Assembly (NCBI GenBank): GCA_965221775.1 | Contig: CBDCSU010000006.1 | Coordinates: 1,440,001-1,504,000, forward strand | Source of the DNA: Candidatus Latescibacterota bacterium | GTDB taxonomy: Bacteria; Latescibacterota; UBA2968; UBA8231 | Direction of reading: 5' to 3' | DNA length: 64,000 nucleotides | Part shown: positions 1 through 64,000 of the stretch, in pieces | Numbering within the stretch: the stretch's first letter is position 1 | Layout of the letters: every line of letters starts with the position of its first letter | The notes under the pieces: generated by a model | The model's input: only the letters and a program-made list of their open reading frames with translations | The model's database searches: none | What the model was told of the DNA's origin: nothing | Program-made: the position numbers and the translations under genes

Positions 1-61
1 GGCGGATGCGGCGGAACCGTCGCAGGCGCAGGCGGGTGATCGGATCGAGGCGCGGGATCAT
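1..61 (-). CDS. 5' end of second ABC peptide transporter permease (YejE-like), truncated by window edge
   Basis: ATGA overlap with the stop of the upstream permease; reads MIPRLDPITRLRLRRFRRIR, a basic N-terminus typical of YejE/OppC permeases. Confidence 0.6.
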   Translation of the reverse strand, partial: MIPRLDPITRLRLRRFRRIR

Positions 62-1113
62 TCGCCGAACCGCACGCGCGGGTCGACCCAGGCCACGCAC
101 AGGTCGCTGAGCAGGTTGCCCACGAGGAGCAGGACGGAGGAGATGAAGATGTAGCCCATGACCACAGGGTAGTCCCGCGCCGTGATGGCCTCGAAGAACA
201 GCAGGCCCATGCCGGGGATCCCGAAGACGCGCTCGATGAGCAGGGAACCGGCGAGGATGAGGGAGATGTTGTTGCCGAAGCTGGTGGCGATGGGGATGAG
301 CGAGTTGCGCAGGGCGTGGACGAAGACCGAGCGCCTCCAGGTCATGCCCTTGGCGAGAGCGGTCTTGACGTAGTCGGCGCCCATGTTCTCGAGCAGGCTG
401 TTCTTCATGAGGATGGTCATGAAGGCGAAGAGGCTGATGGCGAAGCAGAGGACGGGCAGGGCCGTGTGGTGCAGGCGGTCTAGGATCTTGCCGGAGAAGC
501 TCAGGTCGGCGAAGCCCTGGCTCTCGAACCCGGCCAGGGGAAACCAGTCCCGCTGCACGGCGAAGAGGGCCAGCAGCACGGCCCCCAGGGCGTACCCCGG
601 GATGGCGTACCCGAGGAAGATGACGAAGGAGGTGAGGTTGTCGAAGTGACTCTTGTGGCGCAGGGCCTTGAGGATGCCGAGGGGGATGCAGATCGAATAG
701 GTCAGGAGGAAGGCGATGCCGCCGAAATAGATGGAGACGGGCATGCGGCTGACGATGAGGTCCTCCACCGGCATGGTGTAGCGGAAGGAATCCCCCAGGT
801 CGAGGGTGGCCAGGTTCGCCAGGTAGAGGCCGTAGCGCACCAGCAGGGGACGGTCGAAGCCGTAGTACCGCTGCAGGCTCTCCAGGTCGGCCTGGGGAAT
901 CTCGATGGAGGAGAGGCGCCCGCCGCCCGCGGCTCCGGCCTCTCCCGCCGGGTCGGCCCCGGCGATGCGCATCCGCATCTGATCGATGGGACCGCCGGGC
1001 ACGAACTGGCACAGGAGGAAGACCAGGAAGGTGATGCCCAGCAGGGTGGGCAGGATCAGGAGCAGGCGCCGGAGGACGTACTGGCGCAGGGCGTGGGCGC
1101 GCGATACGGGCAT
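58..1113 (-). CDS. yejB: ABC oligopeptide/microcin C transporter permease (YejB/OppB family)
   Basis: RRLLLILPTLLGI..VPGGP N-terminus, EAA loop DYVKTALAKG, C-terminal RDYPVV..DPRV. Confidence 0.8.
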   Translation of the reverse strand: MPVSRAHALRQYVLRRLLLILPTLLGITFLVFLLCQFVPGGPIDQMRMRIAGADPAGEAGAAGGGRLSSIEIPQADLESLQRYYGFDRPLLVRYGLYLANLATLDLGDSFRYTMPVEDLIVSRMPVSIYFGGIAFLLTYSICIPLGILKALRHKSHFDNLTSFVIFLGYAIPGYALGAVLLALFAVQRDWFPLAGFESQGFADLSFSGKILDRLHHTALPVLCFAISLFAFMTILMKNSLLENMGADYVKTALAKGMTWRRSVFVHALRNSLIPIATSFGNNISLILAGSLLIERVFGIPGMGLLFFEAITARDYPVVMGYIFISSVLLLVGNLLSDLCVAWVDPRVRFGE

Positions 1114-1123
1114 TTCCGCGACG

Positions 1124-2137
1124 CTACTGGCCCAGGGCTTCAGCCCTTTCGTACGCGGTCTCGCTCTCCTGGATGCGGGACCTCAAGGCGTAGATGCGGC
1201 CCAGCTCGCGCCACACCGCGGCATTCTCCGGCAGCTCGACGGAAAGCCGCTCCAGCAGGGGCAGGGCGAGGTCCAGCTCCTCCAGGGCCAGGTAGGTGAC
1301 GGCGAGGTTGAAGCGGGCATCGGCGTTGCCGTCGTCGAGTGCCACGGCGCGCTCGAAGTGTCCGCGGGCGACGGCGAACTCCTCGCCGGCCCAGTGCAGG
1401 TTGCCCAGGGTGAAGTGGCAATCGAAGCAGTCCGGGTTGATGGCCAGGGCGCGCTGCACCAGCTCCCCCGCCTCGGCCGGGCGGTCCTGGTCCATGTGGA
1501 CCATGGCCAGGTGCACGAGGGCGCCCTGGTGCTCGCCGTGCTTGAGCACCGCCTCGAAGCAGCGGGCCGCCTCGTCGTAGCTCTGCCGGCTGAGGTACAG
1601 GGTGCCCAGCATGCGGTACGTCGACGTGTCGTCGGGCGCCTGGGAGACGACGTGCTCGAAGCCGCTGACGGCGCCGTCCAGATCGCCGAGCTGATAGTCG
1701 ACGACGGCGAGGTTGCGCCAGGCCATCAGCTCATCGGGCAGCACCCGCACGGCGAGGGCGAAGTGGCCGCGCGCGGCCTCCAGATCGGGAGTTGCGCCGC
1801 CGGCGACGGCAACCCCCTCGTTGTAGATCCGCGACCCGTAGCGCCGCCTCTCGTCGGCGATCTGCTCGTCGAACTTGCCCCCCAGCTCCTGGGCCCGGTC
1901 GAAGGCGTCGGCCATGGCCGGGTAGTCGCCCAGCAGGCCGCAGACCCTTCCGAGGTGGAAGAACCCCTCGGCGTTGCCGGGCTTCTCGGCCACGGCGAGC
2001 TCGAGCTGCTCCCGGGCCTTGTCGTACTGCTCCTGCTGGATGTAGAGCTTGCCGGCCGTGAGCGAGCTCTGGCACCCCGTCAGGGCGGGAAGGCAGGCGA
2101 GCAGGGCGGCGGCGCACAGGGCGAGGGAGGATCGCAT
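1124..2137 (-). CDS. TPR-repeat lipoprotein
   Basis: Signal peptide with lipobox LTGC; repeated TPR helices (FHLGRV, WRNLAVV, RFNLAVTY). Confidence 0.8.
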   Translation of the reverse strand: MRSSLALCAAALLACLPALTGCQSSLTAGKLYIQQEQYDKAREQLELAVAEKPGNAEGFFHLGRVCGLLGDYPAMADAFDRAQELGGKFDEQIADERRRYGSRIYNEGVAVAGGATPDLEAARGHFALAVRVLPDELMAWRNLAVVDYQLGDLDGAVSGFEHVVSQAPDDTSTYRMLGTLYLSRQSYDEAARCFEAVLKHGEHQGALVHLAMVHMDQDRPAEAGELVQRALAINPDCFDCHFTLGNLHWAGEEFAVARGHFERAVALDDGNADARFNLAVTYLALEELDLALPLLERLSVELPENAAVWRELGRIYALRSRIQESETAYERAEALGQ

Positions 2138-2150
2138 GGGAAGCCTCTTG

Positions 2151-3074
2151 TCAGACGAAGGTGAGCCAGCCGTGGCGGTCCTCCACCTCGGCGTTGATGG
2201 TCTGGAAGAACAAGGTCTGCAGGCGCTCGGTGACCGGACCCCGGCGGCCCGAGCCGATGGGGATCCTGTCGATGGCGCGCACCGGGGAGATCTCCGCCGC
2301 CGTCCCCGTGAAGAACACCTCGTCGGCGATATAGAGGAGCTCGCGCGGGATGGCGCCGGACTCGACCTCCATGCCCAGGTCCCGGGCCAGGGTGATGGCC
2401 GAGTGCCGGGTGATGCCGGGCAGGATCGAGTGGTGGGACGCGGGGGTGTGGATCGTGCCGTCCTTGACGAGGAAGACGTTCTCGCCGCTGCCCTCGCTCA
2501 CCAGGCCGTCGGGGCCGAGGACGATGCCCTCGTCGTAGCCGTTGGCACTGGCCTCCATGCGAACGAGCTGGGAATTGAGGTAGTTCCCCCCGGCCTTGGC
2601 CAGGTTCGGCATGGTGTTGGGCGCCGAGCGGTTCCACGACGACGTGCACACCGAGACGCCCTGCTCCAGGGCCTCCTCGCCGAGGTACTCCCCCCATTCC
2701 CAGACGGCGATGACCGTGTCCACCGGGCAGGGCAGGGGATCGACGCCGAGGGAACCGTAGCCGCGGAAGGCGATGGGCCGGATGTAGCAGGCCTCGAGCC
2801 GGTTGACCCGGATCGTCTCCAGGATCGCCTCGGCGACCTGGCCGCGGTCGAAGGGGATCTCCATGCGGTAGATCCTGGCCGAATCGAAGAGCCGGGTCAC
2901 GTGGTCCTGCAGGCGGAAGACCGCCGGCCCCTTCTTCGTGGCATAGCAGCGGATCCCCTCGAAGACGGAGGAGCCGTAATGCACCACGTGGGAGAGGACG
3001 TGGGTGCGGGCCTCGTCCCAGGGCACGAACTGGCCGTTGAACCAGATCTTCTCGGATTTCGGCATGGGGGGCAT
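2151..3074 (-). CDS. ilvE: branched-chain amino acid aminotransferase
   Basis: [40 protein letters not shown] motifs. Confidence 0.95.
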
Positions 3075-3110
3075 GAAAGGGCTCCTGCACGGCGCGTTGG
3101 GCGCCGCCGG

Positions 3111-5015
3111 TCAGAACGAACGGGTGAGGGTGAGGTTCATCCTGTCGAAGGTGCCGCTGCGCTGCCGCGAGCGGCTGAAGGACGAGGTCAGACCGGTCTG
3201 TCCGGCCGGCTGGTAGTTGAGGTTGAGCCTCAAGGTCTCGTGGGGGTGGCGGGCGACGCGATCCCGTTCGACCTCGTCGCGTCCGTAGAGGACTCGCCAC
3301 TGGCGCCGAAGCCGGACCGAGTAGCTCATGGATATGGAGGCACCTTCGGCCGGGCGATAGCTCATGTTGAAGTTCGCCGAGTGGTCGCTGTTCTCCCCCT
3401 CGACGATCTGGGCGTCCTCCTCCGTCAACAGCGTGCCGGAATCATCGGCCTTGTAGGAGTAGCTGGTGCTGAGGCTCAGGGAATTGAGCAGGGACCGCTG
3501 GACCTTGTGAGTCATGCCCCAACTGCGGTGGATTTCGCTGCGCCGGTCGACGGCGTCGGGGCTCAACTGGCGATCGAAGTCGAAGATAGTGCGCCGTGCG
3601 GATATTTGAAAGGTGTGGCTCACTTGCAGCTCGTGGCGTTCGTAGTTCGTGCCCATGGAGAGCCGGATATTGAGGTTGCGCTGGTTGTCGCCGGCCCTGG
3701 AAGCGTCGAGGTTGACCCGGCGAGAGAGGTTGGATGACAGGGAACTGTTGTAGCGCAGACCGCTCGGGCGCGCCCCTCGAAGTGAGAGAGAGAGGTTGCG
3801 GTTGAAGAGGTCCCGGTCCTGGTGAGGGGCGCCCGGGTTGTCGGAACGGTTCATGCGAGTCGATGCGGAGAGGTTGATCGTGTGCTCCTTGTCCAGCTGC
3901 CAGTTCAGCGATCCACCGAGGTCCAGGTTCTGGTTCTCGCGGTCGTCCGTGGGATCCCGGAAGGCGGCCCCGCTGGAGAGAGTCACCGGCAGGCGCCGCT
4001 CGTCGTTGGTCGACCAGCCCAGCTTCAGGCTGCCCACGAGGGTTTCGCTCAGCCGGCCGCTGGCGTTGCCGCTGAGGTCCCACTTCTCGTTCTTGCGGTC
4101 CCTCGCATAGAAGCGGTTCCCCACGTCTTCCTCGGCATTGGCGGTGTTGGTGTTCAGTCCCTTCGACCAGCTCTGGTTCCCCCTCATGTCGAAGCCGAAG
4201 AGCTTGAAGGACAGAGAGGAGGACAGGCTGGTGTTGCGGCGCTCGGACAGCTCCGCCGCCACGGAGGCCTTCGAGCCGTCGAAGACGGGACGGGAGACGC
4301 CGGCCTGGGAACGGCTCTCACCCAGGGAAAAACCGGTGCGCACATCTCCTGGGAGGGTGTAGCCAGCGCTCATGCGCAGGCTCTCGCTGCGGCTCTTGTT
4401 GATCTCGAGGGTGTTGTCCGTCTTGCTCAGGGAGAGGTTCGTGGTGAGCTTGCGGCCCCCCACCTCGAAGGCCGGCGACGTATTCATCGAACCCGTGTAC
4501 TGGAGCCCCGACTCCTCGATGAGGCTGTCCGGATTCACCGGACTCGCGCGCCGGGCCGAGATCACCCCCGGAACGACGTTGAAGCGCAGGTTGCGGAAGA
4601 CCCCTTCACTCCCGGCCAGGGGCTGGTAGCCGAAACGGAACCCGAAGGACTGGCTGCGCGTGCGCTGGCGCTGCAGACCGGCGTTCCGGCTCCGCATGCT
4701 GGCGTTGACTCCGATGGAGGCCCTGGGGCCGAGGATCGGATAGGTCACGGAGGTGCGGATACCGGCCGACTCCTGCCAGACGTGGCCGCGGCGGTCGAGC
4801 TGCGAGGTCAACGACGCCGAGGCGTTCATGCTCAGTTGGGCGGTGGTATCGCCCGCCGCCGCCAGGGTCACGGGGGTCGAGAAGCGCCATCCGGGAAAGG
4901 TCGGCGTCCACACCATTCGGTCCCTTGTCCCGCTGAATCTCAGGGAATAGCTCTGGCCCCAGCCCTCCGGGGGCCCGGTCACCACGACGAGGACGGCGAT
5001 CAGGAGGGGTCTCAC
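3111..5015 (-). CDS. hypothetical secreted / outer-membrane beta-barrel protein
   Basis: GTG start overlapping the rsmA stop (GTGA); signal-peptide-like start; Ser/Thr/Arg-rich alternating strands; C-terminal Phe (LTLTRSF). Confidence 0.65.
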   Translation of the reverse strand: MRPLLIAVLVVVTGPPEGWGQSYSLRFSGTRDRMVWTPTFPGWRFSTPVTLAAAGDTTAQLSMNASASLTSQLDRRGHVWQESAGIRTSVTYPILGPRASIGVNASMRSRNAGLQRQRTRSQSFGFRFGYQPLAGSEGVFRNLRFNVVPGVISARRASPVNPDSLIEESGLQYTGSMNTSPAFEVGGRKLTTNLSLSKTDNTLEINKSRSESLRMSAGYTLPGDVRTGFSLGESRSQAGVSRPVFDGSKASVAAELSERRNTSLSSSLSFKLFGFDMRGNQSWSKGLNTNTANAEEDVGNRFYARDRKNEKWDLSGNASGRLSETLVGSLKLGWSTNDERRLPVTLSSGAAFRDPTDDRENQNLDLGGSLNWQLDKEHTINLSASTRMNRSDNPGAPHQDRDLFNRNLSLSLRGARPSGLRYNSSLSSNLSRRVNLDASRAGDNQRNLNIRLSMGTNYERHELQVSHTFQISARRTIFDFDRQLSPDAVDRRSEIHRSWGMTHKVQRSLLNSLSLSTSYSYKADDSGTLLTEEDAQIVEGENSDHSANFNMSYRPAEGASISMSYSVRLRRQWRVLYGRDEVERDRVARHPHETLRLNLNYQPAGQTGLTSSFSRSRQRSGTFDRMNLTLTRSF

Positions 5016-5857
5016 GCCGCCGACTCGGTCCACACCCCGGTGAGGCGGGCGTAGTCGTGAACGCTCAGGTTCTCGGCGCGCCTCGTCAGGTCGATCCGCG
5101 CGCGCCCGGCCAGGTCCGCCAGCCTTCCGGGGGCGACGGCGCCTTCCTCGGGTCCGGGGGAGGGCAGGGCGGCCAGGGCGTTGCGGAGCATCTTCCGGCG
5201 CTGCGCGAAGGCGGCCTTGACGATCTGCTCGAAGCGGCCCATGTCGACCACGGAAACGCGGCCGGGCAGGAACTCGATGTCGACCACGGCGGAATCGACC
5301 CGCGGCACGGGGCGAAAGGCGGTGGGTGGGATCTGCCGGGCCAGGTCGATGCGGGCGCACTGGTTCAGCATCACCGTGAGGCGGCCGTAGCGGCGTGACC
5401 CCGGGGCCGCCACCAGCCGTTCGGCGACCTCCTTCTGGAGGGTGAGGACGGCGCGGCGGACCAGGCCGGCATGCTCCCGGAGCCGGAAGAGGACGGGAGC
5501 GGTGATGTCGTACGGCAGGTTGCCGACGACGAAGAGGTTGCGCCGGCCTTCGTCGCCGGGGAGCCCCGCCAGGTCGAGGCGAAGGATGTCCCCCTCGATG
5601 ATGCGAAGGGGCGGGTCCGGAAACCGGGACCGCAGCTGGCCGGCGAGGCGGCGGTCGATCTCCACGGCCACGAGACGGTCCAGCCGGTCCAGCAGGGGGG
5701 CGGTGATCGCGCCCCTTCCCGGGCCGATCTCGAGGACGAGGTCGTCGGGCGCCGGACGCACCAGATCGGCGATCGCCGCCCGCGCCTCGGCGTCGATCAG
5801 GAAGTGCTGGCCGAAGCGCTTGCGCGGCCGGGGCCGGGCCCCCGGAGGACGCTTCAC
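5012..5857 (-). CDS. rsmA: 16S rRNA m6,2A1518/1519 dimethyltransferase
   Basis: KRFGQHFL, EIGPGRG, GNLPY, QRRKMLRN; GTG start overlaps the holB stop. Confidence 0.95.
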   Translation of the reverse strand: MKRPPGARPRPRKRFGQHFLIDAEARAAIADLVRPAPDDLVLEIGPGRGAITAPLLDRLDRLVAVEIDRRLAGQLRSRFPDPPLRIIEGDILRLDLAGLPGDEGRRNLFVVGNLPYDITAPVLFRLREHAGLVRRAVLTLQKEVAERLVAAPGSRRYGRLTVMLNQCARIDLARQIPPTAFRPVPRVDSAVVDIEFLPGRVSVVDMGRFEQIVKAAFAQRRKMLRNALAALPSPGPEEGAVAPGRLADLAGRARIDLTRRAENLSVHDYARLTGVWTESAA

Positions 5858-6951
5858 GCCGGGGAAGCTCCGGCGCGGCGCAACTGGTACCAGAGATCGG
5901 CCAGCAGCAGCTGGGGGTTCACGTTGCGGCCCAAGGCTTCGTACGCCGAGTCCAGGGTACGCGCCAGGCGGTCGAGTCCCACCCCCGAGATGCGGCGGCT
6001 CCAGTCGTCGAGCCGTTCGCCGCGGTCGCCGTGGGCCACGGAGCCGCCGCGGCCGCCCTGCAGCAGCAACACGTCCCTCAGGTACGTGGAGCACAACTCG
6101 AGAAACGCTTCCATGCGCTCCTTGTCGGGCCTCCCCCCGAAATCCTCGAGGAGGGGCCAGTAGTCCCGCTCGCGGCCGCAGAGCCCGGAGTCGATGAAGC
6201 GCTCCACCAGGTCGCGCAGGGCGTCGAAGGACTCGTCCGCCACCTCCGCCGGACGGACCGGGCCGCTGGCGGCGAGTCGTCCGGCGAGGGAGGCCCGCTC
6301 CACCGACGCCCCCGAGCCCTGCAGCTCGTTCCGGACCTCGGCGGCGGTCCGAGGCCGCAGGGGCAACCGCTGGCACCGGGAGACGACCGTCGGCAGCAGG
6401 CGCTCCGCCGTTTCCGAGACCAGCAGGAAGAGGGCGTGGCCGGGCGGCTCCTCAAGGGTCTTCAGCAGCGAGTTGGACCCCTCGGGCCGCATGCGGTCGG
6501 CCTCGAAGATGACGGCCACGCGCCTCGAGGATCCCGGCGCCGGGGCGAAGGCCATCTCGCGCTGCACGGGCTCCAGGTACTCCTTCCGGATGGTTCCTCC
6601 CGTGCGCAGGGCCCTGCCGCCCTCGAGGTAGTCGAGGGCCGCCTCGCGGAGGGCGGCGAACCGCTCGGCCTCGGTCTCCTTGCGCCCCGGCCGGGGAGGG
6701 GGCATGGGCAGCAGAACCTGCAGGTTGGGATGGCTCAGATGATCGATCTGGAGGCAGGTCGGGCAGTCGCCGCAGCCGCCCGCCGGACCGCTCCGGCCGC
6801 AGAGGACCGCCCGCGCCAGCTCGATGGCCAGGCGCCGCTTGCCCGCGCCCTCCGGTCCGGTGATGAGGATGGCGTGGGGGAGGCGGCCGGAGTTCAGCCA
6901 GGCCGCGACCTGCGCCCTCGCCCGCTCCTGGCCGATGACCCGATCGAGCAC
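5854..6951 (-). CDS. holB: DNA polymerase III delta-prime subunit
   Basis: HAILITGPEGAGK, CGDCPTC Zn site, NSLLKTLEEPP, LLPTVVSRC. Confidence 0.9.
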   Translation of the reverse strand: MLDRVIGQERARAQVAAWLNSGRLPHAILITGPEGAGKRRLAIELARAVLCGRSGPAGGCGDCPTCLQIDHLSHPNLQVLLPMPPPRPGRKETEAERFAALREAALDYLEGGRALRTGGTIRKEYLEPVQREMAFAPAPGSSRRVAVIFEADRMRPEGSNSLLKTLEEPPGHALFLLVSETAERLLPTVVSRCQRLPLRPRTAAEVRNELQGSGASVERASLAGRLAASGPVRPAEVADESFDALRDLVERFIDSGLCGRERDYWPLLEDFGGRPDKERMEAFLELCSTYLRDVLLLQGGRGGSVAHGDRGERLDDWSRRISGVGLDRLARTLDSAYEALGRNVNPQLLLADLWYQLRRAGASPA

Positions 6952-6961
6952 GCCGCCGGGG

Positions 6962-8074
6962 TCAGTTCCGGTGGAGGAGACTGACCTCGGTCTCCCTGTC
7001 GAAGTAGTGCGCCTTGCCGATCTCCACGGCCAGGCGGACCCGCTGCTCCACGGCGGGGACGTGCAGGGGGTCGACCCGGGCCACGAAGGAGGAGCGGCCC
7101 GTGGTCAGGTAGAGGAAGACCTCGTTGCCCATGGGCTCCACGACCTCCACCGTCGCCTCGATCTCGACGGCGTCGACGCCCGGGGCCATCGTGGCCGGGT
7201 CGTGGATGTCCTCCGGACGGATGCCGAGGACCACTTCCTGACCGGCGTGGTCCCCCAGACCCCCGGCCTGGGATGGGGGCAGGGGCAGCTGGATGCCCCC
7301 CTCGTCGAAGACCAGGCCGCCGCCGCCGTTGGTCAGGCGGCCCTCGAAGAAGTTCATCGACGGGCTGCCGATGAAGCCGGCCACAAACTGGTTGGCCGGG
7401 AAGTTGTAGAGGTTGAGGGGCGAGTCGTTCTGCTGGATGCGGCCGTCCTTCATCACCACGATGCGGTCCCCCATGGTCATCGCCTCGGTCTGATCGTGGG
7501 TGACGTAGAGCATGGTCGCCTCGAGCCGGCGGTGGAGCTTGCTGATCTCGGTGCGCATCTGCACGCGCAGCTTGGCGTCGAGATTCGAGAGCGGCTCGTC
7601 GAAGAGGAAGACCTTCGGCTTGCGCACGATGGCCCGGCCCACGGCGACGCGCTGGCGCTGGCCGCCGGACAAGGCGCGGGGCTTGCGCTCCAGCAACTCC
7701 TCGATCCCCAGGATCTCGGCCGCCTCGCGGACCCGGGCGTCGATCTCCTGCCTGGGGTACTTCCGCAGCTTGAGGCCGAAGGCCATGTTCTGATAGACGC
7801 TCATGTGCGGGTAGAGGGCGTAGTTCTGGAAGACCATGGCGATGTCGCGGTCCTTGGGCGGGATGTCGTTCACCAGGGTGCCGTCGATGTAGATCTCGCC
7901 CTCGGTGATCTCCTCCAGCCCGGCCACCATGCGCAGGGTCGTCGACTTGCCGCACCCCGAGGGACCGACGAGGACGACGAAGGACCGGTCCTCGATGTGG
8001 ATGTCGGCGCCATCCACGGCGACCACGTCCTTGCCGAAGACCTTGCTCACGCTTTTCAGGACAACCTCTGCCAT
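6962..8074 (-). CDS. carbohydrate ABC transporter ATP-binding protein (MalK/UgpC/MsmX type)
   Basis: GPSGCGKST, MVFQNYALYPHM, LSGGQRQR, DEPLSNLDAKLR, C-terminal TOBE domain. Confidence 0.92.
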   Translation of the reverse strand: MAEVVLKSVSKVFGKDVVAVDGADIHIEDRSFVVLVGPSGCGKSTTLRMVAGLEEITEGEIYIDGTLVNDIPPKDRDIAMVFQNYALYPHMSVYQNMAFGLKLRKYPRQEIDARVREAAEILGIEELLERKPRALSGGQRQRVAVGRAIVRKPKVFLFDEPLSNLDAKLRVQMRTEISKLHRRLEATMLYVTHDQTEAMTMGDRIVVMKDGRIQQNDSPLNLYNFPANQFVAGFIGSPSMNFFEGRLTNGGGGLVFDEGGIQLPLPPSQAGGLGDHAGQEVVLGIRPEDIHDPATMAPGVDAVEIEATVEVVEPMGNEVFLYLTTGRSSFVARVDPLHVPAVEQRVRLAVEIGKAHYFDRETEVSLLHRN

Positions 8075-8143
8075 CGACTCTCTCCCGGGAGACCGGCGGG
8101 GCTTGCCACCGCCGGGTGTCATTGGGGCCAGGGACCCGCCGGT

Positions 8144-8839
8144 TCAGGGGGCCGGCGCGCCGCCCTCCTGCCGCGGACGGGTGACGAAAGCGGTCCTGCC
8201 CAGGTAGACGGGCTCCGCCCGACCCGGATCGAGGCACTCGCCGCGCTCCAGCTTGGGCCCGGCGAGCCACGCGGCCGCGGCGGCACAGGGGCTGCGCACG
8301 GCCGCGGGCGCGCGTCTCACCTCCGGCGACCCATCCCGCGGGAGGTCCAGGCCATCGCCGGTAAACAGTACGTCGCGGCCGTTCCACTCCGCCATCAGTT
8401 CCGCCCGGTCGGCGACGCGCTCGGGACTCAGCGGCCGGGGCCGGCCCCGTGAGGTGTCGAAGGCCGCCGTGTAGACCTCCTCCCTCCGCGCCGCCAGGGC
8501 CACGCACACCGGCAGGCGGCACCACGGGACCCGCGCCGCCAGCACCTCGAGCGTCGACAGGCCGACGAGAGGGGCCTCCAGGGCCATGCACAGCCCCTTC
8601 GCCGCGCTCAGGCCGATGCGCAGCCCGGTGAAGGAGCCCGGGCCGATGGTGACGGCCACGGCGCCGATCTGCCCTCGTTGGCCGCCGGCGTCGCCGAGGG
8701 CCCGGTCGATCTCCGGAAAGAGCCGCCGGGAGTGCTCCCGGGGGGCCTGGAAGGTCCTCAGAGCCAGGATCGAATCGCCGGCCGACACCGCCACGCTGCC
8801 GGCGGAGGTGGCCGTGTCGATGGCCAGGAGCAGGTTCAC
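8144..8839 (-). CDS. tsaB: t6A biosynthesis protein TsaB
   Basis: LAIDTAT, GPGSFTGLRIG, EPVY; GTG overlaps the ruvB stop. Confidence 0.9.
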   Translation of the reverse strand: MNLLLAIDTATSAGSVAVSAGDSILALRTFQAPREHSRRLFPEIDRALGDAGGQRGQIGAVAVTIGPGSFTGLRIGLSAAKGLCMALEAPLVGLSTLEVLAARVPWCRLPVCVALAARREEVYTAAFDTSRGRPRPLSPERVADRAELMAEWNGRDVLFTGDGLDLPRDGSPEVRRAPAAVRSPCAAAAAWLAGPKLERGECLDPGRAEPVYLGRTAFVTRPRQEGGAPAP

Positions 8840-9864
8840 AGGAGGTCCATCTGGTCGCCGGGGTCCAGCCCCTGGGGGGGCGTCCTTCCCAGGTGGGTCC
8901 AGGCCGGCGCCATGGCCTGACGGCCGCGCGGGGTCCGCTTGAGGAACCCCTGCTGGATGAGGTACGGCTCGTAGACCTCGGTGATGGTGCCCTCCTCCTC
9001 GCCGATGGCGGCGGCCAGGTTGTTCACCCCCACCGGACCTCCCCCGAACCGGTCGATGATCACCTCCAGCAATCGGCGGTCGACCTCGTCCAGGCCGAGA
9101 TCGTCCACCTTGAGGATCTCGAGGGCGGCGGCGGCGGTGTCCCGGTCGACGGTGCCGCCGCCCTCGACCTGGGCGTAGTCGCGGCAGCGCCGCAGCCAAC
9201 GCTTGGCGAGGCGCGCCGTGCCGCGGGCGCGGCGGGCGATCTCGCCGGCCCCCTCGGGGAGGACGGTGAAGCCGAGGAGCCTGGCGTCGCGCAAGACGAT
9301 CTGCACCAGCTCGTCGACGGTGTAGTAGTCGAGGTTGGCGGTGATCAGGAAGCGGGCGCGCATGGGAGCCGTGAGCAGTCCCTGCCGGGTGGTGGCGCCC
9401 ACCAGGGTGAACCGTTCCAGATCCAGGGTCACCGACCGGGCGGTGGGCCCCGAGTCGATGAGGATGTCGATGCGGTAGTCCTCCATGGCAGAGTAGAGGT
9501 ACTCCTCCACCTCGCGATTGACGCGGTGGACCTCGTCGATGAAGAGGACGTCGCGGGCCCCGAGGGCGGTGACGATGCCGGCCAGGTCGACGGGGCGGTC
9601 GAGCAACGGACCCGAGGTGTCGTGCACGGCGACGCCCATCTCGTTGGCGATCACCCGGGCGAGGGTGGTCTTGCCGAGGCCCGGGGGCCCGGACAGGAGC
9701 ACGTGGTCGAGGGCCTCGCCGCGCTCCCTGGCGGCGGTGATGGCGATCCGCAGCTGCTGCTTGACCTTGTCCTGCCCGAGCATCTCATCCAGACGCTTGG
9801 GACGTAGAGACGGATCCAGCCCCTCGTCTCCCTGGTCCTCGGGATCGACGAATCTGGTTTCCAT
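8836..9864 (-). CDS. ruvB: Holliday junction helicase RuvB
   Basis: LRPKRL, GPPGLGKTTLA, FIDEVHR, GATTR, RTPRGR. Confidence 0.97.
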   Translation of the reverse strand: METRFVDPEDQGDEGLDPSLRPKRLDEMLGQDKVKQQLRIAITAARERGEALDHVLLSGPPGLGKTTLARVIANEMGVAVHDTSGPLLDRPVDLAGIVTALGARDVLFIDEVHRVNREVEEYLYSAMEDYRIDILIDSGPTARSVTLDLERFTLVGATTRQGLLTAPMRARFLITANLDYYTVDELVQIVLRDARLLGFTVLPEGAGEIARRARGTARLAKRWLRRCRDYAQVEGGGTVDRDTAAAALEILKVDDLGLDEVDRRLLEVIIDRFGGGPVGVNNLAAAIGEEEGTITEVYEPYLIQQGFLKRTPRGRQAMAPAWTHLGRTPPQGLDPGDQMDLL

Positions 9865-10457
9865 CAGCGCTCCCGCAAGGCGCCCTTGATCAGGGCCTGC
9901 ACCGACGCCTCACCCTCCCCGAGACGGCTGCGCACCGCCTCCAGGGCCTTGCGCGCCGCCGGCCCGGTGAAGCCGAGAGCCTCCAGGGCCAGCATGGCCT
10001 CGTCGAGGTCGTCCGAGCCGGCTTCCTGCGCCGCCTCGGGGCCGGTCCGCAAGGGCCGCCGGATCCGGTCCTTCAAGTCGACCACAACCCTCTGGGCCGT
10101 CCTGGGGCCGATGCCGCGCACCCGGGTGAGGTCGCCGGCGCGCTCTTCCTGGATGGCGCGGGCCAAGTCGTCGACGGACAGGCCGGAGAGGATCGTCAGG
10201 GCGAGGTTGGGACCGATGCCGGAGATGCCGATGAGGAGCCGGAACATCTCGCGCTCCGCCTCCTGAAGGAAACCGAAGAGAGCCAGCTGGTCCTCGCGGA
10301 CGTGGGTGTGGGCCAGGATCTCGACGGGGGAACCCGCAGCGGGCAGACCGTCGTACGTGGTCAGGGAGATGGACAGCTCGTAGCCGACCCCCCCGACCTC
10401 GACGACGGCGCGGGTCGGCGCCTTGTGGGCCAGGAGGCCGCGGAGGTGCGTGATCAC
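9864..10457 (-). CDS. ruvA: Holliday junction branch migration protein RuvA
   Basis: GGVGYE, HVRED, ISGIGP, GIGPRTAQR. Confidence 0.95.
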   Translation of the reverse strand: MITHLRGLLAHKAPTRAVVEVGGVGYELSISLTTYDGLPAAGSPVEILAHTHVREDQLALFGFLQEAEREMFRLLIGISGIGPNLALTILSGLSVDDLARAIQEERAGDLTRVRGIGPRTAQRVVVDLKDRIRRPLRTGPEAAQEAGSDDLDEAMLALEALGFTGPAARKALEAVRSRLGEGEASVQALIKGALRER

Positions 10458-10469
10458 CCGGGGACCCTC

Positions 10470-24727: not shown

Positions 24728-24757
24728 AGTATACCCCCCTCCGCGCCGGAGGGGCAA
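24728..24757 (-). promoter_or_regulatory. putative promoter of the small basic protein, overlapping a GC hairpin after pyrB
   Basis: TTGCCC-18 nt-TATACT; CCCCTCCG/CGGAGGGG inverted repeat. Confidence 0.45.
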
Positions 24758-24763
24758 GGCGGC

Positions 24764-25693
24764 TCAGGGGCCGGCGAGAATCATGCGCAGCAAGGCCATG
24801 CGGACGTAGAGCCCGTTGTGAGCCTGGCGGAAGTAGGCGGCCCGGGGGTCCTGGTCCACGTCGGGGGTGATCTCGTCGACGCGGGGCAGGGGGTGCATGA
24901 CGATGGCGGCGCCGGACATGCGCTCCAGGATGGAGCGGTCGACGATGTAGCGGCCGCGGGCCTGCTGGTACTCCTCCACCCGGTCGCCGAAGCGCTCGCG
25001 CTGGATGCGGGTCTGATAGATGACGTCCACCTCGGCGGCCACGGCGGCCAGGTCGGCCGACTCCTCCCAGTGGATTCCGTGGCGGTCGAGGTAGTCCTTG
25101 ATGTCGCCGCGCATGCGCACGACCTCGGGAGCCACGAACCAGATCCGGGGGGAATCGAACTTGGCCAGCAGATAGCAGAGGGACCGCACCGTGCGGCCGT
25201 TGGCCAGGTCGCCCACGAGGGCGATGGAGATGCCGTCGAGGCGCCCGATCTCGCGCTCGATGGTGTAGACGTCGAGGAGGGCCTGGGTCGGGTGCTGGCC
25301 GGGGCCGTCCCCGGCGCTGATGACGGGCACGGAAGAGACGGCGGCGGCCCTGCGGCTGGCGTCGCTCTCGAAGTGGCGGAGGACGATGATGTCGGCATAG
25401 CCGCCGACGATGCGGATGGTGTCCTCGAGGGTCTCGCCCTTGGCGGCGGAGGAGAACTCCTGGGCGCTCTCGGTGGTGATCACCTCGCCGCCGAGGCGGC
25501 GCATGGCGGACTCGAAGGAGAGGCGCGTGCGCGTGCTGGGCTCGTAGAACAGGGTGGCCATGACCCGGCGGTTGAGGATGTTGGAGCCGTAGTGCTGAAC
25601 CACCTGCTCCATCTCGCGGGCGACGGCGAAGATCCGCGCCATGGAGGCGCGGTCGAACTGCTGGGCCTCGACGATATGCCGGAGGACGGGCAT
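24764..25693 (-). CDS. pyrB: aspartate carbamoyltransferase catalytic subunit (plant-like)
   Basis: FYEPSTRTRLSF, HPTQALLD, MHPLPR. Confidence 0.96.
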   Translation of the reverse strand: MPVLRHIVEAQQFDRASMARIFAVAREMEQVVQHYGSNILNRRVMATLFYEPSTRTRLSFESAMRRLGGEVITTESAQEFSSAAKGETLEDTIRIVGGYADIIVLRHFESDASRRAAAVSSVPVISAGDGPGQHPTQALLDVYTIEREIGRLDGISIALVGDLANGRTVRSLCYLLAKFDSPRIWFVAPEVVRMRGDIKDYLDRHGIHWEESADLAAVAAEVDVIYQTRIQRERFGDRVEEYQQARGRYIVDRSILERMSGAAIVMHPLPRVDEITPDVDQDPRAAYFRQAHNGLYVRMALLRMILAGP

Positions 25694-25752
25694 GGGCCCG
25701 CCCCTTGGGGGGGTTCCCGGGCCGGCGGCCAGGGCGGGGCCGGCGGACCCGG

Positions 25753-26202
25753 TCAAGAGGCTCCCGGTGATGCGGGGAGAACCACGGCGAGGAGGTCGGC
25801 CTGGGCGGCCACGTCGTCGCCGACGCGGGCGACGCCGCGCAGCCGGCAGCTCCCGGTGCGCCGCTGCAGGACCGTCACCTCGAGTAGCAGCTGGTCGCCG
25901 GGAACGACCTGGCGGCGGAACCTCGCCTTGTCGATGCCGCCGAAGAAGGGGAGCTGCCCGGGACCGGCTTCGCGCATCATGAGAACGGCGCCGGTCTGGG
26001 CGAGGCCCTCGACGATGAGGACGCCGGGCATGACGGGGAAGTCGGGGAAGTGGCCGGCGAAGAAGGGCTCGCCGGCGGTGACGTTCTTGAGGCCCAGGAT
26101 GCGCTGGCCCGGGTCGAGCTCGAGGATGCGGTCGACGAGCAGAAAGGGGTAGCGGTGGGGGATCGCCTCCTTGATACCCTGCAGGTCCAGGGGATCGCTC
26201 AA
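25753..26202 (-). CDS. fabZ: 3-hydroxyacyl-ACP dehydratase
   Basis: IPHRYPFLLVDRI, GHFP..PVMPGVLIVE; TTG start overlaps the skp stop. Confidence 0.93.
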   Translation of the reverse strand: MSDPLDLQGIKEAIPHRYPFLLVDRILELDPGQRILGLKNVTAGEPFFAGHFPDFPVMPGVLIVEGLAQTGAVLMMREAGPGQLPFFGGIDKARFRRQVVPGDQLLLEVTVLQRRTGSCRLRGVARVGDDVAAQADLLAVVLPASPGAS

Positions 26203-26750
26203 GGACTGCTCTCCTCCTCGCGCTCCTCGGCGAGAAGGGCCAGGAGCTTCTCGGTGAGGTTGTAACGGTCCGGGTCGGCGTAGACGATTCCCCCGCCGCC
26301 GGCGACATCGAAGATGAAGTCGAAGCCCTCCTCCTCGGCCAGCTTCTTGAGGGCCTCGTTGACCCTCTCGAAGATCGGCGCCGAGAGCTCGATGTTCTTC
26401 TGGAAGACCTCGCCGTCGGGGCCCAGCTTCTGCTGGGTGAACTGCTGGAGGTCCTGCACCGCCTGCTCGAACTCGGCCGCCAGCTCGGCCTTGCGGGCCT
26501 CGCTCATGAGCAGCTCCTGCTTGCGGAAGTCCTCCCGCATCTTCACCAGCTTGCTCTCGCGGTCCATGGCCTCCTGCTGGTAGCCCTGGGTGAGGCGGTC
26601 GAGCTGCCGCTGGATGTCCTTGAACTCGTCCATGCGCTCGCGCAGGACCTCGGAGTCGATGTAGCCGATCTTGATCTCGGCGGTGGAGGGCTGGGCCGCC
26701 AGGACGAGGCCGGCGGCGAGAAGGGCCGGGAGGCCGCGGAATCGGATCAT
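26199..26750 (-). CDS. skp: periplasmic chaperone Skp/OmpH
   Basis: Signal peptide, KIGYID, coiled coil, GFDFIFD; follows bamA. Confidence 0.9.
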   Translation of the reverse strand: MIRFRGLPALLAAGLVLAAQPSTAEIKIGYIDSEVLRERMDEFKDIQRQLDRLTQGYQQEAMDRESKLVKMREDFRKQELLMSEARKAELAAEFEQAVQDLQQFTQQKLGPDGEVFQKNIELSAPIFERVNEALKKLAEEEGFDFIFDVAGGGGIVYADPDRYNLTEKLLALLAEEREEESSP

Positions 26751-26783
26751 TCGATTTGACTCGGTCGGTGTGGGGTCCACGGG

Positions 26784-29099
26784 CTAGAAGAAGCGCGGAC
26801 CGAACTGGAAGTGAGTGCTCATGCCGGGCGCCCGGCCGTCGACCTTGCGGCGGTCGAAGCCGTAGGCGAAGTCGAAGCCGATCATGCCGAGCATGGGGGT
26901 GAGCACGCGGAAGCCGACGCCGACGGACCGGCGGACGTCGAGGGGATTGAAGCCGCCGATGCCGGCCCAGGCGTTGCCGGCGTCGGCGAAGACGAGGCCT
27001 ACCACCTGGCGCTCGGTGATGGGGAAGCGGTACTCCAGGTTGAGGGTCATCATCGAGCGGCCGCCGAGGGGCCGGCCGCTGGGGTCGCGGGGGCCGAGGG
27101 AGGCGTCGGGATAGCCGCGCACCTGGCCGTCCCACAAGTCGACGCCGCCGGGGGTGAACTTGTCCCAGAAGGTGATGTGGGCGTCGTCCCAGAGCGAGAA
27201 CCCGTCGATGAGGGCGAACCGGGTCTCGAGGGCGATGACGAAGCGCCAGAAGCTGGGCTGGTAGATGTTGGCGGTGAGCTCGTGGCGGTGGAAGTCGACG
27301 TCGCCGGCGATGAGGGAGGAGGCCAACTCGGGCGTGTAGCTGATCACCGTGCCGCGGGTGGGGAAGTCGGGCAGGTCGCGCGTGTCCCTGCGGAAGACGA
27401 GCTCGAAGCTGGAGGTGACCTGCTCCTCGTACTGGGGCAGGTCCCTGTCGAAGCCGGGGGCGAAGTCGCTGTACTTCTGGTCGCGGAGCTGATAGCCCAG
27501 GGTGACGGAGGAGAAGGCCGGCTTCTTGAGGCGGCGGCCAAGGCGCACGCTGATCGAGTTGCGGTGGAAGTCGAAGGACTCCAGGTACTGCTGGGTGAGA
27601 CTGTAGACGCGCACGGAGGTGCTGGTGGGCGTGTCGAAGAGCCAGGGCTCGGTGAAGCCCATGAGGAACTGCTTGCGCCGGGTGCCGAACTCCCAGTTGA
27701 AGTCGAGGCTCTGCCCGAGACCGCGGAAGTTGGGGATCTGCAGCCCGATGTTGCCGACGAGCTTGTAGGTGTCGCTGTAGCCGGCGCCCATTGAGGCGGC
27801 GCCGGTGCGCTGCTCCTCGACGTCGAAGGTCAGGTCGATCTCCTTCTGGCCGCCGGCGGCGCTGGCCTGGTCCTGGACCTGCACGTCCTTGAAGAAGCCG
27901 AGCATGTAGAGGCGGCGCTGGCTCTCCTGGAGCTGGCTCGACTTGAAGATGTCGCCGGGGCGCATGGCCAGCTCGCGGCGCAGGACCTTCTCGCGGGTCT
28001 TGACGTTGCCGGCGAAGTCGATGCGGCGGATGCGCCAGGGCTCGCCCTCGAAGACGCGGAAGGTGACGTCGATGCTGTCGCCGAGGATCTGCTCGTGGGG
28101 GATGACCTCGGTGTCGAGATAGCCGCGCTCGTAGTAGGCGCTCTTGGCGAGAAAGGCCAGCTCGGTGGCGGAGTACTGGAAGACGTCGCCCTCCTCGACC
28201 TTCATCTGGGCGGCCAGCTCGTCGCTGGTGAACAGCTCGTTGCCCTCCCACGCCAGATCGCGGACGAAGTACTGGCGGCCCTCGTCGACCTCGAGGTCGA
28301 TGTAGAGGCGGCGGCGGCTGTCGTCGTAGTAGATGCTGTCGCGCAGGATGACGGCCTGCTGGTAGCCCTCGGAGCGGTAGAAGGCGAGGATGCGCTGCTT
28401 GTCCTCGGCGAAGACGTCGGCCTGGAACTCGCCCTTGCGGTACCAACGCTTGGGCTTGGTCTCGATCTGCTTACGGACCTCGTCGTCGTCGAAGGCCTCG
28501 TTCCCGAGGATCTCGATGGCGGCGATCTTGACCTTGTCGCCCTCCTCGATGTCGTACTGGAGGACCATCGAGCCCTCCTCCTCGCCATCGAAGAGCTGGC
28601 CCTCGACCGCGGCCCGCAGGTAGCCCTTCTCGCCGTACATCTCGAGGATGCGCTGGCGGCCCCGGGCCACGTCCTTGGGAGCCACGACCTGACCCACCAC
28701 CAGGTCGAGAGCCTCCTCCATGTCCTTCTCGTCGATCTCGTCCTGGCCGCGGAAGCGCAGGGCCTCGAGGGTGGGGTACTCCTCGACGACGACGATCAGC
28801 CTGAGCCCCTGGGGGGTGGTTCCGGGCTCGGCCCAGAGCTGGATGTCGGAGAAGACCTGCAGGGCGTCGAGGGCGCGCACGGCCTCCTGGACGTTGTCCT
28901 GGGAGAGGTGGACGCCGGGCTCGAGGCCGATGGTGGTGAGGACCAGGGACTCGGCGACGCGGCGCAGGCCGCCCTGGATCTCGATCTCCTCGACCGTGGG
29001 CTGGCCGAGGACGGGCAGGACGAAGACGGCGCAGAGGAACGCGGCGCGGCGGATGGCGGGGGCTGGATCGGGGATCCGGGCAAATGGGGACATGACCAT
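26784..29099 (-). CDS. bamA: outer membrane protein assembly factor BamA
   Basis: POTRA repeats (GNVKTREKVLRRE), VRGY motif, C-terminal FQFGPRFF. Confidence 0.93.
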   Translation of the reverse strand: MVMSPFARIPDPAPAIRRAAFLCAVFVLPVLGQPTVEEIEIQGGLRRVAESLVLTTIGLEPGVHLSQDNVQEAVRALDALQVFSDIQLWAEPGTTPQGLRLIVVVEEYPTLEALRFRGQDEIDEKDMEEALDLVVGQVVAPKDVARGRQRILEMYGEKGYLRAAVEGQLFDGEEEGSMVLQYDIEEGDKVKIAAIEILGNEAFDDDEVRKQIETKPKRWYRKGEFQADVFAEDKQRILAFYRSEGYQQAVILRDSIYYDDSRRRLYIDLEVDEGRQYFVRDLAWEGNELFTSDELAAQMKVEEGDVFQYSATELAFLAKSAYYERGYLDTEVIPHEQILGDSIDVTFRVFEGEPWRIRRIDFAGNVKTREKVLRRELAMRPGDIFKSSQLQESQRRLYMLGFFKDVQVQDQASAAGGQKEIDLTFDVEEQRTGAASMGAGYSDTYKLVGNIGLQIPNFRGLGQSLDFNWEFGTRRKQFLMGFTEPWLFDTPTSTSVRVYSLTQQYLESFDFHRNSISVRLGRRLKKPAFSSVTLGYQLRDQKYSDFAPGFDRDLPQYEEQVTSSFELVFRRDTRDLPDFPTRGTVISYTPELASSLIAGDVDFHRHELTANIYQPSFWRFVIALETRFALIDGFSLWDDAHITFWDKFTPGGVDLWDGQVRGYPDASLGPRDPSGRPLGGRSMMTLNLEYRFPITERQVVGLVFADAGNAWAGIGGFNPLDVRRSVGVGFRVLTPMLGMIGFDFAYGFDRRKVDGRAPGMSTHFQFGPRFF

Positions 29100-29188
29100 C
29101 GTTGGTCTCCCTCGAGGGGGCGGCGGCCCCGGTCGCTCACCGCCCGTGATTGTCTGCGTGGCGTGAAGGCCGGCGGGATGACAGCCGC

Positions 29189-31666
29189 TCAGCCGGCTCC
29201 CTGGGACTTCTTCTCCCCGGCCTTGGCGGCGGCCGCCTCGGCCAGCTCGCCCTCCTCGTCGAAGACGAGGGCCTCTCCCTTCTTGGTGACGCGGATGCGG
29301 CTGCCCTCTCCGAAGCGCCCCTGGAGGATCTCTTCGGCGAGGGGGTCCTCGAGCAGCTTTTGCGCGGTGCGCCGCAGGTAGCGGGCGCCGTAGGTCTGGT
29401 CGAAGCCGTTCTCGGCGATGAGCCCCTTGGCGCCCGGCGTGACCCGCAACTGGATGTCGCGGTCGGCCAGCCGCGTCTTGTACTCGTCGAGGAAGATGTC
29501 GATGATCCGGGCGATGTCGTCGCGCGTGAGGGCGTGGAAGATGACGGTATCGTCGATGCGGTTGATGAACTCGGGGTTGAAGGTCTTCTTGAGGGAGTCG
29601 TTGATCTTCTCCTCCATGAGCGCCTGCATCGACTCCTCGTCGGACTTCTGGAAGCCGAAGACGCCGCCGGAGCCGACCTCGCGGGTGCCGACGTTGGAGG
29701 TCATGATGAGCACCGTGTTGCGGAAGTCGACCTTGCGCCCGGTGCTGTCGGTGAGCCGGCCCTCGTCGAGGATCTGCAGGAGGATGTTGAAGACGTCGGG
29801 GTGGGCCTTCTCCATCTCGTCGAGGAGCAGCACCGAGTAGGGCCGGCGCCGCACGCGCTCGGTGAGCTGGCCGCCCTCGTCGAAGCCGACATAGCCGGGA
29901 GGGGCGCCGATGAGCCGGGAGACGGAGAACTTCTCCATGTACTCGGACATGTCGACGGTGACGAGGGCCTCCTCGTCGCCGAAGAGGAACTCGGCGAGCT
30001 TGGCGGCCAGGTAGGTCTTGCCGACGCCCGTGGGGCCCAGGAAGAAGAAGGAACCGATGGGCCGCTTGGGATCCTGCAGGCCGGCGCGGCTGCGGCGGAT
30101 GGCGCGGGAGACGGTGGCGATGGCCTGCTCCTGCCCCACCACCTGCTTGCGCAACTCGTCCTCCATGGTGAGGAGACGCTCGCTCTCGCTGGCGGCGAGG
30201 CGCTGCATGGGCACGCCGCTGACCGAGGAGATGACCTCGGCGATGTCGTCCTCGGTGACCTCGACGACCTCGTTGCGGACCTCCTCCTCCCAGGAGCGCC
30301 GCTTCTGCTGGAGAGTCTCGCGCAGGGTGTGGGCCTTGTCGCGCAGACGGGCGGCCTCCTCGAACTCCTGCTTCTCGGAGTGGTCCATCTTGCTGCGGTC
30401 GATCTCCTGGATCTTCGCCTCCAGGCGGCCGATCTCGTCGGGGGGGCTGAGGCGGGAGAGGTGGACCCGGGAGCCGGTCTCGTCGATGACGTCGATCGCC
30501 TTGTCGGGCAGGTAGCGGTCGGAGATGTAGCGGTCGGACTGGCGCACGGCGAAGGCGACGACCTCGTCGGAGAAGGTGACGTGGTGGTGGCTCTCGTAGT
30601 TGGAGCGCAGGCCCTTGACGATCTCGACGGTGTCCTCCACCGAGGGCGGATCGACCATGATCGACTGGAAGCGGCGCTCGAGGGCGCCGTCCTTCTCTAT
30701 GTACTTGCGGTACTCGTCGAGAGTGGTGGCGCCGATGCACTGCAGCTCGCCCCGGGAGAGGGCGGGCTTGAACATGTTGGAGGCGTCGAGGGTGCCCTCG
30801 GCGCTGCCGGCGCCGACGATGGTGTGCAGCTCGTCGATGAAGATGACCACGTCGGGGGTCTGGTGGAGCTCGTTGAGGACGGCCTTGATGCGCTCCTCGA
30901 ACTGGCCCCGGTACTTGGTGCCGGCCACGACGCCGCCCATGTCGAGGGTGACCAGGCGCTTGTCGAGGAGGATCTGGGGCACGCGCTTCTCGACGATGCG
31001 CTGCGCCAGACCCTCGACGATGGCGGTCTTGCCGACGCCGGGGTCGCCGATGAGGATGGGGTTGTTCTTCTTGCGGCGGGAGAGGATCTGGGTGACGCGC
31101 TCGATCTCCTTCTCGCGGCCGATGACGGGATCCAGCTTGCCCTCGCGGGCGAGCTGGGTGAGGTCGCGGCCGAAGTGATCGAGGAAGGGGGTCTTGCTCT
31201 TCTTGCCCTTCTCTCTCTGCCCCGTGGTCTTGCCCTCCAGGACGGCCACCGTCTCTTCCATGGCCGTCTTGTAGTCGACGCCGAAGGCGGCGAGGATCTG
31301 GGCGGCGACGCCCTCCTTGTCCTTGAGCAGGGCGAGCAGGAGGTGCTCGACGTCGACGAACTGGGTCTTCATCTCCTTCGCCTCGTTGGCCGCGACCTCG
31401 AGGATCTGCTTGGCCCGCGGGGTGAAGGGAACCTCGCCGATGGTCATGGTGCCGCCGGAGGTGGCCACGTAGTCCTCCACCGACTGCTTCACCGTGTCGA
31501 GGTTGAGCCCCAAGTTGGTGAGGACGGTGACCGCCCGGCCCTTGCCCTCCTTGATGATGCCCAGCAGGAGGTGCTCGGTGCCGATGTAGTTGTGCCCGAG
31601 GCGCGCCGATTCCTCCCGGGCGAACTGCATGACCCGCTTAACGCCATCGGTGAACATGTTGTTCAT
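29189..31666 (-). CDS. clpC: ATP-dependent Clp protease ATPase subunit ClpC
   Basis: Clp N-domain, two AAA modules ([16 protein letters not shown]), UVR coiled coil. Confidence 0.96.
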
Positions 31667-31705
31667 TTACAACAACCTCCGGGGTTTGTCAGACGGTCGA
31701 AAGCC

Positions 31706-31734
31706 AAGCTACGGAGGGGTCCAATCGGTGTCAA
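31706..31734 (-). promoter_or_regulatory. putative clpC promoter
   Basis: TTGACA-17 nt-TAGCTT, then GGAGG RBS before the ATG. Confidence 0.6.
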
Positions 31735-31757
31735 TGGTCCCCGGCCGGGGCCCCGGG

Positions 31758-32816
31758 TCAGGGTTTTCCGGCCTCCGCCATCCGGCGGCGGACGAGGTCG
31801 GCGCGGCGCATGTCGCGCTCCTCCGGCTCGAGATTGGAGCCGGCCTCGGCCCGCAGGTGGGAGGGCTGGGTGGCGATCATCAGGTGGTTGAGGAAGCTGG
31901 AGGTGACGCCGCCGACGAGGCCGAGGGTGCGGCCCAGGCGCACCGCCGACAGCAGGTTCATCAGCTCCTGGCTCGACAGGACGCGGGCGCTGCCGAGGAG
32001 GGCCCAGGCGCGCCAGACCTTGTCCTCCACCTGGGCCCGCGCCTCTTCCATGAGCGACTCCTGGGCGTCGCGCTCGCACTCGATCAGCTTGTCGGTGATG
32101 GCGATGAGGGAGTCGACGATCATCGCCTCGTCGGCGCCGAGGGTGGCCTGGTTCGACACCTGGAAGAGGTTGCCCGCCGCGTTGGAGCCCTCGCCGTAGA
32201 CCCCGCGGACGGTGAAGGAGAGCTGGCCGAGCCCCTGCAGGACGCGCTCCATCTCCTCGGTGAGGACCAGGGCCGGCAGGTGGATGAGGACGGAGATGCG
32301 CAGGCCGGTGCCGGTGTTGGTCGGACAGGCGGTGAGGAAGCCGAGGTCGGGATCGTGGGCGCAGGAGAGGACCCCCAGCAGCTCGTCGTCGAAGGAGGAG
32401 ACGGCGGCCCAGGCCTCGCGGCCCCGGGTGCCCGGGTGGATGGCCTGCAGGCGCAGGTGGTCCTCCTCGTTGATCATCACGCTGAGGGACTCGTCGCGGT
32501 TGTACAGGACCCCCCCGCCCTTGTCCTCGGCCAGGGCGGGACTGATGAGGTGACGCTCCACCAGGAGCCGCCGCTCGGAGGTGTCGAGGGGGTCCATGGG
32601 GTAGTAGGTGGCGTCGCCCAGGGAGGCGCTGCCCCGGGCCGCGGAGAGGACCTGCTCGATCACCTGCCGCTGCTGCTCGGCGGTGATGCGCCCCGGGAAG
32701 GGATAGCCGGCCAGGTTGCGGGCGAGCCGCACGCGGCTGCTGACGACCATGCCGTCGGCGTCGTCCTCGCCGCCCATCCAGCTGGGGGTGGCGCCGACCA
32801 GGGGGTCGAGGTTCAC
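31758..32816 (-). CDS. mcsB: protein arginine kinase
   Basis: SSRVRLARNL, MINEEDHLR, LTACPTNTGTG, RGVYGEGS. Confidence 0.93.
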   Translation of the reverse strand: MNLDPLVGATPSWMGGEDDADGMVVSSRVRLARNLAGYPFPGRITAEQQRQVIEQVLSAARGSASLGDATYYPMDPLDTSERRLLVERHLISPALAEDKGGGVLYNRDESLSVMINEEDHLRLQAIHPGTRGREAWAAVSSFDDELLGVLSCAHDPDLGFLTACPTNTGTGLRISVLIHLPALVLTEEMERVLQGLGQLSFTVRGVYGEGSNAAGNLFQVSNQATLGADEAMIVDSLIAITDKLIECERDAQESLMEEARAQVEDKVWRAWALLGSARVLSSQELMNLLSAVRLGRTLGLVGGVTSSFLNHLMIATQPSHLRAEAGSNLEPEERDMRRADLVRRRMAEAGKP

Positions 32817-33316
32817 GGCGCGCTCCGGCGGATGCGGTCCCGCAGCTCGGCGGCCTTCTCGTAGGACTCCTCCGCCACGGCCTGCCGCAGCTCGCGGCGC
32901 AACTGCTCCAGCCGGTCGGAGTCGCCCCGGTCGGCGTTCCCGGCGGGCCCGGCCGCGGCAGCCTCCCGGGGGCGGGGCTCGCGGCCCACGTGGGAGTCGG
33001 CGCCGTGGATGCGCCGCAGGAGCCGGCGCATGGGCGCCCCGAAGGCGGCGTAGCAGGCGGGGCAGCCGAGGCGGCCGTGCTCGCGGAAGCGCTCGTAGGT
33101 GAGGCCGCAGTCGGGGCACTCGGCGTCCTGGCTCTCGACGGCGAGGTGGCCCAGGACGACGTTGATCTTGGTGACCGCCTTGGCCGGGGCCTTCGGCCGG
33201 ACGCCGCTCTCGCGGCGGGCGCAGCGGGGGCACAGGCGCAGGCTGCGCTTGTCGTCGCCGGAGACGATGGTGAGGTCCACGGCGGCCTCGCGCTTCTTGC
33301 AGGACTCGCACTGCAT
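32813..33316 (-). CDS. mcsA: McsA activator (four CxxC motifs + UVR domain)
   Basis: CESC, CPRC, CPDC, GRLGCPACY, EESYEKAAELRDRI. Confidence 0.9.
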   Translation of the reverse strand: MQCESCKKREAAVDLTIVSGDDKRSLRLCPRCARRESGVRPKAPAKAVTKINVVLGHLAVESQDAECPDCGLTYERFREHGRLGCPACYAAFGAPMRRLLRRIHGADSHVGREPRPREAAAAGPAGNADRGDSDRLEQLRRELRQAVAEESYEKAAELRDRIRRSAP

Positions 33317-33318
33317 GG

Positions 33319-34041
33319 TCAGTCGAGACTGAGCCGGCCGTCGACGAGCTGGCCGGAACGGTCGAGACTGGCGGCCAGGTCGCGGTCGTGGGTCATGACC
33401 AGGAAGGTCTGCCCGCGGGTGGCGGCGAGGTCGCGCAGCAACTCGTGGAGAGCGGCGCTGGCCTCGTGATCGAGGTTGCCGGAAGGCTCGTCGGCGAGCA
33501 CCAGGGGCGGGGACATGACCAGGGCCCGGGCCACGGCCACGCGCTGGCACTCGCCGCCGGACAGCTGCCCGGGGCGGTGGGACAGGCGGCCGGCGAGGCC
33601 GACCTGCTCCAGCAGCGACTCGGCGCGCTCGCGGCCTCCGCCGGGGAGGCGGGAGACGAGGGCGGGCATCATCACGTTCTCGAGGGCGGTGAACTCGGGC
33701 AGCAGGTTGTGGAACTGGAAGACGAAGCCGACGTGGCGGTTGCGGAAGTCGGAGAGGCCGCGGTCGTCGAGGGAGAGGACGTCGACGCCGGAGATCTCCA
33801 GGCTGCCGGAGGTGGGCCGGTCGAGGGTGCCGAGGATGTGGAGGAGGGTGCTCTTGCCGACGCCGGAGGCCCCGGTGACGGCCAGGGTCTGGCCGGCGAG
33901 GAGGTCGAGGTCCACGCCCTTGAGCACCGCCAGGGCCCCGGTCCCGGCGGAGTAGACCCGGCGGATGCCCCGGGCCTTGAGGACGGGGGCCCCCGGGGCC
34001 GGGGCCGGATGTCCGGCGGCGATGGTCTCCACGGCGCTCAC
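33319..34041 (-). CDS. lolD: lipoprotein-releasing ABC ATPase
   Basis: GASGVGKST, GFVFQFHNLL, LSGGECQR; follows lolC/E. Confidence 0.9.
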   Translation of the reverse strand: MSAVETIAAGHPAPAPGAPVLKARGIRRVYSAGTGALAVLKGVDLDLLAGQTLAVTGASGVGKSTLLHILGTLDRPTSGSLEISGVDVLSLDDRGLSDFRNRHVGFVFQFHNLLPEFTALENVMMPALVSRLPGGGRERAESLLEQVGLAGRLSHRPGQLSGGECQRVAVARALVMSPPLVLADEPSGNLDHEASAALHELLRDLAATRGQTFLVMTHDRDLAASLDRSGQLVDGRLSLD

Positions 34042-35291
34042 ACGATGTAGCGGATCGCCTCGACCGGCTGCAGGGAGGCGGCCTTGCGCGCCGGCAGCAC
34101 CGCCGCGAGCAGGCAGATGGTGATGCTCACGGCGGAGACGATGACGAAGTCGAGGGGCTGCATGTCGACGGGGAGGGAGCTGATGATGTAGATGTCGCTG
34201 GGGATGGAGACGATGCGGAAGCGGTCCTGGACGAGGCAGACGCCGAGGCCGATGAGGCAGCCGAGGAAGGTCCCCACGAGGCCGATGAAGAGCCCCTGGT
34301 AGAGGAAGACGCGGCCGATGCCCGGGGCGCGGGCGCCCATGGCGCGGAGGATGCCGATCTCCGGGGTCTTGATGAGGATCGACATGGTGAGGATGGAGGT
34401 GATGTTGAAGGCGGCGACGACGATGATCAGGCTCAGGGCGATGAAGATCACCCATTTCTCCAGCTCCATCCACTGAAAGAGCTCGGGGAACTGCTGGGTC
34501 CAGTCGGAGACCCGGTAGGGGTAGCCGAGGTGCTCGGCCAGATCCTCGCGCATGCCGACGGCGGCGTCGAGGTCGCCGAGGCGGAGGTGAATGTTGGTGG
34601 CCCCGTCGACGCCGAGGATCTCGCGCGCCTTCTCGAGGGAGATGAAGGCGAAGTTGTCGTCGTAGTGGAACATGCCGCTCTCGAAGAGGTTGTTGACGAC
34701 GAAGGAGCGCACCTTGGGCGTGAGGCCGCCGATCATGACGTCCTCGAGGGACTGCTCCCGCAGGGAGAGGAGGAAGACCACGTCCCCCAGACCGACACGC
34801 AGCCGGTCGGCCAGGTTGCGGCCGAGGATGATCCCCGGGGGTCCGCCCCCCGCCCGGGGCTGGAAGTGCATCTCGCCGTCGTCGCCGTAGACGAGGTGGG
34901 CGGGCAGGTCGGAGACGCCGGCGAAGCTGCCGGGCTCGACGCCCCAGACGACGACGCCGTCCATGTCGTCCTCGGCGTTGGCGAGGACGAGCTTGCTCTC
35001 GACGATGGGGGCCGTGGCCACCACCCCCGGCCGGCGGGCGAGCTGGCCGGCCAGGGTGTCGGCGGCGGCGATGGGGTCGCCGTGGTAGCGCCAGACGCTG
35101 ACGTGGGCGTTCATGCCGATGAGGCGGGCCTTCACCTCGCCGGTGAAGCCGTTGGTCACGGAGAGCATGATGATGAGGGCGGCCACGCCCAGGACGACGC
35201 CGCCGGTGGCGATGAAGGCGATGACCGAGAGGAACCCCGGGCGCTGCTTGGACTGCAGGTAGCGCCGGGAGACGAAGAGCTCGTAGCTCAC
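34038..35291 (-). CDS. lipoprotein-releasing ABC permease (LolC/E/F)
   Basis: ELFVSRRYL, LSVTNGF, AAFNI, PARKAA..PVEAIRY. Confidence 0.9.
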   Translation of the reverse strand: MSYELFVSRRYLQSKQRPGFLSVIAFIATGGVVLGVAALIIMLSVTNGFTGEVKARLIGMNAHVSVWRYHGDPIAAADTLAGQLARRPGVVATAPIVESKLVLANAEDDMDGVVVWGVEPGSFAGVSDLPAHLVYGDDGEMHFQPRAGGGPPGIILGRNLADRLRVGLGDVVFLLSLREQSLEDVMIGGLTPKVRSFVVNNLFESGMFHYDDNFAFISLEKAREILGVDGATNIHLRLGDLDAAVGMREDLAEHLGYPYRVSDWTQQFPELFQWMELEKWVIFIALSLIIVVAAFNITSILTMSILIKTPEIGILRAMGARAPGIGRVFLYQGLFIGLVGTFLGCLIGLGVCLVQDRFRIVSIPSDIYIISSLPVDMQPLDFVIVSAVSITICLLAAVLPARKAASLQPVEAIRYIV

Positions 35292-35295
35292 GCCC

Positions 35296-36394
35296 CTAAA
35301 CCGTCCGGTCGGCGGTGAGGAATGCCTCGATGAAGGCGTCGATGTCGCCGTCCATCACGGCCTGCACGTTGGCCGACTCGTGGCCGGTGCGGTGGTCCTT
35401 GACCATGGTGTAGGGCTGGAAGACGTAGGAGCGGATCTGGCTGCCGAAGTCGATCGCCTTCTTGGTGCTCTCCACGGCCTCCATCTTCTTGCGTTCCTCC
35501 TGCTTGTGGTGATCGTAAATCCTCGCCGTGAGAACCTTCATGGCGGTGCTCTTGTTCTTCATCTGGGAGCGCTCGTTCTGGCACTGCACGGTGATCCCCG
35601 TGGGCCGGTGGGTGATGCGCACCGCCGAGGAGGTCTTGTTGACGTGCTGCCCCCCGGCGCCCCCGGCCTTGTAGGTGTCGATCTGCAGGTCCTCCTCGCG
35701 CAGCTCGACCTCGGGGATCTCGTCGACCTCGGGGTAGACGAAGACGCTGGCGAAGGAGGTGTGGCGGCGCTTGTTGGCGTCGAAGGGCGAGATGCGCACG
35801 AGGCGGTGGACGCCGGCCTCGGCCTTGAGATGGCCGTAGGCGTAGGGGCCGCGGATCTCGAGGGTGACGCTCTTGACGCCGGCCTCGTCGCCGGGCTGCA
35901 GGTCCATGAGATCGGACTCGAAGCCGCGGCGCTCGATCCAGCGGCCGTAGAGGCGCATGAGCATGCCGGCCCAGTCGGCGGCCTCGGTGCCGCCGGCGCC
36001 CGGGTGGATCTCGAGGATGGCGTCCTTGGGGTCGTCCTCGTCCGAGAGCATGGCCTGGAACTCCAGGCGGTCCAGCTCGCCGCCGAGGGTTGCGGCCTCG
36101 GCCTCGACCTCGGCCAGGGTCCCGGCATCCGCCTCGGCGGCGGCCAGATCGCGCAGCTCCAGGAGGTCGTCGAGGCGGGACCTGAGCCCGTCCCAGGGCT
36201 CGATGGCGTCCCTCAGCCCGCGGGCCTGGCGCGAGACCTCCTCGGCGGCGCGACGGTCGTTCCAGAAGTCGCCCTGTCCCATGCGCCGCTCCAGCTCGGC
36301 CAGGCTCTGCCGGCGCCGGTCGAGGTCAAAGATACCCCCGGAGCCGTTCCAGCCGTTCGGCGCAGTCGAACAGGATCTCCTCGTTGGCGGCCAT
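35296..36394 (-). CDS. prfB: peptide chain release factor 2 (+1 programmed frameshift)
   Basis: MAANEE..RGYL then GGGGGTATCTTTGAC shift site; SPF and GGQ motifs in the +1 frame. Confidence 0.96.
36325..36339 (-). promoter_or_regulatory. prfB frameshift cassette (internal SD + CTT TGA C)
   Basis: GGGGG TAT CTT TGA C. Confidence 0.95.
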
Positions 36395-36406
36395 GGATTC
36401 GCTCCT

Positions 36407-36952
36407 TCAGTCCTCGGGTTCGTTGTAGCGTTCGAAGGTGAGCCTCTCGGCCCGGGCCTCCTCGGGAATCTCGAAGAGCAGCTCCTCGTCGATGGTCTCG
36501 TCGCGATCGAGGTGGAAGCGGTCCCCGAGGCGGATGAACATGGGCGAGCGCGACATCGGGTAGTAGCGCGTGCCGTCGTCGGTGACCAGCTCGAAGCACC
36601 GGGGCACGACGGGGTAGCCGATCTTGAGGCGCGCCTCCATCCGGACCCGCACGAGGACGAACTTGCGGCCCTTCTCCGGGTAGCCGTGGAAGAAGTGCAG
36701 GTAGCGGACGCCGCCGTCCTCGGGGACGCTCCACCGGATCGGCTTCTGGAGACGGCCCAGCAGGTCGGGGAGTTCCTCGAGCTGGCCCACCGAGCCGCCG
36801 GTGAAAATGGCGAGCTTCCAGGCCATGACGCCGCCGCCGCCGACCACGCAGCCGGCGATCACCCCCCAGCGGATCATGCGCATGCGCCGGGCGAAGCGCT
36901 GGCGCCGTTGGCTGCGGGAGCTGTCGCGGGATGGCGCGGCGGGCTGCTTCAC
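36407..36952 (-). CDS. hypothetical membrane-anchored protein (DUF4352-like Ig fold)
   Basis: Basic N-terminus, one TM helix, FVLVRVRM..FELVTDDG..LLFEIP pattern. Confidence 0.6.
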   Translation of the reverse strand: MKQPAAPSRDSSRSQRRQRFARRMRMIRWGVIAGCVVGGGGVMAWKLAIFTGGSVGQLEELPDLLGRLQKPIRWSVPEDGGVRYLHFFHGYPEKGRKFVLVRVRMEARLKIGYPVVPRCFELVTDDGTRYYPMSRSPMFIRLGDRFHLDRDETIDEELLFEIPEEARAERLTFERYNEPED

Positions 36953-37007
36953 GGCGAGAGAAGGTACGGCGCGCCCCCGTGGGCTGCCAAAGGGAGAGGC
37001 GGCCCCT

Positions 37008-38726
37008 TCAGAGCCCGCGCAGGACGGCGATCCTGCCGGTGCGGCGGAAGGAGTCGCCCTCCAGGCGGTAGTAGTAGACGCCGGAGGCGAAGTCGCCGCC
37101 GACCTCCCAGGAGAGGGCGAGCCCCGGCAGGTGGTAGGTCCCGGCGGGCAGGCGCCGGTCGATGACGTGGACCAGGGCGCCGGCGGCGTCGAAAAGGCGC
37201 AGGGAGAGGCTCTCGGCCCCGGCGAGGTCGACGGGGAAGTGGACGGTGGGAGAGAGGCCGCGGGCGGGGTTGGGGAAGGGCGCGAAGGCGGCGCTGTCCA
37301 GCGGCCTCGGGGCCTTCAGGCCGCTGGCCCGGGCGGCGTCAACGCGCCCCCAGCCGTAGAGGGTGTCGGGTCCCGCCGGACCGAGGTCGACGGCGGTGGA
37401 GCGCAGGGCGGAGGCCACGTCCTCGGGGGTCCAGCGGGGGTGCTGCTGCAGCAGCAGGGCGCAGACGCCGGCGGCGATGGGGGCGGCGTAGGAGGTGCCC
37501 GAGACGAGGGAGTACTCGCGCAGCGAGAACGGTTCCGAGCCCTCGGCGGCGCCGCGGCCCGAGACGGTGTAGACCCCCTGCCCCGGGGCGACGACGTCGG
37601 GCTTGATGCGGCCGTCCGCCGTGGGGCCGCGGGAGCTGTAGGCGGCGATCTCCCCGCTTACGGGGTGCACCGAGCCGACGGCGATGACCCCGGGGGCGTC
37701 GGCGGGCACGGTGACGTAGCGCCAGTCGCCGAGGGCCTCGTTGCCGGCGGCGGCGACGACGACGATCCCGCGGGCCACGGCCAGCTCCGCGGCGCGGCTG
37801 GTGAGGGCGGTGGCCCCGTCCAGGTCTTCCCAGTCGTACCCGGTGCCGTCGTCGAAGCGGGTATAGCCGACCGAGGCGTTGACCACCCGGGCGCCGAGGC
37901 TGTCGGCCCACTCGATGGCGGCGACCCAGCGGTCCTCCTCGATGGGCAGCTCCCTCCCCACGCCGCCCTCGGAAGGCGTGACGTCCTCGGTCTTGGCCAG
38001 CAGGTACTCGGCGGCCGGCGCCACCCCGATCAGGCGGCCGGGGTCGTTGCCGGCGATCACCCCGAGGACACCGGTGCCGTGGATGTTCTGGCCATGGGCG
38101 GCTTCCTCCCCGGTGACCGGCTGCCCGGACTCGTCGCCGACCTCGTCGTCGCCGTTGATGAAGTCCCGGGCGGCGGCGACCCGCAGGCCGGCGAAGGCGG
38201 CGTGGGCCCTCCAGTTGAAACCGGCGTCGATGAGGGCGACGCGCACGCCCTCGCCGAGGAGGCCGCGGGCGTGGAGGAGGGGGACGTCGACGGCGGCCAC
38301 CTGCGCCAGGGAGGCGCCGTAGTCGAGGTCGGCCGGGCGCGGAGCGACGCGGCCGGGAGCAGGGTCGACGGGAAGGGCCGGGGAGGGCCGCCGCCAGCGG
38401 CGCACGGGGCGCACCTCGCGCACGAAGGAGAGGCGGCGAAGGCGGTCGGCCTGGCCGGGGCCGGCGTCGACGCTGACGGCGTTGAACCAGCGCGAGCGCG
38501 CACGGAGGCGGAGGCCGAGGGCCTCGACGGCGGCGGTGTAGCGGCGGTCGAGACCGGCGTCGAGGGCGGGGCCGGGGCGGACGCGGCGGGGCTCCGGCCA
38601 GGCGAGGGCCTCCCCCCGGTGCCCGGGCTTGTCGGCGAAGAACACCCAGAGGGGCTCGGCGGCGGCGAAGGCGGGAAGGAGGAGAGCGGCGCCCGCGGCC
38701 AGGAGGGACCGGCGGAGGATGGGCAT
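37008..38726 (-). CDS. secreted S8 (subtilisin-like) serine peptidase with FlgD/T9SS-like C-terminal domain
   Basis: Catalytic triad IDAG, HGTGV, GTSYAAP; KPDVVAPG; PFPNP..SGVYYYRL tail. Confidence 0.9.
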   Translation of the reverse strand: MPILRRSLLAAGAALLLPAFAAAEPLWVFFADKPGHRGEALAWPEPRRVRPGPALDAGLDRRYTAAVEALGLRLRARSRWFNAVSVDAGPGQADRLRRLSFVREVRPVRRWRRPSPALPVDPAPGRVAPRPADLDYGASLAQVAAVDVPLLHARGLLGEGVRVALIDAGFNWRAHAAFAGLRVAAARDFINGDDEVGDESGQPVTGEEAAHGQNIHGTGVLGVIAGNDPGRLIGVAPAAEYLLAKTEDVTPSEGGVGRELPIEEDRWVAAIEWADSLGARVVNASVGYTRFDDGTGYDWEDLDGATALTSRAAELAVARGIVVVAAAGNEALGDWRYVTVPADAPGVIAVGSVHPVSGEIAAYSSRGPTADGRIKPDVVAPGQGVYTVSGRGAAEGSEPFSLREYSLVSGTSYAAPIAAGVCALLLQQHPRWTPEDVASALRSTAVDLGPAGPDTLYGWGRVDAARASGLKAPRPLDSAAFAPFPNPARGLSPTVHFPVDLAGAESLSLRLFDAAGALVHVIDRRLPAGTYHLPGLALSWEVGGDFASGVYYYRLEGDSFRRTGRIAVLRGL

Positions 38727-38727
38727 C

Positions 38728-39393
38728 TCAGGGTTCGGCCGGGGTCCGGCGGTCGATGATCTCGGTGCCCTCGGGAGGGGTGAAGCGGAAGAGGCCGTCG
38801 TCGAGGCGGCCGTCCCGGCGGTGGCCGCTGAGGATGAAGATGCTCACGTCGTCGTTGGGCTCGACCTGCTCGATGCGCAGCAGACGCCAGCCTCTCTCCT
38901 CCACCCACAGGCGCATGCGCTTGAGCCTCAGGGCGGGGGGCACGTCCTCGGTGGGCTGCAGGGTCAGCATGTAGACCTCGCGCCCCTCCAGGTCGGTGCG
39001 CTGCACGGCGACGGGACGGTAGCCGTCGGCGTACTCGACGAGGACCTCCCACGGCGTCCGCAGCACGCCCCCGTCGTAGGGGGAGACGATGACCTGCTCG
39101 TTGGTCTTGCTGTAGGCCCAGATCGCCTCGCCGTCGGCGACGACGAGGTCGCCGCCCTCTAGCTGCACGCGGAAACGCCCCGGCCTGTGGGTGTAGATCT
39201 TCCCCTGGCGGGTGGCGTGCTTGTCGAGGACGGCCCAGTAGAACCGCTTCTCGAAGCTGGCCTCGTAGGTGCGCGCCCTGGCGAAACGGTCGCGGACCCG
39301 CTCCATGATCTCGTCACCGGTGACGGCGGCGGCGGGCGAGGGCCGCCACGGGGCGGCCAGGACCACCGCCCACAGGAAGGGCGCGAACCTCAC
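38728..39393 (-). CDS. lolA: outer-membrane lipoprotein carrier LolA
   Basis: Signal peptide, RPGRFR, VADGEAIWAY, FRFTPPEG; follows ftsK. Confidence 0.85.
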   Translation of the reverse strand: MRFAPFLWAVVLAAPWRPSPAAAVTGDEIMERVRDRFARARTYEASFEKRFYWAVLDKHATRQGKIYTHRPGRFRVQLEGGDLVVADGEAIWAYSKTNEQVIVSPYDGGVLRTPWEVLVEYADGYRPVAVQRTDLEGREVYMLTLQPTEDVPPALRLKRMRLWVEERGWRLLRIEQVEPNDDVSIFILSGHRRDGRLDDGLFRFTPPEGTEIIDRRTPAEP

Positions 39394-41822
39394 GAGGCCC
39401 CTTCTTCGGCCGGGTCGTCGCCGCCCTCGGCGAGGATGCGCCTCGGCCTGGCGCCCTCGGCGGGCCCGACGATGCCGGCGAGTTCCAGCTCGTCCATGAG
39501 CCGGGCGGCCCGGGAGTAGCCCACCTTCATGCGCCGCTGCAGGTAGGAGGTGCTCGCCTGCTTGGACTCCAGGACGATGGCGACGGCCTCGTCGAAGAGC
39601 TCGTCGCGGTCGCCGGCGTCCTCTCCCGAGCCGCCGCGGGCGGAGAACACCTGCACCTCCTCGGCCTGGTAGCCGCTGTTGCGGATCTGCTCCACGAGGC
39701 GCTCGGTCTCCTCGCCGGAGATGAAGGCGCCGTGGATGCGGATCGGCTCGCCCTGGCCGCTGCGCAGGAAGAGCATGTCGCCGCGGCCGAGGAGGCGCTC
39801 GGCGCCGTTCATGTCGAGGATGGTGCGCGAATCGGTCTTGGAGGCGACGAGGAAGGCGATGCGCGAGGGGAAGTTGGCCTTGATGACGCCGGTGATGACG
39901 TTCACCGAGGGGCGCTGGGTGGCGAGGATGATGTGGATGCCCACGGCCCGGGACTTCTGGGCCAGGCCCATGAGCGAGGCTTCCACGTCGGCGGGAGCGG
40001 TGAGCATGAGGTCGGCGAACTCGTCGATGACGATGACGATGTAGGGGAGCTTGCGCACCTCCTCGCCCTCGGCGGCGCCCTCGGCCCCCGGGCCGTCGGC
40101 GAGGATGCGCTCCACCTTGGCGTTGTAGTCGGCGAGGTTGCGCACCGCCATCCGGGCCAGCAGCTGATAGCGGGCCTCCATCTCGGCCACGGCCCAGCGC
40201 AGGGCCTCGGCGGCCTTCTTCGGCTCGGTGATGACGGGCACCAGGAGATGGGGGATGTCGTTGTAGATGGTCAGCTCCACGACCTTGGGATCGACCATCA
40301 GCAGGCGGACCTCGTCGGGCGAGGCGCGCAGCAGGAGGCTGCAGATCAGGGTGTTGATGCAGACGCTCTTGCCCGACCCGGTGGCGCCGGCGACCAGCAG
40401 GTGGGGCATCTTCGCCAGGTCGGTGACGTAGGTGTCGCCGGCGATCGTCTTGCCGAGGGCCATGGCGAGCTCGGAATCGTCGCGGCGGAAGGCGCGGGAC
40501 TCGACGATCTCGCGGAGGTAGACGGTCTCGCGGCCCTGGTTGGCGATCTCCACGCCGACGACGGACTTGCCGGGCACCGGCGCCTGGATGCGGATCCCCT
40601 CGGCGCTCATGACCCGGGCGAGATCGTCGGCCAGGGCCGAGATGCGCCCCACCTTGACGCCGGCGGCGGGCTCCACCTCGTAGCGGGTCACCACCGGACC
40701 GGGGCTCACCTCCACGACCTTCCCCATGACGTCGAAGTTGGCCATCGCCTCCTGCAGGACGCGGGCGTTCTCGAGCAGGGTCTCGCGGTCGACCTGCCCG
40801 CGGTCGGCCGGCACCGGATCCAGCAACTTGGTCCCCGGCGGGCGGTAGCGGCGGATCCGGGGGCGGGGCCTGGCGGCGCCGGAGGCCGAGGCGGAACCTC
40901 CGGACTCCGGGCGGGAACGGCCGTTGCCCGCCGACCCGTTGCGGACCCGCCGAGCCGGCGGAGGCTCCTCAACGACCGGCAGGGGCGGCTCCCGCGGAGG
41001 GCTGTCCCCCGGAGGGACGACCTCCTGAAGGGGGTCCTCTTCCAGGAGCCCCACCGGCCTGCCCGGCGCCTCCGGCTCCTGGGGCTCTTCCGACTCGGGC
41101 GGGGGCGGCGGCGCTCGGCTCACCGGCTCGTCCATGGAAACCGTCATCGGCGCGTTCTCCGGCCCCGTCCCGCGCGCAGCCGGGGGACGCCCGGGCTCCC
41201 CGGGGGGTTCCGGCGGCTCCTCCTCCCAGACGTCGTGATCCGCTTCGGCCCGGGCCTGGCGGCCGTGGCGACGGCGGCTGCGCCATTCGGCCAGGGCCTG
41301 CGCCCAGCGGCGGGGATCGATGTCGGTGACCAGCACCAGGGAGACCCCGAGGAGGCCGATGAGCAGGATGGCGGAGCCGATGCGCCCGGTGAAGGGAATG
41401 AGGACGCCGGCGCTTGCCCAGGTGCCGAGCCAGCCCCCCCACTCGAAGGCGGTGTAGGGGGACCAGCCGGGCAGGCCGGAACCGACGGAGAGGAACAGAC
41501 CGATGCCGGCGATGCCGAGGGAACGGGCGGCGTACGGCTTGCAGGGGTGCCGGCGGAAGCGGTTCCAGGCCCACAGCACGGAGAGAAGCGGCAGGGTGTA
41601 GGCGGCGTAACCGACGGCGGTGAGCAGGCCGTAGGAGACGTGGGCGCCGAGCCACCCGGCGCGGTTCATGGCCGGCTGTCCGGCCTGGCTGGAGTTGGGC
41701 GGATCCTGGGGGGAATGGGTGGCCAGGCTCAGCACCAGGAAGGCGGCCAGGGCGAGGAGCACCACGCCGATGATGTGGGACCCCTTGTCTCGGGCCACGA
41801 GGGGATCTGGGCGTTCGGCCAT
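39390..41822 (-). CDS. ftsK: DNA translocase FtsK
   Basis: N-terminal TMs, PHLLVAGATGSGKS, DEFADLM, ATQRPS, gamma domain. Confidence 0.96.
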   Translation of the reverse strand: MAERPDPLVARDKGSHIIGVVLLALAAFLVLSLATHSPQDPPNSSQAGQPAMNRAGWLGAHVSYGLLTAVGYAAYTLPLLSVLWAWNRFRRHPCKPYAARSLGIAGIGLFLSVGSGLPGWSPYTAFEWGGWLGTWASAGVLIPFTGRIGSAILLIGLLGVSLVLVTDIDPRRWAQALAEWRSRRRHGRQARAEADHDVWEEEPPEPPGEPGRPPAARGTGPENAPMTVSMDEPVSRAPPPPPESEEPQEPEAPGRPVGLLEEDPLQEVVPPGDSPPREPPLPVVEEPPPARRVRNGSAGNGRSRPESGGSASASGAARPRPRIRRYRPPGTKLLDPVPADRGQVDRETLLENARVLQEAMANFDVMGKVVEVSPGPVVTRYEVEPAAGVKVGRISALADDLARVMSAEGIRIQAPVPGKSVVGVEIANQGRETVYLREIVESRAFRRDDSELAMALGKTIAGDTYVTDLAKMPHLLVAGATGSGKSVCINTLICSLLLRASPDEVRLLMVDPKVVELTIYNDIPHLLVPVITEPKKAAEALRWAVAEMEARYQLLARMAVRNLADYNAKVERILADGPGAEGAAEGEEVRKLPYIVIVIDEFADLMLTAPADVEASLMGLAQKSRAVGIHIILATQRPSVNVITGVIKANFPSRIAFLVASKTDSRTILDMNGAERLLGRGDMLFLRSGQGEPIRIHGAFISGEETERLVEQIRNSGYQAEEVQVFSARGGSGEDAGDRDELFDEAVAIVLESKQASTSYLQRRMKVGYSRAARLMDELELAGIVGPAEGARPRRILAEGGDDPAEEGAS

Positions 41823-41904
41823 GTGGATGCCTGCTCGCCCCGGATGGACGGGACCTGTGGCAAGGGGAAGAAGGAGGACCGGGGGAGGGCCTCCCAAGGT
41901 TCTT

Positions 41905-42780
41905 CTAGCGCCGGGTCACGACCCGCTTGCCGCCGGCGATGCGGCCGCCGGCGCTGGACTGCGCGAAGACCACGTACAGCCCCGGGGCGGCGGGACGCCC
42001 GCGGGCGTCGAGTCCGTCCCAGGCCAGGCGCGTCTCGATGGCGGCGGGGCGCCAGTCGGAGAGCCGCGCGACCCGGCGTCCCTCGGCATCGAAGAGCGTG
42101 ACCGCGAGCAGGGCCGGCGCCGCGGGGAGGCGGCACAGGACCTCGAGGCGGCCGCCGAAGGCTTGGGGCCCGGCCTCGATCTGTATGAGGCCGCCGGCTG
42201 CCGCGGCCTGGTCGACGCTGTTGGCCCGCCCGGGGGTGCCGCCGGCGAGGTAGGAAACCCGCCAGGCGGAAGGCTCCCCGCCTTGGCGCTCCCAAGAGTG
42301 GCCGGCGGTCCCCGCGGAGGGATCGTAGGTGAAGGAGTCGGCCACGGCACCGCGGGCATCGCGCAGGAGAACCGTCTCGGGAGCGGAGTTGGACCAACCC
42401 GCGCGGCCGAAGGACCTGTCTTCAATAGTAAGGATTCCTGCCCACCTTTGCACCGAATCGTAGGCCGCGGAGTTGCCGCGATAGCTGCCGTCGACGACGA
42501 CGGCGAAGGCCCCGGGGGCCAGGCGGGTGCCGGACCCGGCGTCGACGAGGGCGTCCAGCTCCTGGGCGTCGCCGAGGCGCCAACCCGCCAGGTCGACGGA
42601 CTCGGCGCCGGTGTTGCGCAGCTCCACGAACTCCTCGTGGTGCTCGCTGCCGGCGGGATCGGCCAGAACCTCGCTCAGAATCACCCGGGCCTGCGCCGGC
42701 GGCGCCTGGCACCAGAGGACGGCCAGCAGAGCGGCGGCCCGGCGGCGGAGCCGGCGCGTTGAACCAACCCGTGCGGTCAC
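41905..42780 (-). CDS. secreted lamin-tail-domain protein with FlgD-like C-terminal domain
   Basis: ILSEVLADP..EFVELRN..VDLAGWRL, GTPG, WDGLDARG..PGLY. Confidence 0.75.
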   Translation of the reverse strand: MTARVGSTRRLRRRAAALLAVLWCQAPPAQARVILSEVLADPAGSEHHEEFVELRNTGAESVDLAGWRLGDAQELDALVDAGSGTRLAPGAFAVVVDGSYRGNSAAYDSVQRWAGILTIEDRSFGRAGWSNSAPETVLLRDARGAVADSFTYDPSAGTAGHSWERQGGEPSAWRVSYLAGGTPGRANSVDQAAAAGGLIQIEAGPQAFGGRLEVLCRLPAAPALLAVTLFDAEGRRVARLSDWRPAAIETRLAWDGLDARGRPAAPGLYVVFAQSSAGGRIAGGKRVVTRR

Positions 42781-44894
42781 AGCATCCCTCCTCGCTTGCG
42801 GATCACCCACTCCCCGGCAAGCAAAAGGGCGGCCAGCGACAACCACAGGTACTGGTCGACCTCGACGGCCAGACGCCTCTCCTCGGGGACCACCCGCGGC
42901 GGCGGGCGCAGGCGGGCGCGCAGGTCCCGCCAGGCCTCCAGGGGCCGGTACTCGCCGCCGCTGAGGGCGGCGATCTCGGCCAGGAGGCCGGGGTCGGCGC
43001 GCAGATCGACGGCCTCGACGGAGTGGCTCTCGACGACGAAGCGCCCCCCGGAGCGGCCCAGGGCGGCGCCCTCGTGGGAGGCCTGGACCTCATAGGTGTA
43101 CTCTCCGGCTTCCAGACCGGTCCAGGCGGCGCGGAAGCGGCCGGCCCCGGCGGGCTCCATGGCCGACTCGCGCCCGTCCGGCCCCAGGCGGATGCTGACG
43201 CGGGCCGAATCGACGGGCTCGTTGAGCTGGTCGTAGACCTCGGCCACCACCGCGGCGGGCTCGCCGGCGCGGTACACGGGACTCTCCGGGGAGGAGCGGA
43301 CCCGGCCCTCGACCGAGGCCGCGGCCAGCCAGCGGACGGCGGCGGGCCAGAAGGCGCGCAGGCTCCGCGCCTGCTCTCCGAGGCCGGCGGCGAGCAGATC
43401 CAGACGCCAGAAGCCGGTGCCGGCGGCCACCAGCACCCGGCCGGGCCCCACGGACCCGGCCACCAGCACCGGGTCCCCTGCCGATGTGCGCAGCAGCAGG
43501 CGGGACCCCGGCGCCGGGCGGCCCGCTCGAAGGGTGCCCGCCAGGGGCGGCCAGCCGCGCCAGGAGTCCCCGGCCGCGGTCTGCGCCAGCAACCGGCCGA
43601 GGGGATGGCCGCGGCCCTCGGGAGCCGCCTCCACGGGATCCCCGGTGGCCTCGATGACGGCGGGCCGGCCCCCGGAGAGGGGCAGCAGGCGGTCCAGCGG
43701 CCCGGGAGCGCGCAACAAGCGGGATCCGGCGAAGACGAGGAGCCCCCGCCCCGAGCGCAGGAACCCCTCGATCCCGCCGAGGGCGGCGGCCAGGTCCGGG
43801 TCCGGGTCGACCAGGACCAGGCAGTCCCAGCCCTCCGGGCTTTCGGGGAGGGGCTCGCCGCCGTAGAAGGAGCGGCCGTCCCGCCGGATGCGGGCGGTCA
43901 CCTGCAGGGAGGAGTCGGCGGCCAGGGCGCGCCGCAGGAAGGCGGCCTCGGGGCCGGGAGCGCCCGCGGCGAGGAGGACGCGCAGGCGGTGGCGGCGCAG
44001 GTGCAGGGACAGGAGCCGGCGGTTGTTCTGCCCGGTGAGTTCCCCGTCGAGGCCGCCGACGGCGACCGTGAGCAGGTGCGGACCGGCGGCGAGGGGCGGC
44101 AACTCCAGGTCGGCGGGCAGCACCTGGCCGTCGGCGCCGAGGACGACCCGGGAGCTGACGAGCTGCTCCTCCTCGGTGGAGACGCTCACCTGCGCCGCCC
44201 GACCCTGGTATCCCCAGCTGCGCAGGGAGAGACGCAGGCGGAGGGGGCGGCCGGCGAAGGCGGCCTCGGGAGCCGCGGCGGAGAGGAGCTGAACGTCCGC
44301 CGCCGGGTCGCCGGAACCGGTGCCGAGGGCGTAGACCGGCACGCCGAGGGAGGCGGCCACGGCGGCGGGGTCCTCCCCGAGGTTGTGGCGTCCGTCGGAG
44401 ACCAGCAGCACGCCCCCCAGGGTGCGGCCCTCGGGGACGGCGTCCTCGGCGGCGACCAGCGCGGCGGCGAGGTCGGTGGACCAGCCGGCGGCGGCGACCC
44501 GGGAGAGGGTGTCGAGAGCGACAGGATAGGGGCTGCCCGAGAACCCGCGCACCACCGCGTCGCGCAGATCGTCCCGCAGGCCGCCGCCGAGGACCTCCAC
44601 GGCCCGGTGGAGACGGCTGCTGCCCTGCTCGACCACGTTCATGGAGGCGCTGGTGTCGAGGAGGGCGACCACCACCGGCCGGCGGGCGCTGCGGGCCAAC
44701 CAGGAGAGCAGCGGCTCGGCGAGGACCAGGAGGATCAGGGCCAGGGCCGCGGCCCGCAGGACCCAGAGGAGGCGCCCGGTGGCGGGGTCGACGGCGGGCC
44801 GGGTGCGGCGGTAGATCCAGCGGCCCAGCCAGGCGAGGACCGGAACCAGCAGGAGCCAGAGCCAGACCCCGTCCAGGGACCAGCCCGGGGTCAC
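42777..44894 (-). CDS. membrane protein with VWA domain
   Basis: Two N-terminal TMs, LLDTSASM, VSDGRHN, C-terminal EWVIRKRGGML. Confidence 0.75.
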   Translation of the reverse strand: MTPGWSLDGVWLWLLLVPVLAWLGRWIYRRTRPAVDPATGRLLWVLRAAALALILLVLAEPLLSWLARSARRPVVVALLDTSASMNVVEQGSSRLHRAVEVLGGGLRDDLRDAVVRGFSGSPYPVALDTLSRVAAAGWSTDLAAALVAAEDAVPEGRTLGGVLLVSDGRHNLGEDPAAVAASLGVPVYALGTGSGDPAADVQLLSAAAPEAAFAGRPLRLRLSLRSWGYQGRAAQVSVSTEEEQLVSSRVVLGADGQVLPADLELPPLAAGPHLLTVAVGGLDGELTGQNNRRLLSLHLRRHRLRVLLAAGAPGPEAAFLRRALAADSSLQVTARIRRDGRSFYGGEPLPESPEGWDCLVLVDPDPDLAAALGGIEGFLRSGRGLLVFAGSRLLRAPGPLDRLLPLSGGRPAVIEATGDPVEAAPEGRGHPLGRLLAQTAAGDSWRGWPPLAGTLRAGRPAPGSRLLLRTSAGDPVLVAGSVGPGRVLVAAGTGFWRLDLLAAGLGEQARSLRAFWPAAVRWLAAASVEGRVRSSPESPVYRAGEPAAVVAEVYDQLNEPVDSARVSIRLGPDGRESAMEPAGAGRFRAAWTGLEAGEYTYEVQASHEGAALGRSGGRFVVESHSVEAVDLRADPGLLAEIAALSGGEYRPLEAWRDLRARLRPPPRVVPEERRLAVEVDQYLWLSLAALLLAGEWVIRKRGGML

Positions 44895-45931
44895 GCCGCC
44901 AGCCCGGGCAGGGGAGGGCGGGGGCGGGCGTCGAGCCCGAAGTCGCTGCGGTCGCCGCGGAGCAGGCGGAAGCGGCCGGCGGCGGCGATCATGGCGGCGT
45001 TGTCCGTGCACAGCACCGGCTCGGGGACGAAGAGCGCGGCCCCCCGCGCGTCGAGGGCTTCGCGCAGCCGCCGGCGCAGGCGACGGTTCGCGGCGACGCC
45101 GCCCACCAGGGCGACCCGCTCCACGCCGGTGCTCTCCACCGCCTCTTGCGTGCGGCCCACGAGGACGTCCACCACCGCCTCCTGGAAAGAGGCGGCCACG
45201 TCTTCGGTGGACGGCCGAGCCCCGCCGCCGTCCACGAGCCGGCGCCGGACCGCCGTCTTGAGACCGCTGAAGCTGAAGTCGAGGCCGTCCCGGTCGGGCC
45301 GCGCCCGGGGCAGGTCGACGGCCCGGGGATCACCGCTCGCCGCGGCCTCGGACACGACCCGGCCGCCGTGCACCGCCGAGGTGGAGGAGAGCAGGCCCAG
45401 GAGCCGGGCGACCTTGTCGAAGGCCTCCCCGGCGGCGTCGTCGAGGGTGCGGCCGAGGCAGCGGTAGTCGCCCCAGGCCCGGACGTGGATCAGCTCGGTG
45501 TGGCCCCCGGAGACGAGGAGGGCGGCGAAGGGGGGCTCCAGGCCGGCGCCGCCGAGGCGGGCCGAGAACAGGTGGCCCTCCAGATGATGGACCCCGACGA
45601 GGGCGAGGTTCCGGGCCCAGGCCAGGGCCTTGGCGAAGTTGACCCCCACGAGGAGGGAGCCCACCAGGCCGGGGCCGAAGGTGACGGCCACCGCCTGGAG
45701 GTCGTCCAGGGAGGCGCCGGCCTCCCGCAGGGCCTGCTCGACGACGGGCTGCAGGGTCCGCAGGTGGGCCCGGGAGGCCAGCTCCGGGACCACCCCCCCG
45801 TAGGCGGCGTGGTCCTGCTGGGAGAGGACGATGTTGGAGAGGACGCTCCCGCCCCCGTCGAGAACGGCGGCGGAGGTCTCGTCGCAGGAGGTCTCGAGGC
45901 CGAGGAGGGTCACTCGCTCGCGGCCTTCCAC
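44891..45931 (-). CDS. tsaD: tRNA threonylcarbamoyltransferase TsaD
   Basis: LETSCDET, HHLEGH, SGGHT, DDAAGEAFDK, CTDNAAMI. Confidence 0.96.
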   Translation of the reverse strand: MEGRERVTLLGLETSCDETSAAVLDGGGSVLSNIVLSQQDHAAYGGVVPELASRAHLRTLQPVVEQALREAGASLDDLQAVAVTFGPGLVGSLLVGVNFAKALAWARNLALVGVHHLEGHLFSARLGGAGLEPPFAALLVSGGHTELIHVRAWGDYRCLGRTLDDAAGEAFDKVARLLGLLSSTSAVHGGRVVSEAAASGDPRAVDLPRARPDRDGLDFSFSGLKTAVRRRLVDGGGARPSTEDVAASFQEAVVDVLVGRTQEAVESTGVERVALVGGVAANRRLRRRLREALDARGAALFVPEPVLCTDNAAMIAAAGRFRLLRGDRSDFGLDARPRPPLPGLAA

Positions 45932-45939
45932 GTCACGGG

Positions 45940-46293
45940 CTAGGTTGAATCAGTGAGCGCCTTGACTGGCGGGGTCTCCACTGCTTTCGAGGCTTCGAGC
46001 TTGTGGATGCGATCTTCCAAGCGGCGCAGGTCGGTTCTTACCCCCTCGGCCAAGTAGGCCGCGCCGTTGTGCATGAGCACATTGCAGGAGCTCATGTTGA
46101 CCAGGATGGTGACCGTGACGAGGGCCGCAGCCGTGCAAACGATCGTCTCCTTGTGGTTCCTGAACCAACCCTCTAGACGTCTTGTCGGCTTCTCGGGCTC
46201 AGGAGGATAGTCGTCAAACAGTTCTGGGGGAGGGGCCTCAACATCGAAATCCGGGGGGACATCATCTCTGTCGTCTGGAGGCGAGGAGGCCAT
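45940..46293 (-). CDS. hypothetical protein (acidic/Pro N-terminus, one TM, coiled coil); candidate toxin
   Basis: ATG overlaps the Panacea stop (TGATG); lower-GC islet. Confidence 0.6.
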   Translation of the reverse strand: MASSPPDDRDDVPPDFDVEAPPPELFDDYPPEPEKPTRRLEGWFRNHKETIVCTAAALVTVTILVNMSSCNVLMHNGAAYLAEGVRTDLRRLEDRIHKLEASKAVETPPVKALTDST

Positions 46294-46760
46294 CACTTCT
46301 TGAATCTTCTGTGGAAGTGGCGATACAGGTCGTTCGTGGTGATCTTGTAGTCTTGGGTCTGATCGCCCCGCCTTCTCGCGGCACGCCAAGGCATCTCTCT
46401 GTGCGTCATCTGGCGGAGCCTCCAGGCTGAGAACTGTCCGAATCTGTCGTAGACGCTTCGCATCAGCTGAATCTGAGGGGCTTCAAAGTCGCCCATCAGA
46501 GGGCCTTCGGGGAGTTCCACGAGGCGAATCGGCATGCGCCCCAAGTGCGTGTATTCCTGCCACACTGAAGGCACGACGGGGCCGTGTTCCCATGCCTCAA
46601 TTCGATCCCTGAACAGCACCTGCTCTTCGAACGCAGCGACGTGGAAGCCTTGGAAGTAGTAGAGGAGCTTCTGCAACTTCATGTTGGTGATGCTGTCGCC
46701 GTCGTCGTACAGGTCGCCCATCCGCACGATATACCTCACCACAGCGTCTACGGCAGCCAT
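46293..46760 (-). CDS. Panacea (DUF4065/SocA/GepA) domain antitoxin
   Basis: ITNMKLQKLLYY, IEAWEHGPVVP, LRQMTHREMPW; GGAGG RBS. Confidence 0.9.
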   Translation of the reverse strand: MAAVDAVVRYIVRMGDLYDDGDSITNMKLQKLLYYFQGFHVAAFEEQVLFRDRIEAWEHGPVVPSVWQEYTHLGRMPIRLVELPEGPLMGDFEAPQIQLMRSVYDRFGQFSAWRLRQMTHREMPWRAARRRGDQTQDYKITTNDLYRHFHRRFKK

Positions 46761-46791
46761 CGGCGGCCTCCGGGGAAGAGGGTTCCTGGAA

Positions 46792-46819
46792 AACCTAACC
46801 ACCCCTCCCGATCCGTCAA
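46792..46819 (-). promoter_or_regulatory. putative promoter of the Panacea operon
   Basis: TTGACG-16 nt-TAGGTT. Confidence 0.4.
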
Positions 46820-46888
46820 ACCGACTTTGCAGGATCGAGATGACGCTCTCAACCCGAGTCGGCAACCCCAGGCTGATCGCCCCCACCG

Positions 46889-47145
46889 TCAGCTTGACAA
46901 GATCTTCGGTGGAGCCAGCGCCTCCATCAGGTCCAGCAGGTCGGATGGACCGAAGGTGCCATCAGCCAGGCGGGCGAAGGCGATTTCTTCGACCGTTCAC
47001 GATTTTCCGGAGCCGTCCCTTGTTCAGCGGCCACGATAGCCGTTCGGCCGTCCATGATGCGGTGTGCATCAGGCCAGCGTTCAGCGAGCTGCCTCCAAGC
47101 GTATTCGGATTCCCCCGACAGGCTGATCAGGTACAGGATTCTCAC
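46889..47145 (-). pseudogene. probable disrupted small hypothetical gene
   Basis: Protein-like N-half (VRILYLISLSGESEYAWRQLAERWP) and protein-like C-half in another frame (VEEIAFARLADGTFGPSDLLDLMEAL). Confidence 0.35.
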
Positions 47146-47227
47146 GAGCGGGGTCCGGCGAGAGGTGGTTGGGTTGGGTGAGAGATTACCGTGCGCCCTC
47201 CGGGCGGTCAACCGGCGCCGAGGAGGG

Positions 47228-48169
47228 TCACTCGATCAGGGGTAGCAGGACTTCGGCCTCGGCGGGGTCGACCTGCCGGACTTCGTAGAGGCGGCCTCCG
47301 GGGACCTGGATGGGACGCGGGCCCTCGTCCGCGGCATACTCCACGAAGAGGCCGAGATCGGTTTCGGGATCCAGGGCTCCGATGAGGTCGGCGCCGCCGC
47401 GAACGCGCACGGTGACCCGGGGGGGGCTGACCGCGGCGCCGGCAGGCCCGCCGCGGACGGCGACGGGCACCTCCGGGATCTCGTACTCGGCCAGCTCCTG
47501 CACGTCGACGATGATCCTCACCTCGCCGGACTCTCCGTCGGAGAGGCGGATCATGGTGTCCGGCGGAGGCCGGACGGCGACCATGCGGTCGACGTCGGCG
47601 GTCAACTCCTGCTCCAGGAGGGAGTCGGTCTCCACGGCCTCGACGGACCGCATCTGGCTGGCAGGGCCCACCATGCGCACGGAATCCGGGGAGACGCGGA
47701 CGCCGCCGACGCGGGTGTAGGCATCGGCGACCCGGAGGTCGACCTGGGGGCGAACGGGAAAGCTGCGCTCGGCGCGGCGGTCGACCTGCAGGCTCAGCAC
47801 GCGGGGCTCGACCACCCTCTCGACACCGATTTCGTACTCGGAGTCGACCACCACCTGGTCCTCCCGCAGGCGCACGGGGAGGGTGCCGGGGCCCCGGGAC
47901 TTGGGCGCGACCCGCAACTCCAGGTCGGAGGCGGAGGTGCGCAGCAGGTCCATGCCGACACCCTTGACGACGACGCGGACCGTGGCCGGCGGCGGGCTCG
48001 CCAGGACGATGGGAAAGCCGCCGGTGGGGTTGGCGGGATCGGCGACCACCAGGGGGATCTCCAGCTCCCGGTGGAAGGAGTGTCCGCTGATGGCGTAGAG
48101 CCACAGGCCGCCGCCCATCAGGACGGCGCCGAGCTTGAGCCCCCAGTCGGCGAAGAGCCAGCGCCGCAT
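47228..48169 (-). CDS. YbbR/CdaR family protein
   Basis: DWGLKLGAV..LWLY N-terminal TM, repeated P..V.V.G YbbR domains. Confidence 0.8.
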   Translation of the reverse strand: MRRWLFADWGLKLGAVLMGGGLWLYAISGHSFHRELEIPLVVADPANPTGGFPIVLASPPPATVRVVVKGVGMDLLRTSASDLELRVAPKSRGPGTLPVRLREDQVVVDSEYEIGVERVVEPRVLSLQVDRRAERSFPVRPQVDLRVADAYTRVGGVRVSPDSVRMVGPASQMRSVEAVETDSLLEQELTADVDRMVAVRPPPDTMIRLSDGESGEVRIIVDVQELAEYEIPEVPVAVRGGPAGAAVSPPRVTVRVRGGADLIGALDPETDLGLFVEYAADEGPRPIQVPGGRLYEVRQVDPAEAEVLLPLIE

Positions 48170-48188
48170 CAGGAGGCCCGCGAGGAGG

Positions 48189-48380
48189 CTATTTCCAGGA
48201 TTCCCGGACCTCCTTGCCGACGCTCAGCTCGCCGTTGTCGATCCGGAGGTTGTATCCGCACTCCGGGTAGGTGCAGACCCAGGCCTTGTAGTGGATGGCG
48301 GCGCCGTCGCGTCCGTAGTCGGACAGCGGGACCAGCACACCCTGCTCGCACTTCAGGCAGGTAGGGAATCCAGTATCCAT
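48189..48380 (-). CDS. small Zn-ribbon protein, 63 aa
   Basis: CLKC..LVPLSDYG..YKAWVCTYPEC; purine-rich RBS region. Confidence 0.7.
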   Translation of the reverse strand: MDTGFPTCLKCEQGVLVPLSDYGRDGAAIHYKAWVCTYPECGYNLRIDNGELSVGKEVRESWK

Positions 48381-48417
48381 GCAAGAAGCCCTCCCTCTCG
48401 ATGATGCCTTCGCTCGG

Positions 48418-48870
48418 TCAGCGCGAAACGCGCGCCTGCCGCCGGGCACAGGCGCGCACGGCCTCCTCCTGGCCGGGGGTCTCCACCGACCCCGGGCGGC
48501 GGCGGCGGACCTCCTCCAGGGCGTCCTCGGGGTCGGTCCCGGTGGCCACGAGATAGCACGCGAGCATGGTACCCGTGCGCCCCAGCCCGGCCCGGCAGTG
48601 GACGGCGGCGGCCAGGCCGTCGCCCTCGGCGGCGTGGACGAACTCCAGGAAACGGTCGACCTGCCCGGGGCCCGGGACGGTCATGTCCCGCACCGGCAGG
48701 TGCAGATAGCGCAGGCCCCGCGACTCCGGCCACAGGCCCAGCTCGGTAAGGGAGACCAGGGCGCCCACGCCGGCGCCCTCCAGGGCGCGGAGATCAGCCC
48801 CCGTCAGCTCCCCCGAGAGGCCGAAGCCGGCCATGCGGCCGGGGCGGATCCAGCCGAAGTTGTGGATCAT
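48418..48870 (-). CDS. dual-specificity protein phosphatase
   Basis: P-loop VHCRAGLGRTG, RRRRPGSVET..Q. Confidence 0.88.
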   Translation of the reverse strand: MIHNFGWIRPGRMAGFGLSGELTGADLRALEGAGVGALVSLTELGLWPESRGLRYLHLPVRDMTVPGPGQVDRFLEFVHAAEGDGLAAAVHCRAGLGRTGTMLACYLVATGTDPEDALEEVRRRRPGSVETPGQEEAVRACARRQARVSR

Positions 48871-49553
48871 GGCGCCGGCGCCTCCCGGCCGGGCGGACCC
48901 TCGACCCAGTACTGGCCATCGGGGCCGACCTCCTTCTTCCAGATGGGGACCTCCTCCTTGAGCCGGTCCACCAGGTGGTGGCAGGCCTCGAAAGCCTCCC
49001 GCCGGTGGCCCGCGGCGACGCTGACGAGGATGGAGATCTCGCCGATTTCCAGGCGGCCGACGCGGTGCAGGATGCCGATCCGGCCCACCGGCCAGCGCTC
49101 CCGCGCCCGGGCGGCCAGTCGCGCCATGACGCGCTCGGCCATCTCCGGGTAGGCCTCGTACTCCAGGTACGAGGTCTCGCGCTCCCCGGTGCGGTTGCGG
49201 ACGGTGCCCGAAAAGGTGACGACAGCCCCGTCACCCGGGGCCCGCACTTGGTCCTGCAGGGCATCCACGGCAATCGCCTCCGTGACGATGCGGAAGACGT
49301 CGCCGGAGCCGCCGCTGACGGGCGGGATGAGGGCGACCTCGTCGCCATCGCTCAGGCGGGCGTCACGGGAGGCGTACTCGGCGTTCACTGCAACCTGCAG
49401 CGAGCCCGAGAGAGGCCCCAGGGACGGATGCGCGCGGCAGAGGATGTCGAGGAGCGCGGCCACGGTGGTGGGCCCATCCAACTCCACGTCGGTTTCCCGC
49501 AGGCCGGCGGCTTCACGGCAGGAGGCGAAGAACAGAACCTTCAGACGAGCCAT
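48867..49553 (-). CDS. molybdopterin synthase MoaD-MoaE fusion
   Basis: MoaD part ending IPPVSGG, followed in frame by MoaE (GAVVTFSGTVR, YEAY, HRVG, PIWKKE). Confidence 0.9.
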   Translation of the reverse strand: MARLKVLFFASCREAAGLRETDVELDGPTTVAALLDILCRAHPSLGPLSGSLQVAVNAEYASRDARLSDGDEVALIPPVSGGSGDVFRIVTEAIAVDALQDQVRAPGDGAVVTFSGTVRNRTGERETSYLEYEAYPEMAERVMARLAARARERWPVGRIGILHRVGRLEIGEISILVSVAAGHRREAFEACHHLVDRLKEEVPIWKKEVGPDGQYWVEGPPGREAPAP

Positions 49554-49645
49554 GTCCCTAATGTACAAAGGCCGCCGGATCCCGTGCGGGTTCCGGCGGC
49601 CAAGTGGCGCTCCGCGACCACTGTCGGCCCGGGCCTCGGCTCCCT

Positions 49646-51199
49646 CTACTGCAGGAGGGTCATCTTCTTCATGGAGGTGAAGGCCCCGGCGCGCAACTCA
49701 TAGTAGTAGACGCCGCTGCCTACCCTCACACCCCGCGAGTCCCGCCCGTCCCAGGTCTCGCGGTAGCTCCCGGCGGGCAAGGATGCCTCGGTGAGGGTGC
49801 GCACCCGCTGGCCGAGGCCGTCGTAGATGCGCAGGGTCACGAAGGAGCCCTCGGCGAGGTCGAAGCGGATGGTGGTGCCCGGGTTGAAGGGGTTGGGGTA
49901 GTTCTGCTCCAGGCCGCTGGCGAGCGGTACGACCTGCTCGCCGACAGCGGTGGCGAAGACGACCTCGATGGTCCCGGAGCGGCTGACGGCGCCGTTCAGA
50001 TCGATCTGCCGCAGGTAGTAGAAGACCACGTCCGCCGCGGGCGGATCGACATCGACGAACTCGTAGGTGCGGAACTCGTCGCTGGTGCCGGCGCCCGGAA
50101 CCAGGTCGCCCACGCGCTCGAAAGTCGCGCCGTCCACACTGCGGTAGACCTCCCAGCCGAGGTTGTTGGTCTGGGAGGCGACCCCCCAACGCAACAGAAT
50201 CTCGTCCTCGCCGGCGATCTCACCGGCAAAGCTGGCGAGCTCGGCAGGGACGGGAACGTCCCAGGTGACGCTGAAATCGACGCTCAGATCCCTCGACTCG
50301 CCACCGGTGTTGGGGGCGCTGGTGGCGGCCGAAACCATGGCGCTGGTGCTGCCGGCGGAGTCGTCGCCCTCGGCGTCGAGGGTGATGGAGGCGGACCCGG
50401 AGGCGTCGGTGTCCACGCTCACCTCCAGGCTCTCGCCGGCGGCCAGAGATCCCTCGCCCAGCACGTGGACGGTCTCGGAGCCGGAATTGCTCACGGTGAA
50501 GGTGACCGCCTGGCCCGCGGCGGCAGCCCCCGTGGCGTCGGCAAAGACGACGCCCAGGGTGACCTCGCCGAGGCTGCCGTCAGCGGCCGCGCCCATCCCC
50601 AGGGGCGAGTAGTCGGCGCTCACGTCGATGGCGGTGGAGGCGGTCAGGCTGGGCTCGGTGACCGGCGGAGGAGGCGGGTTGATCGTCACCGAGAGCCCGA
50701 GATCCTCGCCGGAGAACTCGTCGCGGTCCTCCCGGCTCGGGCCGACGGAGATCAGGGCGACGCTCAAGGATGCCTCCGTCTCGGCCGTGAAACTATCGGA
50801 GGTCTTCACCGAAAGGGTGATGGAAGCCTCGCCATCGACCTGATCCGGCGGCGTGACGGCGGCGGCCATGCGCACCTGGTTGTCGGTCCCCTCTTCCACC
50901 AGACCCGGTGTCAGCAGCGTCTGGACATCCTCGAAGCCGCCCCCAAGGGCGAGCCTGGCGGAGTTCAGATTGAAGTGGGCGGCGTCGGACACCTGCAGAA
51001 CAACCTCCAACTGCTTTACCCCGACGAGGCCCTCGGCCGCGACCTCCAGGCGGACCCTCTCATCCGCCCCCACACCGGCGACAGACATCTCGCCCACGAG
51101 GGTAAAGGCCGCGTTCTCGTTGTCCCCGGCGAGAACCCCGCCGGCCACGGCGAGGGAAAGGGCTACGGCGATCGGTGCTGCCTTGCGCAGAATCAGCAT
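49646..51199 (-). CDS. secreted protein with Ig/cohesin-like domains and FlgD/T9SS-like C-terminal domain
   Basis: Signal peptide, VPAELASF..TNNLGWEVYRS, QNYPNPFNP..WDGRD..SGVYYY. Confidence 0.8.
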   Translation of the reverse strand: MLILRKAAPIAVALSLAVAGGVLAGDNENAAFTLVGEMSVAGVGADERVRLEVAAEGLVGVKQLEVVLQVSDAAHFNLNSARLALGGGFEDVQTLLTPGLVEEGTDNQVRMAAAVTPPDQVDGEASITLSVKTSDSFTAETEASLSVALISVGPSREDRDEFSGEDLGLSVTINPPPPPVTEPSLTASTAIDVSADYSPLGMGAAADGSLGEVTLGVVFADATGAAAAGQAVTFTVSNSGSETVHVLGEGSLAAGESLEVSVDTDASGSASITLDAEGDDSAGSTSAMVSAATSAPNTGGESRDLSVDFSVTWDVPVPAELASFAGEIAGEDEILLRWGVASQTNNLGWEVYRSVDGATFERVGDLVPGAGTSDEFRTYEFVDVDPPAADVVFYYLRQIDLNGAVSRSGTIEVVFATAVGEQVVPLASGLEQNYPNPFNPGTTIRFDLAEGSFVTLRIYDGLGQRVRTLTEASLPAGSYRETWDGRDSRGVRVGSGVYYYELRAGAFTSMKKMTLLQ

Positions 51200-51245
51200 T
51201 CCTGGGCCCGGCCTGGTTAGGTGTCCGAAGCGAGGGGTGAATGTG

Positions 51246-51283
51246 GAAGATGGGACCCCGCCCTGGGGCGGGATCCCATCTTC
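51246..51283 (-). terminator. long hairpin downstream of the giant surface protein gene
   Basis: GAAGATGGGATCCCGCC-CCAG-GGCGGGGTCCCATCTTC (17-bp stem with one G-U pair). Confidence 0.7.
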
Positions 51284-51310
51284 AAACCACGGTGGAACTG
51301 AACCTGCCTC

Positions 51311-54300
51311 CTACTTCAGGAGCAGCATCTTCTTGTGGCTCTGGAACTCCCCGCCCGCGGTGACGCGGTAGAAGTAGATTCCGGAGGACAAGGGCTGCCC
51401 ACTGTCGTTGGTGGCATCCCACTGGTAGCTGTAGCGGCCAGCGTTCTGGAACTCGCGGTCAACCATCGTCCGCACGACCTGGCCGAGCATGTTGAAGACC
51501 TCGAGGGTGACCTCGTTGGCGTCCGGCAACTGGTACTTGATCGTGGTCTCCGGGTTGAAGGGGTTCGGGAAGTTGTTCTCGAGGGCGTAGACCTCGGGAC
51601 GCGTCTCGACCCGAATCGCGACCGGATCGGTGATCCGGTTCAACCCGTAGCTGCCGTCCTGCACGCCGCCGGCCATGACCTCGACCAGGCTCTCCTCGAT
51701 CTCCTCGATGGACCGGAAGACCAGGGTGACGCCCAGATCGCCCTCGCTGACGGTCTCGCCGAAGGCGGCGATGTGGATCTCTCCGTCGGCGTTGGCGATG
51801 ACCCGCGGCTGAGCCAGACCAGCCTCACCCAGCGGGTTGTCCTCGAAGCGCGGCTCGACGAACTCGAGGTAGCGGTCGTCGAAGTTGACGGTGAACCCGT
51901 AACCCCGAACCTCGGCGAAGTCCTCCAGGCTGACCAGCAGGGACATCTCCTCGCCGACGCGCGGCAACTCACCCGCCGCGTTGTCGATGTAGAAGCGAGC
52001 CTCGCTGTTCAGACCGGCCTTCGTCGGCACCGCCTTGCCGATGCCCGCGACCTCCTTGCCGAAGCTCTCGGCGAAGGCGAAGAAGTCGTCGACATCGATG
52101 ACGTCGTTCGGAATGATGTCGAAGGCGGCCTCGTAGAGGTCGCTCTCGGCGGTCAGACCGAAGTGGTCGGCGAAGATGAAGAAGTCGTCGTAGTCGACGC
52201 GGTTGTCAGCGCCGAAGAGCCCGACGATCCGGTTGCCGTCGCCGTCGACGACGGTGTTGCGGATGGCCATGGCCGACTTCACGATCTCCGAGGCGGTGAT
52301 CTGCTCGAGATCCTTGGGCTCCACCTTGTAGGAGTAGCGCACGCCGTTGGCAGCGGTCAGATCCTCCCAGGAGGAAGAACCGGCCGGGGCTTCGCCCAAC
52401 AGCTGCCAGGCGCCGTCGCCGATGCGGCGGGAGATGTTGTAGCCCACCACGCCGGCACTGGTGAAGACATTGCCATTCGCACCGACCGCCTGCGGCACCA
52501 CCGAGGTCATCATGCGGTCATCGATCGACCTCGTCCAGTCGATGGTGATGCTGGCACCGGCGTCACCCGGAGTGTCCAGAGCGCGGACCCAGGTGACCGG
52601 GGCGGGCGGGATATCGTCGATGGCCCGCACGGCCTCCTCGGTACGGGTGATGTGGTCGTTCAACTCGCCCTGCACCGACTTCAGGCTCGGAACCAGGCCG
52701 CCGCGCTCGTGGAAGGCCAAGGCCTCCGGAGTCAGCGTGGCGAAGACCGGACCTTCCAGGTTGCCCTGGGCGGCCTCCCGGCTCCGGACCATCGTCTCGG
52801 CCATCAACTCGTAAGGCATGGAGACGGACTGGGTGACGGTGAAGGCACGCTTGTTGTCGGTGGCGGTGGTGTCCGTAGTGGTCTCCTCGCCGCCGTCCTC
52901 GGAGCCGTCGTCCTCCGTACCGTCGTCCCCGGAGCCGTCGTCCTCCGTACCGTCGTCTTCGGCACCGTCGTCCTCCATACCGTCATCTTCGGCGCCGTCA
53001 TCCTCCATACCGTCATCTTCGGCGCCGTCGTCCTCCATACCGTCGTCTTCCATACCGTCGTCTTCCATACCGTCGTCGGCCATTCCGTCATCGGCGCCGC
53101 CCGTACGGGTGGCATCGCTGGCGAGGCCCTGGCTCTCGGCGGTGACGCCATAGAAAGTGGCATCCCCGTCGAGGGTGGCGACTACGACGCGCATGACGTC
53201 AACACCGGGGATCGCGTCCACATGACCCCAAGCCACCGGCTGGATCGTGGGCTCGGACAACTCGACCACGTTACCCTCATCGTCAGTGCCCTGGGTGACG
53301 GTGACGTCACGCCAGATGCGGTAACCGCCGTCGAGGGTAGAGTGATTGTCGGAGAGGTCGAAGGTGAGCATGACGAACCCACCCTGGTCGCCCTGGCCGA
53401 GGGCGCCCTTGTAGTCCTCGCCGACCAACTTGTCGGGAGCGTCCGGACGGTGATCCTGCTGGTCCCCGTCATCAGTGCCGTCGTCGGTGGGGGTGACCAC
53501 CGCCGGCCGCTCGGTGACCGCCACCGTCTTGGTGGCCACCGTCACCGTTTCCCCGGTGACGTTACGAACGGTGAGTGGCAAATCTCCGAGGTGGGCGTTG
53601 CTCCGAATGGAGAAGGTGGCCACGCCGTTCTTGACCTGCAGAGCACCCGGGGGCAACTCGACCCCGATGACGGACGTGCTCACCTCGACATAGTTGTCCT
53701 GGTCGAGGACCGTGTTCCCGAAGGCGTCGACGTATCTCAAACCAACGTCGACCAGCGAGTGGAGATACACCGTATCGCTGACGGAGATCGTGATCTCCTT
53801 GTAGGCCGCATGCTTGATGACGAGAGAGGAGTCCAGCTTGCCGACGAAGGTAGTGTCGCTGTCGCTGGTGAGATCCTCCACCTTGACCGTGTGGGTCTCC
53901 GGAGCCTTCTGGGCGTTCAGCTTCACGTCGGCCTTCCAGGAAACCACATCCCCGACCCTGCCGACGCCCCAGGCATCGCTCGTGAGCCTGGCCATACCGG
54001 CGGGCATGCCCTCGGTGACCACGCCCTTGCCGGAGAGGGTCAGGCCATCGCCGGAACCGCCGGAGACGGTCACCACGGCATCGTTGTTGTAATCGACCTT
54101 GCCGTAGGCGAGAGCGGCCACATTCGCCTTGTTCCACGCGTTCACCGTGAGGGTGAACTGGGGATCCTTGTGGGCCGCCACCTGCCCGCTATTCGCGAGC
54201 TTGCCCTTGTCGTCGGTTCTCGTCCCTCCGGGGGGATTCGACGAAACGCTGAAGTAGGTGATCTTCGGCACCACGTAGTTGGTGTCGTAGGTCAGCTCGC

Positions 54301-56380
54301 CAGCGTCGGTGACCTTGTAGTTACCAGCGAGGTCGGCGCCGATGAGCGTCAACTTGTACTTGGTGTCGTCAACCAGACCGGTGTCCTTCCTGGCGGCGTT
54401 GATGAACTCCTCGTGCGGGATGACCTGCTCCTCCAGGTCCAGAAGCTCGCCGCCGGCCAGATCCCTGATCTTCTGTCCGGGCCTGTCCCGTCCGCTCACA
54501 TACTCGTAGATGATGCGGACGCTGTCGGCGTGCTCACTGAGCGCGAACCTGACGTCGGCGGTGCTGGTCTCCTCGATCGTGGAGATGTCGGCCGAGGTCG
54601 GGAAGAGGCCGTTGAAGGCGAGATCGTCGATATCGACATAGACGTCGGCGCGCTCGGCGGCCGGACCCTTGTTGCCGGCAAAGTCGGTGCCGGTGACCTT
54701 GATCGTCTTGACGCCGGTCTTGAGGACGCCCACCCCGTTGGTGTCGTGCTTGGTACGGGTGGTCAGGTCGGGAGTGGTCTCGATCGAGCTGACTCGACCC
54801 GCGGCATCAACATCGAAGATGAGGCGGAGCTTGCCCGCGGCGTTCAGCGCGGCATTGTTGTCCGAGAAGGCGCGGATCGTATCCGCCGCAGTCGGCACAT
54901 CGTCATCATTCCCGGGGACCTCGTCAGGGCCAGCGCCACTTGTCTCGATGACGGTGGGGGGGTCGGCGTCTGAGAGTCCCCACTTCCGAACGTCGTCGCC
55001 TTTGTTCCTGATCTTGAGGACGGTGCCGCCGAGGTCGATGTCCAGATCCTTGTACTTCTCCCCGGCGAACAGGGCATACTGGATGGGATTGAGATCGTTG
55101 GAGGTGCCCGAATTCAGAGTGCCGTCAGTAACGGTGTCTGGGCTCGCCACCTCGAGAGTGTCACTGCCGTCCTTGCCGCTGACGCCATCGATGACCGGCT
55201 TCTTGCTGTCAATGAGGAACGACAGACTAGCCGAGGCGCCGGCCGGGTCCCCGGACGGCGTGGCGCCACTTCGGTTACCCCACTCGTCGACGATGTAGGC
55301 CGTGGCCCTGTTTCTGGCTACGGGCGCTGCGCCCACGGTCTGGACTGTCACCTTCTCACCCACAAGGTCGCCGAACTCGCCCTCGCCGATGGCCTGCCGG
55401 AAGGTGAGGGTGTCGAGCCGGCCATTGCTCTCAAGGGGGACCGAGTAGGTCTCCTTCACCTTGCCGGCGCTTGTCTCCGGGGCTGACGCGTCAGTCAGGT
55501 CGAAGACCTCGACCTCGACGGTATGGTTCTTGTCGAGGATCAGCGGCATGTTGTCCGGCCCCACCTTGACATCGAATTCGAACTTGTCCCCGATGCCGGC
55601 GATGTCGGCCCTTACGTCGTCTGCTGCATCGGTATTGCCCTGGGTCAGCACGGCCGTGACCAAGTCGCCCGAGACCCCATCCCCCCCATGGAGGATCAAG
55701 GCCGCAGGGACCGGAGGACGGTCGGCGTCGATGGCGAAGAGCACGTTGCCCGGGGTGGTCGGGGACCTCTTGCCGGTGCCGGCCGTAACTGTGGCGCCGC
55801 CGCCGCTCGTCACTTCGTCCCACGCCACCGCCACGGCATGGATGCTCGACACCATGCCGCTGGTCTGGTGGACCTTGCCGTTCCAAGTGTAGGTGACCTC
55901 GGCGACGTTGGCGTCGACCTGGACCGACGTGGCATCGCCGGCGAAATAACGCGTCGAGTCGGTGTTGCCGTTGGACTTCTGGATCCGAACGGCAACGATG
56001 CCGGCCCCGGCGACAGCATCGACGGGCTGTCTCTCCAACGCAGCATCGCCCGTCAAGCCCAGACCGCCGTTGAAGTCCCCGGCCGCCGGCTCCACTGCAG
56101 GCACTCGCGCCTCAGGGCTATCCTTCACCTTGCCACCACCTGTAGCCTCATCGCCCAGAATCAGATCTCCCATGACCAAGGCGATGGCCACGCCGTCCGC
56201 ATCGTTGGGCGTGAAGTCCCTGACCACCGCCGTCACCGTGAAGGTGCCGTCGATGCCGAGGGTGGCTCCCGAGTCGGGCGCGGTGATGGTCACGCTGCGC
56301 ACCTCCGCCGCGTGGGCGTCGATGGCCCCGAAGCCGATCACCAGCGCGGCGAAAAGGGCTGCGTAATTCCTGCGCTGCAT
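51311..56380 (-). CDS. giant secreted surface protein (Ig-like region, acidic repeat, FN3-like, dockerin-like EF hands, cohesin-like, FlgD/T9SS-like CTD)
   Basis: GAGGAGG RBS, signal peptide ending AHA, DNRVDYDDFFIFADHFG / NDVIDVDDFFAFAESFG, NNFPNPFNP tail. Confidence 0.85.
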   Translation of the reverse strand: MQRRNYAALFAALVIGFGAIDAHAAEVRSVTITAPDSGATLGIDGTFTVTAVVRDFTPNDADGVAIALVMGDLILGDEATGGGKVKDSPEARVPAVEPAAGDFNGGLGLTGDAALERQPVDAVAGAGIVAVRIQKSNGNTDSTRYFAGDATSVQVDANVAEVTYTWNGKVHQTSGMVSSIHAVAVAWDEVTSGGGATVTAGTGKRSPTTPGNVLFAIDADRPPVPAALILHGGDGVSGDLVTAVLTQGNTDAADDVRADIAGIGDKFEFDVKVGPDNMPLILDKNHTVEVEVFDLTDASAPETSAGKVKETYSVPLESNGRLDTLTFRQAIGEGEFGDLVGEKVTVQTVGAAPVARNRATAYIVDEWGNRSGATPSGDPAGASASLSFLIDSKKPVIDGVSGKDGSDTLEVASPDTVTDGTLNSGTSNDLNPIQYALFAGEKYKDLDIDLGGTVLKIRNKGDDVRKWGLSDADPPTVIETSGAGPDEVPGNDDDVPTAADTIRAFSDNNAALNAAGKLRLIFDVDAAGRVSSIETTPDLTTRTKHDTNGVGVLKTGVKTIKVTGTDFAGNKGPAAERADVYVDIDDLAFNGLFPTSADISTIEETSTADVRFALSEHADSVRIIYEYVSGRDRPGQKIRDLAGGELLDLEEQVIPHEEFINAARKDTGLVDDTKYKLTLIGADLAGNYKVTDAGELTYDTNYVVPKITYFSVSSNPPGGTRTDDKGKLANSGQVAAHKDPQFTLTVNAWNKANVAALAYGKVDYNNDAVVTVSGGSGDGLTLSGKGVVTEGMPAGMARLTSDAWGVGRVGDVVSWKADVKLNAQKAPETHTVKVEDLTSDSDTTFVGKLDSSLVIKHAAYKEITISVSDTVYLHSLVDVGLRYVDAFGNTVLDQDNYVEVSTSVIGVELPPGALQVKNGVATFSIRSNAHLGDLPLTVRNVTGETVTVATKTVAVTERPAVVTPTDDGTDDGDQQDHRPDAPDKLVGEDYKGALGQGDQGGFVMLTFDLSDNHSTLDGGYRIWRDVTVTQGTDDEGNVVELSEPTIQPVAWGHVDAIPGVDVMRVVVATLDGDATFYGVTAESQGLASDATRTGGADDGMADDGMEDDGMEDDGMEDDGAEDDGMEDDGAEDDGMEDDGAEDDGTEDDGSGDDGTEDDGSEDGGEETTTDTTATDNKRAFTVTQSVSMPYELMAETMVRSREAAQGNLEGPVFATLTPEALAFHERGGLVPSLKSVQGELNDHITRTEEAVRAIDDIPPAPVTWVRALDTPGDAGASITIDWTRSIDDRMMTSVVPQAVGANGNVFTSAGVVGYNISRRIGDGAWQLLGEAPAGSSSWEDLTAANGVRYSYKVEPKDLEQITASEIVKSAMAIRNTVVDGDGNRIVGLFGADNRVDYDDFFIFADHFGLTAESDLYEAAFDIIPNDVIDVDDFFAFAESFGKEVAGIGKAVPTKAGLNSEARFYIDNAAGELPRVGEEMSLLVSLEDFAEVRGYGFTVNFDDRYLEFVEPRFEDNPLGEAGLAQPRVIANADGEIHIAAFGETVSEGDLGVTLVFRSIEEIEESLVEVMAGGVQDGSYGLNRITDPVAIRVETRPEVYALENNFPNPFNPETTIKYQLPDANEVTLEVFNMLGQVVRTMVDREFQNAGRYSYQWDATNDSGQPLSSGIYFYRVTAGGEFQSHKKMLLLK
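52898..53092 (-). repeat. 13 x 15-nt in-frame tandem repeat encoding DDG(M/A/T/S)(E/A/G)
   Basis: Repeated ccgtcgtc(c/t)tc units; 195 nt. Confidence 0.95.
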
Positions 56381-56468
56381 CTTCTTCCTCCTCAGGGAGC
56401 CCAGTCCCTGTCCTGGTTTCTGCAGAAAAGTTCTGATGTAATGCGGGGATTCAGTGAGTATTCGCTCC

Positions 56469-56498
56469 ATAATATCACCGGCTCCTATGGGGTGTCAA
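56469..56498 (-). promoter_or_regulatory. strong promoter of the giant surface protein gene
   Basis: TTGACA-18 nt-TATTAT with extended -10 TG. Confidence 0.7.
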
Positions 56499-56565
56499 GC
56501 GAATTCTTGGTCTGGCAGGGGTACCGGCCCAAGAGTTTCAAAGGTAGGGTACATCCCCCTTGGGT

Positions 56566-59115
56566 TCAACCCCCATCCCCACTTCGGAACCGGTGCCGCC
56601 GCAGGGCCAGGGCCGCCCCCGCCAGGACGACAGCGGCGCTGGCGGCGCCGGCGGCGCGGGCCCGGGCCACGGGCGGGGAGCGGTAACGCAGCTCCACCAT
56701 GTGCTCGCCCGCCGGCACGGGGACCGCCTTCCAGACGTAGTCGGCGCGCAACAGGGGGGCGGGCCGGCCGTCGACGAGGGCGCGCCAGTGGGGGTGGTAG
56801 TTGTCGCCGATCACCAGCAGGCGGGGCCCGCCGGCGGACAGGTTGAGACGCACCACGCCCTCGCGGTAGTCGTAGAACTCCTCGGTCACGCGATCGCCGC
56901 CCAGATCGGCGTCCGGGCCGGGCAGGTCGATGGGCGGCGGCTCCTCCAGCAATACGGTGCGGCGCAGGTCGTAGCGCCCCTCGCGCAGGGCGGTGAGGAC
57001 CTCCGCCTCGCCGGGCAGGACCTCGGCGTGGGGCGCCAGGTGGAACCACGGCAACGCCGTCCGGTTGGCGTAGAGGCGCAGCTCGCGCCCCGCGAATACC
57101 TCGGGGAAGCCCTCGGCCCGCAGCTCGACGGAGCGCGGCGTGACGAGGAAGCGGGCGCCCATGAGATCGAGGATCGGGCGCGCGGCGCCGAGGATCTGGC
57201 CGTCGGTCCAGCGCACGTCGCGGCCCTCGGCGTGGCGGGCGCGCAGCACGCTCTCCACGGGCTCCAGCTCTCTCAGCAGGCGGTCGTAGCGGCGCAGGGT
57301 GAAGTTGGCGAAGCCGGTGGCCACGTCGGCGCCGTCGAGGTGGTAGCGCGCGTCCTTGAGGAAGCCGTGGCCCGGCACGGGGAAGAGGCGGAAGCGGCCG
57401 GGCTGCCGCTCGAGGAAGGCGCGCACGTCGGGGTTGGCCTGGCGGTAGTCGGCGTAGTCATCCGGGTCTTCGTACTTGAGGAAGAGGCGGTCGATGCGCC
57501 AGGTGTCGGCCACGGTGAGGGCGGCCAGGCCGAGGACGAGGAGGCCGGCGCCGACGCGGTTGCGCAGATGCAGCAGCAGCAGGGCGGTGCCGGCGGCGCA
57601 CACGCCGGCGCCGATGAGGCCCCCGCGGGCGAGCCAGGGGGCGGCGGCGGTCATGGCGCGGCGGCGGAACTCCGGGGCGTCGGACCAGAGGAGGGCGGTC
57701 CATGCCTCGGTGACCAGGCGCGGCGCGAGAGCGATGACGAGGCAGAGGCCGGTGAGGACGGCGCCAGCGACGAGGATGCGGCGCGAGAGGACGGGCGCGT
57801 CGCCGGCGGGGCGCAGGACGCGGCTGAGGCCGAGGGCGGCGAGGGCGACGGCGGGAAAGGCGAAGAGGAAGGCGGCCATGCCGATGGTGCGCAGCTCCTT
57901 GCCGCCGGGCAGGAGGTGGTAGGCGACATAGTGGACGGGGGTGTGGCCGCCGAGGGTGAAGGCGGCGGCGGCGGCGAAGAGGAGGCCGAGGAAGAGCACG
58001 AGGGGGCTGGCGCGGGCGCCGGGGACCGCGGCGAGGGCGAGGAGGAGGACGAGGATGCCGAAGTACTCGGAGTTGAGCTTCATGGGGTTGCGGCCCCAGT
58101 AGCGGTTCCGCTTGTCGGTGGGGTCGTCGAAGCCGCCGAACTCCGGCACGACGAGGGAGGCGATCTCCTCCGGGTGGAGGGACCAGCTGCGGGCGTGGGC
58201 GAGTTGCTCCCCGGGCGTGCGGCCGGTGCCGTCGTGGACGGCGGCGCGCTTGGACTCGGTCTTGACGTGCAGGTAGGGCGGGTAGACGCCTTCGGCGGCG
58301 AGGCCGAGACCGAGGGCGGCGGCGGCGGCGAAGAGGCCGGCGCGCTCCGCCAGGCGGGGGAAGGTCAGTCCCCGCAGGCGCAGGTGGACGAGCTTATAGA
58401 TGGTATAGGCGCCGGTGCCCAGGAGGGCGTACTGCATCATCTGCAAGTGGGGGGTGAAGATGCCGATGGCGATGAGGACGGGGAGGGCGGCCCACGAGCC
58501 GAGGGCCTGCCGGCCGCCGTCCATGCCGCGCTCGACGCAGAGGAGGAGGAAGGGGAAGAGGGCGATGACCGACATCTTGGCGTAGTGGCCGGCGAACGGG
58601 AAGCTGAGGAAGGTGGGCGCCGAGAGGAAGGCGAGGCCGCCCCAGAGGGCGGCCCAGCGATGGACGCCGACCTGCCGCAGGTAGAGGAACATGCCGTAGC
58701 CGGCGGCGAAGACGACGAGGATGTAGCGCCAGCCGACGGTGCGCTGGTGGGTGGTGAACAGCTCGATGAGGTAGGTGGGGAAGAACTTGTGGCGGATCTC
58801 CTCGGAGACGGGGTAGCCGCCCATGATGGGCGACCAGGCCGGGGGCACGAGGTCGCGCAGCTTCTCCGCCACCGGCGCCTTGCCGCGGTGGAAGTCGAGC
58901 CCCACGTCGTGGCCGAAGATGATCTTGCCGCTGAGAGGGAACTCCCAGAAGTAGACGAGGGCCACCAGCGCGAAGAGGGCGGGGGCGAACCAGGGGCGGG
59001 AGATGTACCGCCGGAAGGCGGGGGCGGGGGGGGCTTCAGGCGAGGCGGGGGCCTCGGCCTTCGGCCGGGGGTCCGCCTTGCGGCGTTGGTCGCGCCTGCG
59101 GTCCTGCTTGCCCAT
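56566..59115 (-). CDS. YfhO family polytopic membrane protein (GT-C-like)
   Basis: Many TMs, WSPIMGGYP, C-terminal YHPHWRALVDG..VPAGEHMVELRY. Confidence 0.82.
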   Translation of the reverse strand: MGKQDRRRDQRRKADPRPKAEAPASPEAPPAPAFRRYISRPWFAPALFALVALVYFWEFPLSGKIIFGHDVGLDFHRGKAPVAEKLRDLVPPAWSPIMGGYPVSEEIRHKFFPTYLIELFTTHQRTVGWRYILVVFAAGYGMFLYLRQVGVHRWAALWGGLAFLSAPTFLSFPFAGHYAKMSVIALFPFLLLCVERGMDGGRQALGSWAALPVLIAIGIFTPHLQMMQYALLGTGAYTIYKLVHLRLRGLTFPRLAERAGLFAAAAALGLGLAAEGVYPPYLHVKTESKRAAVHDGTGRTPGEQLAHARSWSLHPEEIASLVVPEFGGFDDPTDKRNRYWGRNPMKLNSEYFGILVLLLALAAVPGARASPLVLFLGLLFAAAAAFTLGGHTPVHYVAYHLLPGGKELRTIGMAAFLFAFPAVALAALGLSRVLRPAGDAPVLSRRILVAGAVLTGLCLVIALAPRLVTEAWTALLWSDAPEFRRRAMTAAAPWLARGGLIGAGVCAAGTALLLLHLRNRVGAGLLVLGLAALTVADTWRIDRLFLKYEDPDDYADYRQANPDVRAFLERQPGRFRLFPVPGHGFLKDARYHLDGADVATGFANFTLRRYDRLLRELEPVESVLRARHAEGRDVRWTDGQILGAARPILDLMGARFLVTPRSVELRAEGFPEVFAGRELRLYANRTALPWFHLAPHAEVLPGEAEVLTALREGRYDLRRTVLLEEPPPIDLPGPDADLGGDRVTEEFYDYREGVVRLNLSAGGPRLLVIGDNYHPHWRALVDGRPAPLLRADYVWKAVPVPAGEHMVELRYRSPPVARARAAGAASAAVVLAGAALALRRHRFRSGDGG

Positions 59116-59222
59116 GGTGTGGCCTGTTCCAGTCGGGGGGCGGCCCGGGAGACGCGGGAACTACTGTATTGGCAGGGCGGCCAGAGGGCCCGGGTGGTTC
59201 CCGGAGGCGCCGGAACCTGGCC

Positions 59223-59426
59223 TCATGGGGCGGCGGGGTCGTCCTCCACATCCGGGAACGGTGGGTTCACCCCCTGCCGCCGCGCCCAAGCGTTGGCCTC
59301 CCGGCAGGCCTTCAGCCGGCCCTCCTCAAAGCCCTTCTCAAGGCCTTCCTGGCGGCCTTCCTGGCGCGCCTTTTCGTGCTGGCGCGCCAGCCGGTCCTTC
59401 ATCCATTGCGTCATGACCCCGGTCAT
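59223..59426 (-). CDS. small coiled-coil protein, copy C (67 aa)
   Basis: AGGAG 5 nt before ATG; MTGVMTQWMKDRLARQ..EEGRLKACREANAWARRQG. Confidence 0.6.
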   Translation of the reverse strand: MTGVMTQWMKDRLARQHEKARQEGRQEGLEKGFEEGRLKACREANAWARRQGVNPPFPDVEDDPAAP

Positions 59427-59530
59427 GTCCACTCCTGAAGGATGGCAGACGGCTGCTCAGAAAGCTCCATGGTCGATGATACTCCCGGGGCTTCCTTCCC
59501 GGGGCGGTCCCGAAGCGCCGGAACATGGCC

Positions 59531-59746
59531 TCATGGGGCGGCGGGGTCGTCCTCCACATCCGGGAACGGTGGGTTCACCCCCTGCCGCCGCGCCCAGGCG
59601 TTGGCCTCCCGGCAGGCCTTCAGCCGGCCCTCCTCAAGGCCCTTCTCAAGGCCTTCCTGGCGGCCCTCCTCAAGGCCTTCCTGGCGCGCCTCTTCGTGCT
59701 GGCGCGCCAGCCGGTCCTTCATCCACTGAGTCATGACCCCGGTCAT
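59531..59746 (-). CDS. small coiled-coil protein, copy B (71 aa)
   Basis: AAGGAG 5 nt before ATG; intact frame near-identical to copies A and C. Confidence 0.6.
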   Translation of the reverse strand: MTGVMTQWMKDRLARQHEEARQEGLEEGRQEGLEKGLEEGRLKACREANAWARRQGVNPPFPDVEDDPAAP

Positions 59747-59810
59747 GTCCACTCCTTGGACCCGCTTGTCCTACAGATGATACTCCCGGGCCGCGCGAGA
59801 TACCGCGCTG

Positions 59811-60299
59811 CTACCGGCTGGCGGCAGGGTCGTCCTCCACATCCGGGAACGGTGGGTTCAGCCCCTGCTTCCTCGCCCAAGCGTTGGCCTCCCTGCAGGC
59901 CTTCAGCCGGCCCTCTTCGCGACCCTCTTCGCGGCCCTCTTCGCGACCCTCTTCGCGGCCCTCTTCGCGACCCTCCTCACGGCCTTCCCGCAGGGCCTGC
60001 TGCCGCGCCTCTTCGTGCTGGCGCGCCAGCCGGTCCTTCATCCACTGAGTCATTACGCCGGTCATGTCCACTCCTTGGAGGATGGCAAAAGGTATGCAGA
60101 CGGCTGCGATGACGACCTCCCCCAGACCTCGCATGATACCCAGAGAGGTATCAACAAGACCCTTCCCCCCAGTGACCTCCGACCAAACTACAAGACCAGA
60201 CCCGTAGAGGGCGATGGCCAGGAATCCGGTCACGAACCAGACCCGCTTGTCCTCGACGATCGACCATATCCCGACTCTTGCCCCGGATTCCGGCTCCAT
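59811..60299 (-). CDS. hypothetical two-TM protein with EEGR-repeat C-terminal tail (copy A), with internal RBS/ATG at 60065
   Basis: TMs VWFVTGFLAIALYGSGLVVW and VVIAAVCIPFAIL; (EEGR)6 tail; GGAG RBS. Confidence 0.7.
   Translation of the reverse strand: MEPESGARVGIWSIVEDKRVWFVTGFLAIALYGSGLVVWSEVTGGKGLVDTSLGIMRGLGEVVIAAVCIPFAILQGVDMTGVMTQWMKDRLARQHEEARQQALREGREEGREEGREEGREEGREEGREEGRLKACREANAWARKQGLNPPFPDVEDDPAASR
59911..59982 (-). repeat. 6 x 12-nt tandem repeat encoding REEG
   Basis: ccctcttcgcg(a/g) x5 plus one variant unit. Confidence 0.95.
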
Positions 60300-60357
60300 T
60301 CAGAAGCTCCATGGTCGATGATACTCCCGGGGCTTCCTGCCCGCAATGAATGACCGC

Positions 60358-60951
60358 TTACAGGGTGCCCTTGGTGGAGGGCACGCCGGAGACGCGGTCG
60401 GAGCGCAGGGTGGCCATGTCGAGGGCGCGGCCCAGGGCCTTGAAGATCGCCTCGATGCCGTGGTGGTCGTCGGCGCCGCGGAGCAGGTCGACGTGCAGGT
60501 TCAGGCGCCCGTGGTCGGTGAAGGCGCGCAGGAACTCGGGGACGAGGGCCACGGGCAGGCCGCCCACGGAGCCGTCGCGGAAGGCGGCGTTGACGGCCAG
60601 GTAGGAGCGTCCGGAGAGGTCGACCACAGCCCGGGCGAGGGCGTCGTCCATGGGGACGTAGGCGTGGCCGAAGCGCTGGATGCCGGCCTTGTCGCCGAGA
60701 GCCTCGCCCAGGGCTTGGCCGAGGCAGATGCCGACGTCCTCGACGCTGTGGTGGGCGTCGACGTCGAGATCGCCGCGGCAGGTGAGGGTGAGGTCGAAGA
60801 GGCCGTGGCGGGTGAAGGCGTGGAGCATGTGGTCGAAGAAGCCGACGCCGGTGCTGGCCTCGCAGCGGCCGGTGCCGTCGAGGACGAGGGTGAGGTCGAT
60901 CTCGGTCTCGGAGGTGCGTCGCTCGACGCGGGCGCGGCGGGCGCCGCTCAC
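60358..60951 (-). CDS. hisB: imidazoleglycerol-phosphate dehydratase
   Basis: RTSETEI, FFDHML, DAHHSVED, HHGIEAIFKA, PSTKG. Confidence 0.96.
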   Translation of the reverse strand: MSGARRARVERRTSETEIDLTLVLDGTGRCEASTGVGFFDHMLHAFTRHGLFDLTLTCRGDLDVDAHHSVEDVGICLGQALGEALGDKAGIQRFGHAYVPMDDALARAVVDLSGRSYLAVNAAFRDGSVGGLPVALVPEFLRAFTDHGRLNLHVDLLRGADDHHGIEAIFKALGRALDMATLRSDRVSGVPSTKGTL

Positions 60952-62270
60952 GGCGAGCCCTCCCGGCTCCAGGCTTGGAGACGGACCTCGACGGCGCGGG
61001 CGTGGGCCTCGAACCCCTCGGCGCGCGCCAGGCGGGTGACGTCGGCGGCGGCGGCGCGCAGGCGCTGGGGCGTCCAGGCGACGACGCTGGTGGCCTTGAC
61101 GAAGTCGGAAAGGCCGAGGGAGGAGGAGAACCGGGCGGCGCCGTTGGTGGGCAGGACGTGGTTGGTGCCGGCGTAGTAGTCGCCCACGGGCTCGGTGGAT
61201 GCCTCGCCGAGGAAGACGGCGCCGGCGTTGCGGACGCGCTCGAGCCACTCCCAGGGCTCGGCGACGAGCAGCTCCAGGTGCTCGGGGGCGAGGCGATTCA
61301 CCAGCTCGACGCCGGTCCGAAGGTCGGGGACGACGACGACGACGCCGTAGCGCGACAGGGCGCGGTCCACGGCGTCGAGGCGCGGCAGGGCCGCCTTCTG
61401 GCGCTCCACCTCGTCGCGCACGGCGCGGGCCAAGTCGGCGGAGGGGGTGATGCAGAGGGCGGCCTCGAAGCCGGAACCGTGCTCGGCCTGGGAAAGCAGG
61501 TCGGCGGCGATGAAGGCGGGAGATGCGGTGTCGTCGGCGAGCACGGCGATCTCCGACGGGCCGGGGACCATCTCGATGCCGACGAGGCCGTAGACCTGGC
61601 GCTTGGCGGCGACGGTGTAGGGGCCGCCGGGGCCGACGATCTTGTCGACGGCGGGGACGGTGCCGGTGCCGTGAGCGAGGGCCGCCACCGCCTGGGCGCC
61701 GCCGATGGCGTAGACCTCGTCGAGGCCGAGGAAGCCGGCGGCGGCGAGCAGCCCGGGGTGGGGCAGGCCCGAGGGCAGGGGCGGGGTGACGACGCAGATC
61801 TCGTCGACGCCGGCGACCTGCGCGGGGACGGCGGCCATGAGGAGGCTGGAGATGAGCGGCGCCTCGCCGCCGGGGACGCAGATGCCGACGCGGCGCAGGG
61901 GCGTGATGCGCCGGCCGAGGACGACGCCGTCGCCATCGTCGCGGAACCAGGTGTCGGCCTTCTGGGCCTCGTGGAAGGAGCGGATGTTGGCGGCGGCGCG
62001 CTCGATGGCGCCCATGAGGGCGGGATCGGCGGCGTTCAGGGCGTCGTGCAGGGCCTTCTGCGGCACGCGGAAGCGGCCCGGCGTGAGGCGCACCCCGTCG
62101 AAGCGGACGGTGTACTCGGCGACCGCCTCGTCGCCGCGGTCGCGCACGGCGGCGACGATGGCGGCGGCGGTCCTCTCGATGTCGGCGGGGATGGCGCCGC
62201 GCCGGCCGAGGACCTCGGCGAGACGGCCCTCCAGGGGGCCGCCGGTGGTGTAGTGGACGAGGTCGAGCAT
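60948..62270 (-). CDS. hisD: histidinol dehydrogenase
   Basis: [37 protein letters not shown]. Confidence 0.96.
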
Positions 62271-62280
62271 GCCCGGGCCT

Positions 62281-63171
62281 TCAGTAGACGACCTTGTTGA
62301 GGGGGTACTCGATGATGCCCTCGGCGCCGCAGCGCTTGAGCCGCGGGATCAGGTCGCGGACGACGGTCTCGTCGGCGATGATCTCCACCGCCGCCCAGGC
62401 TTCGTCGGCCTGGCCGGAGACGGTGGGCGCGTGCAGGGCGGGCAGGTTCTGCATGACCTCGGCGAGGCGGTCGCGGGGGACGTTCATCTTCAGGCCCACC
62501 TTGGACTCGGCCTCCAGGGCGCCGAGGAGGAGGGTGAAGAGGTTCTCGGCCTTGCGCCGCTTCCAGCCGTCGGCCCAGGCGGCGTGGTTGGCGATGAAGC
62601 GGGTGGTGGACTCTAGCATGACCTCGACGACGCGCAGGCGGTTGGCGCGCAGGGAGGAGCCGGTCTCGGTGCAGTCGACGATGGCGTCGGCGACCCCGGG
62701 GATGCCGGCCTTGACCTCGGTCGTGCCCCAGGAGAACTCGACCTCGGCGTCGATGCCCCGGGCCTCGAGGAAACGGCGGGTGACGCCCACCAGCTCGGTG
62801 GCGATGCGCTTGCCGCGCAGGTCCTCCGCCGCCCGGATGGTAGAGTCCTCGGGGACGGCGATGACCCAGCGCATGGGCCGCGACGAGGTCTTGCTGTAGC
62901 GCAGCTCGCCGATCTCGTGGACGTCGGCTTCGCACTCCATGACCAGGTCGTGGCCGGTGACGCCCACGTCGACGACGCCGCGCTCGACATAGTGGGCGAT
63001 CTCCTGGGCGCGGAACATCATGCCCGACAACTCGGGGTCGTCGACCTCGGGCTCGTACGAGCGCGACGGCAGGTGGATGCGGTAGCCGGCGCGCTCGAAG
63101 AGGCGGAAGGTCGCCTGCTGCAGGCTGCCGGAGGGAAAGCCGATGCGCAGGCCGGGGGCGGACTCCGTCAT
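62281..63171 (-). CDS. hisG: ATP phosphoribosyltransferase (long form)
   Basis: RAQEI, GVTGHD, GTTE, DCTETGSSLRAN, C-terminal regulatory domain. Confidence 0.94.
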   Translation of the reverse strand: MTESAPGLRIGFPSGSLQQATFRLFERAGYRIHLPSRSYEPEVDDPELSGMMFRAQEIAHYVERGVVDVGVTGHDLVMECEADVHEIGELRYSKTSSRPMRWVIAVPEDSTIRAAEDLRGKRIATELVGVTRRFLEARGIDAEVEFSWGTTEVKAGIPGVADAIVDCTETGSSLRANRLRVVEVMLESTTRFIANHAAWADGWKRRKAENLFTLLLGALEAESKVGLKMNVPRDRLAEVMQNLPALHAPTVSGQADEAWAAVEIIADETVVRDLIPRLKRCGAEGIIEYPLNKVVY

Positions 63172-64000
63172 CCGGAGACCCGCGCGCCCGGGGCCGCCGC
63201 GGCCCCGGCGGCGAGGTTGTCGAGGGCACGGCCGGCCTCGCGGCGGTCCTCGTCGGTGCCGCCTTCGGCGAGGCGGCGCAGGGCGGGAGCGGCCGACGGC
63301 GGCGGGCCCATCTGCTCCAGGGAGCGAACCGCCTTGGTGCGGATGCTCTGGTAGGAGTCCCCGAGGCTGGCCACGAGGGCCTCCTCGACGGCGGCGCGCT
63401 CGGCGCCGGCCAGGGGCCCGGGCGAGCGGGGGGCGCGGCCGACGGCGGCCTGGCCGAGGGTCTGGACGGCGACGTGGCGCACCTTGGCCTCCTGGTCGCC
63501 GGCGAGGCGTATCAGGCCGTCGACCATGCCCTCGTACCCGAGGTGGCGGGCGCTGCCGAGGGCGGCGATGCGGATGCCGGGGACGGGGTCGTGGAAGGCG
63601 CGCTCGATCACCCCCCGCACGGAGTCGCCGAGGGCGGCGTGGAGGGTGTCGTCGAAGCAGGGGCCGAGGGCCTGCAGCACCGGCTTGCGGAGGATCTTGG
63701 ACGGGGTCTCCGCGAACCGCAGGAGCGACGGCAGGGCTTTCTTCGCCTTCATCTCCCCCAGACCCCAGGCGGCGTACGCGGCGACGTTGTAGGAGTCGTC
63801 GTCGAGGAGGCGGATGAGGGCGTCGGTGGCCCGGGGGTCGCGCATGCGGCCGAGGAGGCGGGCGACCTCGAAACGCACCCGCTTGTACGAGGATTGGGTC
63901 TCCTGGATGAGGCGGGGCACGACGCGGTCGCCGTAGAGCAGGAGCTTGCCCGCCGCCTTCTCGCGGACCTCGGACTGGAGGCTGCGCAGCAGCTGGATCT
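63168..64000 (-). CDS. HEAT-repeat protein, 5'-truncated by window edge
   Basis: Repeated VR..AA..LG units; frame open to the end of the window. Confidence 0.8.
   Translation of the reverse strand, partial: IQLLRSLQSEVREKAAGKLLLYGDRVVPRLIQETQSSYKRVRFEVARLLGRMRDPRATDALIRLLDDDSYNVAAYAAWGLGEMKAKKALPSLLRFAETPSKILRKPVLQALGPCFDDTLHAALGDSVRGVIERAFHDPVPGIRIAALGSARHLGYEGMVDGLIRLAGDQEAKVRHVAVQTLGQAAVGRAPRSPGPLAGAERAAVEEALVASLGDSYQSIRTKAVRSLEQMGPPPSAAPALRRLAEGGTDEDRREAGRALDNLAAGAAAAPGARVSG

Follow-up and report, generated by a model that had tools for sequence, protein, structure and literature searches.

An apparent Rpn-like gene-within-gene architecture in a family of two-helix membrane proteins, with tail-only copies in a Latescibacterota genome

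We found that gene A, a 162-codon gene of a Candidatus Latescibacterota bacterium, appears to have the gene-within-gene architecture of the Rpn proteins, with a membrane hairpin in the place of the nuclease. The encoded protein has two transmembrane (TM) helices and a long, repeat-containing tail. A putative internal ribosome binding site and start codon directly after the second helix (TM2) would yield the tail as a separate product, and two ORFs encoding only the tail, B and C, follow downstream. The Rpn-like architecture is well supported by comparison of sequences across the family. We infer a toxin-antitoxin function for A and its tails by analogy with Rpn.

Organization of the A-B-C locus

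The window, which is the whole 64,000-nucleotide stretch of DNA that was analyzed, carries A, B and C in a strain-variable block at 59122..60327. The block and all features described here are on the minus strand. Upstream is hisB (60358..61248; PF00475, E 1.1e-63). The long Arg/Pro-rich N-terminal extension of the listed hisB ORF is probably not real, because the IGPD domain spans only residues 133-276. Downstream is a gene for an 849-aa membrane protein (56566..59115) that we call only YfhO-like, as its score against PF09586 (23.3 bits) is below the cut-off (28.5).

An earlier note on this DNA had described three tandem units between these two genes, and they are present. Full-length A (162 aa; 59811..60299, stop included) has GGAG 7 nt before its ATG. 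Its N-terminal domain (residues 1-78; 60066..60299) contains the conserved residues R8, W12, S13, R19 and F71 and the two TM helices. The internal Shine-Dalgarno (SD) sequence, AAGGAG (60071..60076), is 5 nt before the ATG at 60065, which encodes Met79. This ATG is in frame, as the note had read it, and the predicted internal product, A_S, has 84 aa (59811..60065, stop included) and is identical to the tail of A. Within the tail, 12/24-nt tandem repeats (59908..59984) encode four-residue EGRE units. B (71 aa; 59531..59746, stop included) starts at ATG 59746, with AAGGAG at 59757-59752 and a spacing of 5 nt. C (67 aa; 59223..59426, stop included) starts at ATG 59426, with AGGAG at 59436-59432 and the same spacing. 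The claim that B and C share the ribosome binding site and ATG of A holds in full for B, but the SD sequence of C lacks one A.

The unit boundaries are marked by a 15-mer, CCCGGGAGTATCATC (minus-strand spelling), found in three identical copies upstream of A (60317..60331), before B (59776..59790) and before C (59475..59489). At the copy before C, a stretch of 40 nt agrees at 98% with sequence upstream of A. The 15-mer contains TATCAT. It is unsupported as a promoter because a scan of 59050-60450 for sigma-70 promoters and terminators gave no match; none was expected in shuffled sequences either. A, B and C are the only three copies in the genome.

By themselves, open frames of about 70 codons are weak evidence at this locus, because the DNA is 70% G+C and the opposite strand of the A-B-C stretch is also open, with ORFs of 95-195 aa. 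We rejected these plus-strand ORFs as genes: they are the antisense of GC-rich repeats and have Pro/Arg/Ser-rich translations. We also rejected another genetic code as a way to read the extra copies as full-length genes; deletions are plain in the alignment.

Protein A is a member of an unnamed family of two-TM proteins

Hydropathy and structure prediction agreed with the earlier description of A as two TM helices followed by a repeat helix. Kyte-Doolittle peaks were 1.68 (residues 22-40) and 1.93 (residues 55-73), and the AF2 model has helices at residues 16-43 and 48-144, followed by a non-helical end. There are 11 close full-length homologs and many distant ones. Residues R8, W12, S13, R19 and F71 are invariant in all 15 aligned N-domains, A included. 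An N-domain profile (A3), built from sequences that included A itself, matched 101 cluster representatives (clusters at 50% identity) at E<=1e-3 and 31 at E<=1e-10; among this library of representatives, P0007, a close homolog of A, matched with E 5.7e-15. Nearly all of the matched representatives are 110-230 aa long, with the domain in N-terminal position.

A is a member of this unnamed two-TM 'RESIWS' family, which has an R-E/V-S-I-W-S motif and a two-helix hairpin. The family N-domain is about 80 residues long, with R, W-S and R before TM1, the two TM helices, and F near the end of TM2. A W..W..RR..G.PF.EPPP-type motif in the C-terminal part, after the repeats, is conserved in distant members. 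Members are found in Latescibacterota, Chloroflexota and others, including one from Dehalococcoidia. Genomic contexts vary across the family. The neighboring genes are mostly metabolic, and several are restriction, methylase, PIN, IS or M78 genes.

Searches beyond the family gave little. The model of A had no match in the PDB by Foldseek at E<=0.001, which is expected for a helical hairpin. Neither A nor three family members matched PADLOC-DB 2.0, and B had only chance-level matches there (E 0.0035 and 0.054). When protein A was searched against genome contigs, there was one true relative (in the record of genome G006), the rest being repeat-only matches; against metagenome contigs all matches were repeat-only, with no true relative.

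The N-domain matched nothing in PHROGs, and no holin family was matched. In the lambda S105/S107 holin/antiholin pair, the starts are both at the N-terminus, separated by a few codons, and give two membrane proteins, one of which restrains its membrane-damaging partner. A is also a small membrane-protein gene with two starts, the second one predicted. Unlike in the lambda gene, the second start of A would follow TM2 and give a soluble tail, and there is no phage or lysis-cassette context. With no PHROGs match, and hisB and the YfhO-like gene as neighbors, we rejected A as a phage holin or dual-start lysis gene.

The repeats resemble the GX3-repeat helices of FliH and Yae1/Lto1, which have a role in helix pairing. 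The likeness consists of a charged helix in which every fourth residue is Gly, and no other domain is shared. Scores were 19.8, 23.2 and 20.2 bits against Yae1_N (PF09811; cut-off 27.5) and at most 34.6 bits against the NCBIfam FliH models (cut-offs 148.9-293, and 180 for the model with the 34.6-bit match), in each case from the repeats only. All are under the curated cut-offs, so we do not assign A, B or C to either family.

The internal start signal is conserved

The 3' end of the 16S rRNA in this genome is CCTCCT. AGGAG or GGAGG precedes the first ATG of 15.9% of 1975 long ORFs, compared to 3.9% of 14063 internal in-frame ATGs. AAGGAG at a distance of 4-8 nt was found before 12 of these 14063 internal ATGs in the genome that carries A.

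The earlier note had proposed looking for conservation of the SD sequence and Met after TM2 in homologs of A, and both are conserved. In a systematic count, 67 of the 89 representatives that could be examined (75%; 12 of the 101 could not) had a Met no more than 2 residues to either side of the post-TM2 position, compared to an overall frequency of 1.7% for non-initial Met. In the remaining 22 representatives the Met is replaced by V, I or L or is absent, a variation that could also fit a purely structural hydrophobic position. Pairing with the anti-SD sequence upstream of the post-TM2 Met was <= -6 kcal/mol in all 19 Latescibacterota sequences tested (mean -9.7) and <= -8 kcal/mol in 14 of the 19. 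Among 239 other internal ATGs in the same loci, 8.8% reached <= -8 kcal/mol and the mean was -3.6 kcal/mol. The value at the internal site of A is -7.9 kcal/mol.

The residues encoded at the SD stretch differ across the family (EG, EV, GG, WGE, QGV), and the Dehalococcoidia member has GAGGT 5 nt before the ATG, again encoded by different residues. Synonymous-codon resampling in 11 Latescibacterota lineages, which share ancestry, gave a Fisher statistic of 51.6 that was reached by none of 20,000 control draws from positions in the same genes. Because the Met is conserved and synonymous codons favor SD pairing, an internal start after TM2 is plausible across the family. The signal is there at the level of the nucleotides, and from it we infer that the start in A would be used.

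These data bear on the most serious alternative, which is that A is an ordinary, non-toxic membrane protein and that B and C are untranslated, unselected remnants of duplication in a repeat-rich, recombination-prone spot. The Met and the G-rich codons would then be a membrane-boundary protein motif or a programmed ribosome pause. SD-like sites within genes can slow ribosomes, and the absence of the Met from 22 of the 89 representatives fits such a motif as well. A protein motif does not readily account for a synonymous anti-SD bias above every control draw despite differing residues, nor for a Met at one position at a frequency so far above background.

The tail repeats and the link to Rpn

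The spacing between two conserved anchors in the tail is a multiple of four (16-44 residues) in all 16 close sequences that carry both anchors. Relative to A, B has three fewer repeat units and C has four fewer. Zhong et al. (2023; PMC10400941) describe for Rpn an internal start, variation in 4-aa repeats, stand-alone RpnSs genes downstream and N-domains fused to RpnSs, and report that a repeat mismatch of one unit abolished neutralization. A resembles RpnL/RpnS of E. coli in that an internal SD sequence and start (predicted in A) give a small C-terminal product, and in having a long helix of four-residue units near the start of the small product with a strain-variable number of units, and a patchy, accessory, single-gene distribution with tandem duplication. 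It differs from RpnL in that its N-terminal part is a two-TM hairpin and not a PD-(D/E)XK nuclease, and in that its tail is a single long helix with a short Pro-rich end and no three-helix domain of the DUF4351 type. RpnL/RpnS is a toxin-antitoxin in phage defense; A would be one by analogy.

The link to Rpn appears to be more than an analogy, as relatives of A carry the same type of tail as Rpn-named proteins. L028, a family member from the same class, joins a two-TM N-domain to a tail that is 59% identical (E 3e-17) to that of L017, a 330-aa ORF and one of the proteins of about 310-330 aa with such tails. Homologs of L017 (83-85% identity) are named 'Rpn family recombination-promoting nuclease' at NCBI, and atlas neighbors are Rpn-named clusters (scores 0.96-0.97). 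These tails had no DUF4351 match and score under the Pfam and NCBIfam cut-offs, so we call them Rpn-type solely by the identity to Rpn-named proteins. The tail profile had no match among PDB sequences, and the 330-aa protein had only chance matches there by phmmer.

The tail of A itself is not an Rpn C-terminal domain. PF14261 (DUF4351) matched none of A, B and C, and A had no match to a nuclease family, so that it lacks the PD-(D/E)XK domain that defines the Rpn family. TIGR01784 was matched only by B and C, through the repeats only, at 15.5-16.9 bits (cut-off 52.1). The Rpn-like architecture proposed in the earlier note is borne out by the conserved SD sequence and Met, the four-residue steps, the tail-only copies downstream and the N-domain/tail fusions described below; it does not extend to a DUF4351 domain in the tail of A.

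The block is strain-variable

The A-B-C block is accessory and shows presence/absence polymorphism. One genome (G002) has the empty site: only 43 nt separate hisB from the YfhO-like gene, and the flanks are 95% identical. Four further genomes of the genus are also without the block.

Contigs assembled from RNA libraries (one study, two runs; these could be DNA carry-over) run from the 3' end of B into C. One joins position 60000 to 59641, making an A/B fusion that bridges to the next tail start. None covers the 5' end of the YfhO gene. Stretches that lack such contigs are no proof of silence, and the uncovered parts of hisB and YfhO serve only as a weak contrast. These contigs are a weak hint that the block is transcribed. 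DNA contigs of other samples contain further joints at the locus. The source of the locus is a sponge bacterium, a sponge symbiont.

Tail-only copies in this and other genomes

Tail-only copies with different breakpoints were found in four genera (two in G000, and one each in G006, G007, G083, G032 and G112). SD-like pairing <= -6 kcal/mol before the ATG is retained in five of these seven copies. The segment duplicated in G032 has just 27 nt ahead of the ATG and thus consists of the SD sequence and the tail and nothing else. B differs from A at 21% of synonymous sites in the tail and still retains its frame, SD sequence and ATG. All of this counts against the view that the copies are mere remnants.

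Other features of the copies are those expected of decay. The extra units all derive by deletion, each at breakpoints of its own, and open frames are cheap in DNA of 70% G+C. The G006 copy has lost the SD sequence and first ATG and evolves nearly neutrally, with 3 synonymous and 7 nonsynonymous differences from its neighbor. In G083 the SD sequence is weakened (GGAGG to GTAAG) and the second copy is broken by about 250 nt of foreign DNA. In non-repeat tail codons, synonymous and nonsynonymous differences were 7.5 and 2.5 (A-B), 8.5 and 3.5 (A-C), 3 and 1 (B-C), and 11 and 2 between A of G006 and the tail of G007. These low nonsynonymous counts may be inherited from a past as full-length genes; the N-terminal remnant of the broken G083 copy has 6 synonymous and 3 nonsynonymous differences, like the tails. 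Weighing the two sides, we consider it unlikely, though well worth keeping in mind, that decay alone explains the locus.

The earlier note had suggested that the extra tails act as dosage or variant immunity. A dosage role is disfavored by the repeat numbers, since B and C are three and four units short of A and in Rpn a mismatch of one unit was enough to abolish neutralization (PMC10400941). It is further disfavored by G007, which has a tail and no full-length gene anywhere in the genome, and by the near-neutral G006 copy. A complex prediction for A with B gave a score of 0.24 (mark, 0.32; controls not folded), which speaks on neither side of the question of binding.

A close parallel to B and C is found in the RpnSs genes (ypaA/rpnESs, rpnCSs; PMC10400941), which are likewise tail-only, directly downstream of and derived from a full-length gene, and subject to loss by deletion or fusion to the N-terminal part. 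Such fusion is represented here by the RNA-library contig and by P0001, a metagenomic protein of other strains in which the exact N-domain of A is joined to a B/C-type tail. Unlike the RpnSs genes, the present copies number two, each arose by deletion from a whole duplicated unit, and their putative products differ from A by three and four units.

These fusions are also what one would see if B and C served as silent DNA cassettes, whose conserved 5' and 3' arms let them recombine into A and so switch its repeat number and tail variant, with no need for B or C to be translated. A, B and C have highly conserved arms on either side of their variable repeats, and the further joints in DNA contigs fit as well. 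The purifying-type substitutions seen also agree with tails moved periodically into an expressed gene. The arrangement recalls the orphan modules of CDI and Rhs systems, which are toxin domains with immunity genes, derived from very large secreted proteins. Like these, B and C form a downstream array of displaced C-terminal pieces with a homology arm that can recombine back; unlike these, they are helical tails of about 70 aa from a 162-aa membrane protein. In Rpn, fusion of the N-terminal domain with a downstream small gene is reported (PMC10400941). A store of cassettes leaves the family-wide SD sequence and Met after TM2 unexplained: a second tail match within +/-1.5 kb of a family gene was found only at the G000, G006 and G083 loci, so most members have no nearby cassette. 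A homology arm also needs no AGGAG-5 nt-ATG spacing, yet this survives across different breakpoints, and G007 has a cassette and no acceptor gene. We regard a purely silent role for B and C as improbable.

The least probable account is that the internal start is real and the free tail helps A without any toxin being involved, for example as a soluble subunit that completes a membrane complex or links a cytoplasmic partner through the C-terminal motif. Products of genes within genes can be complementary as well as opposing (PMC10400941), the motif is conserved in distant members as a binding site would be, and neighboring genes are mostly metabolic. Against this, a housekeeping complex would not usually be so patchy among close genomes, leave an empty site, or duplicate and delete so rapidly. 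The tail module is also swapped with proteins named Rpn, and several neighbors are restriction, methylase, PIN, IS or M78 genes.

Discussion

Our preferred explanation, a tentative one that we rate at somewhat less than even odds, is that A is a dual-product gene whose free tails hold a membrane hairpin in check. TM2 is predicted to continue unbroken into a long cytoplasmic helix in which four-residue EGRx units recur a variable number of times. The gene would make a membrane-anchored product, A_L, and, from the internal ribosome binding site and Met, the 84-aa free tail A_S. B and C would be remnants of tandemly duplicated units from which the membrane part was deleted and the ribosome binding site, ATG and tail were kept. 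By analogy with RpnL, RpnS and RpnSs, free tails would pair helix-to-helix with the tail of A_L and restrain the hairpin, whose activity would depend on assembly and would most plausibly be to damage the membrane in abortive defense, and the count of four-residue units would set which tail fits which. Binding between tails, toxicity and a role in defense are each proposed from the Rpn comparison.

A broader reading, unlikely in its entirety, is that the two-TM family, with at least 101 clusters, forms a second branch of the Rpn-type 'antitoxin within toxin' systems, one that acts on membranes. A pore-forming or depolarizing hairpin would be checked by its internally translated tail, with unit number as a specificity code. 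Tails would have been swapped with Rpn nucleases, and B and C would be variant antidotes or recombination stock in an arms race with phage.

Among the papers covered by our literature search, none dealt with the two-TM family or with a membrane version of the Rpn layout. The locus appears to be new as a membrane version of an already known Rpn-type gene-within-gene layout. It may also point to a systematic gap in annotation: gene callers assign one product per gene and overlook the tail product, and P0042 may be a case in which the gene caller took only the tail.

A commentary on Rpn raised the question of whether dominant-negative antitoxins made by internal translation occur in Rpn only or are the tip of an iceberg (PMC10400984). 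Here, an uncharacterized family has the signature of a gene within a gene together with a four-residue length code, and some of its members appear to carry Rpn tails, with the hairpin replacing the nuclease. Such an exchange of hairpin for nuclease would follow the effector-swap pattern typical of defense systems, and the 162-codon gene makes the generality of the Rpn principle directly testable.

Organization of the locus

The anatomy of the locus was observed directly. On the minus strand, the gene order is hisB, A, B, C and a YfhO-like gene. Gene A (60299-59811, 162 aa) encodes two hydrophobic segments (Kyte-Doolittle maxima 1.68 at residues 22-40 and 1.93 at residues 55-73), followed by a repeat tail. 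The AlphaFold model of A (mean pLDDT 84.9) has helices at 16-43 and 48-144; because one helix spans 48-144, TM2 is continuous with the tail. Exactly as an earlier note had described, AAGGAG (60076-60071) lies within A, 5 nt before an in-frame ATG at 60065 that is predicted to yield an 84-aa tail protein. The same start signal had been claimed for the tail-only ORFs B and C. This held for B (71 aa, ATG at 59746), which has AAGGAG 5 nt ahead of its ATG, and, one A short, for C (67 aa, ATG at 59426), which has AGGAG at that spacing. The whole genome contains only these three copies. That B and C are open frames counts for little by itself, because the DNA is G+C-rich and the antisense strand over the same stretch also has ORFs of 95-195 aa.

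Two copies of ATGGAGC lie 13 nt apart where A begins (60299-60318, minus strand; 14 nt in the related genome G006). The first copy is the source of a GGAG serving as the Shine-Dalgarno (SD) sequence for the second, in-frame ATG, and also begins an ORF of 53 aa in another frame. Several metagenomic homologs instead have the first of the paired ATGs in frame. Of the flanking genes, hisB (60358-61248, minus strand) has an IGPD domain (E 1.1e-63). About 130 Arg/Pro-rich residues precede this domain (133-276) in the listed ORF, which overlaps the end of hisD, and the real start is probably much further downstream. The YfhO-like gene (59115-56566, minus strand, 849 aa) scored 23.3 bits with Pfam YfhO, below the 28.5 cut-off.

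A predicted internal start in A and its homologs

The 16S rRNA of the source genome (5.36 Mb, 69.8% G+C) ends in CCTCCT. AGGAG or GGAGG was present 4-17 nt upstream of 15.9% of first ATGs (1975 long ORFs), whereas the figure for 14063 in-frame internal ATGs was 3.9%; of the latter, just 12 had AAGGAG 4-8 nt upstream. These counts and the 16S end indicate that the organism uses SD sites and that the internal site in A is rare.

The earlier note had suggested testing whether homologs of A conserve the SD and Met after TM2, and most of those examined do. Among 101 representatives of the N-terminal domain, 89 were examinable at this position and 12 were not. Met was found within two residues of it in 67 of the 89 and was absent in 22; from the overall frequency of non-initial Met in family proteins (1.7%), about 8% would be expected in a five-residue window. 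For 19 Latescibacterota family genes we calculated anti-SD pairing in the 21 nt before the post-TM2 ATG. All 19 paired at -6 kcal/mol or stronger (mean -9.7), and 14 at -8 or stronger; 239 further internal ATGs from these loci had a mean of -3.6, with 8.8% at -8 or stronger. Annotated starts of family genes ranged from -0.5 to -8.6. The G-rich core upstream of the Met is fixed though the encoded residues vary (EG, EV, GG, WGE, QGV), and in a Dehalococcoidia member GAGGT, 5 nt before the ATG, is encoded by Pro-Arg-Ser codons.

As a further test, the codons of the seven upstream residues were resampled synonymously in a single gene per lineage, for 11 lineages. A first run gave a chi-square p of 4.4e-4. 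Observed pairing beat the resampled mean in 11/11 lineages (p 0.008 to 0.40), and the Fisher statistic of 51.6 was reached by none of 20,000 control-position draws from the same genes; the lineages share ancestry, and the DNA evidence comes from two phyla. These patterns constitute nucleotide-level evidence for the predicted internal start of A.

Origin and variation of the tail-only copies

B and C are evidently duplicates of the whole A unit minus its membrane part, with different deletion breakpoints, and not independent small genes by origin. The 15-mer CCCGGGAGTATCATC is identical at the upstream edge of all three units. C retains 40 nt of the A upstream region (98%) and a short piece of TM2, and B retains a 14-nt island of the A N-terminus. 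The whole block (about 59122-60327) is absent from related genome G002, where the flanks are 95% identical and the gap between hisB and the YfhO-like gene is 43 nt; it is also absent from four further genomes of the genus, in which these two genes lie close together. Two members of the genus differ in form. The order in G006 is hisB, a tail copy, a duplicated YfhO-like 5' fragment, full-length A and YfhO, and therefore the tandem duplication took in the start of the neighboring gene. The fragment is at 1397-1445 of locus L007 (ATGGCCAGGCAGGACCGCAGG...). In G007, only a tail, formed by deletion between two GGAG sequences, lies between hisB and YfhO, and no full-length family gene was found anywhere in that genome. 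The source stretch is present in sponge metagenomes, whose contigs have additional joints at the A-B-C locus.

Tail-only copies also occur elsewhere. G083, from another family of the class, has a full-length gene and then a broken copy consisting of the N-terminus and TM1, ~250 nt of unrelated DNA and an intact tail ORF, with GGAGG changed to GTAAG. An island in G032 has two full-length copies, one of 2 and one of 3 repeat units, plus a 5-unit tail-only copy, which is SD and tail alone, because the duplicated DNA starts only 27 nt before the ATG. This island (locus L085, G032:C1:5089500-5096500, 1-4600) also contains a 336-aa Rpn-like gene, a ParA-like fragment and an IS630-like transposase, and many more Rpn-like and ~164-aa matches cluster at about 5.05-5.09, 5.31 and 5.40 Mb of G032. 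G112 has an 88-aa tail-only ORF, and the metagenomic protein P0042 (89 aa) begins exactly at the post-TM2 Met of its longer relative P0048. Pairing was -6 kcal/mol or stronger before the ATG in five of seven tail-only copies with DNA (B, -7.9; C, -7.0; G007, -6.0; G032, -7.9; G112, -6.7); the others were G083 (-4.4) and G006 (-3.9). In C (59424-59472) and the G007 tail (L008 1509-1523), an upstream ORF runs from the unit's first ATG and its TGA overlaps the tail ATG (ATGA), which could reflect translational coupling, or chance at about 1/3 per copy.

Substitutions were counted over 51 non-repeat tail codons, and the counts are small. Synonymous and nonsynonymous changes were 7.5 and 2.5 for A and B, 8.5 and 3.5 for A and C, 3 and 1 for B and C, 11 and 2 for G006 A and the G007 tail, and 3 and 7 for the G006 tail, which lacks the SD-ATG, and its neighbor. 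Selection on tail-only genes as such need not follow, because the dead N-terminal remnant in G083 has the same pattern (6 to 3) and full-length proteins of other strains can end in a B/C-type tail (P0001). One alternative is that A is an ordinary membrane protein whose duplicates are simply decaying; given the pairing kept by most tail-only copies, we consider it rather unlikely.

Expression data were assembled contigs from two metatranscriptome runs of one study. One contig (59271-59608) extends from the B 3' end through the spacer into C, and another joins 60160-60000 to 59641-59406, giving an A/B fusion and then the next tail start. These contigs covered only 36 nt of hisB and nothing of the YfhO 5' end. 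They hint weakly at transcription across the units, as they may be DNA carry-over. We found no sigma-70-type promoter or intrinsic terminator between the genes, which fits co-transcription. The A/B joint and the P0001-type proteins would also suit B and C as silent cassettes for tail switching, an improbable reading given the start signals of B and C themselves.

A two-TM family and its relationship to Rpn

Eleven close homologs of A were found, 62-86% identical, together with many distant homologs that are 140-200 aa long. The family plan is an R-E/V-S-I-W-S motif, two TM helices and EGRx repeats, often with a C-terminal W..W..RR..A..G.PF.EPPP motif. A profile of the N-domain, built from 15 sequences (R8, W12, S13, R19 and F71 invariant) and searched against 1.84 billion cluster representatives, matched 101 proteins at E<=1e-3, of which 31 reached E<=1e-10; almost all are 110-230 aa long, with the domain N-terminal. 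There was no family model for this domain in Pfam, NCBIfam, PADLOC or PHROGs, and Foldseek of the A model against PDB gave no match at E<=0.001. The locus also falls outside Yae1_N, FliH, every PADLOC system and all holin families. Atlas neighbors were unnamed clusters, mainly from Chloroflexota. Genomic neighbors vary by locus, with metabolic genes in the majority; some are a restriction enzyme, DNA methylases, an IS1595 transposase, a PIN-domain gene, an M78 peptidase or RadC. In P0122, P0127, P0139 and P0147 the N-domain is present and the tail is frameshifted or missing from the post-TM2 position, and therefore loss is not strictly one-sided.

In E. coli Rpn, RpnS is reported to be translated internally and to carry a dimerizing helix whose four-residue repeat number varies among strains, and a one-unit mismatch abolishes neutralization; stand-alone RpnSs copies downstream of some rpn genes can be lost via deletion or by fusing to the N-terminal part (PMC10400941; commentary PMC10400984). 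Four-residue steps, the hallmark reported for Rpn (PMC10400941), also characterize A-type tails. The spacing between tail anchors was a multiple of four (16, 24, 28, 32, 36, 40 or 44 residues) in 16/16 sequences with both anchors, namely A (44), B (32), C (28), the G006 and G007 copies and 10 of 11 metagenomic homologs. In P0163, P0174, P0178 and P0181 the EGRx units are swapped for REERQRQ, AEAQRE/AETERER, EENARL and EIREETRARV, suggesting that a long charged helix, variable in length, is what is constrained, and not Gly itself.

At least three tail types are joined to one N-domain, a pattern that identifies module shuffling. In another genus of the class, the two-TM N-domain carries a tail 59% identical over 68 residues (E 3e-17) to that of ~310-330-aa proteins, whose 83-85% identical homologs NCBI names 'Rpn family recombination-promoting nuclease/putative transposase' and whose Atlas neighbors are Rpn-named clusters with DUF2887/DUF4351. 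None of these Rpn-type tails reached Pfam or NCBIfam cut-offs. Judged from this homology, the link of the two-TM family to Rpn is also genealogical. Separately, the Rpn-named P0220-P0339, 76-94% identical to a Latescibacterota 330-aa protein, are 294-318 aa in almost all even steps, consistent with repeat-number variation in those nucleases too.

The proposal that the Rpn architecture is reused here stands for the layout of the A-B-C locus, which works like that of Rpn. In contrast to Rpn, A has neither a nuclease domain nor a DUF4351-type domain; its tail did not match DUF4351 and differs in type from the Rpn-type tails. Because these two defining features were looked for and not found, A is not an Rpn family member.

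Proposed mechanism and significance

The Rpn parallel and the effector-swap pattern suggest tail binding, toxicity and a role in defense for the A system. Full-length A would insert as a hairpin with both ends cytoplasmic and self-associate through a ~70-residue helix with Gly every fourth residue. The internal-start tail would pair with this helix and restrain an assembly-dependent activity of the hairpin, and B and C would be spare tails of other unit numbers. We favor this chain over the other readings and hold it, as a whole, tentatively. The earlier idea that B and C simply add antidote dosage fared poorly: A and B/C differ in repeat number, G007 has only a tail, and the G006 copy is decaying. 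Co-operation rather than opposition between full-length A and the free tail would also accommodate the internal start, and we judge it quite improbable.

The literature searched gave no account of the two-TM family or of an Rpn layout with a membrane effector; Dataset S1 of the Rpn paper, outside that search, might list unusual fusions. The A locus defines an unannotated protein family and would give the 'antitoxin within toxin' principle a second case that is small, concrete and open to testing.
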